64,000 nucleotides of DNA from Monocercomonoides exilis PA203. Taxonomy: Eukaryota > Protista > Preaxostyla. The number at the start of each line of letters is the position of its first letter. Position 1 is the first letter of the stretch. Below are positions 1 to 64,000 of this stretch, piece after piece. Made by a program: the position numbers and the translations under genes. The notes beneath the pieces were generated by a model, which saw only the letters and a program-made list of their open reading frames with translations, searched no databases and was not told the DNA's origin. The DNA is taken from positions 372,001 through 436,000 of the forward strand of contig LSRY02000012.1 of NCBI GenBank assembly GCA_001643675.2. Reading direction: 5' to 3'.

Positions 1-372
1 CTGAATAACAAAATACAACATTTTGAAATTAAACGGAGAAATTGAAATTTTGTCACACGGTTTATTTTTGTTCAATGAATCCAATTGCATTGAATATCTA
101 ACAAATGATTCCATATTAGGTTGGTATGCTGCAATTCTAGCTCCTGTTTCAGCAACATCTCCTGTAAAAAAGTAGAAAAATTAGAAAAAAAACAACGATT
201 CAAATAAAATCATACTGACAAAAACCAAATCTTCTACGCTTGTTGGAAGATCTCCTTCAAATATTTCAGTCATTATATCATCGATACTATCTGCAAGAGC
301 TTCAAGATTCTTTTTTGAAGATATTTGTGATTTCACTTCATCCAAGCGCTGTTTCAAATTCCCTGAAGACAT
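1..372 (-). CDS. RPN12: 26S proteasome regulatory subunit Rpn12/PSMD8 (5' part; gene continues beyond window start)
   Basis: Exons 372-216 and 161-59; introns 215-162 (GTATGA...TACAG) and 58-1 (GTGTGA...TTCAG). The spliced product LVFVRDVAETGARIAAYQPNMESFVRYSMQL resembles the Rpn12 motif LILARDILEIGAQWSI...SFERYMAQL. Confidence 0.75.
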
Positions 373-679
373 TCTAAATTTATGAATAATTTTTTATCAA
401 TAATAAAATATTTTAACAATTAGTTTTATTTATAAACCCGAAATTAAAGAAAGTGATCAATAATCCCTTTGTTCAGTTGAAATTGATATGAAGTTCCACA
501 TAATTACATATTTGTAATTCTATTAAATGGTCTATCATTAATTGTAATTTCGTTAAAAAATAAATAAATATTATTTGCTTGTAAAATGATGTTTCATTCT
601 ACCTTTTATCAACAGCAGTTGAGCTTTAATTGAGTAAAACAAATTTTTTTCTTGAACAATAACACTTTCTAATGCATGC

Positions 680-2176
680 TCATGTTGTTGCATTTTGTAA
701 TGTTGAAGAACGTAATGGCAAAGATGGAGGTGTGACCATCATTTCTTCTTTAAACATTTGATTTGCTGAATTTTTTCCAATATCATCATCATCATCATCA
801 TCATTGTTGCTCTCTTCCTCCAACTCTGAATCAAGTTCGGGAATATGTTCAATATATCTGTTATATCTTGTAATAGGCCCGTATGCAGAAAAAGCTTTTC
901 GAAATTCTTGAATTCTATCACCAAAATACAGCAATGCCACTTCATGAGGCATTGTCGCAGGAGCCTGTGTAACATGTTCGGATCTTTTTCCAGCAAGCCC
1001 TTTCCAAAACTTCATTCGCTTGTTAAATAACAGTGCTGTGCATTTAGGATGCTTCCATGCAACGTGCAGCCACGCAGACGATGGAGCAAATCGGACAAAC
1101 ATGAAGATTTCCTTTGCGTGCCCTGCATCGAATTGCCGCACTCCGTAAGTGACAAAAGTTCCCACATACGTAAAGGGTGCATTCAAAAAGACGACATTGC
1201 CTGTCCAGTTGCGATGAAGTGCTTGAGTTGTCCAAAATCTGCGCGCAGCAACGATTCTCTGTGCTGCAGGCTCGCTTGCTGGGTCGAGATCGATCAGCTG
1301 CTTTGTCATTGAAATGACTCCGTGGATGATAAAAGGTGGAGTGAACCACGAAGGACACTTTGCACTTCGACTTGAGAGCAATCCATCGCTTTCGGGAACG
1401 TGAGCCTGTTGAGGGACATCAGGGCTCAAAGGAATCCTTATTGGCGATTTAGACAAATTCAGAATCTTTAAAGAAGGACGAGTCGTTTTTATGGGCAATG
1501 TAACTGAAGTTAGAAAATTGCTTGAAATTTTTGCGCAATCCAACTCATGCAAATCTAATTTAGGATCTTGCAGTTCTGGCGTTAGATCAGGGTCAAGTAA
1601 TTGTATGGGGTACGGGAATGGGATTGTATTATCATTATCAGGTTCTTCTTGATTAAAATGAGCAGGATTCCAAGTCCAATAAAGATCTGGTCTTGGAGCT
1701 TGCTTAACATCCCACGGGAATGACATTGATGAAGATTTTCTGGCTCGAACTTCTTTTGGTTTTGGAAGTTGAATGTAGTAACTTTTTCCTTTGTAAATAA
1801 TATATGTTCTGTCGTTCAATATTCTTGGTGTTCCATAGTGGGGGGGTGCCTGTTTCGTTTCGTTAGTTTGAATCTTGCTCTCTTTTGGCTCTATAGATAA
1901 GAATTGATTGAATTCTTGTTTTCCTCTTTTTTTTCTTTTTTGAGGTGATGGGGGTGGAGTTGACGAAGGAGAAGATAACGAAGGTGAAGCTACTTCGGAT
2001 TGTTCAGATGCTTCATCTTCTGATTCTGGAAATAAATCTGAAGGAGATTCTTCTTCGTAATCTCCATCTGATGTAGGTTCAAATAATGATGAGGCAGCTT
2101 CATCTTGTTCAGCAGCATTATCATCGGAACTATCTTCATAATAATAGTCTGGATCATTTTTTGAACGAGAATTCAT
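680..2176 (-). CDS. Phage/bacterial-type DNA N6-adenine methyltransferase (Dam, PF05869-like) domain fused to an acidic, S/P-rich N-terminus
   Basis: Intronless 498-aa ORF. The domain at about 1351-878 has the ordered family motifs SWFTPP, IDLDPAS (SAM binding), W-x-G-x-V-F-L-NAPF (NPPY/F-type motif IV), AW, RMKF and LYFG...FRKAFSAYG. Basic patch QKRKKRGK in the N-terminus. Confidence 0.85.
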   Translation of the reverse strand: MNSRSKNDPDYYYEDSSDDNAAEQDEAASSLFEPTSDGDYEEESPSDLFPESEDEASEQSEVASPSLSSPSSTPPPSPQKRKKRGKQEFNQFLSIEPKESKIQTNETKQAPPHYGTPRILNDRTYIIYKGKSYYIQLPKPKEVRARKSSSMSFPWDVKQAPRPDLYWTWNPAHFNQEEPDNDNTIPFPYPIQLLDPDLTPELQDPKLDLHELDCAKISSNFLTSVTLPIKTTRPSLKILNLSKSPIRIPLSPDVPQQAHVPESDGLLSSRSAKCPSWFTPPFIIHGVISMTKQLIDLDPASEPAAQRIVAARRFWTTQALHRNWTGNVVFLNAPFTYVGTFVTYGVRQFDAGHAKEIFMFVRFAPSSAWLHVAWKHPKCTALLFNKRMKFWKGLAGKRSEHVTQAPATMPHEVALLYFGDRIQEFRKAFSAYGPITRYNRYIEHIPELDSELEEESNNDDDDDDDIGKNSANQMFKEEMMVTPPSLPLRSSTLQNATT

Positions 2177-2670
2177 CTTCGTGCGATGGCGTCAGCTGCA
2201 ATTAAAAAAATCAATTTAAAATGTTGATCTTCCCCTTATATATTTTTTCATGCATGAAAAAACAAAATCGAAAATAATAAATATATTAATTAAATAATGC
2301 CACTGTGACAAAATGTATTTAAGATAACAATTGAACATTTCATTAAATCATTTGCAAAACTTAAATATTAGAAGGATAAAATGAAAACATTTTTACAAAA
2401 TTTTTTTCTTTTTTTCATTTTCATTATTCTCTTTTCCAATTGATGCATATTTGAAACAATCGTTTTTCTGTGGATTTTGTGATAAATCATTTTCAAAAGA
2501 AAAAAGAAAACGAAAAAAAAGAAAAAAAATATTTTTTTGTTTTGTTTTGTTGTGATTTGAATTTTATGAATTCAATAAACACGAAAAAACTTTTCTCGGT
2601 TGAATAAAAGATAATGTGCAATAATTTGTTGATGAAATAAAATAAATGTCACACAAATATTTTTGTATTT

Positions 2671-4265
2671 TTTTTGAAATCATTTTTTTATTCTGCGTAT
2701 TTGGGAAAAAAGGTTTTTCATCATTCACTGAAATATCATTGATATGTTGCATGTCTATCAATTGAAACAGTTGTGAATGTTTTCTATGTGATGAAAATAA
2801 ATATGTCCTTAACTGCGCTTATCACTTTTGAGTGTTCATTCGAAATTATTTTTTTTACAAAATTTCAAGACTTTTATTTTTGGGTTGAAATGAAAAATGA
2901 ATATAATACTCAAATTAACATTCCAATTAACCAAATTTCACCATCTGGAAATAAATGCTTTTCAATGTTGTTATTTCCATTCAAAAATAATTCTTGATGA
3001 GTTGGAATGAAATTTTAATGAAAATATTCATTTTTCATTTTAATACAAAAAGTAAACAGAAACAACTTTTCAGAAATATTAAAAACGTTTGTGGTGATAT
3101 GAATAACTGCAATCTTTTTTATAGAAAAACTGTGAACTTTTTGTTTTATTTTTGCAATCAAATTTTTTTTTGCAAAAAAAAATTGTTATTATTTCTTGAA
3201 ATACAGTTTGCGTAAAAAATACCGGACAAGATCGATATCTCAATAACAGCAAGAAGAAAATTTCTGTTAAATTTCCCCAAAATATATCTCATCAATACAA
3301 ACTCACATGACATACGAGACTTTCAAAACAACTTTATTTATGCTCAGAAAAAACAAATGATTAAAATCTCTGAGAAATAGGATTTTGAGTTTCCCCGAGA
3401 TTTCAATCATTTATTTTCTCAGAGCACAAATGAGGCTATTTTGAAAGTTTTGCATATCAATTGAGTTTGTACTGATGAGATGTATTTTGAGGAAAATTGT
3501 TAGAATTATTCCTCTTGCGGTTATTGAGAAATTGATCTTGTCCGGTATTTTTTGCGCAATCTGTGCGTGTGAGGTTGAAAGCACTTTGAAAAATATCAAA
3601 GATGTTTGTTTGTGGATGAGAAAATTAAATTAATAAAAAAAATTGAGAAAGTTAAATAAAGCAATGAGTGAAATAAAGATTTTATACTCCGAAAAAAATA
3701 GCTTGAAAGTCAGTATTATCCCATTTGAGAAAAAATTCTTTTCGTCATTTCGAACTGCAGTTATTGTTTAAACAAAATTATTTCGAAAATAATTATCAAA
3801 ATGCTCTAATAATGAATTTTCAATTCTTGTGATGTGTTAAATCAAACTTTATTTGAAAAACATACATAAAAATTTTCAATAAAATCAAGTTTGTTCAAAA
3901 AGATAAATTTTATCAGACTCACGAAAACATTTGCTTCAATTTTTGGACAATAATAAGGAGGAAATAATGCTTTATTTATTAATGAAAAATGTGGAAATCA
4001 CATTGAATGTGATGGTCATGAATGATAATTTTCAAATTTACATTTTTTCATAAAAAAATTTCGGATCGGAGATATCCCTTGAACATCAACAAAAGAACAT
4101 TGAAAAGCGAAAAGGCTTTCAAAAGACATCTTTATCTTTATTTCGTCCAAAACATTCGTTTTTGAAACAGTTGAAATGAATAAAATATTGGAAAACAATA
4201 TTTCTTTTTCATGATTAAGAGTCTCTGAATAATGAATATCTGGAAAAAACTGATGATTTCAAAAA
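2671..4265. repeat. Extended, more decayed outer arms of the same palindrome
   Basis: Inverted matches: 2775-2842 vs 4090-4157 (46/68 identical, ungapped); AATAACTGCA 3102-3111 vs 3756-3765; TTTTTGAAATCAT 2671-2683 vs 4253-4265. Confidence 0.7.
3203..3564. repeat. Inverted repeat / palindrome core: 175-bp arms (3203-3377 and 3390-3564) with a 12-bp spacer
   Basis: Ungapped arm alignment has about 32 mismatches in 175 nt (about 82% identity), e.g. AAAAAATACCGGACAAGATC (3214-3233) vs GATCTTGTCCGGTATTTTTT (3534-3553). Confidence 0.95.
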
Positions 4266-4970
4266 TAATTTCCCATCACCAAATGAAAATTTTTGTTGGA
4301 TAATGTTATCCTTCATGAAAGATGTCTCTTATATTTCAAGAAGATTTTTTTTGAAAAGAAATTGAAAAATTAACTTCTATCTTCAATAGTTGTGATTTAT
4401 ACTCTCATTAATATATTCACTTGAAAATATGTTCAAAAATCAAAATAAACTATTTCAATATTAAATGTGCTTTATCATTGAAAAACATGAATGAATTGTG
4501 GCATATCAATTCTTGATAATTTATATTCACATATGCACAAATGCATTTGAATTGTCAATTATTAAAAAAAGTCCAAATCCAAATAAAAGAACTTCATTAA
4601 CAATGGCAAAACAACTTTTGTGAACAAATATAAATCTATTCAAGCTTGCGAATAATCTAAACGCAGCGTCCAATACAAAGAAATTCAATTATTTGCGTGA
4701 AACAATATTAAAAAAAAAATAATTGAAGAAAATACTTGGACCAGATTATTTAGAAGAAAAAAGCTCTCTTCAATTAAATAGAAAAACAAAAAACGAAAAA
4801 CATAAGAAAGAAATCAAAGAACACATAAAGACTGACTTGTCCAAACAACTATGTCTAAAGAGTGAATCAACAAAAGAGTTCACGAGATGTGCATATAATA
4901 GATAATAACAAAGTGTCATTCAAGTTTGCATGAAAAATAAAGATAAGTCATAAATACGTCGAATTTTTTT

Positions 4971-7011
4971 TTACTCTTTTTTCTCAGTCGCAGAAGGCTG
5001 TCCGGGTTCGGAACATGGCAATGAGCAAACTGCCTTGGATTCATTCGGCGTATCCTTTTGCTCAGAATCATTTGAAGACGAAGAATGATGAGCTTCAGAA
5101 GAACGCTTCAGCTCTACTGGAGGTGGGCCCATTGGCCAGCGTGGCTTGAGTGGTCCGAGTCCTTTCTTGATCATTGCCTCCTCTGCATCAGCCAGTGTTA
5201 AGAAGTCTGTGGCCTTTGTGTCTTCATCTTTTTTGATACACTCCTGTGTCAGAGGAGGAGCAGTGCTCATCAGTTCTGACATGTCTGGCACATTAAAGCA
5301 TGTGATTCGGCGGTTAGCAGGATCGATATCTTCAGCAGTAGAGATGGCGCAATCAACACTCCAATTGAATCTCCAACGCCCTTCTGGTGATTCTTTTATC
5401 TCCTCCATCGTCCGCGGTGTAGGATCCCAATGGAAGTGGCGCTGCCTCCACCCAACTTTCTTTGCCAGACGATCTTTTGCTCTTTTTCTTCCTTCTTCTT
5501 CAACTTCCACTTTTGCATCTCGAGCCTTTTCATAATCTTTCTCTCGCATAGATGCGGTAAGCTTCTCCCACACTTTCCTTGACTCATACCAGTCTTGGTT
5601 AGCAACAGCCAACGCCCTCTTTGATGTAAATGGCGATGTTTGCACATCGAAAAACAGCATCGAGTTCTCCTTACTGAGGTCTTCAGGCAACTCTTCATTC
5701 AAATGAGAAGGAGAAGCTACAGAAGAAGAGCTTGGCGTTGCAGACGATGATTGAGAACTTGCTGCTGCGCCTCCAGAAGCCAATTGAGCAGTTGCATCAA
5801 CTGTGAGAGTGGCAGGCCGAGAAAGATGAGGTGGAACACGATGATCAGTTGCCCACAGGCGCGATGTCCAGTCGCCTTGAATAGTAACCAAAGGCTTTCT
5901 CTTGCTTGCTTTCTTTTTGTCCACAACTCTCTGAGGATTAGGTGTTGGCATTCCAGAAGGAGTTGAAGATGGCGAAGGAGTACCATGTGGAGAAGACGCA
6001 AATGACGGTGAAGATGAAGGAGAAGGAGAAGGAGATGAAGACGGAGATGCATTTTCACTTTCTCTCATTGCTGGCATTGGAATTCCGCCTCCTTGCATTT
6101 CGAATATTTCAGCAACCACTTGGTTATATTTGCCTCCGAATGTTGGCTTTGCTTTGAAATTAATTAGAGCTTCAAGACCTGTTTGCTCACAAGCAATGCG
6201 AGTTTTTCCAACAGTCTCCATTCTCATTTTACCAACCACAACACCACGTGCATACCAGACCGGGTATGTGATGGTATATGTTTCTCTTCTACGCAATAAA
6301 TTCACATAAATAGTTCCCAGCATAAATGTTCCTGCAGAATTTCCTGTGAAATTTGATTTTATCTTGATTTCACCCTCTATGCTAAAGCCAGCATCTAGAT
6401 TTTCGAAGTACATTGCACACACAGGAGGATGATGTTGAACTTGTTCAGCAAGATACCATGTCCGAGATCCATCAGGATGATCCCAAAAGCAACGAAAAAC
6501 TTCACCAAGGATAGGATTATATGGTTTTTTAACTCCGCGAGGACGTATGTGAAAACCAGAGATATAAAATCGTGTTAAATGTGCAATACGATCAACAGGA
6601 TCATCCATTGCAATTGCTTCCCGAAAGAATGCCATATGAGAAAAGAGATTTGCAGTCGTTTCAATAAATGAACGCGGTTCAGAAATAAATGCAGGCACTT
6701 TGAAAACAAGAGAAAATTAAAATATTAAATATGTATATTGAATTCATAATTGTAAGCCAAACTCGAAATCCGAGTCAGATCTTTGCCACTAGTAATTTGC
6801 TTAAATATATCCATCATAATGCTCCGTGGTTTGTCATCAAGAACTGAAAGATTTTAATTTCAAACATGATGAAATAAATGTTTATAATATGATTCAAAAA
6901 TTTCTTCAAAAACACACCTTCTTCTTCATCAAAAACCGCTTGCATATCTTTGGTATCATTAGAGGATTCATCCTCAATTGAAACGCGTTGTGAATCTTGA
7001 CTTTCTGACAT
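4971..7011 (-). CDS. Oxysterol-binding protein-related lipid transfer protein, Osh6/Osh7/ORP5/ORP8-like
   Basis: Two 5' introns give ...VLDDKPRSIMMDIFKQITSGKDLTRISMPAFISEPRSF. Also GVKKPYNPILGEVFRC and the OSBP signature EQVQHHPP (canonical EQVSHHPP). Confidence 0.93.
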
Positions 7012-7281
7012 CAGAATTGAGCTTGAATAAAATTTTATGAACCATAGATTGTTTTGAATGTGATTTTTTGATCTTTAACAATTTTAATATGAAAACAATT
7101 TCCGCAAAATACATTTGACAGATATGCAACCACTAAAATAAAAAACAATTTAATCAAAAATTACAACATAGCAAACTCGGCAAATTGAAATAAGAAGAAT
7201 GAAATGAGTTTAAAGATACAGTGAGACCATATTAACGAATGGAACATAAAAAATCGAAAACATTTTATATATTAGTAATCT

Positions 7282-8147
7282 TTAACATATTACACATCCT
7301 TTTGAACTTTTTGCTGTCAATTCTTTCCTTCTCCTATCAAGTGCAAGAGATCCAACTTCTTTGAAAAGAGATACGAGATTACGCTCCGTCTTTGCAGAAA
7401 CTTCAATACAAGAAGATAACTTATAACGTTCCGTTAATTGTCTAGGCTAAATATTGCATTTTTAGAATAGTAATTTAATATTCAAAGAAAAAAATTCTTT
7501 AAAGGATGGAGGCAAACAGCATCTATTGATACAAATCCTCTTCCTCTATGAGTGGTCATAATTTGATCTACATGAGTTCCCACAACAATAATAGGTATTT
7601 CTTTTGTAATGGCTTGAATTTCCGGAATCCACTTATGAAATATAAAGTGAGACTTCAACATTAAAATATTAATTTCAATCAATACCTTTTCCTGAAGATT
7701 TCTGAAAGTGGAAATATCAACAATAGAATAGCATGCTAATATGACATCAATCCCTTCATATCTTTTTTCTTTTATACGTTCGTAATCTTCCATATCTGTA
7801 TTAAAAAAAGGAAAAAACAAAATGAATTACAATACAACATTCAAATATTTCCATTAATCAATAATTTTAACAAAAAATAACAAAGAAAATCGAAACCTGA
7901 TGTATAATATTTGCACTGAATCGATTTTCCTTTAACATTTTCCATTCGTTCAAATTTTTCAAACTCGTCTATCTCTTCGCTATCATTATAAATATTCTTT
8001 ACATAAGACTGCAACACTTGATTTTTCCCCGATCCCCTATCTCCAACGAGTAAACATGCTGCTTTCTTTAAAGCAAAAATGAAATTTAAATAAAAATTGA
8101 AAATTCTTGTTCAACAATTTGATTCGACATACGAAAATTACGGACAT
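7282..8147 (-). CDS. Divergent Rho-like small GTPase (probable pseudo-GTPase), C-terminal CaaX
   Basis: Five exons, GT-AG introns. Product MSKAACLLVGDRGSGKNQ...YTSDMEDYERI...DVILACYSI...NLQEKWIPEI...PIIVVGTHVD...IEVSAK...KGCVIC*. KWIPEI and CYSI are Rho/Rac-type segments. Confidence 0.85.
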
Positions 8148-8306
8148 ATAAAACTTTTAATGAAAAATTCTGTAAAGGTAAAATATAAGGAATACTCCTT
8201 GTTAATATCTTGAAACAAAAGAAGCTATTTGATCTTCAACCGTCATCATATTTTCATCTTGATCTTCCCATATAAGTGTATTGCACATTCGTTTCTCCGT
8301 TATTTC

Positions 8307-9923
8307 ATGTCTGACATCACTGTAACAGTAAAGACAATACGTGGAGATTCTCTTCAAATAAAACTCAGCTCAGACAAGACAATCCAAGACTTGAAAGAGC
8401 AGATCGAATTACAAAAGCAAATTCCTGTCTCCGAACAAAAAATTATTTTCAATGGACGCATAACACAAAACGATAATATCCTATCTGATTTAAGTGTGAA
8501 AAGATGTATTTGTGCATTTTATGATTAAAGTTATGTTATGCAATTCTTTTTAGAAATTGAGGATGGATGCTCGGTACATCTTGTTAGATCCGCAGCTCGA
8601 GCAAAACCAACAGCCACTGCTCAGGCATCTGCTCCATCAACTACTTCAACAACAACAACAACAACATCTTCTCCAAGTCCTTCATCCACACAAGGAGGAT
8701 CAAGTGAAACATCTTCTACTAATTCTGGTACAACAGGAGCTGGAAGTTTTGGAAGCCAAAGTGGAATGCCCGGAATGGGTGGCATGGGTGGCATGGGTGG
8801 CATGGGAGGAATGGGTGGAATGCCAGGCATGGGAGGAATGGGTGGAATGCCAGGCATGGGAGGAATGGGTGCGAATCCTTTTGCATCCATGTTTGGTGCA
8901 CCTGGCATGGGAGGATTTGGAGAATCAGGGCCTGGAATGGATCAAATGAGAATGATGATGCAAAATCCATTGATAAAACAAATGATAAGACAAATGTTAT
9001 CCAATCCCGAGACGATGCAACAGATGTTAACCCAGAATCCTTTTACAAGACAAATGATGGAATCAAACCCTCAAATGCGAGCATCATTGCAGATGTTTGC
9101 TCAGAATCCTGCTCTTGTTGACATGACTTTGGGCATGATGGATCAGATGTTTGCACCATCAACAACTGGAGGTGGTGCAGGCTCTGGAAGTCCAACTTCA
9201 GGAGCTCCAGGTGGAGGAATGGACTTTGCTTCTATGATGCAGCAGATGATGGGTGGAATGGGAGGCATGGGAGGAATGGGCGGAGCAGGAAGCACACCAA
9301 CCAGCCAGGCAGAAGAACCACATCTCACTTCACCTTGGACTTCAACTTCCACAGGCGGCGAAACAGAGAAAAGCAGCGAAAATGAAAAATCAACAGACTC
9401 CACAAAAACAACAACCGGAACAACATCTGGGCCTTCAACAGGAACGACAGGAGCAGCACAAGCCCCACAGGGAGGAATGGATTTTGCTTCAATGATGCAG
9501 CAGATGATGAGTGGAATGGGAGGCATGGGCGGAATGGGAGGCATGGGAGGCATGGGCACTGGATACGGAGCACCCGGATCAACAGGCGCGCCTGGTGGTG
9601 GAATGGATTTTGCTTCGATGATGCAGCAGATGATGGGAGGTATGGGAGGTATGGGAGGCCTGGGTGGAATGGGTGGAATGGGCGGAATGGGAGGAATGGG
9701 AGGATACCCAGCCTCGCCTGCAGGAGGATTTGGCACTGCACCTCAAGCCACTACCACCAGCGAACCTTCTCAACAGGAGCTTATGCAAAAATATGCATCA
9801 CAAATTAGTGAGCTTCATGACATGGGATTCTTTGACGATAAAATTAATTGCGAAGTTCTTAGAGCTTGTGGCGGAAGTGTTCAACTCGCGGTGGAGAAAC
9901 TTATTCAACGACTTGGGATTTAA
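8307..9923 (+). CDS. DSK2: Ubiquilin/Dsk2-type UBL-STI1-UBA ubiquitin shuttle receptor
   Basis: Intron 8494-8553 joins UBL (MSDITVTVKT...EQKIIFNGR...LKIEDGCSVHLV), STI1-like M/Q-rich NP repeats and C-terminal UBA (YASQISELHDMGF...AVEKL). Confidence 0.92.
8761..9704 (+). repeat. GGM-coding tandem repeats and three copies of a GGMDFASMMQQMM(GGM)n module inside Dsk2
   Basis: (GGNGGNATG)n runs at about 8761-8870; module copies start near 9201, 9471 and 9584. Confidence 0.9.
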
Positions 9924-10116
9924 CTTCTGTCAAAAAATGATCAATCGGTTTTTTTTGTTTGAAGTTTAATAGCTTTCATTCTTTTTTTTGTTTACAATTC
10001 ATTCCAACTTTGAATAATTTTTGGGGAATGGAAGAATTAAGGCATCTCATTAAGGGTCAATATCAATATAATTTCTCTTTAAATGGATTTATTGGAATAT
10101 TTCTAAAACTTAAGCA

Positions 10117-13100
10117 ATGACCTCTGTTACAGAAGATTTGGAAGATTTAAAGCCAGATATGAACATCAAAGATACATACACTCTTACAAAGAAAATTGGG
10201 CAAGGAGCATTTGGAGTAATATTCGAGGGTATTTATCAATCAAAAAGAGGTCCTGTACGCGTAGCATTAAAATTTGAAAGTAAAAATGCAGTTAAAAAGG
10301 TTTTAAAATTGGAGGCATTTGTACTCAAGAAACTTCAAGGTTTTTTCTTGTTTTTCAAAAATTTACTTGTCATTCAATTATTCATTGTTAGCATCAAAAT
10401 ACTTTGCAAGATTTTATAGCTTTGGATATTTTAATGATCGTCCATTTTTAGCAATGGAACTTCTCGGACAAAACCTTGGGTTTGTCTTCATATTTTTCAA
10501 TTTTTTATATTTTTTTCAAAATGACACAGAGAACTTGCAATGAGCCGACCAGAAAGGAAATTCACATACGGATGCGTTTTGCATCTTGCGTCTCAAATGC
10601 TAAGTTGCCTCCAAGTCTTGCATTCTATCCAATGGATACATCGCGACATAAAACCTGTATATATTCATATATTCTTTAAAAACTTTGATAATAATATTTT
10701 TTTTTTGTTCATTTATTTTTTAAATCGTAAAAAAGAGCAATTTCATCATTGGACGAGAAGGACGAAAATCACAACACGTGTATTTAATAGATTTTGGGCT
10801 TGCAAAACGAACACATCGAGAAGATGGAACACCTTTTCCAATGAGAAATAATGTTGGCTTCAGGGGAACTGCACGATACGCTTCAATAAATGCACACAAA
10901 ATGCGAGATCTGGGAAAAGTGGACGATTTATGGTCACTTTTCTATGTTCTTGTTGAGTTCACAAAAGGGTCGCTGCCATGGATGAGATGCAAAGACAGGA
11001 ACGAGATCGGGGTGATGAAGGAGAAGCTCCACGGGAAAAAGATTCTGGAGGATCTGCCGTCTGTCTTTCTGAAGATGTTCCAGTATTTGGAGACGCTGCG
11101 GTTCCCAGACGACCCAAACTACGAGTATCTGCTGGGGATTGTGCGGGAGGCGCAGATGGAGCGGATCAGAGAGGTGCACCAGGCAAACCAGGCATACTCC
11201 ATCTTGGCAAGCGCGTCGATGATGCAGCTGGCAACACAGGAGTCGCTGTTTCCCTCTGCCTCATCATCGTCATCGTCTTCATCTTCCTCCTCTTCCTCTT
11301 CTTCTTCGTCGACTTCTGCTTCTTCGTCTGCATCTTCGACTGCAAACACATCTTCCTCTTTGCCTTTCTCTCAAACTCTGTCGTCTTCTTTTAAACAGTC
11401 TCAGCTTCTGTCCTCGACAAAAGGCAATGCCTCTTCTGCTGTGACGTCTGCTGCGCTGATCGACGACTGCTTTTATTGGGACCCTTTCGACTGGGAAGGC
11501 AACATCTCAGCCACTGCCCGTACGCCGTCTTCCCTCAGCTCGAAAATGTACGAGCTGCACAACTCGCCCGCCGTCACCCCAAAACGCGAGACGGCTTCGT
11601 TTGATTCGCAGAAGCACGCACTTCACAGCAACCTGTGCCAGTCTGTTCCATCACGCGACATCGCTGACAGCCTTCCTGTTCCTTGTGCCCATTCATCCAC
11701 TCTGCAGCACACAGAAGCCAAAGAGGGAGCAGACAGGGCAACCGTTCCAGAGGCAGATGGAGAGACAGGAGATGCCTCAGCACAAGCAAACAGCACACAA
11801 CAAGGAATATCCACACAGCCAGTGCAAAGCGGAGGAAGTGCCCTTTCAGGTGTCAGAATGCCCCATCCTCCTTCTTTAAGCAGCCCACAGAAAATGCTCG
11901 GCACTCTTCTGCCGCTTTCCTCGCACCGCCGCACGAGTCAGCGGCATCTGCGGAAGAATGTGCCGTCGATGTGTTCCGAGCAGCCGCCCCGCAAAGAATT
12001 CAAAGTGCAGTCAATTTTGCCCTTTGACAAACTCAGCCACACGAAAAGAACAAACACTTTCGCTGCACAACAGAATTGTGATGATGTGAAGGGGAGTTTT
12101 GCATCTGGGTCGAGTTTGTGCGCTCTTTCACCGCCTTCCCTGTCAAATACATTACCTCAACCATCAAATTCCATGCCTTCCATTTCAGCTTGCTCAATTG
12201 GATCATCCACAAAGCCAACAGCGCCTGTTGCCGTCTCCACCTCGTCTGCTGCTGGTCTGTCTCATTCTCCTCCTTTTGTCTGTGCCCCGTCCAACCAGCT
12301 CAACATCCCCACTCTTTCCACCCTGCAGGCAGTGAATTCGCCCCATCCAACGTCTCCCCAGCCCTTTTCGCATTTCACTCAAAAACAGAATTCTCACTCA
12401 TCTCTGCCTTCTTCTGCTGATCCTTCTTCATCTGACAGCGTGTTCTCACCGCATCGCCCGCTGACATCTGGAAACAACAGCCTGTTCTGTCTGCTTTCTC
12501 CTCTTCCGTCGCCTTCCTCCTCTGAAAATGGAGCAGCTCTTCATCTGTCTGCACACACAGCACAACATCATCTGAATGCACAGGAATCAGACCAGACGTC
12601 TTCAAATGAGCAGATAACAGCCTCGTCACAACCAGCCACACTCACAACGATCAACACTGTGCAAACTGAACAAACAATGCCTGTTTCTCCTTTGCATCCA
12701 TCAGCCCACCATTCTGCTGCAAACTCTGCTTTATTTTCATCTCCCTCCTCTCAGCTGCCCTCCAACCAGCATCAGATAAGCGACGTGCCAGCCACAAAGC
12801 CGACAATCGTTGAACAGCCAACAGCTTCTCTTCACTCCAACCATTCCTCTCCTGATCTGCCTACACTCCCCACACTCGCCTCTTACTCTGATTGTCCTGG
12901 TGTTACTCCTTCTCCTTTCCCAGCGTCCATTGCAAGCCCCTCTGTGCAGTCATTCCAGCTGCCCAACGACTCTTCCTTCGGATGCACCACGCAATACACA
13001 CGCGCCCTCTCCTTCGACGCCTTCCATGCACAACAAGTGCCTGTTGCCTATCTGTGTGCCAATGCTCCCTCCAAAGACGAAGCTGAAGGAGATGCTGATA

Positions 13101-16100
13101 ATGATGGAGAAGGCGAAGGTGATGAAGAGGAAGAAGACAGGACCACCTCTGACACCACAGGGAAGAGTGTGAGCTTTACCCAGACGCAGACGCTGATCAA
13201 CACAGCTGAGCAGACAGTCAGCCACGAGCTGACGCAAACAGCAGACACCAACTCGACCTCGCAGAACTTGCAGCACCCGCGTTCTCTGCCGTCTGTTCTT
13301 GATGAGCCACACCTGCTCCTCCGAAAGGGGGCAGACGATGTGTCAGCTGCAGGCGACATAAGTGAATTCCTGGAAGGTGTGCATGATGAGATGCAGACAC
13401 AGGAAGTGAGAAGGAGGAGGAAGAAAGGAGAGAGGCAGCCGCATTACTCGAGTTTGATCACTTTCCCTACACTCAGACAGACAGCTGCTCCAAGGAATAA
13501 GGAAGAGGAGCTACTGACAGCAACAGGACATGGGCAGCTTCAGATGAACATATCTCTCTTTTCACCACATTTCGCATCTCATACTTCATCTTCCTCTTCC
13601 TCTTCCTCTTCATCATCTTCTTCAACCACACTGGTATCTTCGTCCACTTTATCTGCCCAATCGCCCCAGACACCACAGATTATCCCTTCCTCCACACTCA
13701 ATTCAGCGCACACGCTTTCAGGCACAAGTGTCACCCGCACAACAATCACAGGCGACAGCGAGGGAGACAGGCACTCCACACTTTCTGGTCTGCGCAACAT
13801 GAAAGCAGCGAATCTGACAACATCGGCACTCACACCAGAAGCATCTGCAAGATCGACTGTGCAGACGACAGGAACCATCTCAACCACATCTTCTTCTTCT
13901 CCTTCCTCTTCCTCTTCCTCATCTTCTTCTTCGTCTTCTTCAACTAACATCTCAATTCCGTCAACCACTTCACCTGCTCCTTTGTCTCATGCCAAGAAGC
14001 ATCCACTAACTTCACTTCAGCTGCCTTCTCTTTCACTTCACCAGCACATCCCTCACCAAAAACACCAGCTCGTTCAGCTGCCCCCGCATTTCCGCCCGCC
14101 CCGCAAAGACGAATTCTCCGATTCCCAAATTTCTCCGTTTTCTCCGATTTCTCCGATTTCGCAGTTTTCTACGGAGACATACGCCGAATACGATGTAGCG
14201 CCCAACCAGTCATCGCGCCGGACGATCGATATGCTCACGTCCATCCCGTCGAACTGCTCGTTCACTTCGCTTTCTCCCTCAGAGGCGCTGATGTGCCCTT
14301 CCTCCACTCGCCTGTCTGTGCAGTCACTCGACTCCACCAGCAGCACACCCATCTTCATCCCAAAGGCTGTCACGCTCTCTTATCTGCCTTCTCTCGTCGC
14401 CTCTCCTCCGCTCCTGTCGCCCTCAGACACAAACAAGAACGGAATGAATGGAAAGAGCCAGTTTCACACTGAACAGCAGGTGCTGTCGAATGAACAGCTG
14501 CTCCATCTCAACAGCCACTACGCACAATATATCGACAGTCTGCGGCAGATTCGCGAGGAAAAAGGAGCATCCAAACAGAAAACGAACACTCCACTGCAGA
14601 TGTCTGAGACGGCCCAACAACAACAACAGCAGCAACAACAGCACCAGCAGAACAGACACAGAGAATCCTCACAATCCATCTCGTATGGCAGAAAAGTGCA
14701 TTCTTTGTCATTCAACCGACTTCTCCTCCACCGCTGCTCATCTGCGCCTGCTCTGCTTGAGAACATCCACAGCCCCTTTTCTGTCTTTCCTGCTGTCAGC
14801 AGAGTGTCTCTTGAGAATGCCAGCAAACAGAACAAACTGCACCTTGCCTCTCCTCAAAAGTCCTCTCTGAACAAGCTGAGTGCGCTGGCAGGGGCAGAAG
14901 GGGCAGTCGTGCTGGATGTGCGGCAGATCAGCGAAGAGACGCTGATGAAGATTGAGCTCAAGCCGTATCAGCCGAAGCAGAGGCATCTTTTGTCCAAGCT
15001 GCTCTCTCAGCCGGACAAAACCAGCAGAGCCAGCCAGATTTCGAACACAAACTATCCGAACAGCACGCCTCAGCCACACGAGACGTATTCTGCTGTCTCC
15101 AGCGAGTGCACATCCAACGCCTATCCCAATGACATCGTGCTGCCCGTCCCGCAGCTCCCTTCCTTGTCGCAGGAAGGCAGTGTCTTCCCATCCGACAGCC
15201 AGAAGTCCTCCAATCCGCAGCTGATTCCACTCTCTGTCTCCTTCATCAGCAAACAGGACGACTTCTACAAAGAGATCGAGCCTCAGCAGACAGCCAGTGA
15301 GCAGCTGCTGATTATGGACCAGTCCTCTGCCGTGTCCAGCCACTCGCCCAGTGCAGCAGAATTGAACCTCAATTCCTGGTACTCCAAGACACAGAGCAGC
15401 GACGCCCCTGCATCTTCCTCAGAACAGACAGTGGCCTCTTCAACAGCTTCCTCAAAGGGAATGAAAACAGACGAGTCTTCTTCTTCCTCTTCTCCCTCTT
15501 CCTCTTCATCTTCTTCGTGCAAGTCGCCAAATGGGCAGTTGCCAATCGAATTGTCTGACACCGTTCCTCTTTTTGCTGCTCACAAGAAAGACACAATTCA
15601 AGCCTCGTTGATAGCAGACTCAGCTCAAATCCCATCAGAACCAAACAAACAACAATTGAAAACAGGATCAGTTGAGCATTTGCCACCAGAAATGTCATTT
15701 TCTGATCATATTTCGCTTTCTCTTTCAGAGTCAGATGCAAAAATGGAGGTGCGCCAGTCAACTTCTCCTTCTCCCTCGCTCGCTTCTTCGCAGGCCTCGC
15801 AGCTCCAAAACAGCCAGCCGCAACAAAAACAGACAGGCAAGCAGCTCCATCGGCAGGAAAGCAAAAACTCCCAAACGCCCACGGGAATATCATCAGAACA
15901 TGGCTACCTCTCATCGCTGACAACTGCCTCTTCCTCCTCCAACACATCTTCACACACGCCTCTCTCTTCCCTTTCCTTGGCGCAGTCAGCTTCTGATGCT
16001 CGTTCTCCTCTTCCTCTCTCAGCAGAACAGCGACAGGCAGCAGAGGCAGCCCCGTCTCTCTCGTCTGCCTACTGCCCTCTCCAACTCCATTCGTCCTCTG

Positions 16101-16493
16101 ACCATTCTGTCTCCACTTCAAGCGATGCCATTTCATCATCTTCTGCTTCAAAGAATCTCACTTCATCATCATCATCATCTTCTTCTTCGTCGTCTTCTTC
16201 TTCATCTTCTTCCTCTTCGTCTGCTTCTTCATCCCCATCTTCTTCAGTACCTATTTCCCCTCCATCTCTGTCTCCACCTCCAACTTCTCTGTCTTCTCCA
16301 AAACAAGTCTTTTCACCAACTTCCTCCTCCTCATCTTCTGCTTCTTCTTCCTCCTCCTCCTCCTCCTCTTCTTCTTCTTCATCCTCTTCATCCTCATTCA
16401 CAGCTAACTCATCATCGAGAATGTCAACTCAACTGTCTCAGATTATTGTTCCGCAAATAACCAATCCTTCATCATCTTCTTCCTCCTCCTCCA

Positions 16494-16536
<43 letters not shown>

Positions 16537-19500
16537 TTCTTCTTCTTCTTCTTCTTCTTCTTCTTCTTCTTCTTCTTCTTCTTCTTCTTCTTCTTCGTCT
16601 TCTTTTTCTCCTCCTCTTTCGTCCTCATCCTCCTCATCCTCAGGCCATTCTCCTCCCATTCATTCGTTGATGGCAAGCTCTTGCACCCAATCCTCAGCCC
16701 GCTCCTCTCCCACAGCCTCCAAAAGTGCCTCTCATCAACCACCCATCGGAACACAGATAGCAAAAGCACCGCCTCTTCCAAAGGCTCCACAGTACACAAC
16801 GTCTTCCACATCCACAAATGGAATGAACGCTGCAAAAGACTCACTCAGCTCGTCGATGCTATCGTCTTCTGCCTTGTCGTTCTCTGGCTGCGCCTCTTCG
16901 TTCTCTTCTGCGTCTTCCTCGACTTCCCTGCTGAATTCCCAGTCCATCGCCCAAAGATCAGTCTTGGCTTCTCTTTCTCCACTGATCGACACCTCAACCT
17001 CTCATTCTGCAGTGCCAACGTCGCCGCTCTCTCTCTCCAACAATCTGTCTGACCATCTGCCCCATCAGTCTGTTCCCTCGCGCATCGCATCCCAAACAAT
17101 GTCTCATGCCTCGTCTGTCTCCTTCACCCTTTCCAACACAGAATGCACGGACTCACCGTCTCCTTCACAGAAGATGTCTGGTGTCAGACCGCACTCTGAC
17201 TTCCAGAGCGACGCTCAGTTGGACAAAGCATGGACACCACAGCCAGCCAGTCGCTCGTCACTTGTGTCTATTGAACCACCCCCGTTTGGCCTGTCAACAT
17301 CGCTGATGAATGCACCGGACACATCGCAGCTGGACAAAGACTGCTCTGCAACACACCTAACAACATCAGCCACATTCACTGGGAGAGAAGACAACACCAC
17401 TCGCACTTCTACCATCTCCTTCATCCACACACTCGAGTCATCTGCCGAGCGCTCAGCAGCCCCTCCTCTTCGATCTGAGGAATCTCATCTTCCTTCGCTT
17501 TCTGCTCGGTCCAGCTCAGCCCCGCAGACTGCCTCTGCTCGGATGGGTGCATCCACCGCAACCACACCGCTGTGTTCTGAGCTGACGTCTCCATCTTCAT
17601 CCACTGCACATCCCATTCAGTTTCCTCTGTCTGAAAGGAAGATGCTTCCACATGATGCTACATTTGCAACATCTCCAATGCATCCATCGCATCAGAGTGT
17701 GTCTGCAACTAATTCTCCGTTGTCTCCGCATTTGTTCACCCCAACAACAACAGTTGCTTCTCTGACACCGCGACAGCTGAATTCTCTCCTCAAACTGTCA
17801 ATCGGCGAGCTTTTGTCAACCTCCCCTGAGATTTTGGCGCAGGTCATCCAATATGCCAGAGATGCTGTTATTTTGCCTTCCAATCGCTCTGATCCAAACA
17901 GCAACGAGTCACAAAAGCGAAACAATACTGTTCCTTTGTTCCATCCACTCCCAGTGAACGAAGCACTGAAGGCGCATCCTTCACTTCTTGCACAGACACA
18001 AGATGGAGTCGAACCAGATCGTATCGGCTTTCCGCAAAGCATCAACCTCCACTTGCCAATTGAATCATCTTCACCGGTGGAGCAGCCAATCAGCCCTTAC
18101 TTGCACTCTCCGCTTTCACCAGACAACGGCAACTCTCCAAAACTTCCGCATCTTCAGTCATCGCAGTCATTCTCCACACTCCAGCTGATCCAGCCGCTGT
18201 CTCCAGAATACTCTCAGCACTCAGTCTCAATGCAGCGGCTGCCTCGCCTCAGGAAGCGCAGTCGCAAAGCCACTCAGTCTGCTGACGCGCTGACCCCAAT
18301 TCGTCCCTCCACGTCTCCGCGAAATGGGGCAGGAGGACGAAGCCCTGGGAGAGCAAAGCACAACGTTGCGGATGACGCATTCATTCAGAACGGGAAGGTT
18401 GGCACACGAATGGGGAATAAGCTTGTGCTGGGAGATGTTGGTGAGCAGATGCAGAATGGCAATGCTGAACAGAAGCCAAGTCGATACGACTCGTTTTCAC
18501 CACAGCAGCTGATGAAGCAGAGCCCATCCAACGTAGACAGCATCACAATCTCCCGCTCTGTACACTCTCCACCTGTTACATCTCCAACGGGAACACTCGA
18601 TTTTCATCGCTATTCCTCTTTCTCTCTCACAATGGCATCCACAGCACTTTCTTCGTTTTCTCCATCTCCTCTCTCAGGAAACCCCACACCCCGCAAAGAT
18701 GTGAAGAATCCCCAGCAAGCGATGGCTTCAACACCATCATTATCTGAACAATCATCGCTGCTCCAACCACATGCCAGTTCATGTGCGTCGAATGAGGAGG
18801 AGCCATCAGACAAAGATACGCCCATTGCTAGCTCCTCCTCCACATCTGATCCAGTCTGGTCTGCAGGCGACAGCATTTCGCCTTTTGCAGTGCGGTCAAT
18901 GAATCATTCAGCCAGTTTGCCTTCAATCTGTCCAGTTACAAAGGCAAAGCACGTTGCATTACAGCCAGAATTTGCTTCAGTTGGACTTGAGACAAAGGCT
19001 CGATATCTCAAAGGAGTTGAGTCTGTTCCCCACGCAATTTATGCAATCAGTTCGCAGAACTCTTCGCCTTGTCTGATAAAAGACAGCAACAACAATAATG
19101 ACAAAGCTCAACAAAGCGACCAGCCGAACTGCACAAATGAGTGTCTTCAGTTTGACAGCCTCTTTCCTCAGCCAATGCTGCCTTTGCGTTTGGAATCCGG
19201 CAATCTGAATAACTCCTCTCCTCCACCCTCTTCTCAATCAAAGCAGAGATGTCAAAAATGCAAAGAGATTCTTTTGTCAGATGACGATGCTGAGATGAGC
19301 AATGTATTACTTTGCAAGCACTCATACCCACTTGCCACTCCTTTGAGAGCAGATAAAAGCAATCGAAAGCAAGGAAATGAAGAGGAAGAAGGAGAAGGAG
19401 TATATTTCCAAAGCGATCAAGCAAATGGCAATGGAATGCACATATTCAGTAATGGTCATCCTGCTCATAATGATTCGGCTAATATCCAGACTGTTCATAA

Positions 19501-21202
19501 TTCGAATTCGACAGAAACAGGTGAAATTTTGAGAGAAAGCCAGCCTTACAGCAGTCACAATGACCATTTGACAAACAATGCTGATAACGCACCAATGAAA
19601 GCTAGAAATGAAAGCGGTAGTAATCTGATGTCAGTGCAACTCCAGCAAATAGAAGAAGATCCAGCTACTGAGGCAAACAGTCTGGATTCTGCGAAGCTTT
19701 CGAAAGAGAAAGACAAACGATCCAGCGTGTTCTCTCGGATGTTTACGAGGCTGAAAACAAAAATGATGTCTTCGCCAAAAATTGAAATTGTTTCAAAGGA
19801 AGCTGCAGCATTGCCCAAAACAAGCGACGATGAAACAGCGACAAACACATTGAGAACTGGAATATCCGCACCTTCCTCGTTGGCTCATCTTTCTTCTGCT
19901 CATTCTGCCGAGAAGATCCATCAAAACATTGCTGCAGCATCTCCATATTCAACTGAAAATCTTCAAGGAATACACAACAACAGCGGTAACTTTCAAAGCG
20001 AAATTGAAAACAACGAAAAACATTCTTCTCTATCTCGCTTTGATACAACGGCAAAAACACTAATTTCGACAGAAAGCAATCAATCAATTCCAAATGCAGG
20101 TGAATTACAAAGTCATCATCAGAAGCATTCTCCAATGAGCAGCATGGTATTTGCGTCAAACTCCTCCACAAGCAGTCTTATATCCAATGAGCCAACATGC
20201 TTCGCATCAGCATCAGCCACAGCGATTGTCACTTCTTCTGACTCTGCGCTTCTTCTGCCAATTCAACCGCCAAAACCCCGTCCGAAGCTCAATATCCATG
20301 CACTGTGCATCGAACCTCCCTGTATTTCATCTTCGCCTTCCCATTCGATTCGAGGGCTGTCTTTGTCAACTCCCTTCTCATCTGGCTCGTCTTCTGGTTC
20401 TTCGTCGCTTTCATCGGCAAACTCCTTCTCTTCTGAAAGCTCCCACACAACAAACAACGACAGCGCACAGGCTGCGCAGAATCAAGACACAAATCAGACA
20501 GAATATACAGCTCGCACATTGCAGTCATCTTGCCCCTCGTCGCATCACACATTGCGCGAACTTTCAGGCTATCACTCTTCCTCTTGTGCTTCTTCTTCCT
20601 CTCAGCATTTGGTTCCTGTGAAATCAAATGCGGCTCAGCTGGATGTCGGAACGCTGATCCCTTCCACTCCTTCTTCCTTTTCAAATGCCTCCTCTGCTTC
20701 TTCTCGCTCGAACCCCCATCAGCCCAATCAGAGTCCCGTTCTTCCTCAGAAATCTGTTTCTCCACCAAAAGTGATTATGCCAATGAAGAACGAACCACTT
20801 TCTTCAGCTGCTATGCAACCTCCAATGGTGCCTTTTCCTGATTCATATCAGCCGCTCCATCTTCGGAACCATCTTTCTCGCTATCCATCTCCTACTCCTC
20901 TCTCTCCTTCCAGCTACTCCTCCTCTCATATGGAGAACTGCTCTGATGGCGAAGGCTCGACCACTCCTTCCCAGTCAACAGGCTTGTCTCATTCCACATC
21001 TTCAGATTCATCAACACACCCTCTCAATGTGAAGTCTTCAAGCTTAACTCTTCTGCAAAAATTCTCTACTACTTCTCCACTCTCTCATTCTATCTATCAT
21101 TCATTGCAGCAGCAATCAATTCCGCTCTCCATTTCATCTCCACCTCTCCCTTCCTCAATTGGATGTTCGACTTCTACTCATGTGCTTGTCAAAGGAAAAT
21201 AA
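10117..21202 (+). CDS. TTBK: Casein kinase 1 family, tau-tubulin kinase (TTBK)-like, with a Ser/Pro-rich tail of over 3000 aa
   Basis: Introns 10340-10391, 10480-10529, 10657-10735. Motifs IGQGAFG, VALKFE, HRDIKPSNF, DFGLAK, GFRGTARYASINAH, DDLWSLFY, LPW. The last exon 10736-21202 is uninterrupted. Confidence 0.93.
16495..16602 (+). repeat. Compound trinucleotide microsatellite (TCA)n(TCT)n encoding poly-Ser in the TTBK tail
   Basis: Pure TCA run followed by a pure TCT run in the sequence. Confidence 0.95.
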
Positions 21203-22076
21203 GATGCACACAAAATAGAAAACATCAAAAGAGAAAATGCAACTTGAGTTCACGAATACGTGATGATGAAAGTATTGCCATTTCACAAAGGTACTTGGAG
21301 GTCAACTCTTAACGCGCAAAGAACAATGTTGAATAATTTTGTTGTTAATAATAAAATAGAGATTTATTATTATGATTATTATTCTTTTGGTCTTATGTAT
21401 TCATTATTAAATTTTAATTTTTGTTTTTGTTTTTTGTGTAGCTATTTTATGTGGTTTATTTATGCAGACCTTAACAATTTGAAAATCTTTTAACCAATAA
21501 TTTTTTATAAGCATATTGGTAGCTTAGGGGAGAAATGACTTGTCTCATTTGCAACATTAATGCTTAACTTTTTGTTTGATTATTTTTTCATGATTTTTAT
21601 TTTCTGTATTGATTAGCATTTGTATTTTGTTTGTGTATGTTTTGAATATAGAATTTATAAAAGCTTCATTTTCGTTTAAAGTCGATTTATTGGATTGTCA
21701 TTAAACATTAACCCCATTTTGAGTTTTATACCAAATTTTGTTAAGAAGATAAAAAAAATAAAAGAACTGAATCTGTATTTCTTTAATCTTTCTTTAATGT
21801 TCGCCTTTTAAAAATGGATTACATATTTTTTTTAATGTTAAAATCATGGCAATATTTGTATAAATTTTCTTTTCAACTAAATACAATATCAGTAATAAAT
21901 ATTCTCAAAAGAAAGAAAGGGGGAAAAAAGCTGCATTAAAAAAAACAGTTTCCGGATTATGCAAAAAAAAAAAATTAATGTTTTTATCGCACCAACATCA
22001 AAATTTTCGTTTCTGTTAATTGGAGATTCATTTACCATTATAATTCCTTCTGTCTATATCCCCATATTATTTTAAA

Positions 22077-25000
22077 ATGAATGTGGATAATTTTTCTGTT
22101 TGGTTTTTAATCTTGGTCATTAACATTTGCATCCAATCATACCAACCATGCACGAGTTGTGGAAACACTGCTCAAAATCGCGAACAGATACCAAATCATA
22201 TTAACATGAATGAAATCAAACAAAAAACAGAAACTTCTTCTTCCCAGCTTCATTTATTCTTTCATCACCATCACATATCAAGTGACACAACAAATGAATC
22301 ACCAAGTCCATTTCAAGCTTCCAGAAGTGCCTGTTCACTTCCAGAAGAAGATATCAAAAAACACGCTTTTGATCGCAATTCTTATGAAAATGATTTCTCT
22401 TCCAAAGATAAACAATCTGCAAAACATTCACACATTCCAAACAATCAGCAATTCATGATGGCTGCTTCTTTCTTTTTGACGAACTCAACTTTCACAATCT
22501 GCAACTGCAAAAAACTGCAATCAAAAAACAATGCATCCTTGATCATCGCTGACAATTCAAGAGTCGAATTGGTTGCTTGCAGCATAAATATTCTGTCTTT
22601 CAGCAAAGTTGCTCCTCTTCACATTCGTGGTGGGCTGATTGTTGCACGGAATATTTCATTCATTCAAGAAATGGATGCCTCTTTGATTCCTTCTTTGACC
22701 ACTTCACCAGATCATGCAAGACAATTAAAAGCAAGCTTATTGATGTTGGAGAGCTCATTCAACTCAATCTGTGTCTCTTCCCCTCCTTTCATTGGAAATG
22801 GGTTCTTTGAAGATGTTGACATTTCAATGTGCACATTTCTGAATGTTTCCTCTCATTTACCATGCTCTGCAAAACACACCAGCAATCACAATCAAATGGG
22901 TGGAATGGCTAATTGCTTTGTCAGTGATTGCACATCACCACTTTATGAAACCATAATATGCGCTTCTTTTGGAAAAGGCTTCTTCTCATCCAATACAACC
23001 TTCATTCGCGCTGATAACACACTCTCAAACAGAAATTACACAAGTAATGCAGGATCATTTTCTGAAGGTGAAATCGAGTTCACCAATTGCAATTTCACTG
23101 GTTGCACTGCGCAGCATGGCGGAGCAATTAGTGTAAGTGAGTTATGCTCTCTTATAATCGAAGCTTGCTCTTTTTTTGAATGTTACAGCACACATACTGA
23201 AGACCATGGATTTGGTGGAGCAGTCTTCTGCAACGGATCAAGTTGTGAAATAGTTTCATCAACCTTTATAAAATGTCAAGGATCTGGAAGAGTTTCTGTT
23301 GGAGGAGCTTATGGGCATATTGCAACTGGATCTGCTTTTATCAGAGAGAATAAATTCAATAATTGCTCAGCTTCATATGGTGGAGCTGTTGCATGGTACC
23401 TTGGTGGAAGTGGCTCGATTTATGATTGTGAGTTCATAAACAATAAAGCAATGCGCAATCGTTTTGCAGGAACAGTGTTTTATCGATACAACAAGCAAAA
23501 TATTGAAATATCGAATTGCTCAATATCTGGGGGTTCTGCTCCCTTAGGAGCAGGAGGCCTGGACATTTCTGACAATGATCATAATACATCTCTGCTCATT
23601 CAATTTTGTCTGTTTGAGAACAATACTGTGCAGAAGGAGACACATGCAGCAGATATATATCTCGGAAAAGGATACGATGCTGATACTGCTGTGAACGAAA
23701 TAAAACACTGCTTCACACTTTCCAATGCACCAAGGCACGTCGTAATCTGTGCCAGATATGCAGAAGAATGCGGAGATAGTGGCGTAGCCCATGATGACTG
23801 GCTGCCATCTCCTCCCTCAGTAATACACATCAGCAAAGATGGAAGTGATATCAACACATGTGGGAATATTGGATCTGAATGCAAAACTGTGGAATATGGA
23901 GTGACAAGGTGGAGATCTCAGTTGAATCAAAGCATATTGCTATTCAGTGAAAACTACATTGAAAACAACATAGAGATCGAATCGAAACACATTGAAATCA
24001 TTGGGGTTTCTGTTAACGAATCAAAAGTTATGTTCCTTGCCAACTCAACAACTGTGGACTTGTTTTATGTTGCAAACGGCTTTTTGAAAGTTGATAGCAC
24101 TTCTTTTGTGTGTGTTTTTAACAGGACAGCAATACATGTTGTGTCTCCTGGAACATTGCAGCTGGAATTGTGTGCATTCACAAAAGATCTCTCTTCAAAT
24201 CTTCCTTCAACACAATCGCTTCTCCAAGTCGATGAAGGAGAGCTGAATATGACATCAGTGAAGATATCTGGTTTTGCATTTGCTCAAGGCTGTGCTGTTG
24301 CAATTAACGACTGCAAGATGGCCACTCTTGTGAATGCATCATTCTCCAACATTGTGAGCAACCAGAACGGAGGATGCATGAGTGTTGTTTGCAGTGAAGC
24401 ACTTGAGGAATCATCCAGCATTTCATTTGATACTTGCGAATTTGACGCTTGTTGCACTCAAGGAGATGATACAGGAGGCGGAGGGCTGTTCATCTGTTTC
24501 AGCACAGGATTTAGTTGCACTGTGGTTGACACAAGATTCGATCATTGCACTGCAGCTTTTGAAGAAGGAAAGAGCGGGAAAGGAGGGGGATTGATGATGG
24601 ATCTGAGAGATGAAAACTCAATCTTCAATATCTCAGGCGCACAATTCACTTCTTCGAACAATGCTGCCTTCGGCAAGAATGCCTTTGTCCACTCTCCCAA
24701 CTTGAATGCAAGCATCCTTTTGCCTCGTTTTGGGTTTTGGCAGGAATCTGACTCTCCGCAGTTGCTGATGGGCTCAGACAAGAGGGTTCCAAATACAATT
24801 ATCCCCTTGGAAATATTCCTCAAAACTCGCGGTGATTTTGTTTTTGTGTCTTCGACAGGAAGTGACAACGTTTGCTGCGGACATCCATTGTACCCATGCA
24901 AAACACTTTCATATTCGTTTGATGTTCAGGCTTCAGTGAAGAAGAAGATCAAAATCTCACAAAAAATAGAATTGAAAGAGAAGCTTGCGCTCAATGAAGT

Positions 25001-28000
25001 TGGATATGATGTTGGTGAACGTAATCTTCTGTCAACAATAACAGTGATAGGAACTGGGCCGATAGAAGGAACGGGAGGACTCATAACCACAAGTGTGGAC
25101 TGTTCATTTGCAGCAATAACCTTCACCCTCTCTTCAACCTCGTTAACACCTTTTTCGTCGATTTTCGATGTGAGAGATGAAGAGCTCTTTATGACTGACT
25201 GCACACTGACAATATCCGAAGACCTCGAATCATCAGAGATTATCGAATACTCCTTTGCATTGGTTTCAGAAGGTTCAATCAACTTTGCACACTTTTTGAT
25301 TCCCGGAATGCTTTGCGTCTCTCAGCCAATCATATCAATCACTGGCTCGCGCTCAAGCTGCGAAATTGATTTCTTAAGTGTGAACAAAGTCACAGTCAAA
25401 GGAAATAAAGGGTTAATTTATGCAGCAGACAGCAGACTTCTCACAATTCACAATTCTTCAATTGAAAGCTGCAGCATGGATGAATCTAGTCTGATTGAGA
25501 TATCTTCAATTCAAGTACTGGAAGCAAAAAACACTTCCTTTCTCACAATTACGCGCTCAAAAGGAAATGGATCGTGCTTTGACATCACAGCTGGAAATGC
25601 AAATGAACACCAACTTTCAGTCGAGAACTGTTCATTTGATGGCTGTGCTGTTGCTGAAAATGGGAGCGGGGGTGGTGGATTGTTTTGTTCTCTGTCGAGT
25701 CCACGTTCATTGTCAATCACTCTGTGCACCTTCAATGGCTGCGAAGCACCTTCAGACATGCTTGAAGGGTTTGGTGGAGGGATATTTCTCGATCTTGTTA
25801 ACTCAGATGCTGGATTTGTTGTTTCAGCTCCATCCTTTGCAACAGAAAGCCCAAACAAAGCAAAACATGGAAGCGATCTGTTTGTCTGCTCGCCAGATCT
25901 GAAAGCAAGCATCACAATGGAATCTCTTCCTTTTGCAGCTCAATGTGACCATGGTTCATTCAATAACTTGCAAGGATATTACGGTGAGGACCATGAAAAT
26001 GCAGTTCCTCTGGTTCTGCTTCTGGAGGATGTCGGACAAACCCTCTATGCAAGCCTCAGCAATGGAGCCAATACATTTGTTTGCGGGTTTTCAGATTACC
26101 CATGTGCATCGCTGGATTATGGGATGCAGAGATTGGCCCAGATCAATGGGAAGGCAATAACCATCAGCACTTCAACAGAAATCAGAAACGAAATGTGCTT
26201 GCATAATGCTGAGGTGAAGTCTGCAAGCAACTCGAAAATGAAAATATCTTTTCTGAAAGCTGTGAGCACTCTATCAGGAAAAGTATTAACTGTCTCAGGG
26301 GATTCTTCGATTGAACAGGCAATGCTTGCAATCCCATCATCATTCAACAACGATGTCCTGTCGCTGATTTTCTTGTCTTCTGAAAGCAACTTTTCAATGG
26401 TTGAATGTCTGCTCAGCATGCAGGAGGGCGAAGTGGATCAGGTGAGCTTTCAGCTGTTTGAGTTGTGCGGAGGAATCCTCAAAATGGATCATTGCTCACT
26501 GCAATCTGATTGCATCTCTCATGCACCAATTGGAGTGAGAGCAAATGAAGATACATCTTCGGATGCTATCACTTTGAAGATCATGAACTCTGTAATTGGC
26601 AGTTACCCCCTTATTTGTGTCATTCCTTCCACAAATAAACACCAAAAAAATGACAATGCAAACAACAACGTTTTGACTCTTTTTGGATGTTCATTTGAAA
26701 AGATAACTCGCGAAGATAATGATGCTAATTGTGCAATATTGTTCTCATCGCTTGTATCAATGGATATAGAGTGCGACCAATGGAATGCAACAGATATTAA
26801 AGGTGCGCAAAGCGATGAAGGAGGGGCATTGAAGGCAGTGATTGGCTCAACTGGCTCATTCAAGATCAAAAACAGCACATTCACAAAATGTTGCGCAGAA
26901 AGCGAAACAAAAGGCAAAGGAGGAGCGCTGCTTGTAGACTGCTCATCATCAGATGCCTTTTTGCTTGCGGATATAACTTTCGAAATGTGCAACGCATCTG
27001 TAGGAAAGAATATGTTTGTCATTTCGTCTGATCTCAATTTATCAATAACAGCAGAAAGACTTGCATTTGACATTTCTGCTTCAGAAGCCAGCAATAATCT
27101 GTTCGTTGGAAGCGACTCAACAAAAACAGATTTTGATCTCCTCCGTTTCTTGATCCCATTCATTTCTTCTGAGATATGTCTGAGCAAAAACAACGGCTGG
27201 GACGTTTCAAGGTGCGGAGGTGAGGGAGAGCCTTGCATGACAATACAATATGGACAAATGCACTTTCCTTCTTCAAGCGATGAATCCGATTCAGCATTGA
27301 ATAAATTTGTTGCAATGGATGAGGTGCTTGTTGACTGCGAGGTTGATGTGACAAACATGGTTGTTACATCAAAAACTGTGGAGAATCATTCATTGCTGAA
27401 ATTCAATCCAGTCATTTACCCCAAGCCAGGAATTGAAGATGTATGTGACTCGGTACTTGCAAACACAGGTGAATGCAGCTTCTTGAATCTTGGCATCTGC
27501 TGTAGCTGCAGCGCAGAATGGCAACACTCCAGTTTGATTTGCTCATCAGGCAAAAGCCTCTCTTTCAACAACTGCATATTTTCTGGAGTCATTGGCGAGA
27601 CAATCACATATTGCGTGGTTGTTTGCTTGTCAGGAATATGCGAGCTGAGTTTTTGTTCGTTTGAATCAATGAAGTGTGCACATCACATTGCAATGACATC
27701 TTCTCTTGGCAGTCTTTCCTTGACAAACACAACAACAAACAACATCGAGCTCACTGGAAAAAGTGTTATTGCTGCTCAACAACAGCAAGAAGCACACCGA
27801 GCGAACGATGGAGAAGGTCACACAATTCAACTGAAGTGCTGCACTCTTCACTCGCTGCAACAGAGCACTCCTTCAGATCCATCCATTGTTCAATGTCTCA
27901 CAAGCGAAACAATTACCGTTTCCGTCCTGAACACATCGATAAAGAGCTGTGGAAGCAGCGCAAGCGAGAAAGGAGGAGGCGTGATAATGAAGTTGAACGA

Positions 28001-31000
28001 AGGAGGATTGCTCGAGTGCTGCTATTCGAACTTAACTGGTTGTTTCTGTTCCACAACTGGAAGAGGAGGTGCAATGTATCTGGACTGCACAACAGCGGAG
28101 ACAGAAGAGCTGGCTCCATTCAAGTTTGTGAACTCAACATTTTTGGAGAACAGAGCATTCAGGGGAAGAGACTTGTTTGTGAAGTGCAGCAAGATCGATT
28201 CACAAATCGGACTAGCCCAATTCCAGCTCGATTTTCGTCCTCCGTTTGTCAAGGAGCTCGCAATTTGGGGCTGCACAGACGAGCACTTCGAGAACGAGGA
28301 GGATCTGTTGCTACTTGTGATTGCGTATCAGAACGAGATTGTATTTGTCTCGTCCACAGCTGAAAACAATACAGACTCACGCCAGTGCGGAGCAGCCAGC
28401 GGACCATGCACTTCGTTGAATACTGGTCTGAACCATGTTATTCCTTCAGTCTTCAGCAATTTGCTGATAGACAAAGAGTGCGCTGTATCTGGAGAAGCAA
28501 GTTTGAGAGACGTGACCATGAAATCAATGCAGCAGGAAAATGAAAGGGGTGTGATAGCGATGAATGCAACAATCGAGAAAAAGTCAAATCATCTTCTCGC
28601 TTGCTCTTCCAGAGTGGCAATCGAGCATTTGACGTTCTTGTTTGGGAATGCCTTTTCTTCAGAACATTTGTGCCTTCTCTGCGTTATTGACGGGAACTTG
28701 TCTGTCACAAACGCATTGTTCACTCAAGAAGCATCTTCGCAGAATTCCGACTCTCTCCTGAACTGCTCGATTATCCAGTTAGAAAGTGGGAGATTAGCAA
28801 TGAACGAATGTTACTTTGTATCTCTCCACATCTGTTCGTCGTGTTTGACTGCAGTAGGTGGAGAGTATTGTTCTTTCTCAAACACAAATATAACTCATGT
28901 GGATGCTAAAACGGCAATAAACTTGCACAATCTCACCAAGCTGCTCATCCATCAAATGCATGTTGCTTTTTGTCTCTTCGAGGATTCATCCATGATTCTT
29001 CATGACTGCAGAGATTGCCAAATCGAAAAATTGCAAATGAACAAAGTGCAATCAAAAATTAATGTAATTGCATTCACGTCAGACAGAACTGATGTCAAAG
29101 CAAACATTCGGTGCTATCTCTTGGAATTCGAAGATATATCTGTTTCTGCAGGATCGTTGCTTTTCATTGCATGTGAAGACTCCTCCACAGAAATGAGCAA
29201 CTTAACTTTTGATGGAATAACCCTTTCCAATGGATGTGTGGTGAATGCCGAATTCAGTTCATCAAAACTGAAACTGAAACAATCATTATTTTCCAACATC
29301 ACCAGAAATTCTGCTGGGCCATGCTGTTTATCAGCAGAGTCACCATCATCTCAAGTTGCAATGGAGGACTGTTCATTCGAGAAATGCAAATCAGCATCAG
29401 CAAAAGGGAGCATCATCAGCATCGCAGGATTAAATCAAGTTGAGATCGCTTCATGCACTTTTGATGGGGCGAATGCTGCGCGGAACACAAACGAGAATGA
29501 GGAACATTCAGGAGAGGTCTGTCAGTGGAATGGGTCTGTTGTCGATTTGGACAAGAGTTCAGCGATGATAAAAGACACAACAATTGCCAATGCATCAAAC
29601 GGAGGATTGACAGTGAACGAATGCAATGTCACAATGCTGAAAGGCGAGATGCTCAACAACAACCCGAAGATAGAAAAATACCCTTCAGCCAGGAGAAACA
29701 TCATTTGCTTTGGCTCTGCAGCACTGAACATTGGAAGCTTGAAAGGAGGAGATGGCGCAAGAGACAATTCATCTCTGTGGATTCTGAATAACGGATGCAA
29801 GCTGGAAGGGTTGGCTGCAGGAAGGCAATCGCCCCTCTTCATTCCAACACTTGGGTCTGTAGAAGCAAATGACTTGGGAAGCTGCACAGAGCTTCGATTT
29901 CATGGATCTCTTCTCCTTCCTTGCAACTTGTCATATCGTCTTTCCATCACTCAAGGCGATGCCAGCCTCCTCAATGTGTACCCTCTTGAAAAAGATCAAA
30001 GCATATCTGAAAATGAAGCCCATTCATCCATTCTTTCATCAATTGTCTCAGATCTCCCTGATAGTGCAGAAGTTTCTGTATCAATTCTGTTTGGAGACTT
30101 GAATTCTCCGTCTTCAACAGCTTCTTTCGTTCTGAAGAACAGAAGCGTGCCCAAGGCAAATGGAGGCGAAAGGGTTGTTGAGGGAGGAAAAGAAGAGAAA
30201 TTCTCATGGATATTGATTGTGTGCATTGTAATTGTAGTCGTACTTTTAATTGCATTGGTAATATTTGTTGTTCGATGGAGAAAACAGAAGAGAAGAACAG
30301 AAGAATTGGAAGTGATTGTGGAAGACACAGTGAGGAAGGATCCGAAGGCGTTTGAGATGGTGACGATGGAGATGTCTCCTGAAGCGCAATGGAGAAGAGC
30401 AGAGAAAGAGGCAGAAAAGAGTAATGAAGAGAGGATAAAGAAGAGGGTGTATGAGAAAAGCTTGGGACATTCAGAGTCATCGGAGCATTTGTTGAGCGAG
30501 AGTGGATCAACTGAATATATTCTGGGGAGAGACTCAGATAAGATTCCTGATTGGGCTCTTGAGAAGGTTGAAGAAGAAGAGATTCAAAAGAGATCACCAT
30601 CGCCTTCCATTTCATCCACTTCAACAACTGATTCAGATTCAACTTTTGTTCGAGGAGAGGATCTGTGCCCCACCACTTCATCAATGTCTAATCTGGTGGA
30701 TGCAATGGCCTGTTCGTCTCCTCATGAAAAGCTGATTGTGGATCTGAGGGATTCGCTTTTCATGCTGTTGCATGGGAGGAACGAGAAGAAAGAGATGGCG
30801 ATTGGGAGTCTTCAACAAAGGGAGCAAACAGCTGCTCAAATCCTGTTCTGGGTGGCTAATCTTGCTCTCCACTCGTTTGATGAAATGGATAATCCAGTTC
30901 AATCGCTTGCAAATCTGAGTCCGCATATTGTGCTATTCTCAGAGCACATGGTCATATGCATTGCCCTCCATTCTGACTGTTCTTCTTCTGATGATTCAGA

Positions 31001-31520
31001 CACATCATCCATTTCATCAACATCAACCATTATCACATCAACCTCTGATTGCTCGACAGCAAACAGAAATGGCAGGGACTCACCTCCTCCTTCATCTGCC
31101 TTCGAGGATGATGACGATTACAGAAAGGAGTGCCTGAGGTGGAAGGCACCAGAGCTGATGGCAAACAGAAATGCAGTTGCAACAAAAAAGACAGTGTCGT
31201 TTTCGATTGGGATGATGCTGTGGGAATGCTTAACACTTCAGATCCCATTTGGCGAGTATGAAGCAGAGATAGCGGCACGGAAGATTGTCAACGGAGAAAG
31301 GCCAAACATGGGGAATGCAGACGACTCCAGATTGGGTCAAGTTATGAGATCTTGCTGGAGCGAGAACTATTCAGAGAGGCTGTCGCTAAATGAGCTGAAA
31401 AGAGAGTTCATCAAGCTGTTTCCCGCTGGAAGCGTAATGTTAACAGTAACAGATGCCATTACGTTTGAATCGTCAAGCAAAGGCAACGAAACAACAACTT
31501 TATCGACAACATTCAATTGA
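22077..31520 (+). CDS. Giant type-I membrane protein: Cys-rich beta-helix (PMP/pectin-lyase-like GGA/FxxN) repeats, one TM helix, cytoplasmic kinase-like (pseudokinase) domain
   Basis: Single 3147-aa ORF with a hydrophobic N-terminus, GGAI/GGAV/GGGL repeats, five CGxxxxxC modules, TM WILIVCIVIVVVLLIALVIFVV followed by RWRKQKRR, and kinase C-lobe LRWKAPEL...SFSIGMMLWECLTLQIPFG...GERP. Confidence 0.85.
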   Translation: MNVDNFSVWFLILVINICIQSYQPCTSCGNTAQNREQIPNHINMNEIKQKTETSSSQLHLFFHHHHISSDTTNESPSPFQASRSACSLPEEDIKKHAFDRNSYENDFSSKDKQSAKHSHIPNNQQFMMAASFFLTNSTFTICNCKKLQSKNNASLIIADNSRVELVACSINILSFSKVAPLHIRGGLIVARNISFIQEMDASLIPSLTTSPDHARQLKASLLMLESSFNSICVSSPPFIGNGFFEDVDISMCTFLNVSSHLPCSAKHTSNHNQMGGMANCFVSDCTSPLYETIICASFGKGFFSSNTTFIRADNTLSNRNYTSNAGSFSEGEIEFTNCNFTGCTAQHGGAISVSELCSLIIEACSFFECYSTHTEDHGFGGAVFCNGSSCEIVSSTFIKCQGSGRVSVGGAYGHIATGSAFIRENKFNNCSASYGGAVAWYLGGSGSIYDCEFINNKAMRNRFAGTVFYRYNKQNIEISNCSISGGSAPLGAGGLDISDNDHNTSLLIQFCLFENNTVQKETHAADIYLGKGYDADTAVNEIKHCFTLSNAPRHVVICARYAEECGDSGVAHDDWLPSPPSVIHISKDGSDINTCGNIGSECKTVEYGVTRWRSQLNQSILLFSENYIENNIEIESKHIEIIGVSVNESKVMFLANSTTVDLFYVANGFLKVDSTSFVCVFNRTAIHVVSPGTLQLELCAFTKDLSSNLPSTQSLLQVDEGELNMTSVKISGFAFAQGCAVAINDCKMATLVNASFSNIVSNQNGGCMSVVCSEALEESSSISFDTCEFDACCTQGDDTGGGGLFICFSTGFSCTVVDTRFDHCTAAFEEGKSGKGGGLMMDLRDENSIFNISGAQFTSSNNAAFGKNAFVHSPNLNASILLPRFGFWQESDSPQLLMGSDKRVPNTIIPLEIFLKTRGDFVFVSSTGSDNVCCGHPLYPCKTLSYSFDVQASVKKKIKISQKIELKEKLALNEVGYDVGERNLLSTITVIGTGPIEGTGGLITTSVDCSFAAITFTLSSTSLTPFSSIFDVRDEELFMTDCTLTISEDLESSEIIEYSFALVSEGSINFAHFLIPGMLCVSQPIISITGSRSSCEIDFLSVNKVTVKGNKGLIYAADSRLLTIHNSSIESCSMDESSLIEISSIQVLEAKNTSFLTITRSKGNGSCFDITAGNANEHQLSVENCSFDGCAVAENGSGGGGLFCSLSSPRSLSITLCTFNGCEAPSDMLEGFGGGIFLDLVNSDAGFVVSAPSFATESPNKAKHGSDLFVCSPDLKASITMESLPFAAQCDHGSFNNLQGYYGEDHENAVPLVLLLEDVGQTLYASLSNGANTFVCGFSDYPCASLDYGMQRLAQINGKAITISTSTEIRNEMCLHNAEVKSASNSKMKISFLKAVSTLSGKVLTVSGDSSIEQAMLAIPSSFNNDVLSLIFLSSESNFSMVECLLSMQEGEVDQVSFQLFELCGGILKMDHCSLQSDCISHAPIGVRANEDTSSDAITLKIMNSVIGSYPLICVIPSTNKHQKNDNANNNVLTLFGCSFEKITREDNDANCAILFSSLVSMDIECDQWNATDIKGAQSDEGGALKAVIGSTGSFKIKNSTFTKCCAESETKGKGGALLVDCSSSDAFLLADITFEMCNASVGKNMFVISSDLNLSITAERLAFDISASEASNNLFVGSDSTKTDFDLLRFLIPFISSEICLSKNNGWDVSRCGGEGEPCMTIQYGQMHFPSSSDESDSALNKFVAMDEVLVDCEVDVTNMVVTSKTVENHSLLKFNPVIYPKPGIEDVCDSVLANTGECSFLNLGICCSCSAEWQHSSLICSSGKSLSFNNCIFSGVIGETITYCVVVCLSGICELSFCSFESMKCAHHIAMTSSLGSLSLTNTTTNNIELTGKSVIAAQQQQEAHRANDGEGHTIQLKCCTLHSLQQSTPSDPSIVQCLTSETITVSVLNTSIKSCGSSASEKGGGVIMKLNEGGLLECCYSNLTGCFCSTTGRGGAMYLDCTTAETEELAPFKFVNSTFLENRAFRGRDLFVKCSKIDSQIGLAQFQLDFRPPFVKELAIWGCTDEHFENEEDLLLLVIAYQNEIVFVSSTAENNTDSRQCGAASGPCTSLNTGLNHVIPSVFSNLLIDKECAVSGEASLRDVTMKSMQQENERGVIAMNATIEKKSNHLLACSSRVAIEHLTFLFGNAFSSEHLCLLCVIDGNLSVTNALFTQEASSQNSDSLLNCSIIQLESGRLAMNECYFVSLHICSSCLTAVGGEYCSFSNTNITHVDAKTAINLHNLTKLLIHQMHVAFCLFEDSSMILHDCRDCQIEKLQMNKVQSKINVIAFTSDRTDVKANIRCYLLEFEDISVSAGSLLFIACEDSSTEMSNLTFDGITLSNGCVVNAEFSSSKLKLKQSLFSNITRNSAGPCCLSAESPSSQVAMEDCSFEKCKSASAKGSIISIAGLNQVEIASCTFDGANAARNTNENEEHSGEVCQWNGSVVDLDKSSAMIKDTTIANASNGGLTVNECNVTMLKGEMLNNNPKIEKYPSARRNIICFGSAALNIGSLKGGDGARDNSSLWILNNGCKLEGLAAGRQSPLFIPTLGSVEANDLGSCTELRFHGSLLLPCNLSYRLSITQGDASLLNVYPLEKDQSISENEAHSSILSSIVSDLPDSAEVSVSILFGDLNSPSSTASFVLKNRSVPKANGGERVVEGGKEEKFSWILIVCIVIVVVLLIALVIFVVRWRKQKRRTEELEVIVEDTVRKDPKAFEMVTMEMSPEAQWRRAEKEAEKSNEERIKKRVYEKSLGHSESSEHLLSESGSTEYILGRDSDKIPDWALEKVEEEEIQKRSPSPSISSTSTTDSDSTFVRGEDLCPTTSSMSNLVDAMACSSPHEKLIVDLRDSLFMLLHGRNEKKEMAIGSLQQREQTAAQILFWVANLALHSFDEMDNPVQSLANLSPHIVLFSEHMVICIALHSDCSSSDDSDTSSISSTSTIITSTSDCSTANRNGRDSPPPSSAFEDDDDYRKECLRWKAPELMANRNAVATKKTVSFSIGMMLWECLTLQIPFGEYEAEIAARKIVNGERPNMGNADDSRLGQVMRSCWSENYSERLSLNELKREFIKLFPAGSVMLTVTDAITFESSSKGNETTTLSTTFN

Positions 31521-31649
31521 AATTCTGTGTTGCATTCATTACAAAAAGGAAATGCCTCATGCTTGTTGAAGCATCTGAGCTGCAAAATCAAAAATGAATC
31601 TTCGACTGTGAAATATGAAAAAAAAGAAAGAAAAACAAAAGTCATATGA

Positions 31650-33417
31650 ACGGCAATTGAATCGAAATAATATTTTCAAATCATCACCATTATACTGATC
31701 AATCATAGACTTAAAGTTTTAAGTTTCAATGTCCACGTTTTGCTTTCCACCTTTTCAACGCTTTTGCTCTTTTTTTCATTTTGAAAATTTCATTTAATTT
31801 TCGATTTATCACCATTTCGTTTTCCAATATCTCAATATTTCCTTCCGAATTCACAAACATTTATTCAAAAACATAAGACTCAACAATTCCATACCACTTT
31901 TGTAATTTGTTCATAATAGTTATCCTTTCACAGATATGATTTTTTCTTTGGTTGTGCTCCTATTGCAGAATAGAACTTTTCCTTTTGTAGCCTCAAGTCT
32001 GAAAAAACTTGTAATTGATTACTCATTGCATCCCATTTATTGCATTCGTGCAATGTTTTCATTCTTTCCTCTTCCACTTTCATTCTTCATGTTTAAATTC
32101 AAAATTCATCATCTCTTTCTTTTCCGTTCCATCGTTTTTGAATCTGCTTTCACTTTCTATTTTCAAAATTTCTGCTGTCCATCCTTTTCAGTTTACTAAA
32201 GTTCTTTTTTATTATTATTTGCCTGTAGCGTTTCCTCGTTGAATGCAATTCCTGTCTTTTTCATTTGCCTTCCTTATTCTCTTTCTCTTGCTAAATCCTA
32301 AGAGCTCAGCTCTTTTCCCATTTGTGTTAACATTTCATTGGATTTATTTTTTCGCTTCTCCAATGCGTCTGCAGATCTTTTCTTCTTTCTTTCCAAAAGT
32401 GTGAAAAACAAAAAACAATGGGAAAAAAAAATAAGGAGACATACTAGAAAATCAAAGGATGATTAAGTACGTTTTTTCTCTCTTTGTTCTCTTCAAATTT
32501 TCTCAATCCATTCAGATGTGCTCGCTTATCAATCAAACACCTTTTCATATCCACGAAAAATCGTTTTTGAACGCTTTTTGTAATTAACTGAAATAAAACA
32601 TCCAAAATGTCCCATTCAAGTTGCTCTTTGGCTTCTGTCTTCTCTTTTTCCTTTGCAAGCCAAGCTGTTGATGTAGTATTCATCTGAACGAGGATGAGCA
32701 ATTCAACTTCGTAAATAAATAAAATCAAAAATACAAGTGTTTTGGTGAAGCATTGAATCAGATGAAAATGAAAAACCTTGCTTGCTCTGTGAAGCTCCAG
32801 ACATATTCTTGAAATATCATTGGAGATGCCATTTCTTGCTGTGATAGCAAATGGATGCTTCTTTCATTCCTTCCTTCATTTTTTCCTTTCTTGCTTTTGT
32901 GTCTTTCGCTGATCTAATCAATCAAAACCCCTCTTTTAAACTTGCGTGAAAGAAATTTTGAATAATTGCTGACCATTGAAACGGCATTCCGGAGATACAA
33001 ACAGAAAAAGCCAAAAAAAGTTATCTCTGAGTCATGCATCACCTTCTCTTCTGTTAAAATGTTGTTGATATCAAATTTGATTGAATTAGATCTCCAAAGA
33101 AGCAGTTTTGAAGGCCGCCAATCAAGCAAAATGCATTTTTTCAATCTATGTCTCTTCCATGAATTGTATAACAAAATATGATCCACTGAGTTTTTTCAAC
33201 GTATGCCCATGCATGCATCCAAAAGCAAATCGTGCTCTAACTTTTTCGCGAACTTCTCACTTCAAACGTTCCAAAAGTTGAGAATAACCTTCTTTGTTGA
33301 TGCCTTTTCCCAAATTTCATTCATGCTTTTCTATTGCAACTTTCTTTTGTCCTGAATAGCTTCAATGATATTTCTGTCGTAGAGTCGTGCTTTTGTGTAG
33401 ATTTTTTCAAATATCAT
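31650..33417 (-). pseudogene. Probable decayed coding sequence (charged/coiled-coil protein relic)
   Basis: From ATG near 33417 one minus frame runs about 220 codons with only 4 stops in AT-rich DNA. Further K/E/R-rich broken frames follow (e.g. 32444-32728) with strong purine skew. No family recognised. Confidence 0.4.
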
Positions 33418-34584
33418 AATGAATTTATATCTCATTAAAATATTTCAAAATTATGCTGAAAATTTTTGTGTAAAATAAGGCAACATAGTGTGAAGTACTT
33501 CCTTTTGTGTATGTCTGGCTTTTTTCAATTGATGTTTAAATTTCATGTTTTGGATTTAAATCAAGAACATTTGATAGCGATGAATAAACTTTCTGAAGGC
33601 TATTCAGTTTCGTTTTGCCTAGTTTTTCGTATTAATTGCATGTATTTCTCCACAAACAGCAGCTTAATTAATAAATTACCGGATGATTCTGGCTTTAGTC
33701 ATCGAAGAAAATTACATCAGATGATATTCACAATATTTGATTGTCATCTCGTTTTTTTCATCTTTCAAAACAAATACAATTGCAATTGCAGAAATATACT
33801 TGCACAGTTACACGTTCAAATAAGTGGAGCAATTTTTATGCAATTGAAAAAGATCTCTCACACATAATGGCAATTTAAATTCTTTCAGATTGCCGTTGCT
33901 TTGTGCATGCTCACTGCGAAAATAAATTTGCATATCAGTGCATTAACACAAGATCATCTATTGTATATAATTGCGAAAACAATAATGCTCAATTAATTTC
34001 TAAAAAGGCAAAACCATGAAATCAATATAAACCATAAGTATTTATTGAATCTTTCTCATTTTAAAATTTCTTTAGTGTTTCTCAAAAAAATCGTTTTTTT
34101 CCAAAAGGCATATGATTAAAAACAAGGATTGTGAAATTATAAAAAACTTTTTTTTAACAATATATCGATTCAAAAAATGAAGATATCATTTAACAAGCAA
34201 AAAATAAATATCTGATTAAAAGGAAAAACAAATTTGAGTTCTGTGAGCTTTGTTACAATGTAAAGCAAATTCAAAAGCAGTGCCAATATAGAAACAGTGC
34301 AGCATGCACTTCCACCATCAGCTAAATACTAAAGCTTGCTGTTACAAAAAAAATTGTATCGATTGAATCTTATAAATCTTTATGATTTGTGCGGAAAATT
34401 TTTTGAATAAAAAATGTCTTTTATCAAATGTACCAAGTCCCACATACAAAAGAAAGATAATTATGAAAACGTTGTTGATTAAATAACCCGAAAGGAAAAA
34501 ATTAAAATTAAAATAAAAATTACAAAAAAAATTATGCAAAAGACATTGAAAATAAGTTATGAATTATTATTTCAAAAAAAATAA

Positions 34585-36246
34585 TTATGGATGCGGAACC
34601 AACTGCTCTGTCTCGGTTGAGTGAACTTGCAATTGAGAAGAAGATTCCTTTCCAGCAGACGAGTGCTGCTGATTAGTTGCATTGGATATCCCAGGAGAAG
34701 GAGCGGGAGAGTAAAATGGAGAAGACGAGGCAGGAGGTGTGTGAACAGGGCTTGGAGCAGCAGGGTGAGGCTTTGTTGACGAAAGATAGACAGTTGAAGA
34801 AGACGAAAACGGATTGGATGACAAAGGCATCTGCGGAGGTGTGGAAACAGATGTGAAAGAGGCTGTGGAAAAGGAAAGAGACGAGACACGTGGATGGGGA
34901 GGGACTCCAGAAGGCGATGCGTGTGTTGCCTGAGGCTGAGCAAAAGAAGAAGAAGAAGAAGAAGATGATGATGATGTAGATGATGACGCAAGTTCTTTTG
35001 CACCAGATCCAGCTTGCATTGGAGACTGATGCTCAATGCTTTTTTCTGCAGAACATGAAAGTGATGACGAATTGTCGCCTGTTCGTTCTGCATCCATCGC
35101 CCTCTTTTCACCGCCAAACACTTGAGGCTCTTCGCTTGCAAGAACAAACGGGAGCCATTTGCCAAAATAAAAGTGTTGAACGATTGGAGTTTTCGCCAAA
35201 ACCTCTTTTCTGAACATTTTAAACATCCCATAATTCACTTTTTCCCATTTCTGAACATCAGAAGCAACAGAATACAAAATTGGTGAATGCTCATTGAATG
35301 GGCCAGACTTCACTTGCATTATATAACTGATTGCGTCATAATATAAATAATCATCTTTTAATTGTTGAACAATCCTTGCATCAAGAACTGAATTGACAGG
35401 ATATGCAGTTCCTTTACAACATTTTTAACAAAATGACACAAAGACAAAAATTAACACTGTAAAAAACAATATTTATGCTATTATAAAGCAAACCAATAAG
35501 TTGAGAAGATCCCCACAAAAATGGAATAAACTGATAATCATCAAGTCCCCAAACCCCATGAGAACCTGCTGGCTCCATCCGATACTTAACTTGTAAGTTT
35601 CTAACGAGCAATAAATACCTTGGAAATACTCTCAATCCAACAGCAACCAGGTCGTTTTGAGAAAAACGAAATATTTCATTTAGACATGTCAAAAGACATA
35701 TAAATGCTGATTCATGACCTGTTCCATAATCTATTCGAGTAGAATTACCTTCAAAGCACAAATTTACATTTAGTGATTTTATCCCACTTCAAAACAATAC
35801 AAATTAATATATTCAAACCAAAGGAATCATTGAAATATGGAATAAGTGTTTCTTTTTCAACTTTCATTTCCTCTCCAAGAATAGATTCCATAAATTCTCC
35901 TGCTTTCTAACAACTCTTTGTTAATAAAGTTCATAAACAGAAAAATACAAACAGCTTCAATGGCAGCATGCCATTTTCTATATGCAGGATTTCCATATCT
36001 TTGACTTTGCTTTTCAGGAGGATTTTGTTCTATCAACTGATTCAATTGATCTAATACATCAATAGCAGCATTCAATGCTCGATGAAAAGGTGGGATTGGA
36101 TCTCTAAGTTTCTTGGAGCAAATGCTTTCATTTACTCGAGCAATGAAAGATAGCAATCGACGATACGCTTCTGTTCTTTGGTAAAACTCTGTTAATTCTA
36201 ATGAATGAATTTCCTTTCGAGGTATTTCCGGAACGGACCGCGCCAT
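34585..36246 (-). CDS. PTPA: PP2A phosphatase activator PTPA (Rrd1/Rrd2 family)
   Basis: Three introns. Motifs QRYGNPAYRKW, SFGNSTRIDYGTGHE, YRMEPAGSHGVWGLDDYQFIPFLWGSSQL, KSGPFNEHSP, EVLAKTPIVQHFYFG, then a Ser-rich tail. Confidence 0.96.
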
Positions 36247-36388
36247 TCAAAAAGGAAATATTACGTTTTGTAAAACTCGTATGACCCAAAACTTAAATAT
36301 TTTTATTTCGATTAAAGTTACCACAACCACACATATCATATTAGTTATAAAATAAAGATAAAAAAAACTCAAAATTTTCATTTTTATG

Positions 36389-38174
36389 TCACTTATTGAC
36401 AAATGATAGAGGATCAGATCCAGCTGTTGTGTGAGTGATTTGTTGTATCTCAAGGTTTTCTGAATCTATTTGTAATTCACTTTGTTGCTGTATTGCAATC
36501 TTTAAAACTGCTTGCTTAAGAGCCTCATCTCGCGAAACAAAAGTTGTGTGCTTTGAGTTGTTGTGGGTTAGTGAAGAGCTGAAAAGTATTTGTGCCAAGA
36601 GTAAAAGATTTTGTTCTTCGACAAATAAAAATGCATTTGGACCAGCGTCAAATGTGTAAAAAACCTAGAAAGCAAACAAATAAAAAGCAAAGCGAAAAAA
36701 TAAAATAATAATATAACAAAAAGAAACAATAAAATTACCTTTGGTATTTTTTGTGTTTCGTTAAAATTCTTTACAAGTTGGATAATTTTTTTTGAAGTGT
36801 CACTTAAATAACCATTAAGAGGAGAAAGAGTTTCTTCGCAGCATTGATGAAATTCATCACATTCCTAATGTAAGCATTAAAGAAAATTTGATCTTCATTT
36901 TTTAGAATGAAGTAAAACAAAATCAAACTTCCATCGTCACATTCGCCAAAGTTGCAAAATCCTTCTCAAGTATTGCTCTTTTTGCAATTTCTATTCGCTT
37001 AGATGTATTTTTAATACGTTTCTATCAAATAAATAAATAAATAATTATTATTAGAAAATGATGCGATTTATGACAAAAGTTTAAGATTCAATCAAACAAC
37101 TTCGAATATAAATATCATAATCATACATCTTTCCACAGAGGAAATGAAGCTAGCTTTTTCATCCCTTCAGTACTGCTAACTTTCTTTTGAACATTGCTCG
37201 TTTCACAAACAAATAGATGAAGGGTCGGCCAGTGATTGCACTCCGCAATCTGTAATGAACCAGATGAAATATGTGACTTGTCAAAAATAGAAGGTTCAGA
37301 TGAAGAACTTGTTCCATCTGAAGCAAAACTCTTTTTCCAATGAACAAATCCCCCATAAATACTGCGACACGCAGACCCGCTTCCGCGCCGAGCAACCATT
37401 GAAAGTTCTAACAAAGGAAGATGCGTTGACTGGATTTGAATTGTTTTATCCTTGGGAATAATAAGCATTTCATCAGAAAGAGGCTTAGATGATTCTGCAA
37501 ATGCTTGTAGTAGCTGAGGAGGTATAGGTATTCCAAGTTCATGCGAAACATATTGATATAAAGAAAGGACTGATAATTTTGAAAATTAATAAAATACAAT
37601 TAAAACATTGGACACCTAATGCTGAATAAGCCGATGCAGAAGAAGCAAAACCAGCAGCCGTAGGAAAGGAATTTTCAGATTTAATATAAAAAAATATTTG
37701 CCGCGTCTCTCTTAAATTTGTACGAAGAAGACTGCGAAAAAAATCTAACAGGGATTTCATTCTGTCAGTGATTGGAGCTTGCCTGAGAAAACCACAGACA
37801 ATAATTTTTAAAATAATACATCACACATACTTTCCGTTTAATTCGAAATAGTCATTAGCATCTTCTCCTTTTTCTTTCTAATTGTTCAAAAATATTTTTT
37901 ATTTAAATTTTATTGCATAATGGCTAACCTGCTTTACTGTTGTCGTAGTTTGAAAATCATCTCTATTTAATGTCATGCTTATTGAATCGTTCATTGGTAT
38001 TATTAAATTTTCATCCTCTTTTCCCCAATATTTTATAAATGCAATATTTGGAGCGCTTATTGTAGTTGATGTTAAACTTTCCTAATTTTACCCAAATAAA
38101 TATAATAATTTTTAACAAACATAATAAATAGTATTTACTTTAATTTATTTACACATTAACTGCATAAATACCAT
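36389..38174 (-). CDS. MVD1: Diphosphomevalonate decarboxylase (mevalonate pathway)
   Basis: Eight exons, seven GT-AG introns. Motifs [73 protein letters not shown]. Confidence 0.95.
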
Positions 38175-38226
38175 TCTATTTTGATCCGTTGATCATTTAT
38201 TCTAACTTTTTTTTTGAGTATATTAG
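38175..38226. promoter_or_regulatory. Putative bidirectional promoter region between MVD1 and calreticulin
   Basis: Only 52 bp separate the two inferred divergent ATGs. Confidence 0.5.
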
Positions 38227-39586
38227 ATGCTATTAACTCTTGTTAACTTTTTATTTCTTGCCCAATTCATTGAATCAAAAATATACTTCAAAGAAGAATT
38301 TGACAGTTTGTATTTTTCAAGATAATATTTACTGATTAGCAAATTACTTTTAATGGAAAACATGAAATTTTTGAAAATTCTTTTTTTCAGAGGATTGGGC
38401 TTCAAGATGGGTAATCAGCACTGCACTTCCTGAAAGAAAGCTTGGAAAATGGGGTTTGGGAACACCACCAAAATATCATAACAAGGAAAAGGCAAAAGGG
38501 CTGAAAACATTCACAGATCACCGACATTATCTCATCAGCGCTGATATGGGTAAAACATTTTCCAATGAAGGAAAGACGTTGATTTTATCATATTCTGTGA
38601 TGTATCCAGAATATAAAGACTGCGAAGGAGCATACATCAAATTGTTGCCAGAAGTGATAAACCAAGAAAAATTCAACGCAACAGATCCTTATTACATCAT
38701 GTTTGGACCAGATATTTGCGGAAGAGATAAGAACTTCTTCCAGTTTGTGATTATGAAAAATCAAAAGGCTCATCCAATCAAAAAGATCATCAACAGCACT
38801 GCAGATGCAGGAACACATTTATATACATTGTTCCTTCATTTTGAGAACTACACCTATGAAATATTTATTGATGAAGATAGAAAATATGATGGTAAGCTTT
38901 GGGAAGACTTTGATTTTATGGAGCCACCTATGGTTTGACTTGTCATTTTTTATTTCAACTTTGCTAAAACTAAATTTTCTCTTTTTAAGATTCCTGATCC
39001 TGACGCAAAGCAACCAGATGATTGGGAAACAGATCCAGACATTCCGGATCCAACAGACAAAAAGCCAATGAACTGGGATCAGCCAATGGTGATTCCAGAT
39101 CCAACAAAGAAGAAGCCTTATGATTGGGACGAGGCTACTGAAGGGCCTTGGGTGCAGCCAATGGTGAAGAACCCAAGATACAAAGGGAAGTGGGTTCCAA
39201 GGTTGATTTACAATCCGAAGTACAAAGGAGAATGGAAGCCGCCTCTGATCCCTAATCCAAAATATGCTCCGCAGCTGAAGAAACTACCGTTTAAGCGCAT
39301 CAGATACATCGGCTTTGACTTGTGGCAGGTGACAGCAGGGACGCTCTTTGACAACATCTTTGTTGGGGACGATGTGGACGAGTACAAGACATTTGTGTCT
39401 CAGACATGGGAGCTGCAGAAGAAAGCAGAAAAGGGAGCATCGGAGACAAGCACAAGGGATGGCAATTTGATGGATGTGGAGCCAGAGAATTACGATGATG
39501 AACCTATTCCGGATGACACAGAGCTAGCTGACGAGGATATCGACAAGGAAGATGACGACTTCGAAGATGAAGGTATTTCCATTTAA
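38227..39586 (+). CDS. CRT: Calreticulin
   Basis: Introns 38306-38390 and 38933-38989. Signal peptide, IYFKEEFD, DCEGAYIKL, YYIMFGPDICG, P-domain IPDP..KKP.DWD and W.P..I.NP.Y repeats, IGFDLWQVTAGTLFDN, acidic tail. Confidence 0.95.
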
Positions 39587-39995
39587 TTACAGCACCTCAC
39601 GGAGGCCTTGCACAAATGTTGTTCTTATCAAAATGTTATTTTGCGTGATTTCCCCTTTTACTTCTCTCTGTTGTTTGTCCTTATGGATTATTTTCCTCTT
39701 GTTTTGTTTATCTTTAAAAATTGTGTCATAAATGTTTTTTAAAAGCATCTTCAAAATGCGTATGTTGTGTTTTATTTTTTGAAAATTGAACAAATAAATG
39801 CTTAAAACAATAAAAGCGTAATAAAAAAGCAAAAACAAAAAAATACACACAAAAACAAAATATGTTGACTGACTTTGTAAATAATTGTGAAACTATCTCT
39901 TCCTGTAATCAAAGCAAGGAAGAAACACATTAAAAAGAATGATCATTTTTACTATTATGCATTCGAGCACATTCATTAAACCAACCAGAGAATTA

Positions 39996-41930
39996 TCAAA
40001 CAGCCAGCTCCAATTGCTTCATTTCCTTTGTTAAGTTGTCTTCATTTGTCGGAGTTTTAACTTGCTGCGTGCCTGGTTGTTGTGCTGATTTTTCTATCTT
40101 TCTCTGCATCTGAGCAGAATCTTTATCATTTGCTGCATCAGTCTTGGCCTTCTCTTTGCCTTTCTCATCCTCCGCAATCAGCTCATTCAGCATCGCCTCA
40201 ATTTCATCGTCAGACAAATTGTCGCTTCCAGTCAAATCTTTCCCTCCCAGTGAGCTCGCCATATCGTCCTGGATTTGGTCCAGCTCTTCCATTCTGCTGC
40301 TGACAGCGTCTGCCACTTTGTCCGCATCTTGCAGCATGTCAATAGCTTCGCTAAGAGCTTTCTCTGCATCGCCATACACATCCATCACCTCCTTGTCAGT
40401 CTTTGCGGAATCTATCTGCAACAGTATCCTCTGCAGGTTGTGCAATGTCTGCTCCTGAATTATTGATATGAGATACATGCATATTATGAGAAATGATAAT
40501 GAAAACAAGAATGTTATTTTTTAAAAGTGAAGAAACAAACATTTTGGCCCATTCGACGTTCAATTGTAAGTTTTGTCTTTGCGATCGATAAGCCAATTGT
40601 GCGATTTGTTTTTGCAATCTCATGAAGACGTGCAGTTGCTCTTCATAAATGCAAAATATTTATTTTTTAAATAAAAACAAAAATCCAAAAAAAAAAAATA
40701 TTGAATATTTCAGATAACATTATTCAAAATATCTTTAGAATAAAATATTTCAAACTGTTTACGTTGCTCTCCCAGCATTAATTGAAATTCTGAAATGCTC
40801 TCTATCGCTGCTTTCAATCGAACCACTGCCTTTTCTGTTATTGACAGCGATGCTTGATGAGATGACTTGGAAGAGGAAGAAATCTTCTCTTTCGATGAAG
40901 ATTTCAAAAATTTAACAAACTGTTAGTCGATGCACAATATGATTGCAAAATTCATAATAATCATTGCTTTCATAACAAAAAAAGATGAGCTTTTCAAACT
41001 GTTATTTTTGGCTCATTGACAATAATTGTCTCAGCTTTTCCTTCTTTCATAAGTTGCCCAATTGACAGCTCGCAGCATTGACTTACATCTGCTTCGTTTA
41101 TTTTAATCAAATCTATTCCTGCTTTGTGTTCATTCATTCCCTCTCTTTTTTGAATTGCTGTGTCAAGTGAACAACTATAATTTTGGCTTATGACTGGACA
41201 TTCTTTAATCTGTTTGATAGAAATGATTTGATTTGATGGAACAGAAGCCAATGAGGAATAATTGTAATAAAGCTTATTGGCACAGTCCTTAAATTAAGTG
41301 AGCAAATTACATCAAATTTCTTAAATATAGTTGAAAGATCACACTATAAGGTTTTGAATAACAATATATCTATGATCTTCGTTTTCGCTTGATTCTTTCT
41401 TTATTCCAGGCAAAATCCACTGAAGGGCAGCAAGAGTCCATTTGAGAGGTGCTGCTATTAACGTGGATAGCCAGCTCTGCTTTGGAGATGCGGAAGACTC
41501 ATTATCACTTTCAAGTTGATGAACTGCATTTACTGATTGATATTCAATAACAAAATTGTGATAAGGAACTAGAATGCCTTCTTTTTCAAATGTTTTCTAT
41601 TTAATTAATAGTTTTTATATGTTTATAAGCAAAATAAATTCTGAAAAAAGAAACCAGTATTTCATGAATGCCCATTGGCTTAAGCGATCCACGCGAAAAA
41701 ATATTAGTTATGTCGTCTTCATTAATTTCGATAATTGAAAAATATTTCCATAGTGATTGTATTGATTGCTTCCAAAAATCAACTCTATATTGCCACTTCG
41801 CAGCCCACTGTTCAGGGTCAACAGACGATTTATCTGGGATTTCTGTAAAATAAAGCATTATTTTTGAATCATCTTTCCAATTTGGTATTGTTTTTAAAAA
41901 TTCTTCGCGCTGATTCGATGAAATAATCAT
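39996..41930 (-). CDS. CHMP7: CHMP7/Chm7/Cmp7 ESCRT-II/ESCRT-III hybrid protein
   Basis: Five introns. N-terminal winged-helix region (W.DD..IMLYF...DFWK...FSRGSLKPMGIHEIL), W-rich loop SWLSTLIAAPLKWTL, C-terminal Snf7 domain (LHNLQRILLQIDSAKTDKEVMDVY...DDEIEAMLNEL). Confidence 0.88.
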
Positions 41931-42471
41931 TTTACAGAAATTAGAAAAATATTAAGGGGTAAAATATTGCTTTTCATAAAAACTAAAAATTTGAGTAATG
42001 CAAAAATTCAACAAAAACTACTAAAATATTGCATCCCTTTAACGAATGGATAAGTTGCGCAAACTTTATCAATCATTTCATTGAAAAAAAGAATTTTTTA
42101 GCGATAGGAACCTCTCTTTTATGAAAATTGCATTCGAGGAGATTCCATTTTAGAAAAGAACGCTCGACGTCCAATTGAATATATGAGGGGAAAAATGTTG
42201 AAGTTATATTGCTTTTGCGAATTTAACTTAGGTGTTGCATTTTGTGCTCTTAGAAATTGATTTAATTAAATTTTCAACTTTCAATCCAATTTCTTCGATA
42301 TTTTGAATAAGCTTCTTCAACATTGATGATACATTGATAAAAAACTTGATAAAAATAATTCAAATAAATCATATAGCAAAAATGATACCAAAATTTCATT
42401 AAATAAAATAAAATAAAATAAAATGTTACCTTTGATATGTCCGTTTCATATCCTTTCAAAATAGAAAATTT

Positions 42472-44969
42472 TCAGCTTTCGTTTACTTCTTCATTGCGAA
42501 ATTCGGAATCTCCTCCGATTGATAACTCCCAATAGCCAGGCGGCGTCAATGGAGGTGTGCGTGGATGCCTGTGACGAGACATGTCAAGAAGATGATGCAG
42601 ACCCAACCGTTGGCACACGTCCAAAAACTGAAGTTTGAAAGAAAAGAAAAGAAAAGAAAAAGTTAATGCAAGATGATAAAATATAAAAAGCACATGCATT
42701 TCCACATTCAGGACATATGTATCCTTTCATTTGCTCCCTTTGATGTTTCCTTCTCTCAACAGTCTCTCTGCTTTTCGTCGTGTCAGATGCTACAATAACT
42801 GAAGGACGAGAAGCTGATGGTAATGATGGCAAAGGCAGACGCTGCATAGATGCCGAAGGAGAATGTGAGTCCTTCACTTCTTCAGACGCATATTTCATTG
42901 AAGAATTGCTTTCTGTTTTCTTCTGAAGAGGAAGAGCAGAGGCAGGTGAAGGAGAATGCTCTTCTGCCACTTCATCTTCGACTAAAATAACCTCCTTTTC
43001 GTGTGAGGTCGAAAGAGACAGGGTATGAAACGGAATCTTACTTGCAATTGGAGGCTGAAAAAGAGACGGAGAATCATTTTCGTTGTCGTCAGACTGAGAA
43101 AACTTCAAAATCTGCTCTTCATTCTCCTCATTTGCTTGATTTTCTGCTTTCCCCGTGCGATGTGTCATCTCTTCAACCTGAGGTTCTAATTCATTGTGCA
43201 GTTTAGCCACAGCTGGAAGGCGATGATGGAAGAGCTTGGGCGACGTGAGCATTGGCGGAGAAGGAGCATTCTGCAAAACTGTAAGCGCACCTGTGGAAAC
43301 AGACGTGAGAGAGGGAAACGCAGGCATGCAAGTCGACAGCAGCTCTTCTGGATGAAAAAGAGCAGGAGAAGTCACGTTCATTGTTCCTGTTGACTCCATG
43401 TTATGCGCCGTTCCAGTTTTCATTCGCTTCCGATCAGATGAAGAATCTTGTTTGAATAAACTGCTTTTGTCTCCTATTTCTCTGTCGTTTCGGGTGCGTT
43501 TGCCCAAACGTTTTGGATTTTCATTTTCTGATATTCCTGCTTCATCGTTGCTTAAATCGAAAATTTTACTATTTTTTCCTTTTGAAATGGACATATTCGA
43601 AATGAAATTACCTTTATTTTCTTTAACAACATCATCTCTGTTATCATTTTTTTTGTCACTATCATTCTCATCATCATCATCGTCGTCGTCGTCTCGAATG
43701 ATAATGCGAGGCGAGACGATGTTCTTTTTGAGTGTCTGTGGAGGAAATAGAGTCGATCTCTGGTTTGGCATTAGTGAGGAATTAGACCGACTGATAAGAA
43801 GAGGAGAGGATAAAATGGCCTCCTCTGTTTGTTTATCATCTTTTGTTGCTTCTGCTTTCAATAAATCCGAATCTCCAATTATTTTATTCCTCATTTTATG
43901 AAAGCGATCAGGTGTCTTTATATGTGTGATAGGCGAGGAATTATCAGAAGATGAAGGAGGCGAAGCTGAATCACGTGATGAATTAGCTGACTCTGAAGAT
44001 GCAATTCCAGTTGTTGCTGCATCAAATGCTTCTGCTGAGGATTTATCCAATCGATGCTTTGCCAAAGACAGAGGAGATAGTAGCTTTGGCTCAAACGTTA
44101 TTTTGGATTTATTCTTCTTGCTTTCTGATTGAATATTATCTTTTGAATGCAGATCGTAACTTTTACTTGTGGTTTGATGGTTTTTTTCAATATCGGATTC
44201 TAAAGCATTTTGATTTTCTTCATTTTTTTGTTTCATTTCTTCGAAATTAGTTTGCTTTGCAACCAAAGGATTGTGAAAAGGAGATTTAATTACAAAAAGA
44301 GGCGAAGAAGGTGGATCAGATATTGTGGGAGAAGGCTTAGGAGATTGAGGCAAAGGTGAAATTTCTGATATGCCATGCATTGAAAATGAACCTGAAAAAG
44401 CGGAAGATTGAGGAGAATCAGATGGCGATAGAAGAAGCGTTCCATTTGAAGTTAGTGATGGAAGTGGACTCGAAGATGGAGAATACTTTAAAATAGATAT
44501 GTTCTCTGCTGGAGTACTAGCATTTGAATTTGTGGATTGTAGCCTTCTTTCCAACTCTGACAACGATATTTCGAGAGAGGGAGTCGATTCTCCATCTAAA
44601 TACATTTTCATTCAAGAAAAGGTAGCAAAAGCAGTATTAGCAAACCTGTTTTCTTTGAAGGAATAGATTTTTTTAATCTATAATATTTTGTTAGAACAGT
44701 ACTTAACAACTTTTTTCTGAGATGTGATTCTTCCCTAACTTTCTGCAGTTCCAAATTGAGCCTAGAATTTTCCTTTTCAAGGATTTCTAATCGTTGAAGT
44801 ATTTGATTCGAATCAACTTTGTTTTTTGGAACGTATTTTTAAATAAAGATGAAAGAAATTTCATAAAAAATGGAAAATGAAAAAATATAACATAAAAATT
44901 TATAAAACTGTGAACTTCTTGTTGCCTCCCCAAAAAATATTGCTCATTTCTTGGGGGTTCATCCGTCAT
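42472..44969 (-). CDS. CTIP: CtIP/Sae2/Ctp1/Com1 DNA end-resection factor
   Basis: N-terminal coiled coil (LQRLEILEKENSRLNLELQKVREE), long disordered middle, C-terminal Sae2 domain R.K..REQMKGYICPEC...SRHR...TPPGYW assembled across a GC-AG intron (42697-42628). The extreme 3' end may have further small exons. Confidence 0.88.
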
Positions 44970-45205
44970 AAATTTTTGTCAGCTTAGAAATTAAAAAAAT
45001 GAAAATGTGATAATTAAAAAATTTAGGGATGGTCATTTTTGTTGAAATAAAATGTTATCTATCAAAAAATAAATGAATGGGAACAATACAGAACAAAAGT
45101 TTCAATGGTAATTTTTCAATATTCTTTCATTTATCGAATAATTTTTTTGATCGACAATTTTTATTAGATTCGATTCTTTGCGTTATTTTGAGAAATATTC
45201 GTTAA

Positions 45206-47201
45206 ATGACGGAAATTTCCGATAACATACCACTTCCGTCTCCATCTCCTTCCTTGTTTGATCCTCAAGTTCTCTCTCCTCAAAGAAATAAGAAAAAAAG
45301 GACTCTCGACACTTCAGATTGGATAATCTTCACAATACTTATTATCCCTTTTATTATCATCATTTTCCGATTTTCAATGCTACGTTTTAATGTCTTTGCA
45401 TATTTCACTCCCTCGCATCTCAAGACTCTTTGGCAAAAAGCCGGATTTTCTCGCCTTTCAGTTTCAATCATTTTCATACTTTTTGCAATTGTGTTCTCGA
45501 TGATGATTCTTATGAGATCGAAAAGACCTGTTTATTTGCTTGATTATGTTTGTTGGCAGCCTCCTGAACAAGTGGCTATATCTCATGATGAATACTTAAA
45601 GAGAGCACAAGAATCTGGATGTTATACGCAAGCTTCGTTAGATTTTCAACGCTTTCTTCTCACTCACAATGGACTTAGCAACTCTACTTATCTTCCTCCC
45701 CAGGTTTTCAATCCTCAAATGACCCTCAATGACTGTCTGACTGAAGTTCTAACTTGCGTGTTCGGTATTCTTGACAAGCTTTTTGCAGAGAATCCGTTTT
45801 TTGATGCTCAGAGTCAATTGGATATTCTTATTATTGCTTGTCCATCCTTTTCCACGCAACCATCTGTGTGCGAGTATGTTTGCAACCGATATAAATTGAA
45901 AACATCCATAAAGAGTTATTCGCTCTCTGGAATGGGAACTGCAAGTGGATTGCTTGCAATAGACTTAGCGCAAGATCTATTGCAGACGAAATCGCAACTG
46001 CACGCTGTGGTTATAACCACAGATTGCTGCAATGCGAACTGGTATCGAGGAAACGACAAGGACTTGCTTGTGGCAAACACTTTGTGGAGATGGGGCGGAG
46101 CGGGTGTCCTTCTGTCTAACAGCTCGAAAGACCAGCGATACGGAAGATACAAGCTCCTCAAGTGCATCAGAACAAACATGGCACAGAACGATGATTGCTT
46201 CAGATCAATCGAAGTGAAAGAAGACGATGAAGGGAAAGCTGGAATGCATCTGAGCAAGACATTGAGAAGGCCAATGGGAATTGGACTGAAAATGAACATC
46301 AACATGCTCTGCCCATACAGTATGTTTTAATTTTAATGAGCTATATTTTTGGTGATTTTCATTTTCATTCTGCTTTTCTGTTGTTATTCCTAATTGACTT
46401 TTTTATTGTGGTAATTGTAATTATTTATTCATTTATTTCCCTCTTCAAGTTATGTCGATGGATGACCTGTTCCGCGTCTCCTTGAACCGCTGGCTGAAAA
46501 AACACTTCAACACACAGCTGCCGTTCAAGCTGGACTTCACCAAATACATCAACCACTTCTGTGTGCATGCGGGAGGCATCAAGCTTATCAACGACATCCG
46601 TCGCAACCTTTCTCTCTCCGACGATACGATCGAAGCTGCATACGCCACACTCTCCCGGTACGGCCTCCTTTCTGGCCCGTCGCCGTGGTACCAGCTGGCG
46701 TTCCTGGAGCGAAAGAAGCGCATCCGCAGAGGGGACACGATCTGGCAGCTGAGCTATGGAAGTGGGTTTATTTCAGTCTCTGCCACGTGGATAGCACTTC
46801 GAGGGAGTGATTTGGATGCGACGGGCGATTCGTGGCCGGAGTTGATTGTGGATCCGTCCCATCAGTACACGCTGGGCACGGGTGGGGATGAGCAGGAAGT
46901 GGAAGAACAGGAGAGAGGGGCAGAGGAGCAGAGGGAGGAGTCAGAACGAGAAGAGGAGGAGGAGAGGATGGATGAAGAAGGAGAAGAGAGCGAAAGAAAT
47001 GATGTTATGCGGAAAAAGACTGATTCAGACGAGCAAGGCATCAGAAGTGGCAGAAGCAATGGTGTGCTTGATGAAGAGGATGATGAACAGAATCAGGAGA
47101 ATTCAATAACGCAGGAAGACGAGCGCTTTCTCGAAGAGACGAAGCAGATAATGCAACGGAAAGTGCAGATTGTTCGGCTTGTTCCACACGATCCAGAGTG
47201 A
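45206..47201 (+). CDS. KCS: FAE1/CUT1-type 3-ketoacyl-CoA synthase-like protein (catalytic residues substituted)
   Basis: Intron 46320-46449. Two N-terminal TM helices, RPVYLLDYVCW, NWYRGNDKDLLVANTLWRWGGAGVLLSN, EDDEGKAG, HFCVHAGG, RGDTIWQLSYGSGF, acidic tail. Confidence 0.9.
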
Positions 47202-47499
47202 GCAATCGTGTCCGCACATTGTTATTTTCCACTTCCTTTATTCAGTTCGGCACTTAATGTGCTTTTATTATAATGTTTTTTTTTTTTTATTTCATTGGGT
47301 TTTGTTCAGCGAAACCAAGCTGATATTAGTTTGGTTTATTTTGTTACGATGCGAGTTAGAGTTGCAAAGTTGAATCGACCTGAGTTGGTTCTTTTATCTG
47401 TTGCTGTTTTCGATGGCTGTTTTCGATTTTTGCACAGAGGATTAAGAAAAAAAAGAAAAAATAACGGAATTTCTTCAAAGAAAATAAAATTATAATAAT

Positions 47500-50400
47500 T
47501 TACTTTTTTAGCATTGAAATGATTGTTGATACAAGAGTTACAAAAGGAAGGGTATCTCCATTCACTCGCGAGAAGTCAAATAAACAGCGACGAACACATT
47601 TTTTGTTCGTATTCTTCATTTCCTTTGCTTTTAATTCGTTTATTTCTTTTTCGCCTTTGTCATCATCTCCATTTTCTTCTTCTTCTTTCCTTTCGTTTTC
47701 GTTTTCGTTTTCTTCTTCGTCTTCTTCTTCTTCACTTTCATTGAGAGGAACAAGCATCAGATGAATGTCCATTTCAACATTATTCTGAGATGGTGGATGC
47801 AAATCAGAGTCATCATCATTCGATCCCTCGCTGCTTTCGCCCTTCACCTCATTTTCTCCTCTCCTCCCCCTTTTCCTTTGCCTCCCTCTTCCTCTCCTAA
47901 TCTTCACTGTTTTTTTTCCATTTGAATCATGCTTGAGATGGCAATGCACTCGATATGGCGTGACAAACCGCCAGATCAAGTCGAGCTTATCCAGCACGCG
48001 AAACAAGAGGCTCATTGCTTGTGGCGGAGACAGGTCCAGTTCAACACCCAGCATAAGCGAAGGCCAGCTGTCGTCAGGCGACATGGGAGGAGCAGTCACG
48101 TCGGTTGGCGTGTATCTGGTGGGAGTTAAGAGCGGAGTGTAAGGTTTTGTTGGGGTTGTGGAAGAAGAGGAGAAGAGGGAAGGAACAGTTGAGGAAGAGG
48201 ATGAAGAGGCATTTGTGTCGGTGGATGTTGTCATTGAAGAAAATGAAGTGTTTATTGCAGGAGATAAGGATGGAGCAAATGACGTGTCTGAGGAAGATGA
48301 CGATGAAGAGGAAGAGGAAGAAGATGAAGAAGATGAAGATGCATCTGGAGAAACGCGGTTGTTCAGAGCAAGAGGAACAGGAGAAGGAGTCTCCACAGGC
48401 GTAGGCATTGGGATAGGGAGAGATAGAGGAGAGCACTTTGGAGTTTTGCATGTCGGCTCTGAGGATGTAGCAGATGGAGGCAGACAGTCAGAAGGGATCA
48501 CAGGAAGAAGGGGAGACATGTTGGGTGCAGTGCTTCGTCCGGTTGAGTGATGTTTCGCTCTCTTCTGCAGCATCGACACATCCACTGTGCGGTTGCCTGA
48601 ACGCGACTCCTTCGCGCTCTCACAAACAGAAATCGGAGAAACTTTCTGACTTTCTGAATTGTCGGTTGCTGCTCGCCTGTGCTGCAGAAGGCGAGGAGGA
48701 TACATAAGCGGCTTGACAGCAGCCGAAGACGGTACAGTTGATGATGAGACAGGCTTCGTGCAGAGCCGCCCAATCGGAGGAGAGAACACTTCATTATTCA
48801 TCGCCCTGGGAGAGAAGGCATAAGAAGAGTCATTACTACTACTGCTGCTGCTACCACTTCCGCTGCCAGTTCTTGAGAATAGATACGTTTGTAGATGAGG
48901 AGACTTCGAAGGCGTGAGGGAGTATTGAGCAGGCGGTGGAGTCCTCAGAATGCCAGGCGAGCCCACAAACGAAGGCAACTGGGGAGGAACCAGCAGCGTC
49001 TCGTCTCTGTTTGCCAGAGTGCGAACAGCTTTGCGTGTTGACTTGGAGGATTGTGGAGTGGATGGCTGGGCAAGTGGAGAAAATACAGATGCATACGGAA
49101 GCGAAGCACATTTTGGAGAAAACATCAACTCTCTTTCGAGCGAAGAAGACAAAGAAGGAGACCTGGCAATAGGCTGAGGTGTGATAGACGCTTTTACATT
49201 GCACATGGCTGCAGAGAAAGCCGAAGAGGATGTTTCATTCCGAGCCATTTTCACTGCCTGCGAGTCGGAACACACAAGTGGCGAATCAGCAATGGATGAC
49301 ACAGCATACGATGATACCCCATCAAACTGTGTTCTGGTGCTTGATGCTTGTGAGATCTGTGATGTCTGCGATGCCTGTGATGCTGACTGCACAGACAGCG
49401 AAGGAGAATCGAAAGGCAGCATGTGCGGCGGAAGCGGGGCTGTGTCGACGCTCGTGGCCTGCTCCTCTTTCTCCCTCTGCTTCTCCATCAGCTGCTTTGG
49501 CAGAGGCAGCGGAGGCGTTGCACCCATCGGAGGTGTGAACAGCAGGCGGAACTGCGAGCGAGCAGACTGTTTTGAATAGCTTTTTTCGCTGGGTGGACTC
49601 CAATTCAGACTTCTGCCTACCCCGCTTCCAGCATCAGACGGAGAAAATGGAGATACAGATGGTGTTGTGAGGCTGTTATCTTCTGCTTTTCTGTGGCTAC
49701 TTCGGCTTCTGTGCCTGCGGGCAACAGCATCGTCTGTGGAGTGCTGGCGGTTTTCCTCCACGAACCCTTTCAGCACAATCCCTTCGAATTCTTTGATGCA
49801 TGTCCTCTCGTTTTCCTCTTCCCGTTTCTTTTCGTCGAAATCGCCTTTCTTCACATTCGAGCTTGCCACCATCTGCTGCTTCTGAGCTTGCTCCTCTTTC
49901 TCCTGAAACAGCCCGTACATCACTCCGGCTGGGGTGTCTTTGTCGTGCTTGCGAAATGCTGTTATCTCATCGATACATGTCTTGTGGCTGATGTGAAGTC
50001 TCCGGCAAATCTCATCGACAATGCTTCTATCAAGTTGCTCATCCTCGTGTGTACTATCTTTTTCTTTTTCAACACTTTCTGAATCCTCTTCCCGCTTTTC
50101 CTTTTTTAAATCAGCAAAAGTTATACCTCGATAAAATGGATGAACAACTGCTTTTTCTAGTGTTAATCTCTTTGACGGATCAACCGTTAGCATTGCCCAC
50201 AGGATATCCTTTGCCTCTGGAGATATCCATTCTGGCATCACAAATTGTCCTCGTTTGATCTTTTCAAATAGTACGGTTACAGACGCATCATCAAATGGAA
50301 GTCGCCCTACAAGCATTGCATATAATATCACTCCAATGCTCCATACGTCAACCTGCCTTCCACAATATTCTTTTCCTTCTATAACTTCTGGAGCTGCATA

Positions 50401-51000
50401 GTTTGGCGAGCCACAAGATGTTGAAAGAAAGTCTCCATCTCTCATCATATTGCTTAAGCCAAAGTCTGCAATTTTAATATTCCTCTGTGAATCAAGAAGC
50501 AAATTTTCAGGTTTAAGGTCTCGATGAATAACTCTATGTTTGTGGCAGTACATGACACCTGAAACAATCTGTTGAAAAAACTTCCGCGCCTCGTTTTCGT
50601 TGAGTCGACCTCGTTCGACAAGATAAGTAAAAAGGTCACCGTTCGGTACGTATTCCAAAATCATAAAAAGATTTCTCTCAGTTCCAATAACTTCGTATAA
50701 TTTAACAATATTTGGATGTGAAAACAACTTCATAATGCTAATTTCTCTTCTGATTTTTTCATCCATGTTTAGTGTTCTAACTTTCTGTCTATTAATAATT
50801 TTGACCGCAACTAAATGTCCAGTGATTTGATGCTGTGCAAGTTTCACTTTACCAAACGCTCCCTTTCCAAGAGTTTGCTTCAAGATGTAATTTCCAATTT
50901 TTATTTCCTTCCGTTGATGGCGTGAACTTAAAGAAGATTTCAACGAAGAATGTTTATTTTTATCAGGAGGAACAGGTTGATGAACAGAAGTTGCATTCAT
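47500..51000 (-). CDS. SNF1: SNF1/AMPK catalytic alpha subunit-like kinase
   Basis: Single ORF. LGKGAFGKVKLA, HRDLKPENLL, DFGLSNMMRDGDFLSTSCGSPNYAAPEV, UBA-like helix, Ser-rich linker, C-terminal KA1-like region ending LFDFSRVNGDTLPF. Confidence 0.93.
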   Translation of the reverse strand: MNATSVHQPVPPDKNKHSSLKSSLSSRHQRKEIKIGNYILKQTLGKGAFGKVKLAQHQITGHLVAVKIINRQKVRTLNMDEKIRREISIMKLFSHPNIVKLYEVIGTERNLFMILEYVPNGDLFTYLVERGRLNENEARKFFQQIVSGVMYCHKHRVIHRDLKPENLLLDSQRNIKIADFGLSNMMRDGDFLSTSCGSPNYAAPEVIEGKEYCGRQVDVWSIGVILYAMLVGRLPFDDASVTVLFEKIKRGQFVMPEWISPEAKDILWAMLTVDPSKRLTLEKAVVHPFYRGITFADLKKEKREEDSESVEKEKDSTHEDEQLDRSIVDEICRRLHISHKTCIDEITAFRKHDKDTPAGVMYGLFQEKEEQAQKQQMVASSNVKKGDFDEKKREEENERTCIKEFEGIVLKGFVEENRQHSTDDAVARRHRSRSSHRKAEDNSLTTPSVSPFSPSDAGSGVGRSLNWSPPSEKSYSKQSARSQFRLLFTPPMGATPPLPLPKQLMEKQREKEEQATSVDTAPLPPHMLPFDSPSLSVQSASQASQTSQISQASSTRTQFDGVSSYAVSSIADSPLVCSDSQAVKMARNETSSSAFSAAMCNVKASITPQPIARSPSLSSSLERELMFSPKCASLPYASVFSPLAQPSTPQSSKSTRKAVRTLANRDETLLVPPQLPSFVGSPGILRTPPPAQYSLTPSKSPHLQTYLFSRTGSGSGSSSSSSNDSSYAFSPRAMNNEVFSPPIGRLCTKPVSSSTVPSSAAVKPLMYPPRLLQHRRAATDNSESQKVSPISVCESAKESRSGNRTVDVSMLQKRAKHHSTGRSTAPNMSPLLPVIPSDCLPPSATSSEPTCKTPKCSPLSLPIPMPTPVETPSPVPLALNNRVSPDASSSSSSSSSSSSSSSSSDTSFAPSLSPAINTSFSSMTTSTDTNASSSSSSTVPSLFSSSSTTPTKPYTPLLTPTRYTPTDVTAPPMSPDDSWPSLMLGVELDLSPPQAMSLLFRVLDKLDLIWRFVTPYRVHCHLKHDSNGKKTVKIRRGRGRQRKRGRRGENEVKGESSEGSNDDDSDLHPPSQNNVEMDIHLMLVPLNESEEEEDEEENENENERKEEEENGDDDKGEKEINELKAKEMKNTNKKCVRRCLFDFSRVNGDTLPFVTLVSTIISMLKK

Positions 51001-51177
51001 TTAAGGAAAAGTTAACTCCAGGAAAAAGAAGTGTATTTCGACAAAGTGAAAAACCGGGAAAATGAAACGCAGGATTCATTGAATTTTTCCTCTTTTTCTT
51101 CCTGCAATAATTCTTGTTATGGAATAAGAAACCATAATAATTGTCTGTCAATTGACTTTATTTTATTTCATCCATAA

Positions 51178-54100
51178 ATGGACATAGAACAAGATTCAGA
51201 CAATGACCTCGTTGCTGAATCTGTTTATGAAACAAGAACTCCAACAGAAGGCTTAAATGATCATTCAACACGTGACGATAACATTTCTGACACAGATTCT
51301 TTATCAAGCCAAATTCATTACTCACCCTCTGCATCTTCGTTGATAAATGCAGAATCGCCTTATACAAAAGCAAAACGTTCAATTCGCTCTTTTTATCCAT
51401 ATCCTCGACAACGTAATATTGTTGGACAGCGACTACCAAAATCACATTCACTTTCATCTTTGCTTTTTGGAAAATCTGCAGAAAGCGAAGACTCTGAAGC
51501 GCGTGAATCGCCTTCAAACGTTGATGATTCGAGCGAAACAACGTCGCAATCGTCTGTTATACATTCTCCTTCAACAGGCACCATTCTTCATGTTGAAGAT
51601 CAGTCATTTTCTTATGATCCATGCGCTTATGATGAAGAATTCACAAGTAAATCCCTACAGCCAAATGACTTACGGAGGCTTTCGTCGGAACCAGATAATT
51701 ATCCACTTCGTTGCGATGACATGAATTCTCCAATTGATCTTGATGATTACATTGCAGATGATTCTGTTGACTGCTTTGATCGTCCGCCTCCTCAACAAGG
51801 GAAAAATAGAAATGAGTCTCAGGAACGAGCTGCAGCACAAACTCCTATTTTTTCTCTTGCAGACTTTGAAATAATCAAGCCCATCACTGCTGGTGCCTAT
51901 GGAAGGGTACTTTTGGTACGTCCTTCGCGGCAGCAGCGGTTTAGAAGGCACAAGGAGCAAGAGCAGCAGCAGCGAACAAGGTTGTATGCGATGAAAGTGC
52001 TGAAGCGCTCTTCGTTGACAGAAGCCAGGGTGCAAAAGAGAATCATTCTGGAGTATGAAATCACGGCCTCCCTGTCTGTAGAAGCGCGGACAGCCGAAGA
52101 AGGAGAGAAGAACGAGAACGACACACGAACCGACTATATCGTCCCTCTGGCGTGCTCATTCCAGACAGACGAGAACTTCTATCTGGTGAGCGACTACCAG
52201 CCTGGTGGGGACTTGTTCTCTCTCCTGGTGTCGATGGGGTATTTCGAAGAGTCAGTGGCAAAGCAGTACTTGACAGAGATCATAGTGGCTGTTGGGTTTC
52301 TGCACGGGCATGGCATCATCCATTGTGATCTGAAGCCAGACAACCTCCTCATTGGCGAGGACGGGCACTTGAGGCTGACAGACTTCGGGCTGTCGGTGCC
52401 AGCGTTCTGGAGGAATGTGCATGCGAGTGACTCGAATGAGGAAGGAAATGAGGAAGGGAATGGTGAAGGATGTGAAGGATGTGAAGAAAATGAGGGAAAC
52501 GAAGAATGTGAAGAATGCGAAGGGAATGATAACAATGATAACAATGATAACAATGAAGGGAATGAACAGGATGGGCAAGATGAGCAGGGCAAAACAAATG
52601 GACAGGAGGCAGAAGATGTGTGTGTGAATGGAGAAAGCGAAGGGGAACAAGAAGCAGCAAACGGGAATGTTTCAAAGGAAAGCACTCAGAGCATGGCGGA
52701 CAACGATGGAAACAACCAAAGCAATCAGATGATGATGAGCTGTGTGGACTCGACGGGGAATCTGATGCAGCCTAAAAGCAATTCTCTGTCACCAGCTCAT
52801 TCTGTGCATCCTACAGCTGTTACACAAGCTGCTTCTGTGATTTCTTCACCTTCTTCACCAAAAGAACTTTCGTCATCATCATCTTCTTCTTCTTCCTCCT
52901 CTTCTTCCTCTTCTTCACCCGGCATCATCATAAGCAATAATAACAATGCCATAAGTCTTACACTCACTCCGGAGACTGCAGTCAACTTCAATGTGCTCAG
53001 GCCAGTTGAGCCATCTGGCAATGGAAGTCCTTCTTCTCAACAGTCCATTCAAACAGCCACTCAGCAAAGTGCAGATGAACTGCAAGTGGCTCAATCGTCA
53101 TCACAAACGCAAACACCATCACAACTTCAGTCACATCACCAGGAAACCTCTCTTCTTCCTTCTCTGTCACATTCACCTTCACTTCAACGCTCTCCATCTC
53201 CATCTCAACGGGCACCTCCTCCTCCTCCTCCTCTTTCTCCCGCCCTTCCTCTTCCTCTCCCTCTCCCTCTCTCCCCTTCTTCCCCTTCTTCCCCTTCTCC
53301 CCAATCACAATCACATTCACATTCAATTCAATTGCAACCATCTCACTCCCAATCCCAGCCCCAACTACCTCCTCATCCACACCCTCTTCCACATCACCCT
53401 CCTCTCCCTCCTCCACTTCACATCTCCCCCCTCTCCTCTCCCTCCGACACCCACCAAAAGGCCCGCAGCCCACCAGCACTCGTCACATACGCCCCTTCCC
53501 CCATCCACACCAACTCCTCCTTGTTCTTCAACCCTCCCTCTGCCTCGCCTTGTCTTCGGCGCCGTTCGCCTCCTCCGCAATGCAGGCAGTCTGCCACCTC
53601 CCCATCTCCCCTCACCCGCTCCTCTTCTCTTTCCACCCCTTCCTCGTGCTCCACCGCCCTCATCTCCCCTTCCTCCAGCCAGAACATCTCAATCTCCCCT
53701 CTTGTCTCCTCTCCCTCTCAGTCCTCCCACTCTTCTCAGAAGAAGCGCACCCTCTTGTCTGCAGTGACTGGCGGAGACAAAATCTCTTCTGCTGTTTCTG
53801 AGCTCAATTCTCCAAACTTTGTCGAGTTCACATTCGACTCCAGCCCGTCCACCCCTCACTCCGCTCAGTCAAGAACAAGAGTGAATTCACTGGCATCGTC
53901 TTTGTCTGGAAGCACTTCTCTGAATATATCCAACCCTTCTGCTTCTATTTCGTCGTCTTCTTCGTGTTCTGGTTTCCATCGAACGAAAAGCTCTTCATCA
54001 TCTTCCTCTTCCTCTTCTTCATCTTCTTCTACTTCTTCAACATCTTCATTGGCATCCTCACTCGACATTGACAAATGCTCCAGCCACGACTGCTCCACAT

Positions 54101-57100
54101 CCACAAGTAGCATCAGCAGCATCAGCAATAACAGCAACAACAGTCATAACAGCACAGCTCGTTCTCACTTTGAGCGCAGCAAATCATTAAGCCGTCCTTC
54201 GACTGCTGCTTCTTCTTCTTCTGTTTCTGCTATTGCTACTGCCACCACAAATAATGTGTTATCCACTCCATTGGGATTCACCCCAAAGAACTCGACAGAC
54301 ACACTGGAGTTGTCGTGTGTGAACAAAACACCCACTCCACCGCCTCCAATTGCGATGGCTGTCTCTTCTGTCACACAGACACCTTCTTCTTCTTCTCCTC
54401 CTCCTCCTTTTTATTCCTCTTCTTCATCTTCTTCATCTTCTTCATCTACTTCCAGCCTAAACTCCAATTCCAACTCTAATTCTTCTGATTATCTTCTTCC
54501 TCTCTCCTCAAAGACTTCCAGCCAGCCATTTCAGTCTTCTTCTCTTTCAAGCGCTGTCTCCATCTGCTCTTCACCTTCTGCTTCATCTCCATCTCATTTT
54601 TCGTCTCCTTCCCTTTCTCCTTCTCCTCCTCCCTCCTCTTCCCCTTCGACTTCTCCTTCTTCATCACCTTCTCCTTCTCCCTCACCCTCTCCCTCTCCTT
54701 CTCCTTCTCCATCCACCTCCATCTCCCTCTCTGCCACCTACAGCACAACCAGCATCCCTCAGCGTTTCTCTCCCTCTCCTTCATTCAAAGAGCTCCCAGA
54801 CACAACAGAGCCAGCCTCCTTCTCTTCTCCTTTCTCCCAACATGAGCGCACCCCTCCTCCGCAGCTGCTCCCAGACTCCTTTTTGACTTCGTCGCAGGAC
54901 TCACAATTGTCACAAATATCCCATTCATCTCAGTCAACTCACTCATCTCGTTCATCACAGTCTGTTCATTCACAGGATCCTTCTGCTTCTCCCTCTGCTT
55001 CTCCTTCCTCATCTCCTCCTTCTCCTTGTCATTCTTCTTCTTCTCCTCCTTCTCCTCCTTCTCCTTCACCCTCCCACTCCTCCCACCAGTCCTCCCCCAT
55101 CCACATCGTAGGCACACCCGACTACATCGCCCCTGAAGTCATCACAAAAGGAGAAGAAGCAATGACCTTTGCCCTCGACTGGTGGGCTGTGGGCATCATC
55201 TTCTACGAAATGCTCACAGGAACCACGCCATTCAACGGCGCCACACGCGACGAGGTGTTCCAAAACATTCTTCATTCTGAAGTGGATTTCACAGCGCTGC
55301 CTGAAGAGACATCCGAAGAAGCTGTCAGCCTCATCCGCCAGCTGCTCCAGAAGGACCCTGCCAAGCGGCTGGGGACGATTGACATGACAGCCAACAACAT
55401 TGCCGACGAGATCGAAGAGAACAACAACTCAAAAGGTGTGCTTCCAGTCGATGTGGCTGGCAGCAAAGGGGCTGAGGCTGTGAAGCGGCATGCGTACTTC
55501 AGTGGAATTAACTGGAAGAGCGTGTATGAAGAGGAGCCTGTGTTCCAGCCGGTGATTGAGAGCGAGGAGGAGCTGACGAAGTACTTTGAGAACAGAGACG
55601 AGAGATTTCCGGTGAGGGCGATCAACACAGACGATGTGGACATGGACATGAAGAAGGCAAGAAGGGAGAGGGGGCAGCAGATGCTGGACGAGATTGCAGC
55701 AGAGATGCGGCAGACGAAGATGAAGCAGTGTGTTGGGAGAAGCCGAAAAGCGCAGAAGCAGAAGAGGAAGAAGAAGAGCTACGGGGTGAGAGGGAGAAGG
55801 AGAAGAAAAGTGAGGCGTTTTGTGCAGAGCGACACGACAGACGAGACGACAGAGCTGATGACGACCACAGAGCCTGTGGATCGCGTGCTTTCTCCGTTTT
55901 CTCCGGCGCCGCTGGGAAATTGTGGCAATTGTGGCAATTACAACACACTGAAAGTGGTCAGACACCATCCAGTGAGTCAGCAGATGGGCAAGACGTCTCC
56001 TTCGGCTGCTTCAAATGCAGCTGTTACGACTACTGCTGATAATAACAACAGCAACAATGGAAGCAGTGGCAGCTTGGAAGCACAAGGTGAACAAGCAAGT
56101 CCCAACACGAATACAAACATGAATACAAATGCAAACATAAATACAGTTTCTAGTTCAAATTCAAAGCGAACTCAATCCACAGCCACAGTTGAGTCGCCAC
56201 TCCACCAAGCCAACCCTCTTTCTGGATCATCTCTTATGCCACACAGCCAGTTCAGCCTGGCGAGGCAGCCTTCGATGCACGAGATTGTTATGCCATCGCC
56301 GTCACCTCCTCATCTTTCGCAGCAAAATCAACAGCAGAACATGCCGCAACAACAGCAGCAGCAACAACAAACTCTTCTTCCTCCTCCTTTTTCTTCGCAT
56401 GGAAGTTTGTCATTGCCATTTGGATCGATGGATGAGAACATCACAAAGGAGGCGAATGAGAAGAAAGTGCAGGGAGAGAGTCAGGAAATGAATGTGAGTG
56501 GCATCAATAGAAATGTTTCTGTAGGGAAAGAAAAGGGAGAGAAAGAGAAACAAGAAGAAAGAAATGAAGAAGAGGAGGAAGAAGAGGAAGAGGAGGAAGA
56601 AGAGGAGGATGAAGAGGAAGAATCAGAAGAAGAAGGAGAAGAGATGTCTGACTGGGAGCTGCTGGACGATGTGAGCACGAGCGAAACATCAACCGACACT
56701 GAAACATTCGAAATGGTTGATATGAAGCAATGCAAAGAGCCAGATAAACACGCAACAACTCCAACATCAGCATCAACAATAGCAGCAGCATCAACAACAA
56801 ACTCAGCATCAACTGCTTTTGCTTCTGCTTCTGCTTCTGCTTCTGCCACAACATCATCATCATCTTCTTCTTCTTCTTCAAAATCATCATCCAAGTCATC
56901 CCATCCCGCTGTTCCCGGTATGAAGCGCCGGCACTCCTTCTCCGAGATTGAAGAAGACCTGCAGGACTACAAGTTCATCATCACCAACGACCTGGGCTAC
57001 GACCGCACCACGCTGCGTCTCCCGTCTGTTGTGCGGCGGGAGCAGCTGGGCGCCTCTTCGCACCGCCCGCCGCTGGCCACGCTGAAGGCGCTGAAGAGCC

Positions 57101-58995
57101 TCATCACGAGCACCATGCAGCCCCTCGCGCAGATGATGAAGGCGTCGTGGATGGGCGCACCGTCTGCCCCCATGCGGCGGATACAGCCCTTGCAGAAGCC
57201 CATCCAGAGACCCCGCTCGAACTCAGAGACGGCGCGCTTTGAGAAGAAGACAAGAAGAGAAAAGAGGGAGATGTTCCACAGGCTGATGAACCAGATGAGC
57301 TCGGTCTCAGCACAGGCGGCGATGGCTGCTTCTGCCTCGCCTGCTTCTGCTTCTACTTCTACTGCAGCTGCCGCAACAGCTCATCCACAGCTGCTGCTCC
57401 AACCACCCCTGACGCCATATCCAACCAGGCTGTACATTCCTCCTTTCCTCCATCCACTTTCTTCTCCCTTGTCTCTTTATCCTTCTTCTGTCTCTCCAAT
57501 CTCTCCATCCAAATCCCCCGCAAAGTCCACCATTTCCAGCACATCTTCTGATAAGTCCATCTCATCCCCTTCCCCTTCCCCTTCTTCTGCTTCTGCTTCT
57601 GCTTCTGCTTCTGCCTCTGCCTCATCTTCCACTCCACACTCCGATTTGGAGCAGCGTGCACCACTGCCCCTCCGCTTGCCCTCTCCCACGCAGTCACTTT
57701 CTTCAGCACTGCCTATATCTCTGCTTCCTCCTTTTATGCCGCCTTTCCTGCCTTCTTCTTCTTCTTCTTCTTCTTCCACTCCGCAGTCAGCAAGCTCTCT
57801 TTCATCTTCACTTCTGCGCCTAGCCAGCCCAACACATTCTGCTCTGTCTTCTTCTTCTGCTTCTTTTGCCTCTTCTGCTTCTTCTATCTATTCAACAGAC
57901 ACCACCCTCAGGAAAGGGTCTGCCAAAACTGTCACATTTGGAGAATCGCTTCCTCACAGCGAAGGGTCGCCTTCTTCTCTTGTGCTGTCTGCTGACAGCT
58001 CCACGCCTTCTTCATCCACTTCCTTCCCTCTTCCTTCTCCTCCTTCTTCGTTTCCCGCCCGCGGCACATTTGAAGGCACCTCAGCCACTTACTCCTCTTT
58101 CCTCAGAGAATCCCCGCGTCCTCTGCAAAGCCCAGGCAAGAAATCTCTCTTGTCAACTTCCCTCCGCTCCATCAAAAAGGCATTCGATTCGACCAGCCTC
58201 TTCGCTTCTCCCAAGGCGAAGACGAAGAAAGAGAAAGACGATTTCTTCACTTTCTCGCCGGCTGACACTGTTTCCTTGTTTTCTGGGAGGAAGCAGAACG
58301 TCAAAGACGGAGAATCTGTCCAGCTGTCGTATCACCACACACCCCGCACATCATCACTCCTGGGTGTTGTTGGTGCTTCGCTCACTTCTTCGTTTTCTCC
58401 TTTGTCATATTCTTTTGCTTCTTCTTCCTTCTCTTCTTCCTTCTCTTCTTCCTCCTCTTCCTCTTCCTCATCATCATCATCTTCTTCTTCTTCTTCCTCT
58501 TCCTTTTCTCCTTCTCCTTCTTCCTCTTCCTCCTCTTCCCAGTTCCAGCGCCAACTGCCCCACCACCGTCCTTCCTTCTCTCAGTTCTCTTTCGCCTCGT
58601 CTTCGTCCACAGGCAGCTTCTTCCAGTCATTCCATCCAATCCCACAGACAACACCCAGTCTGCTGCAGCATCCTTCTTCTGATGCTCACAGCCAAGCTGC
58701 TCCTTCGATGTCTCCAAACAGCCTTTCTACTTCTCCTTCTATCTCTTCTTCTTCTTCTTCTTCTTCTTCTTCTTCTTCTTCCTTTTCTCCTTCTCCTTCT
58801 CCTTCTTTTTGCTCCTCCTCTTCCTCAACTTCTTCCTCAATGTCTGTCTCTTTCTCCACTATTTCCTCTTCCGCTGTTTCTTCTTCTTCTGCCTCTGGAG
58901 AGTCTATTGATGCTTCTGTTCCTCCGTCTTCTTCGCTGCCTCCCTTATCTCCGTCTCCTCCTCCTTCTCCTCCTCCTTTTTCATCTGATTCTTAA
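51178..58995 (+). CDS. AGC kinase of the Rim15/Greatwall(MASTL)/IRE type with split kinase domain
   Basis: Single 2605-aa ORF. DFEIIKPITAGAYGRV, YAMKVL, HCDLKPDNLL, DFGLS at 52381, about 900-aa insert, then VGTPDYIAPE at about 55108, DWWAVG, TPFNG, AGC tail PVFQP...YF. Confidence 0.88.
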   Translation: MDIEQDSDNDLVAESVYETRTPTEGLNDHSTRDDNISDTDSLSSQIHYSPSASSLINAESPYTKAKRSIRSFYPYPRQRNIVGQRLPKSHSLSSLLFGKSAESEDSEARESPSNVDDSSETTSQSSVIHSPSTGTILHVEDQSFSYDPCAYDEEFTSKSLQPNDLRRLSSEPDNYPLRCDDMNSPIDLDDYIADDSVDCFDRPPPQQGKNRNESQERAAAQTPIFSLADFEIIKPITAGAYGRVLLVRPSRQQRFRRHKEQEQQQRTRLYAMKVLKRSSLTEARVQKRIILEYEITASLSVEARTAEEGEKNENDTRTDYIVPLACSFQTDENFYLVSDYQPGGDLFSLLVSMGYFEESVAKQYLTEIIVAVGFLHGHGIIHCDLKPDNLLIGEDGHLRLTDFGLSVPAFWRNVHASDSNEEGNEEGNGEGCEGCEENEGNEECEECEGNDNNDNNDNNEGNEQDGQDEQGKTNGQEAEDVCVNGESEGEQEAANGNVSKESTQSMADNDGNNQSNQMMMSCVDSTGNLMQPKSNSLSPAHSVHPTAVTQAASVISSPSSPKELSSSSSSSSSSSSSSSSPGIIISNNNNAISLTLTPETAVNFNVLRPVEPSGNGSPSSQQSIQTATQQSADELQVAQSSSQTQTPSQLQSHHQETSLLPSLSHSPSLQRSPSPSQRAPPPPPPLSPALPLPLPLPLSPSSPSSPSPQSQSHSHSIQLQPSHSQSQPQLPPHPHPLPHHPPLPPPLHISPLSSPSDTHQKARSPPALVTYAPSPIHTNSSLFFNPPSASPCLRRRSPPPQCRQSATSPSPLTRSSSLSTPSSCSTALISPSSSQNISISPLVSSPSQSSHSSQKKRTLLSAVTGGDKISSAVSELNSPNFVEFTFDSSPSTPHSAQSRTRVNSLASSLSGSTSLNISNPSASISSSSSCSGFHRTKSSSSSSSSSSSSSSTSSTSSLASSLDIDKCSSHDCSTSTSSISSISNNSNNSHNSTARSHFERSKSLSRPSTAASSSSVSAIATATTNNVLSTPLGFTPKNSTDTLELSCVNKTPTPPPPIAMAVSSVTQTPSSSSPPPPFYSSSSSSSSSSSTSSLNSNSNSNSSDYLLPLSSKTSSQPFQSSSLSSAVSICSSPSASSPSHFSSPSLSPSPPPSSSPSTSPSSSPSPSPSPSPSPSPSPSTSISLSATYSTTSIPQRFSPSPSFKELPDTTEPASFSSPFSQHERTPPPQLLPDSFLTSSQDSQLSQISHSSQSTHSSRSSQSVHSQDPSASPSASPSSSPPSPCHSSSSPPSPPSPSPSHSSHQSSPIHIVGTPDYIAPEVITKGEEAMTFALDWWAVGIIFYEMLTGTTPFNGATRDEVFQNILHSEVDFTALPEETSEEAVSLIRQLLQKDPAKRLGTIDMTANNIADEIEENNNSKGVLPVDVAGSKGAEAVKRHAYFSGINWKSVYEEEPVFQPVIESEEELTKYFENRDERFPVRAINTDDVDMDMKKARRERGQQMLDEIAAEMRQTKMKQCVGRSRKAQKQKRKKKSYGVRGRRRRKVRRFVQSDTTDETTELMTTTEPVDRVLSPFSPAPLGNCGNCGNYNTLKVVRHHPVSQQMGKTSPSAASNAAVTTTADNNNSNNGSSGSLEAQGEQASPNTNTNMNTNANINTVSSSNSKRTQSTATVESPLHQANPLSGSSLMPHSQFSLARQPSMHEIVMPSPSPPHLSQQNQQQNMPQQQQQQQQTLLPPPFSSHGSLSLPFGSMDENITKEANEKKVQGESQEMNVSGINRNVSVGKEKGEKEKQEERNEEEEEEEEEEEEEEDEEEESEEEGEEMSDWELLDDVSTSETSTDTETFEMVDMKQCKEPDKHATTPTSASTIAAASTTNSASTAFASASASASATTSSSSSSSSSKSSSKSSHPAVPGMKRRHSFSEIEEDLQDYKFIITNDLGYDRTTLRLPSVVRREQLGASSHRPPLATLKALKSLITSTMQPLAQMMKASWMGAPSAPMRRIQPLQKPIQRPRSNSETARFEKKTRREKREMFHRLMNQMSSVSAQAAMAASASPASASTSTAAAATAHPQLLLQPPLTPYPTRLYIPPFLHPLSSPLSLYPSSVSPISPSKSPAKSTISSTSSDKSISSPSPSPSSASASASASASASSSTPHSDLEQRAPLPLRLPSPTQSLSSALPISLLPPFMPPFLPSSSSSSSSTPQSASSLSSSLLRLASPTHSALSSSSASFASSASSIYSTDTTLRKGSAKTVTFGESLPHSEGSPSSLVLSADSSTPSSSTSFPLPSPPSSFPARGTFEGTSATYSSFLRESPRPLQSPGKKSLLSTSLRSIKKAFDSTSLFASPKAKTKKEKDDFFTFSPADTVSLFSGRKQNVKDGESVQLSYHHTPRTSSLLGVVGASLTSSFSPLSYSFASSSFSSSFSSSSSSSSSSSSSSSSSSSSFSPSPSSSSSSSQFQRQLPHHRPSFSQFSFASSSSTGSFFQSFHPIPQTTPSLLQHPSSDAHSQAAPSMSPNSLSTSPSISSSSSSSSSSSSSFSPSPSPSFCSSSSSTSSSMSVSFSTISSSAVSSSSASGESIDASVPPSSSLPPLSPSPPPSPPPFSSDS

Positions 58996-59399
58996 ATGCA
59001 TTCTTCCTCGTATTTATCTTTTACAAAAAGAATTTCGACTCGTTTTTAGTGTTTTAATAAGATGAATATTTGTATTTTTTATTTTTTTAAAAATTATTTT
59101 TTTTTCTTATGAGTTCATGAAATTTGCGTTGTACGCATCTTCTTCATCACATCAAAATTATCATCTTCGTGTGCCTTGCTGTTTATGTGCGTTATGTTTG
59201 ATATGTCTGCGTATTTATTATTTTCTTGAGATTGGTTTCTCCAAACGGAAAAAAATTGTGATAAAACAGGCTATTTAAATGAAATAAATGAAAACAAAAC
59301 AAAAAGATTAATTGATAAAAAAAAATCATAAAAATAAAATAAGAAAAATAAGAATTGTATGTTGTTTGCTTATTTAAAAAAAATATGAAAGTGTTTGCT

Positions 59400-60232
59400 T
59401 TATGATTGAATGGTCTGCTTCATCCCTTTGTAAGTTCTTCTCAAATCAAGTGCCTGTATCGATTCTGTTTTGTCTTGTGCTTTCTTTATCATCAAGTCTA
59501 ATTCAGCCATTTGCCTTTTCAGCTCTTTCACTTGCAAGTTAAGCGTTGCAGATTCCATGTTCAGCTGCTGTGCTTGTGCCCACTCAATTTCTTTTTTCTG
59601 TTGAAGCTCTGCCAGGCGAGATTCCATCATCATCTTTCTCATTCTATTTGACTGTTCTCTTGTTCTTTTGCGCCTACGCATGCTTGAGCGATGACGTGCT
59701 GAGGAAGAGGAAGAGGAAGAGGAGGAAGAAGAAGAAGAACTTTCTTCATCATTTTCATCTTCATTTGTGTATGGATATTCTTTTGGATCGATAGTTTCAT
59801 GAAATGAAATTTTTTTTGATGTGTTAGAAGGTGATGCAGATGAAGATAGTTGTTGATTTTTGCTTTTTCCGAGATAATTGCTTTCGGGCTCCGAAAAACG
59901 TTTTGAATTTGAAAGAGATGAAGAAAAATATTTTGAGGGATCTCCTGAAGATGGAAGTGTCATATGAATGATTGATTGATACTGGATTATAACAAAATAG
60001 CAAAAAACAATAAATAACGCATTTAAATGTGAATAACTTATGTTCAAACTGAAAGTGTTGGTTTTTGGAAAAATTCAAAGAGAGTAAGTGCAGCGTTTGG
60101 ATATTGCGTGTAATCTTCGTCTGTATTTAGCTCAATAGTTTCTTCTCCTTCTGTAACTGGTAAATCTAATAACACTCCTCCTGGTATTTGAGTTAAATCG
60201 AGATAAGGGGCTTGTTCTTTTTTTTCACTCAT
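59400..60232 (-). CDS. Hypothetical protein with C-terminal coiled coil
   Basis: ORFs 60044-60232 and 59400-60047 join in phase 0 via GTTTGA...TCCAG, giving KPTLS|YQSIIHM. Poly-Ser and a heptad-rich tail follow. Confidence 0.7.
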
Positions 60233-60398
60233 TAAATGTATTGAAGGATAAATAAACAGTAACAGAAATTGGCTTTTTATAAGCTATTGTAAATACAAAT
60301 ATTAAGTTCAAAAAGCTTTTGGAACAATATATTTTCAAAAAAACAAATGTGATCGTAACCACAACAAGAAAAGTTTCAACAACAATTGCATTTTTTGT

Positions 60399-63300
60399 AT
60401 GAGTGACAAATCAAATCATCATCTCAGCTGCGTAAATATACCAGCTGCAGAGTTACGAGCAATAACAACTGGATTATTTGAACAGCTTATTGCAGGAAAT
60501 GAAGATAAATTACGTAAATATCCTGTGTATTTATGCTTTTGTAACGCTTGTTTCGGGGATGATGAACATTCGTTTCAACTTGAAAAACTTGAAGGAATTT
60601 GTAGTATCGTTTCGCCAAACGTAATTAAAGAAATAGATCTCACGTTTGCAAATTTTTTCTTTTTGCCATTTTATTCTCATTAATCGAATATTTTAATATA
60701 TCCGTAGAGGAAATCGATTTCTAGAAATTGATTTAACAGAAATGAGTAAGATGAAAAATGGTTCAAAGCCAGGCTTTGAAAGACTTCGTCGGTTGTGGCT
60801 AGACAAAAATATGCTTGAGGATATCGCAATTACGTGTGTTCCATCCTTGGAAGAGTTGTATCTTGGATCCAACAAGGTTGTCTAAATGTAATCTGTTTTA
60901 AAATATTCTTCTCTAAACTTTTTATGATTTATTTGATGTTTATGTCAATCAGTTTAAGATTATTCCAAAACTTGATTTGTTAAAAAACCTCAGGGTTTTA
61001 GATTTATCTGACAACAATTTATCGGGTTCTCTTGTTCCATTGCTTCCAGTTGCTCCCACTCTCGTATTGTTGAACATTTCAAGAAATCAATATGAATGGA
61101 CAGAGAAAGGAATTGAAGAAGTTTGAAGTTTTCTTTCACCAGAAATTTTTATTTTTGTGACTGTAACACATTGAAAATAACAGGCAGGAGAAGTACTTGC
61201 TAAATTTCCAAAATTGCAAGTTCTTCGTGTTTCTCCGAACCCCGTTAGCGACTTTTTTGAGGATGGCTGGGTGTTTCACATTGTGTATGCATGCCGCGAA
61301 GGAAAACTTATCGAAGTGGATGGAATGCAAGTGAAAAAAGTGGACAAAAGAATACAACCGCTTCCTCTTGTCCTGACGGAAGCAGGGAAAAAGCAGAAAG
61401 AGCTGGAGAAAATGGGAGGGAGGAAAAGAATTGGTCAGTTGCGCACACCAAAAAGGAATTCAATTGTTCAGAAATTGGCATCGCAGGATATGCTGCAAAC
61501 TTCACTCCAGACTCCATCTTCATCATATGCCTCGTCGTCGTCATCGTCGTCGTCGTCTTCTTCTTCTTCATCAGCCACTCCTCAATCATCCACCCAACCA
61601 AAAGACAGCACCAATCAATTATCTTCCTCTTCATCCTCCTCCTCCTCCTCTTCTTCTTCTTCTTCCAGCTCTTCCTCCGCTGCCCCCATCCAGCGCGGCC
61701 ACGTCCCCTTTGCCGAGTTCAGCGACATCATCGCACGCTGCTTCGAGCCCGGGGCCCAGCCGCTCGCCCAGCTCGACCTCTTCCAGCGGACCATCCAGCG
61801 CTACAAGGCGATGGAGCCTGCACAGCGCACAATCGACTTCGGAGGCATCAGCCCGACCCGCCTCGCCGACGAGCTGGTTGCAGCCATGGCTCGCCTCGCA
61901 GGCACTTCCGCTGAGCTGCGGAAGGCGGCGGTCGAGGCGCTGGCACTGTTCATCGTGAACACCCCATTCAACGACGTGGGACTTCTGACAGCGGAGGCAG
62001 TGGTTAGGCGAGATTCGCAGAACGAGCATGACACGCCGCTGGGGGAGCTGATCAACCCAGTCGTGCTCAACCTGATTGAGGACAGCCTCGACCACACACA
62101 AAGACTGGATAACATTCCTCCGCTCGCCTTTGTGGCACCGCCTCCGCAGGACGACAAGAAAACAGAGAAGAGAACGGTCTTTGCGATGCTGGCTTCTCCG
62201 CAGCAGTCGGCGTCTACGCAGCCTGTCCTGCAGTTTGTGGGGAGGAAGCCCGAGTGGACATTCAACGACATCCACTTCCTGAAAGTGGTGGCTGTGCTGC
62301 GCCCGTCTTCTGCTGCGTTCCTGGCTGCCATTCCAACCATCGCTGATGAAGTGCCTCCGCCTCCCTCAGCACCTTCTTCCACTCCGCCCACACCAGCTAC
62401 CAACAAAGCGAAGGGCAAAGAGCAACCGCAGCCACAGGCCCTTCCTGAGTTCAATGGAAGTGTACACTTATTCCACTCGATGTGCATCGATGCGATCCTG
62501 CGGAAGGACGAAGCCTCCTTCTTGCCTGACTCCCTTCGTGTCCTGACGCTCCTCTGTCAAATCCCGGACTTCCTGCGGCTCACCCCGCGCTTCAACTACC
62601 TCGAGAACCTGTTCGAGCTCTTCGACAGCCTCCCCAAGCTGTCCGTAGACACTCCACTCCTCCCTCTCCACCGTCCTTTGTTTGCCGCTCTCGCCGCGCT
62701 GGGGCAGAACAGCGGGATTGCCCACATCGTAGTGCGGCGGACGTGCCACAAGCGCCTGATGCACCTTGTCGATAGCGTCGAAACGTCGCCGAGGCTGCCC
62801 AATTCGCCTCTCTTTGACAGCTCCTCTGATCTCACCCAGCTGATCTCCGGTGCGATTGAGTGTGTGGCATCGCTGTGTGTATCTATGCCTGTTCTGCGGG
62901 ATGTGATAGACAACTCTCAATTTGTGGTGAAGCTGGCAGAGCTGCTGGCGATGCTGCAGCCGTCTCCACCAGTCGTGACGGCGGCGGTGCGCGCGATGGA
63001 CTCGCTCATCACACGCACCACAGGCGTGGCTGACAGACAGATGCTATTTGACCGTTTCCTCTCAACGACGCAGGAAGGCGCTGTGCTTTTCGACTGCATC
63101 GACGGTGAGAGAGGAAGGAGGATCTTGGAGCACATCCGGTTTGAGGCCGGAGAGAACGGAGGAGACAGCAATGAATACGACGAGTATGAGTCAAGTAACA
63201 GGGGATTTGGTGCTTCTTCTGGGGCGTTTGGCACACTTGGCAGCAGCAGCTACAACAGCACAGCCGACTCGGCAGGCGAGATCTCGTTCAGCACAGTGAC

Positions 63301-64000
63301 TTACCCGTCCTTTGTGGAGATGTGTGTCTCTGTGCTGAGTCTAACATCTCACTACATCGAAAAAGCATACCAACACCAGGGGGCACAAACACTGGCAATG
63401 AATGCGGGGGAGACGCTTCTCAATATGTATTCTATGCCCAGTCATAGAGTGAAAATGATGATTCTTGACATCTTCGCGTCGTTCCCTCCGCTCCTCTGCC
63501 ATCCGCACCCGCTCGAGATACTGAAGGCCAGTCTGCATGTCTCCTCTGCCACTGATCTTGTGTCCGGGCGCACGGAGCACATCATCATCAAGTTGCTGCA
63601 CATCTTCACGCAGCTGCTGGTGGACGAGCCCGAAGCGCGGGTGATTGTGCAGTCGCCGCAGTTCGAGCCACTTGTGGGCGCTGTCCTGTCAATCATCGCG
63701 GTGAATGCGTCGCGCGCTGCCGATACCCACACAAACGAGAAGGCGGCGATTTGGGCGGCTGCCATCCTCTTTCTGAAGGCAGTCGATGAGAGCGGATGGG
63801 CTGCAGGTGTTGCTGAGATGCAGAACAGCAGCAAATCTCTCTCGCTGATTGCGCAGAACGAGGTGCGTTTTGGCGAAGAAAGTGGCTGCTGTGTGGAGGA
63901 CACTCACGTTGGAGACGACATCAGCTCCGTCATTGCTGCTTTCTCGACGCTTCCTCCTTCCTCCTTCATCGCCTTCCGCTTCTGCCGCAAGCTAGCGAAG
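60399..64000 (+). CDS. Leucine-rich-repeat protein with downstream helical (ARM/HEAT-like) region; runs off the window end
   Basis: Three introns join LRRs IKEIDLTGNRF, LRRLWLDKNML, LEELYLGSNKF, LRVLDLSDNNL, LVLLNISRNQY, LQVLRVSPNP and an LRRcap-like LIEVDG. The last frame appears open from about 61184 to 64000. Confidence 0.8.

Follow-up and report, generated by a model that had tools for sequence, protein, structure and literature searches.

A Dam-type methyltransferase gene of Monocercomonoides exilis, nuclear and transcribed, is part of an oxymonad-wide family and carries a variant motif IV

DNA adenine methylation in eukaryotes is usually ascribed to AMT1-type MT-A70 enzymes. The phage and bacterial Dam enzymes of the PF05869/TIGR01712 family, often fused to ParB_N or DUF3102, represent a different type, and PF05869 Dam host genes are known in chlorophytes, chytrids, Carpediemonadida and haptophytes (PMC4738411; bioRxiv 10.64898/2026.05.21.726589). 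The RNA cap methyltransferase PCIF1 was placed in the same group 2 of the N6A-MTases by Iyer et al. (PMC4738411). As host-gene Dams were thus described previously in other eukaryotes, the gene reported here is of a known kind; oxymonads are not mentioned in the searched text of either source. It is a real member of this kind, part of a family of Dam host genes found in at least three oxymonad genera, and a copy with the motif IV variant NAPF.

The gene lies within a window of 64,000 nucleotides of M. exilis DNA. The reading frame starts at an ATG, and the public gene model P0001 matches it with 100% identity and 100% coverage. Feature coordinates are provided in Table 1. From its N-terminus onwards, the protein appears to consist of an acidic disordered region, a basic patch, a family-specific FPY motif and the Dam domain, and to end in an acidic tail. 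Acidic residues (D+E) account for 29% of the first 75 positions and S+P+T for 37%, consistent with the eukaryote-style, acidic and Ser/Pro-rich N-terminus described in an earlier sequence-only reading of this DNA. The KRKKRGK patch singled out in that reading begins at residue 80 and is the sole pointer to a possible nuclear import of the protein. A motif of the form hydrophobic-x-(F/Y)-P-Y precedes the Dam domain in every oxymonad family member. Part of the database searches used query segments spanning window positions 827–1414, 827–1912 or 2671–4265.

Table 1. Positions of the gene and its protein features within the window.
Feature	Window positions	Strand	Basis or remark
Complete coding sequence without introns, 498 aa plus stop codon	680..2176	(-)	Identical to public model P0001
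N-terminal region, aa 1-75, acidic, Ser/Pro/Thr-rich, probably disordered	1952..2176	(-)	Composition; without Pfam match
KRKKRGK basic patch, aa 80-86, NLS-like	1919..1939	(-)	Motif position
FPYP short motif, aa 187-190	1607..1618	(-)	Oxymonad family comparison
Dam (PF05869) methyltransferase domain, aa 276-435	872..1351	(-)	Pfam, profile, AF2 model, PCIF1 fold match
WFTP motif, aa 277-280, N-terminal helix region of Dam domain	1337..1348	(-)	Alignment
DLDPAS, aa 296-301, presumed AdoMet-binding loop	1274..1291	(-)	Alignment; D298 100% conserved
Motif IV N-A-P-F, aa 332-335, codons aat gca ccc ttt	1172..1183	(-)	Ala codon at 1178-1180
LYFG, aa 416-419, opening the conserved C-terminal YFG..F...F...G block	920..931	(-)	Alignment
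Acidic C-terminal tail, aa 436-498, with poly-Asp run	683..871	(-)	D+E = 25%

The protein was assigned to the Dam family with Pfam: residues 276–399 match PF05869 at 29.6 bits (E = 6.7e-7), the gathering cut-off being 28.1. Although this score is barely over the threshold, a profile of the oxymonad copies matched 2482 proteins at E ≤ 1e-10 among 1.84 billion, so the homology is not a product of chance. The paralogue on contig C1 scored 39.1 bits against PF05869, and a six-frame search of the genome with the Dam profile yielded two copies, with 32.1 and 41.8 bits. Dam was the sole Pfam domain of the window protein, with PWWP, PHD and ParB-HTH partners absent, and the MT-A70 profile (PF05063) did not match it. 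The earlier proposal of a phage/bacterial-type Dam enzyme outside the MT-A70 family was thereby upheld. The window protein had no match in PHROGs, nor in the PDB, by sequence or by profile, where no PF05869 structure has been solved. All 30 ESM Atlas feature matches were PF05869 clusters, of which the first three listed are mainly from Uroviricota or Bacteria.

Alignment with 150 prokaryote-type representatives placed the W-x-T-P motif (WFTP) at residue 277 and I-D-L-D-P-A-S at 295–301, in columns conserved at 87–100% (W 91%, T 98% and P 97% for the former motif). The C-terminal block, comprising R..F followed by Y-F-G..F...F...G, is intact (R387, F390, Y417, G419, F425, F429 and G433), and the window copy departs from residues conserved across the family only at P333A and L360F. 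All of the Dam motifs previously listed for this protein are present, except that LNAPF is not typical of the family, which has N-P-P-(Y/F) at this point. The window protein (17.9 bits) and its paralogue (27.8 bits) both missed the equivalog cut-off of the TIGR01712 phage_N6A_met model (97.05). Judged by these scores, the window protein is best classed as a homologue of the TIGR01712 enzymes and not as an equivalog.

The adjoining genes encode an oxysterol-binding protein, a ubiquilin-like protein, a CSN8/PSMD8/eIF3K-family protein and a TPR protein. Reverse transcriptase (RT), RNase H, recombinase, integrase and viral reading frames are absent within ~8–10 kb on either side of the gene, which confirms, over that distance, the setting among housekeeping genes noted initially. 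The GC content of the Dam coding region (47%) lies within the range of the other window genes (41–57%), compared with 23–28% for intergenic DNA. Only two Dam copies exceed the threshold in the 82-Mb genome, against the ~24 distinct DIRS retroelement copies described below. RNA-seq contigs from four runs of a second study contain 63–76% of the words of the locus. These findings support the view that the window gene is a resident, transcribed nuclear host gene, neither a contaminant nor a transposon copy. The Pfam score close to the cut-off, the altered catalytic motif and a frame change within the Dam domain of the probable Blattamonas orthologue BLNAU_7869, which may be an assembly indel or a real frameshift, would fit a decaying relic, a contaminant or an assembly artefact. 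We consider such an explanation highly improbable in view of the open frame of 498 residues on a nuclear contig of 1.86 Mb, the retention of invariant residues, the RNA evidence for the locus and the homologues with eukaryotic gene features in three genera. Contamination and pseudogene readings were rejected on these grounds.

The C1 paralogue is larger, has AT-hook-like RGRKPG motifs and carries the canonical NPPF. An orthologue search, as advised at the outset, returned homologues from Blattamonas nauphoetae, at loci flanked by eukaryotic genes, and from Streblomastix strix, in which the gene has introns as well as in-frame TAA/TAG codons at conserved Gln positions, in agreement with the variant code of this species. 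All oxymonad copies form one clade (support 100/98), in which two paralogue lineages are retained in Monocercomonoides and Blattamonas and the window copy has the longest terminal branch (0.80, against 0.51 for C1). Values of dN between oxymonad copies range from 0.40 to 0.65, with dS saturated in every pair, so that no dN/dS ratio is given. No synteny of the oxysterol-binding protein and ubiquilin neighbours was found with the Streblomastix and Blattamonas loci. The lateral acquisition proposed in the sequence-only reading is consistent with the prokaryote-type kin of the family; two old paralogues and an oxymonad-wide family argue for an ancient event and against one specific to M. exilis.

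The 142 nearest relatives outside the oxymonads are of the prokaryote/phage type. The partner domains found in these best outside matches are exclusively DUF3102, ParB_N, HTH, C5-MTase and HNH, and none of the 142 is linked to an RT or integrase. The nearest of them are metagenome proteins or proteins named "phage N-6-adenine-methyltransferase" in IMG, and one prokaryote-type relative (P0013) lies in an operon of overlapping genes. On viral contigs, no match exceeded 34% identity, which points to no particular donor.

A degenerate Dam-like domain is also present in ~24 distinct DIRS retroelements of the same genome, in a reading frame with the order RT–RNase H–Dam-like that is overlapped by the tyrosine recombinase frame. 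The host genes might accordingly have been domesticated from a retrotransposon (DIRS or LTR) or from a eukaryotic virus, as members of the single transposon-derived clade in which a preprint places most eukaryotic Dams (bioRxiv 10.64898/2026.05.21.726589). In approximately unbiased (AU) tests, a joint clade of host genes and DIRS domains was not rejected (p 0.71 and 0.68), with the constrained tree scoring slightly better, so that the phylogeny, which recovered the oxymonad clade with strong support, is compatible with either origin. This outcome is uninformative because long branches lead to the host genes and to the DIRS domains alike, and attraction between them is to be expected. With the DIRS domain as seed, a further search for homologues returned only M. 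exilis-like copies, and the DIRS branch could thus not be broken up; the trees were computed from a set without chlorophyte, chytrid, Carpediemonadida and haptophyte Dam sequences. At the sequence level, the host-gene HMM did not match the DIRS domains at E ≤ 10, and the hhalign probability was 9% for host genes against DIRS, compared with 53% for a bacteria-rich profile against DIRS. Moreover, HPP and LDAFAT occur in the DIRS domain, and the C-terminal R..F/YFG block common to host genes and bacteria is missing from it. Taken with the distance to viral sequences and the partner domains of the outside matches, this makes a transposon or eukaryotic-virus source unlikely in our estimation. The donor was most likely a prokaryote or phage, with one acquisition before the three genera diverged.

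Motif IV reads NAPF in the window copy and NPPF in every other oxymonad copy, including the nearest homologues from Streblomastix and Blattamonas. The replacement affects only the first Pro, with N332, P334 and F335 retained. Among the 150 prokaryote-type representatives, this column is Pro in 141, the others comprising six Gly, one Cys, one Ala and one not itemised; with nine of the 150 deviating, the first Pro is not absolutely defining. Bacterial relatives include tandem double-Dam proteins, one of which has NGPF in its second domain, and the N6-adenine methyltransferases Erm and KsgA function with N-(I/L)-P-Y. The Pro-to-Ala change, for which the Ala codon was read from one assembly, is specific to the window copy and may have lowered or altered activity without necessarily abolishing it.

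The Dam domain was modelled with AF2 as a class-I MTase fold (pLDDT 87.9, pTM 0.82). The best match among solved folds was the N6-adenosine MTase domain of PCIF1 (Z 11.3, rmsd 3.2, 144 aligned residues), whose motif IV is of the NPPF type, followed by RlmJ, KsgA, METTL5 and METTL16. This ranking is skewed towards existing structures because the PF05869 family has none. A complex model of the Dam domains of the two paralogues gave a symmetric interface with an ipSAE of 0.74, compared with 0.00 for the best control. Among solved complexes, 51 of 78 attain this mark, as do two of 108 mismatched pairs. Model runs shared at least 82% of contacts, with a partner pLDDT of at least 83. The prediction supports dimerisation of these domains, in a test that does not separate a heterodimer from a homodimer.

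Such an interface, together with NAPF at an otherwise uniform oxymonad motif, the longer branch of the window copy, the retention of both paralogue lineages in Monocercomonoides and Blattamonas, and the bacterial tandem proteins, would suit a window copy that has become a catalytically weakened or dead partner of an active C1 paralogue, aiding substrate binding or regulation (cf. METTL14–METTL3 and MTA9–MTA1). We regard this as a tentative reading of low probability, given that the motif change is found only in M. exilis, unlike what an old pseudoenzyme lineage would present, that all other invariant residues are kept, that Erm and KsgA tolerate a different residue in the same place, and that the complex test is blind to the nature of the dimer.

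A six-frame search of the whole M. exilis genome found no MT-A70, and the same search did detect PCIF1, as a true gene on contig C49, and PF10237. With MT-A70 not found, the two Dam genes appear as the foremost candidates for a writer of DNA 6mA, should this organism have one. We give somewhat better than an even chance to the reading as a whole, in which a transcribed nuclear Dam gene, one of two old paralogues and anciently acquired, most likely from a prokaryote or phage, encodes a candidate N6-adenine methylase. The Dam domain would bind AdoMet at the DLDPAS loop, a role presumed from the family, and the target adenine, probably in DNA, would be flipped into the N-A-P-F pocket and methylated at N6 by an enzyme that is probably a homodimer or a heterodimer with the C1 paralogue.

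RNA is a possible substrate because the cap-specific m6Am methyltransferase PCIF1 ranks first among solved folds, followed by the other enzymes named above, and the mRNA m6A writer of the MT-A70 type was not found in the genome. Methylation of RNA adenines in place of DNA is nevertheless quite improbable, as sequence groups the domain with phage and bacterial DNA enzymes, the fold ranking is biased, a genuine PCIF1 is already encoded and the paralogue has AT-hook-like DNA-binding motifs. Word counts gave an observed/expected ratio of 0.66 for GATC (Markov), which does not stand out beside CATG (0.53) and GGCC (0.49), and 14 occurrences of TGATCA against 17.4 expected; the shuffle-based palindrome expectation seemed about twice the listed count, with both strands apparently counted, and was left unused. 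The sole study to have tried the expression of eukaryotic Dam domains in dam- E. coli obtained no 6mA (bioRxiv 10.64898/2026.05.21.726589).

If oxymonads have 6mA, two conserved, low-copy Dam genes of prokaryote type are its obvious writers, and their lineage would be another in which a phage-type enzyme took the role over. A more elaborate and rather doubtful proposal is a two-subunit DNA 6mA writer, derived from a phage Dam after loss of MT-A70, with the NPPF protein of C1, which bears the AT-hook-like motifs, as catalytic subunit and the NAPF protein as its partner. Were this true, it would mark the very AT-rich intergenic and promoter DNA of an amitochondriate eukaryote and be a convergent counterpart, from an unrelated MTase family, of METTL3–METTL14 and MTA1–MTA9. 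The window locus itself is a natural Pro-to-Ala variant of a nearly invariant NPP triplet, and the occurrence of host-gene Dams and a degenerate DIRS Dam in one genome bears on the current question of whether every eukaryotic Dam stems from a transposon.

Among known systems, the MT-A70 heterodimers METTL3–METTL14 and ciliate MTA1–MTA9 offer a possible analogy only, namely a paralogous pair of N6A-MTases with one altered motif and predicted dimerisation, in a different family and with a motif change that here is mild and lineage-specific, and with hetero- and homodimer not distinguished. PCIF1/CAPAM is the top structural match but has no detectable sequence similarity, and its WW/helical domain is absent from the window protein. 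The DIRS domain shares a distantly homologous Dam-like fold and differs in its placement behind RT–RNase H, its overlap with the tyrosine recombinase frame and its lack of sequence-level affinity to the host genes. The Dams of chlorophytes, Carpediemonadida and haptophytes are similar in that a prokaryote-type Dam became fixed at low copy in a eukaryotic lineage, independently of MT-A70. The chlorophyte-type fusions (PWWP/BMB with ZfCW/PHD, or a ParB-type HTH) have no Pfam counterpart in the window protein, which instead has a disordered extension with the FPY motif, while the paralogue has the AT-hook-like motifs. With the prokaryotic Dams of PF05869/TIGR01712, the window domain shares W-x-TP, IDLDPAS, N-x-P-(Y/F), R..F and YFG..F...F..G in the same order, at 25–34% identity across the whole domain, and it differs from them in its long eukaryotic N- and C-terminal extensions, in NAPF replacing NPPY/F and in belonging to a nuclear gene that has orthologues with introns.

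The Dam gene of the window (680–2176, minus strand) consists of one ATG-initiated ORF of 498 residues, with no difference from public gene model P0001, and every motif named in the sequence-only reading was found in this single frame in the claimed order. In a Pfam search, residues 276–399 of the window protein matched Dam (PF05869) with 29.6 bits, above the gathering score of 28.1 as had been anticipated; taken alone, this score is marginal. From 1.84 billion representatives, a profile of the oxymonad copies retrieved 7647 proteins at E ≤ 0.001, of which 2482 reached E ≤ 1e-10, and all 30 ESM Atlas feature matches were PF05869 clusters, the top three clusters listed being chiefly from Uroviricota or Bacteria. 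The assignment to Dam was confirmed by the motifs, the Pfam match, the oxymonad profile and the ESM Atlas matches together.

Motifs of the window protein and DIRS-type retroelements of the M. exilis genome (C, contig; L, local stretch)
Feature	Position	Strand	Located in
KRKKRGK basic patch	residue 80	-	window protein
WFTP	residue 277	-	window protein
DLDPAS	residue 296	-	window protein
NAPF	residue 332	-	window protein
LYFG	residue 416	-	window protein
DIRS element	C8:1646000-1655999		L006
DIRS element	C7:1403000-1412999		L007
DIRS element	C1:1996000-2005999		L008
DIRS element	C56:100000-109999		L009
DIRS element	C5:356500-366499		L010
DIRS element	C8:549000-558999		L011

Within the assembly (82.3 Mb in 101 contigs; the window is C6:372001–436000), the gene neighbours encode an oxysterol-binding protein, a ubiquilin-like protein, a CSN8/PSMD8/eIF3K-family member, a TPR protein and a large protein that weakly matches SCAI. 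The housekeeping surroundings described from the sequence were borne out, with no reverse transcriptase, recombinase or viral ORF within about 8–10 kb of the gene and no long terminal or inverted repeats found flanking it. The GC content of the Dam-coding stretch (47%) is like that of other window genes, compared with 23–28% in intergenic DNA. RNA-seq contigs (four runs; second independent study) contained 63–76% of the sampled words of window 600–2300, which, as assembled contigs that inform on neither level nor strand, were taken as evidence that the gene is transcribed. Upstream of the gene, inside a palindrome at window 2671–4265, positions 3200–3565 hold a palindromic core of ~365 bp with 175-nt arms that are 82% complementary. 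The core belongs to a dispersed repeat family, with at least 40 scored copies spread over many contigs (76–90% identical to it) and 870 first-look candidates; it resembles a MITE or foldback element and has no specific tie to the window gene.

In the M. exilis genome, exactly two copies exceed the Pfam cut-off. The second, the C1 paralogue (C1:203764–206868, minus strand; L004:764–3868), is open over about 1034 residues (1077 in public model P0006), is 45% identical to the window gene in the domain, and carries a canonical NPPF motif IV as well as a pair of AT-hook-like RGRKPG motifs near residues 275 and 528, a core also found in the second AT-hook of MeCP2. Homologues were found in two further oxymonad genera: Blattamonas nauphoetae has BLNAU_7869 together with BLNAU_3623 and BLNAU_8800, the latter two sharing a 90%-identity cluster, and Streblomastix strix has at least three types. 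The Blattamonas loci adjoin Sec15, histone-fold, Kelch and cyclin genes. An S. strix gene encodes 429 residues across 2095 bp (SNRW01005090.1; L013:2845–4939), and its in-frame stop codons lie exactly at Gln positions of the other copies that are conserved in the Dam domain; TAA and TAG are read as glutamine in Streblomastix, which would explain these stops. Bacterial contamination was ruled out by the eukaryotic neighbours in Blattamonas and by the features of the S. strix gene. A hydrophobic-x-(F/Y)-P-Y motif, 46–460 residues upstream of the Dam domain, is common to all members with N-terminal sequence, so the eukaryotic extension is as old as the family. The window gene is real, conserved and expressed.

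The S. strix Dam domain is interrupted before the MPHE block by a long insert or intron region rich in Lys and Glu. The BLNAU_7869 model (228 aa; JARBJD010000049.1, L014:4107–5467) ends within the Dam domain, which resumes in a different frame from about 4736, and the C-terminal MPHE..FYFG block sits in the next annotated 114-aa "gene"; the frame change is a genuine frameshift or else an indel of the assembly.

Trees were computed with 162 rows and, more carefully, with 49 rows. In both, the oxymonad host genes formed one clade (SH-aLRT 100; bootstrap/aLRT 100/98), whose long stem of 1.1–1.4 changes per site lies among prokaryote-type Dams, with no supported sister group. Within it, the C1 paralogue paired with BLNAU_3623 (94/67) and the window gene, weakly, with BLNAU_7869 (68/35), so that the two paralogue lineages probably predate the Monocercomonoides–Blattamonas split. 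The longest terminal branch of the clade is that of the window copy (0.80, compared with 0.51 for the C1 paralogue).

As regards origin, the best 142 non-oxymonad matches had solely prokaryote or phage partner domains (DUF3102, ParB_N, HTH, C5 methylase, HNH), and none was linked to a reverse transcriptase, integrase or chromatin reader. The outside matches looked up were metagenome proteins without names or IMG "phage N-6-adenine-methyltransferase" entries, and one such relative is located in an overlapping-gene operon. Among the best-scoring prokaryote-type relatives, the metagenome proteins P0010, P0012 and P0015 are tandem double-Dams. Acquisition by a retroelement or viral route is the less favoured alternative, since no match in viral contigs exceeded 34% identity and the M. 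exilis retroelements bear no special likeness to the host genes. About 24 sub-threshold Dam-like matches in this genome are DIRS-type retroelements, in which an RT–RNase H–Dam-like ORF of about 610–730 aa overlaps, in another frame, a tyrosine recombinase ORF of about 1140–1190 aa. Their Dam-like domain has LDAFAT and HPP and is missing the C-terminal R..F/YFG block; it was not matched by the host-gene HMM even at E ≤ 10, and the hhalign probability was 9% for host versus DIRS, compared with 53% for a bacteria-rich profile versus DIRS. Against this, AU tests under LG+G4 and a C20 mixture did not reject a joint host and DIRS tree (p 0.71 and 0.68), both groups being long-branched. On balance, a prokaryote or phage is favoured, if only moderately, as the direct source.

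The oxymonad copies were compared column by column with 150 prokaryote-type representatives. The window protein retains W277, T279, P280, I295–S301, A305, A311, L320 and W324, followed by N332, P334, F335, F341, W369, R387, F390, Y417, G419, F425, F429 and G433; the sole two strongly conserved positions altered are P333A and L360F. The LNAPF sequence, which had been read as a typical Dam motif, instead departs from it: motif IV is NPPF in all other oxymonad copies, and Asn-Pro-Pro is the family's most conserved triplet (bioRxiv 10.64898/2026.05.21.726589). The equivalent of position 333 is Pro in 141 of the 150 representatives, and Gly, Cys or Ala in 8 of the remaining 9. The Ala codon is GCA (window 1178–1180, assembly sequence). 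The N6-adenine methyltransferases Erm and KsgA are functional with N-(I/L)-P-Y, and the equivalent residue of M.TaqI contacts adenine N6 through its main-chain carbonyl; Ala at 333 need therefore not be inactivating. NGP(F/Y) replaces NPP in the second domain of P0012 and in the homologous protein P0016.

A six-frame search of the whole M. exilis genome gave no match to MT-A70 (PF05063). This absence has some weight because the same method recovered a multi-exon PCIF1 gene (PCIF1_WW in three exon-like pieces, C49:136362–137047) and two PF10237 genes (C52:436727–437182 and C44:749781–750341). The C44 match contains two TGA codons. In the window, GATC occurs at 0.66 of its Markov expectation, similar to CATG (0.53) and GGCC (0.49); for such palindromes, the shuffle-based expectation of the DNA search apparently tallied both strands, against matches listed a single time. 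In the paper collection searched, no paper treating Monocercomonoides and 6mA together was found. Expression of eukaryotic Dams in dam- E. coli gave no 6mA (bioRxiv 10.64898/2026.05.21.726589).

No solved structure of any PF05869 member was found by PDB sequence and profile searches. An AlphaFold2 model of the Dam domain from a 122-row alignment reached pLDDT 87.9 and pTM 0.82. For the window and C1 Dam domains, a modelled complex scored ipSAE 0.74, compared with 0.00 for the best control; this mark of 0.74 was attained in 51 of 78 solved complexes and in 2 of 108 mismatched pairs. The modelled complex showed at least 82% contact agreement between runs, partner pLDDT of at least 83 and a two-fold symmetric interface. 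The model supports dimerisation of the Dam domains and does not tell which family member binds, so the predicted dimer is not specifically a heterodimer. Three points stand out here: motif IV of the window protein reads NAPF, the two paralogues are conserved and have a predicted dimer interface, and MT-A70 is apparently absent. Together they make the two M. exilis Dam genes the leading candidates as putative writers of any oxymonad 6mA.

Prokaryote-type Dams established as host genes of eukaryotes are already known, and the oxymonad lineage is a new one among them. Host-gene PF05869 Dams are known in chlorophytes and chytrids (PMC4738411); those of Chlorophyta, Carpediemonadida and haptophytes are described as separate horizontal-transfer clades, and most other eukaryotic Dams are assigned to DIRS/LTR elements, in a text where a search gave no mention of Monocercomonoides, metamonad, Preaxostyla or oxymonad (bioRxiv 10.64898/2026.05.21.726589). 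The best fold match of the window Dam domain was the PCIF1/CAPAM methyltransferase domain (Foldseek E 1.8e-5; VIA-align Z 11.3, rmsd 3.2 over 144 residues), followed at Z 8–9 by RlmJ, KsgA/Dim1, METTL5, METTL16, EcoDam and T4 Dam. This likeness agrees with the placement of both PCIF1 and the "chlorophyte-type Dam" clade in group 2 of the N6A-MTases (Iyer et al. 2016, PMC4738411).
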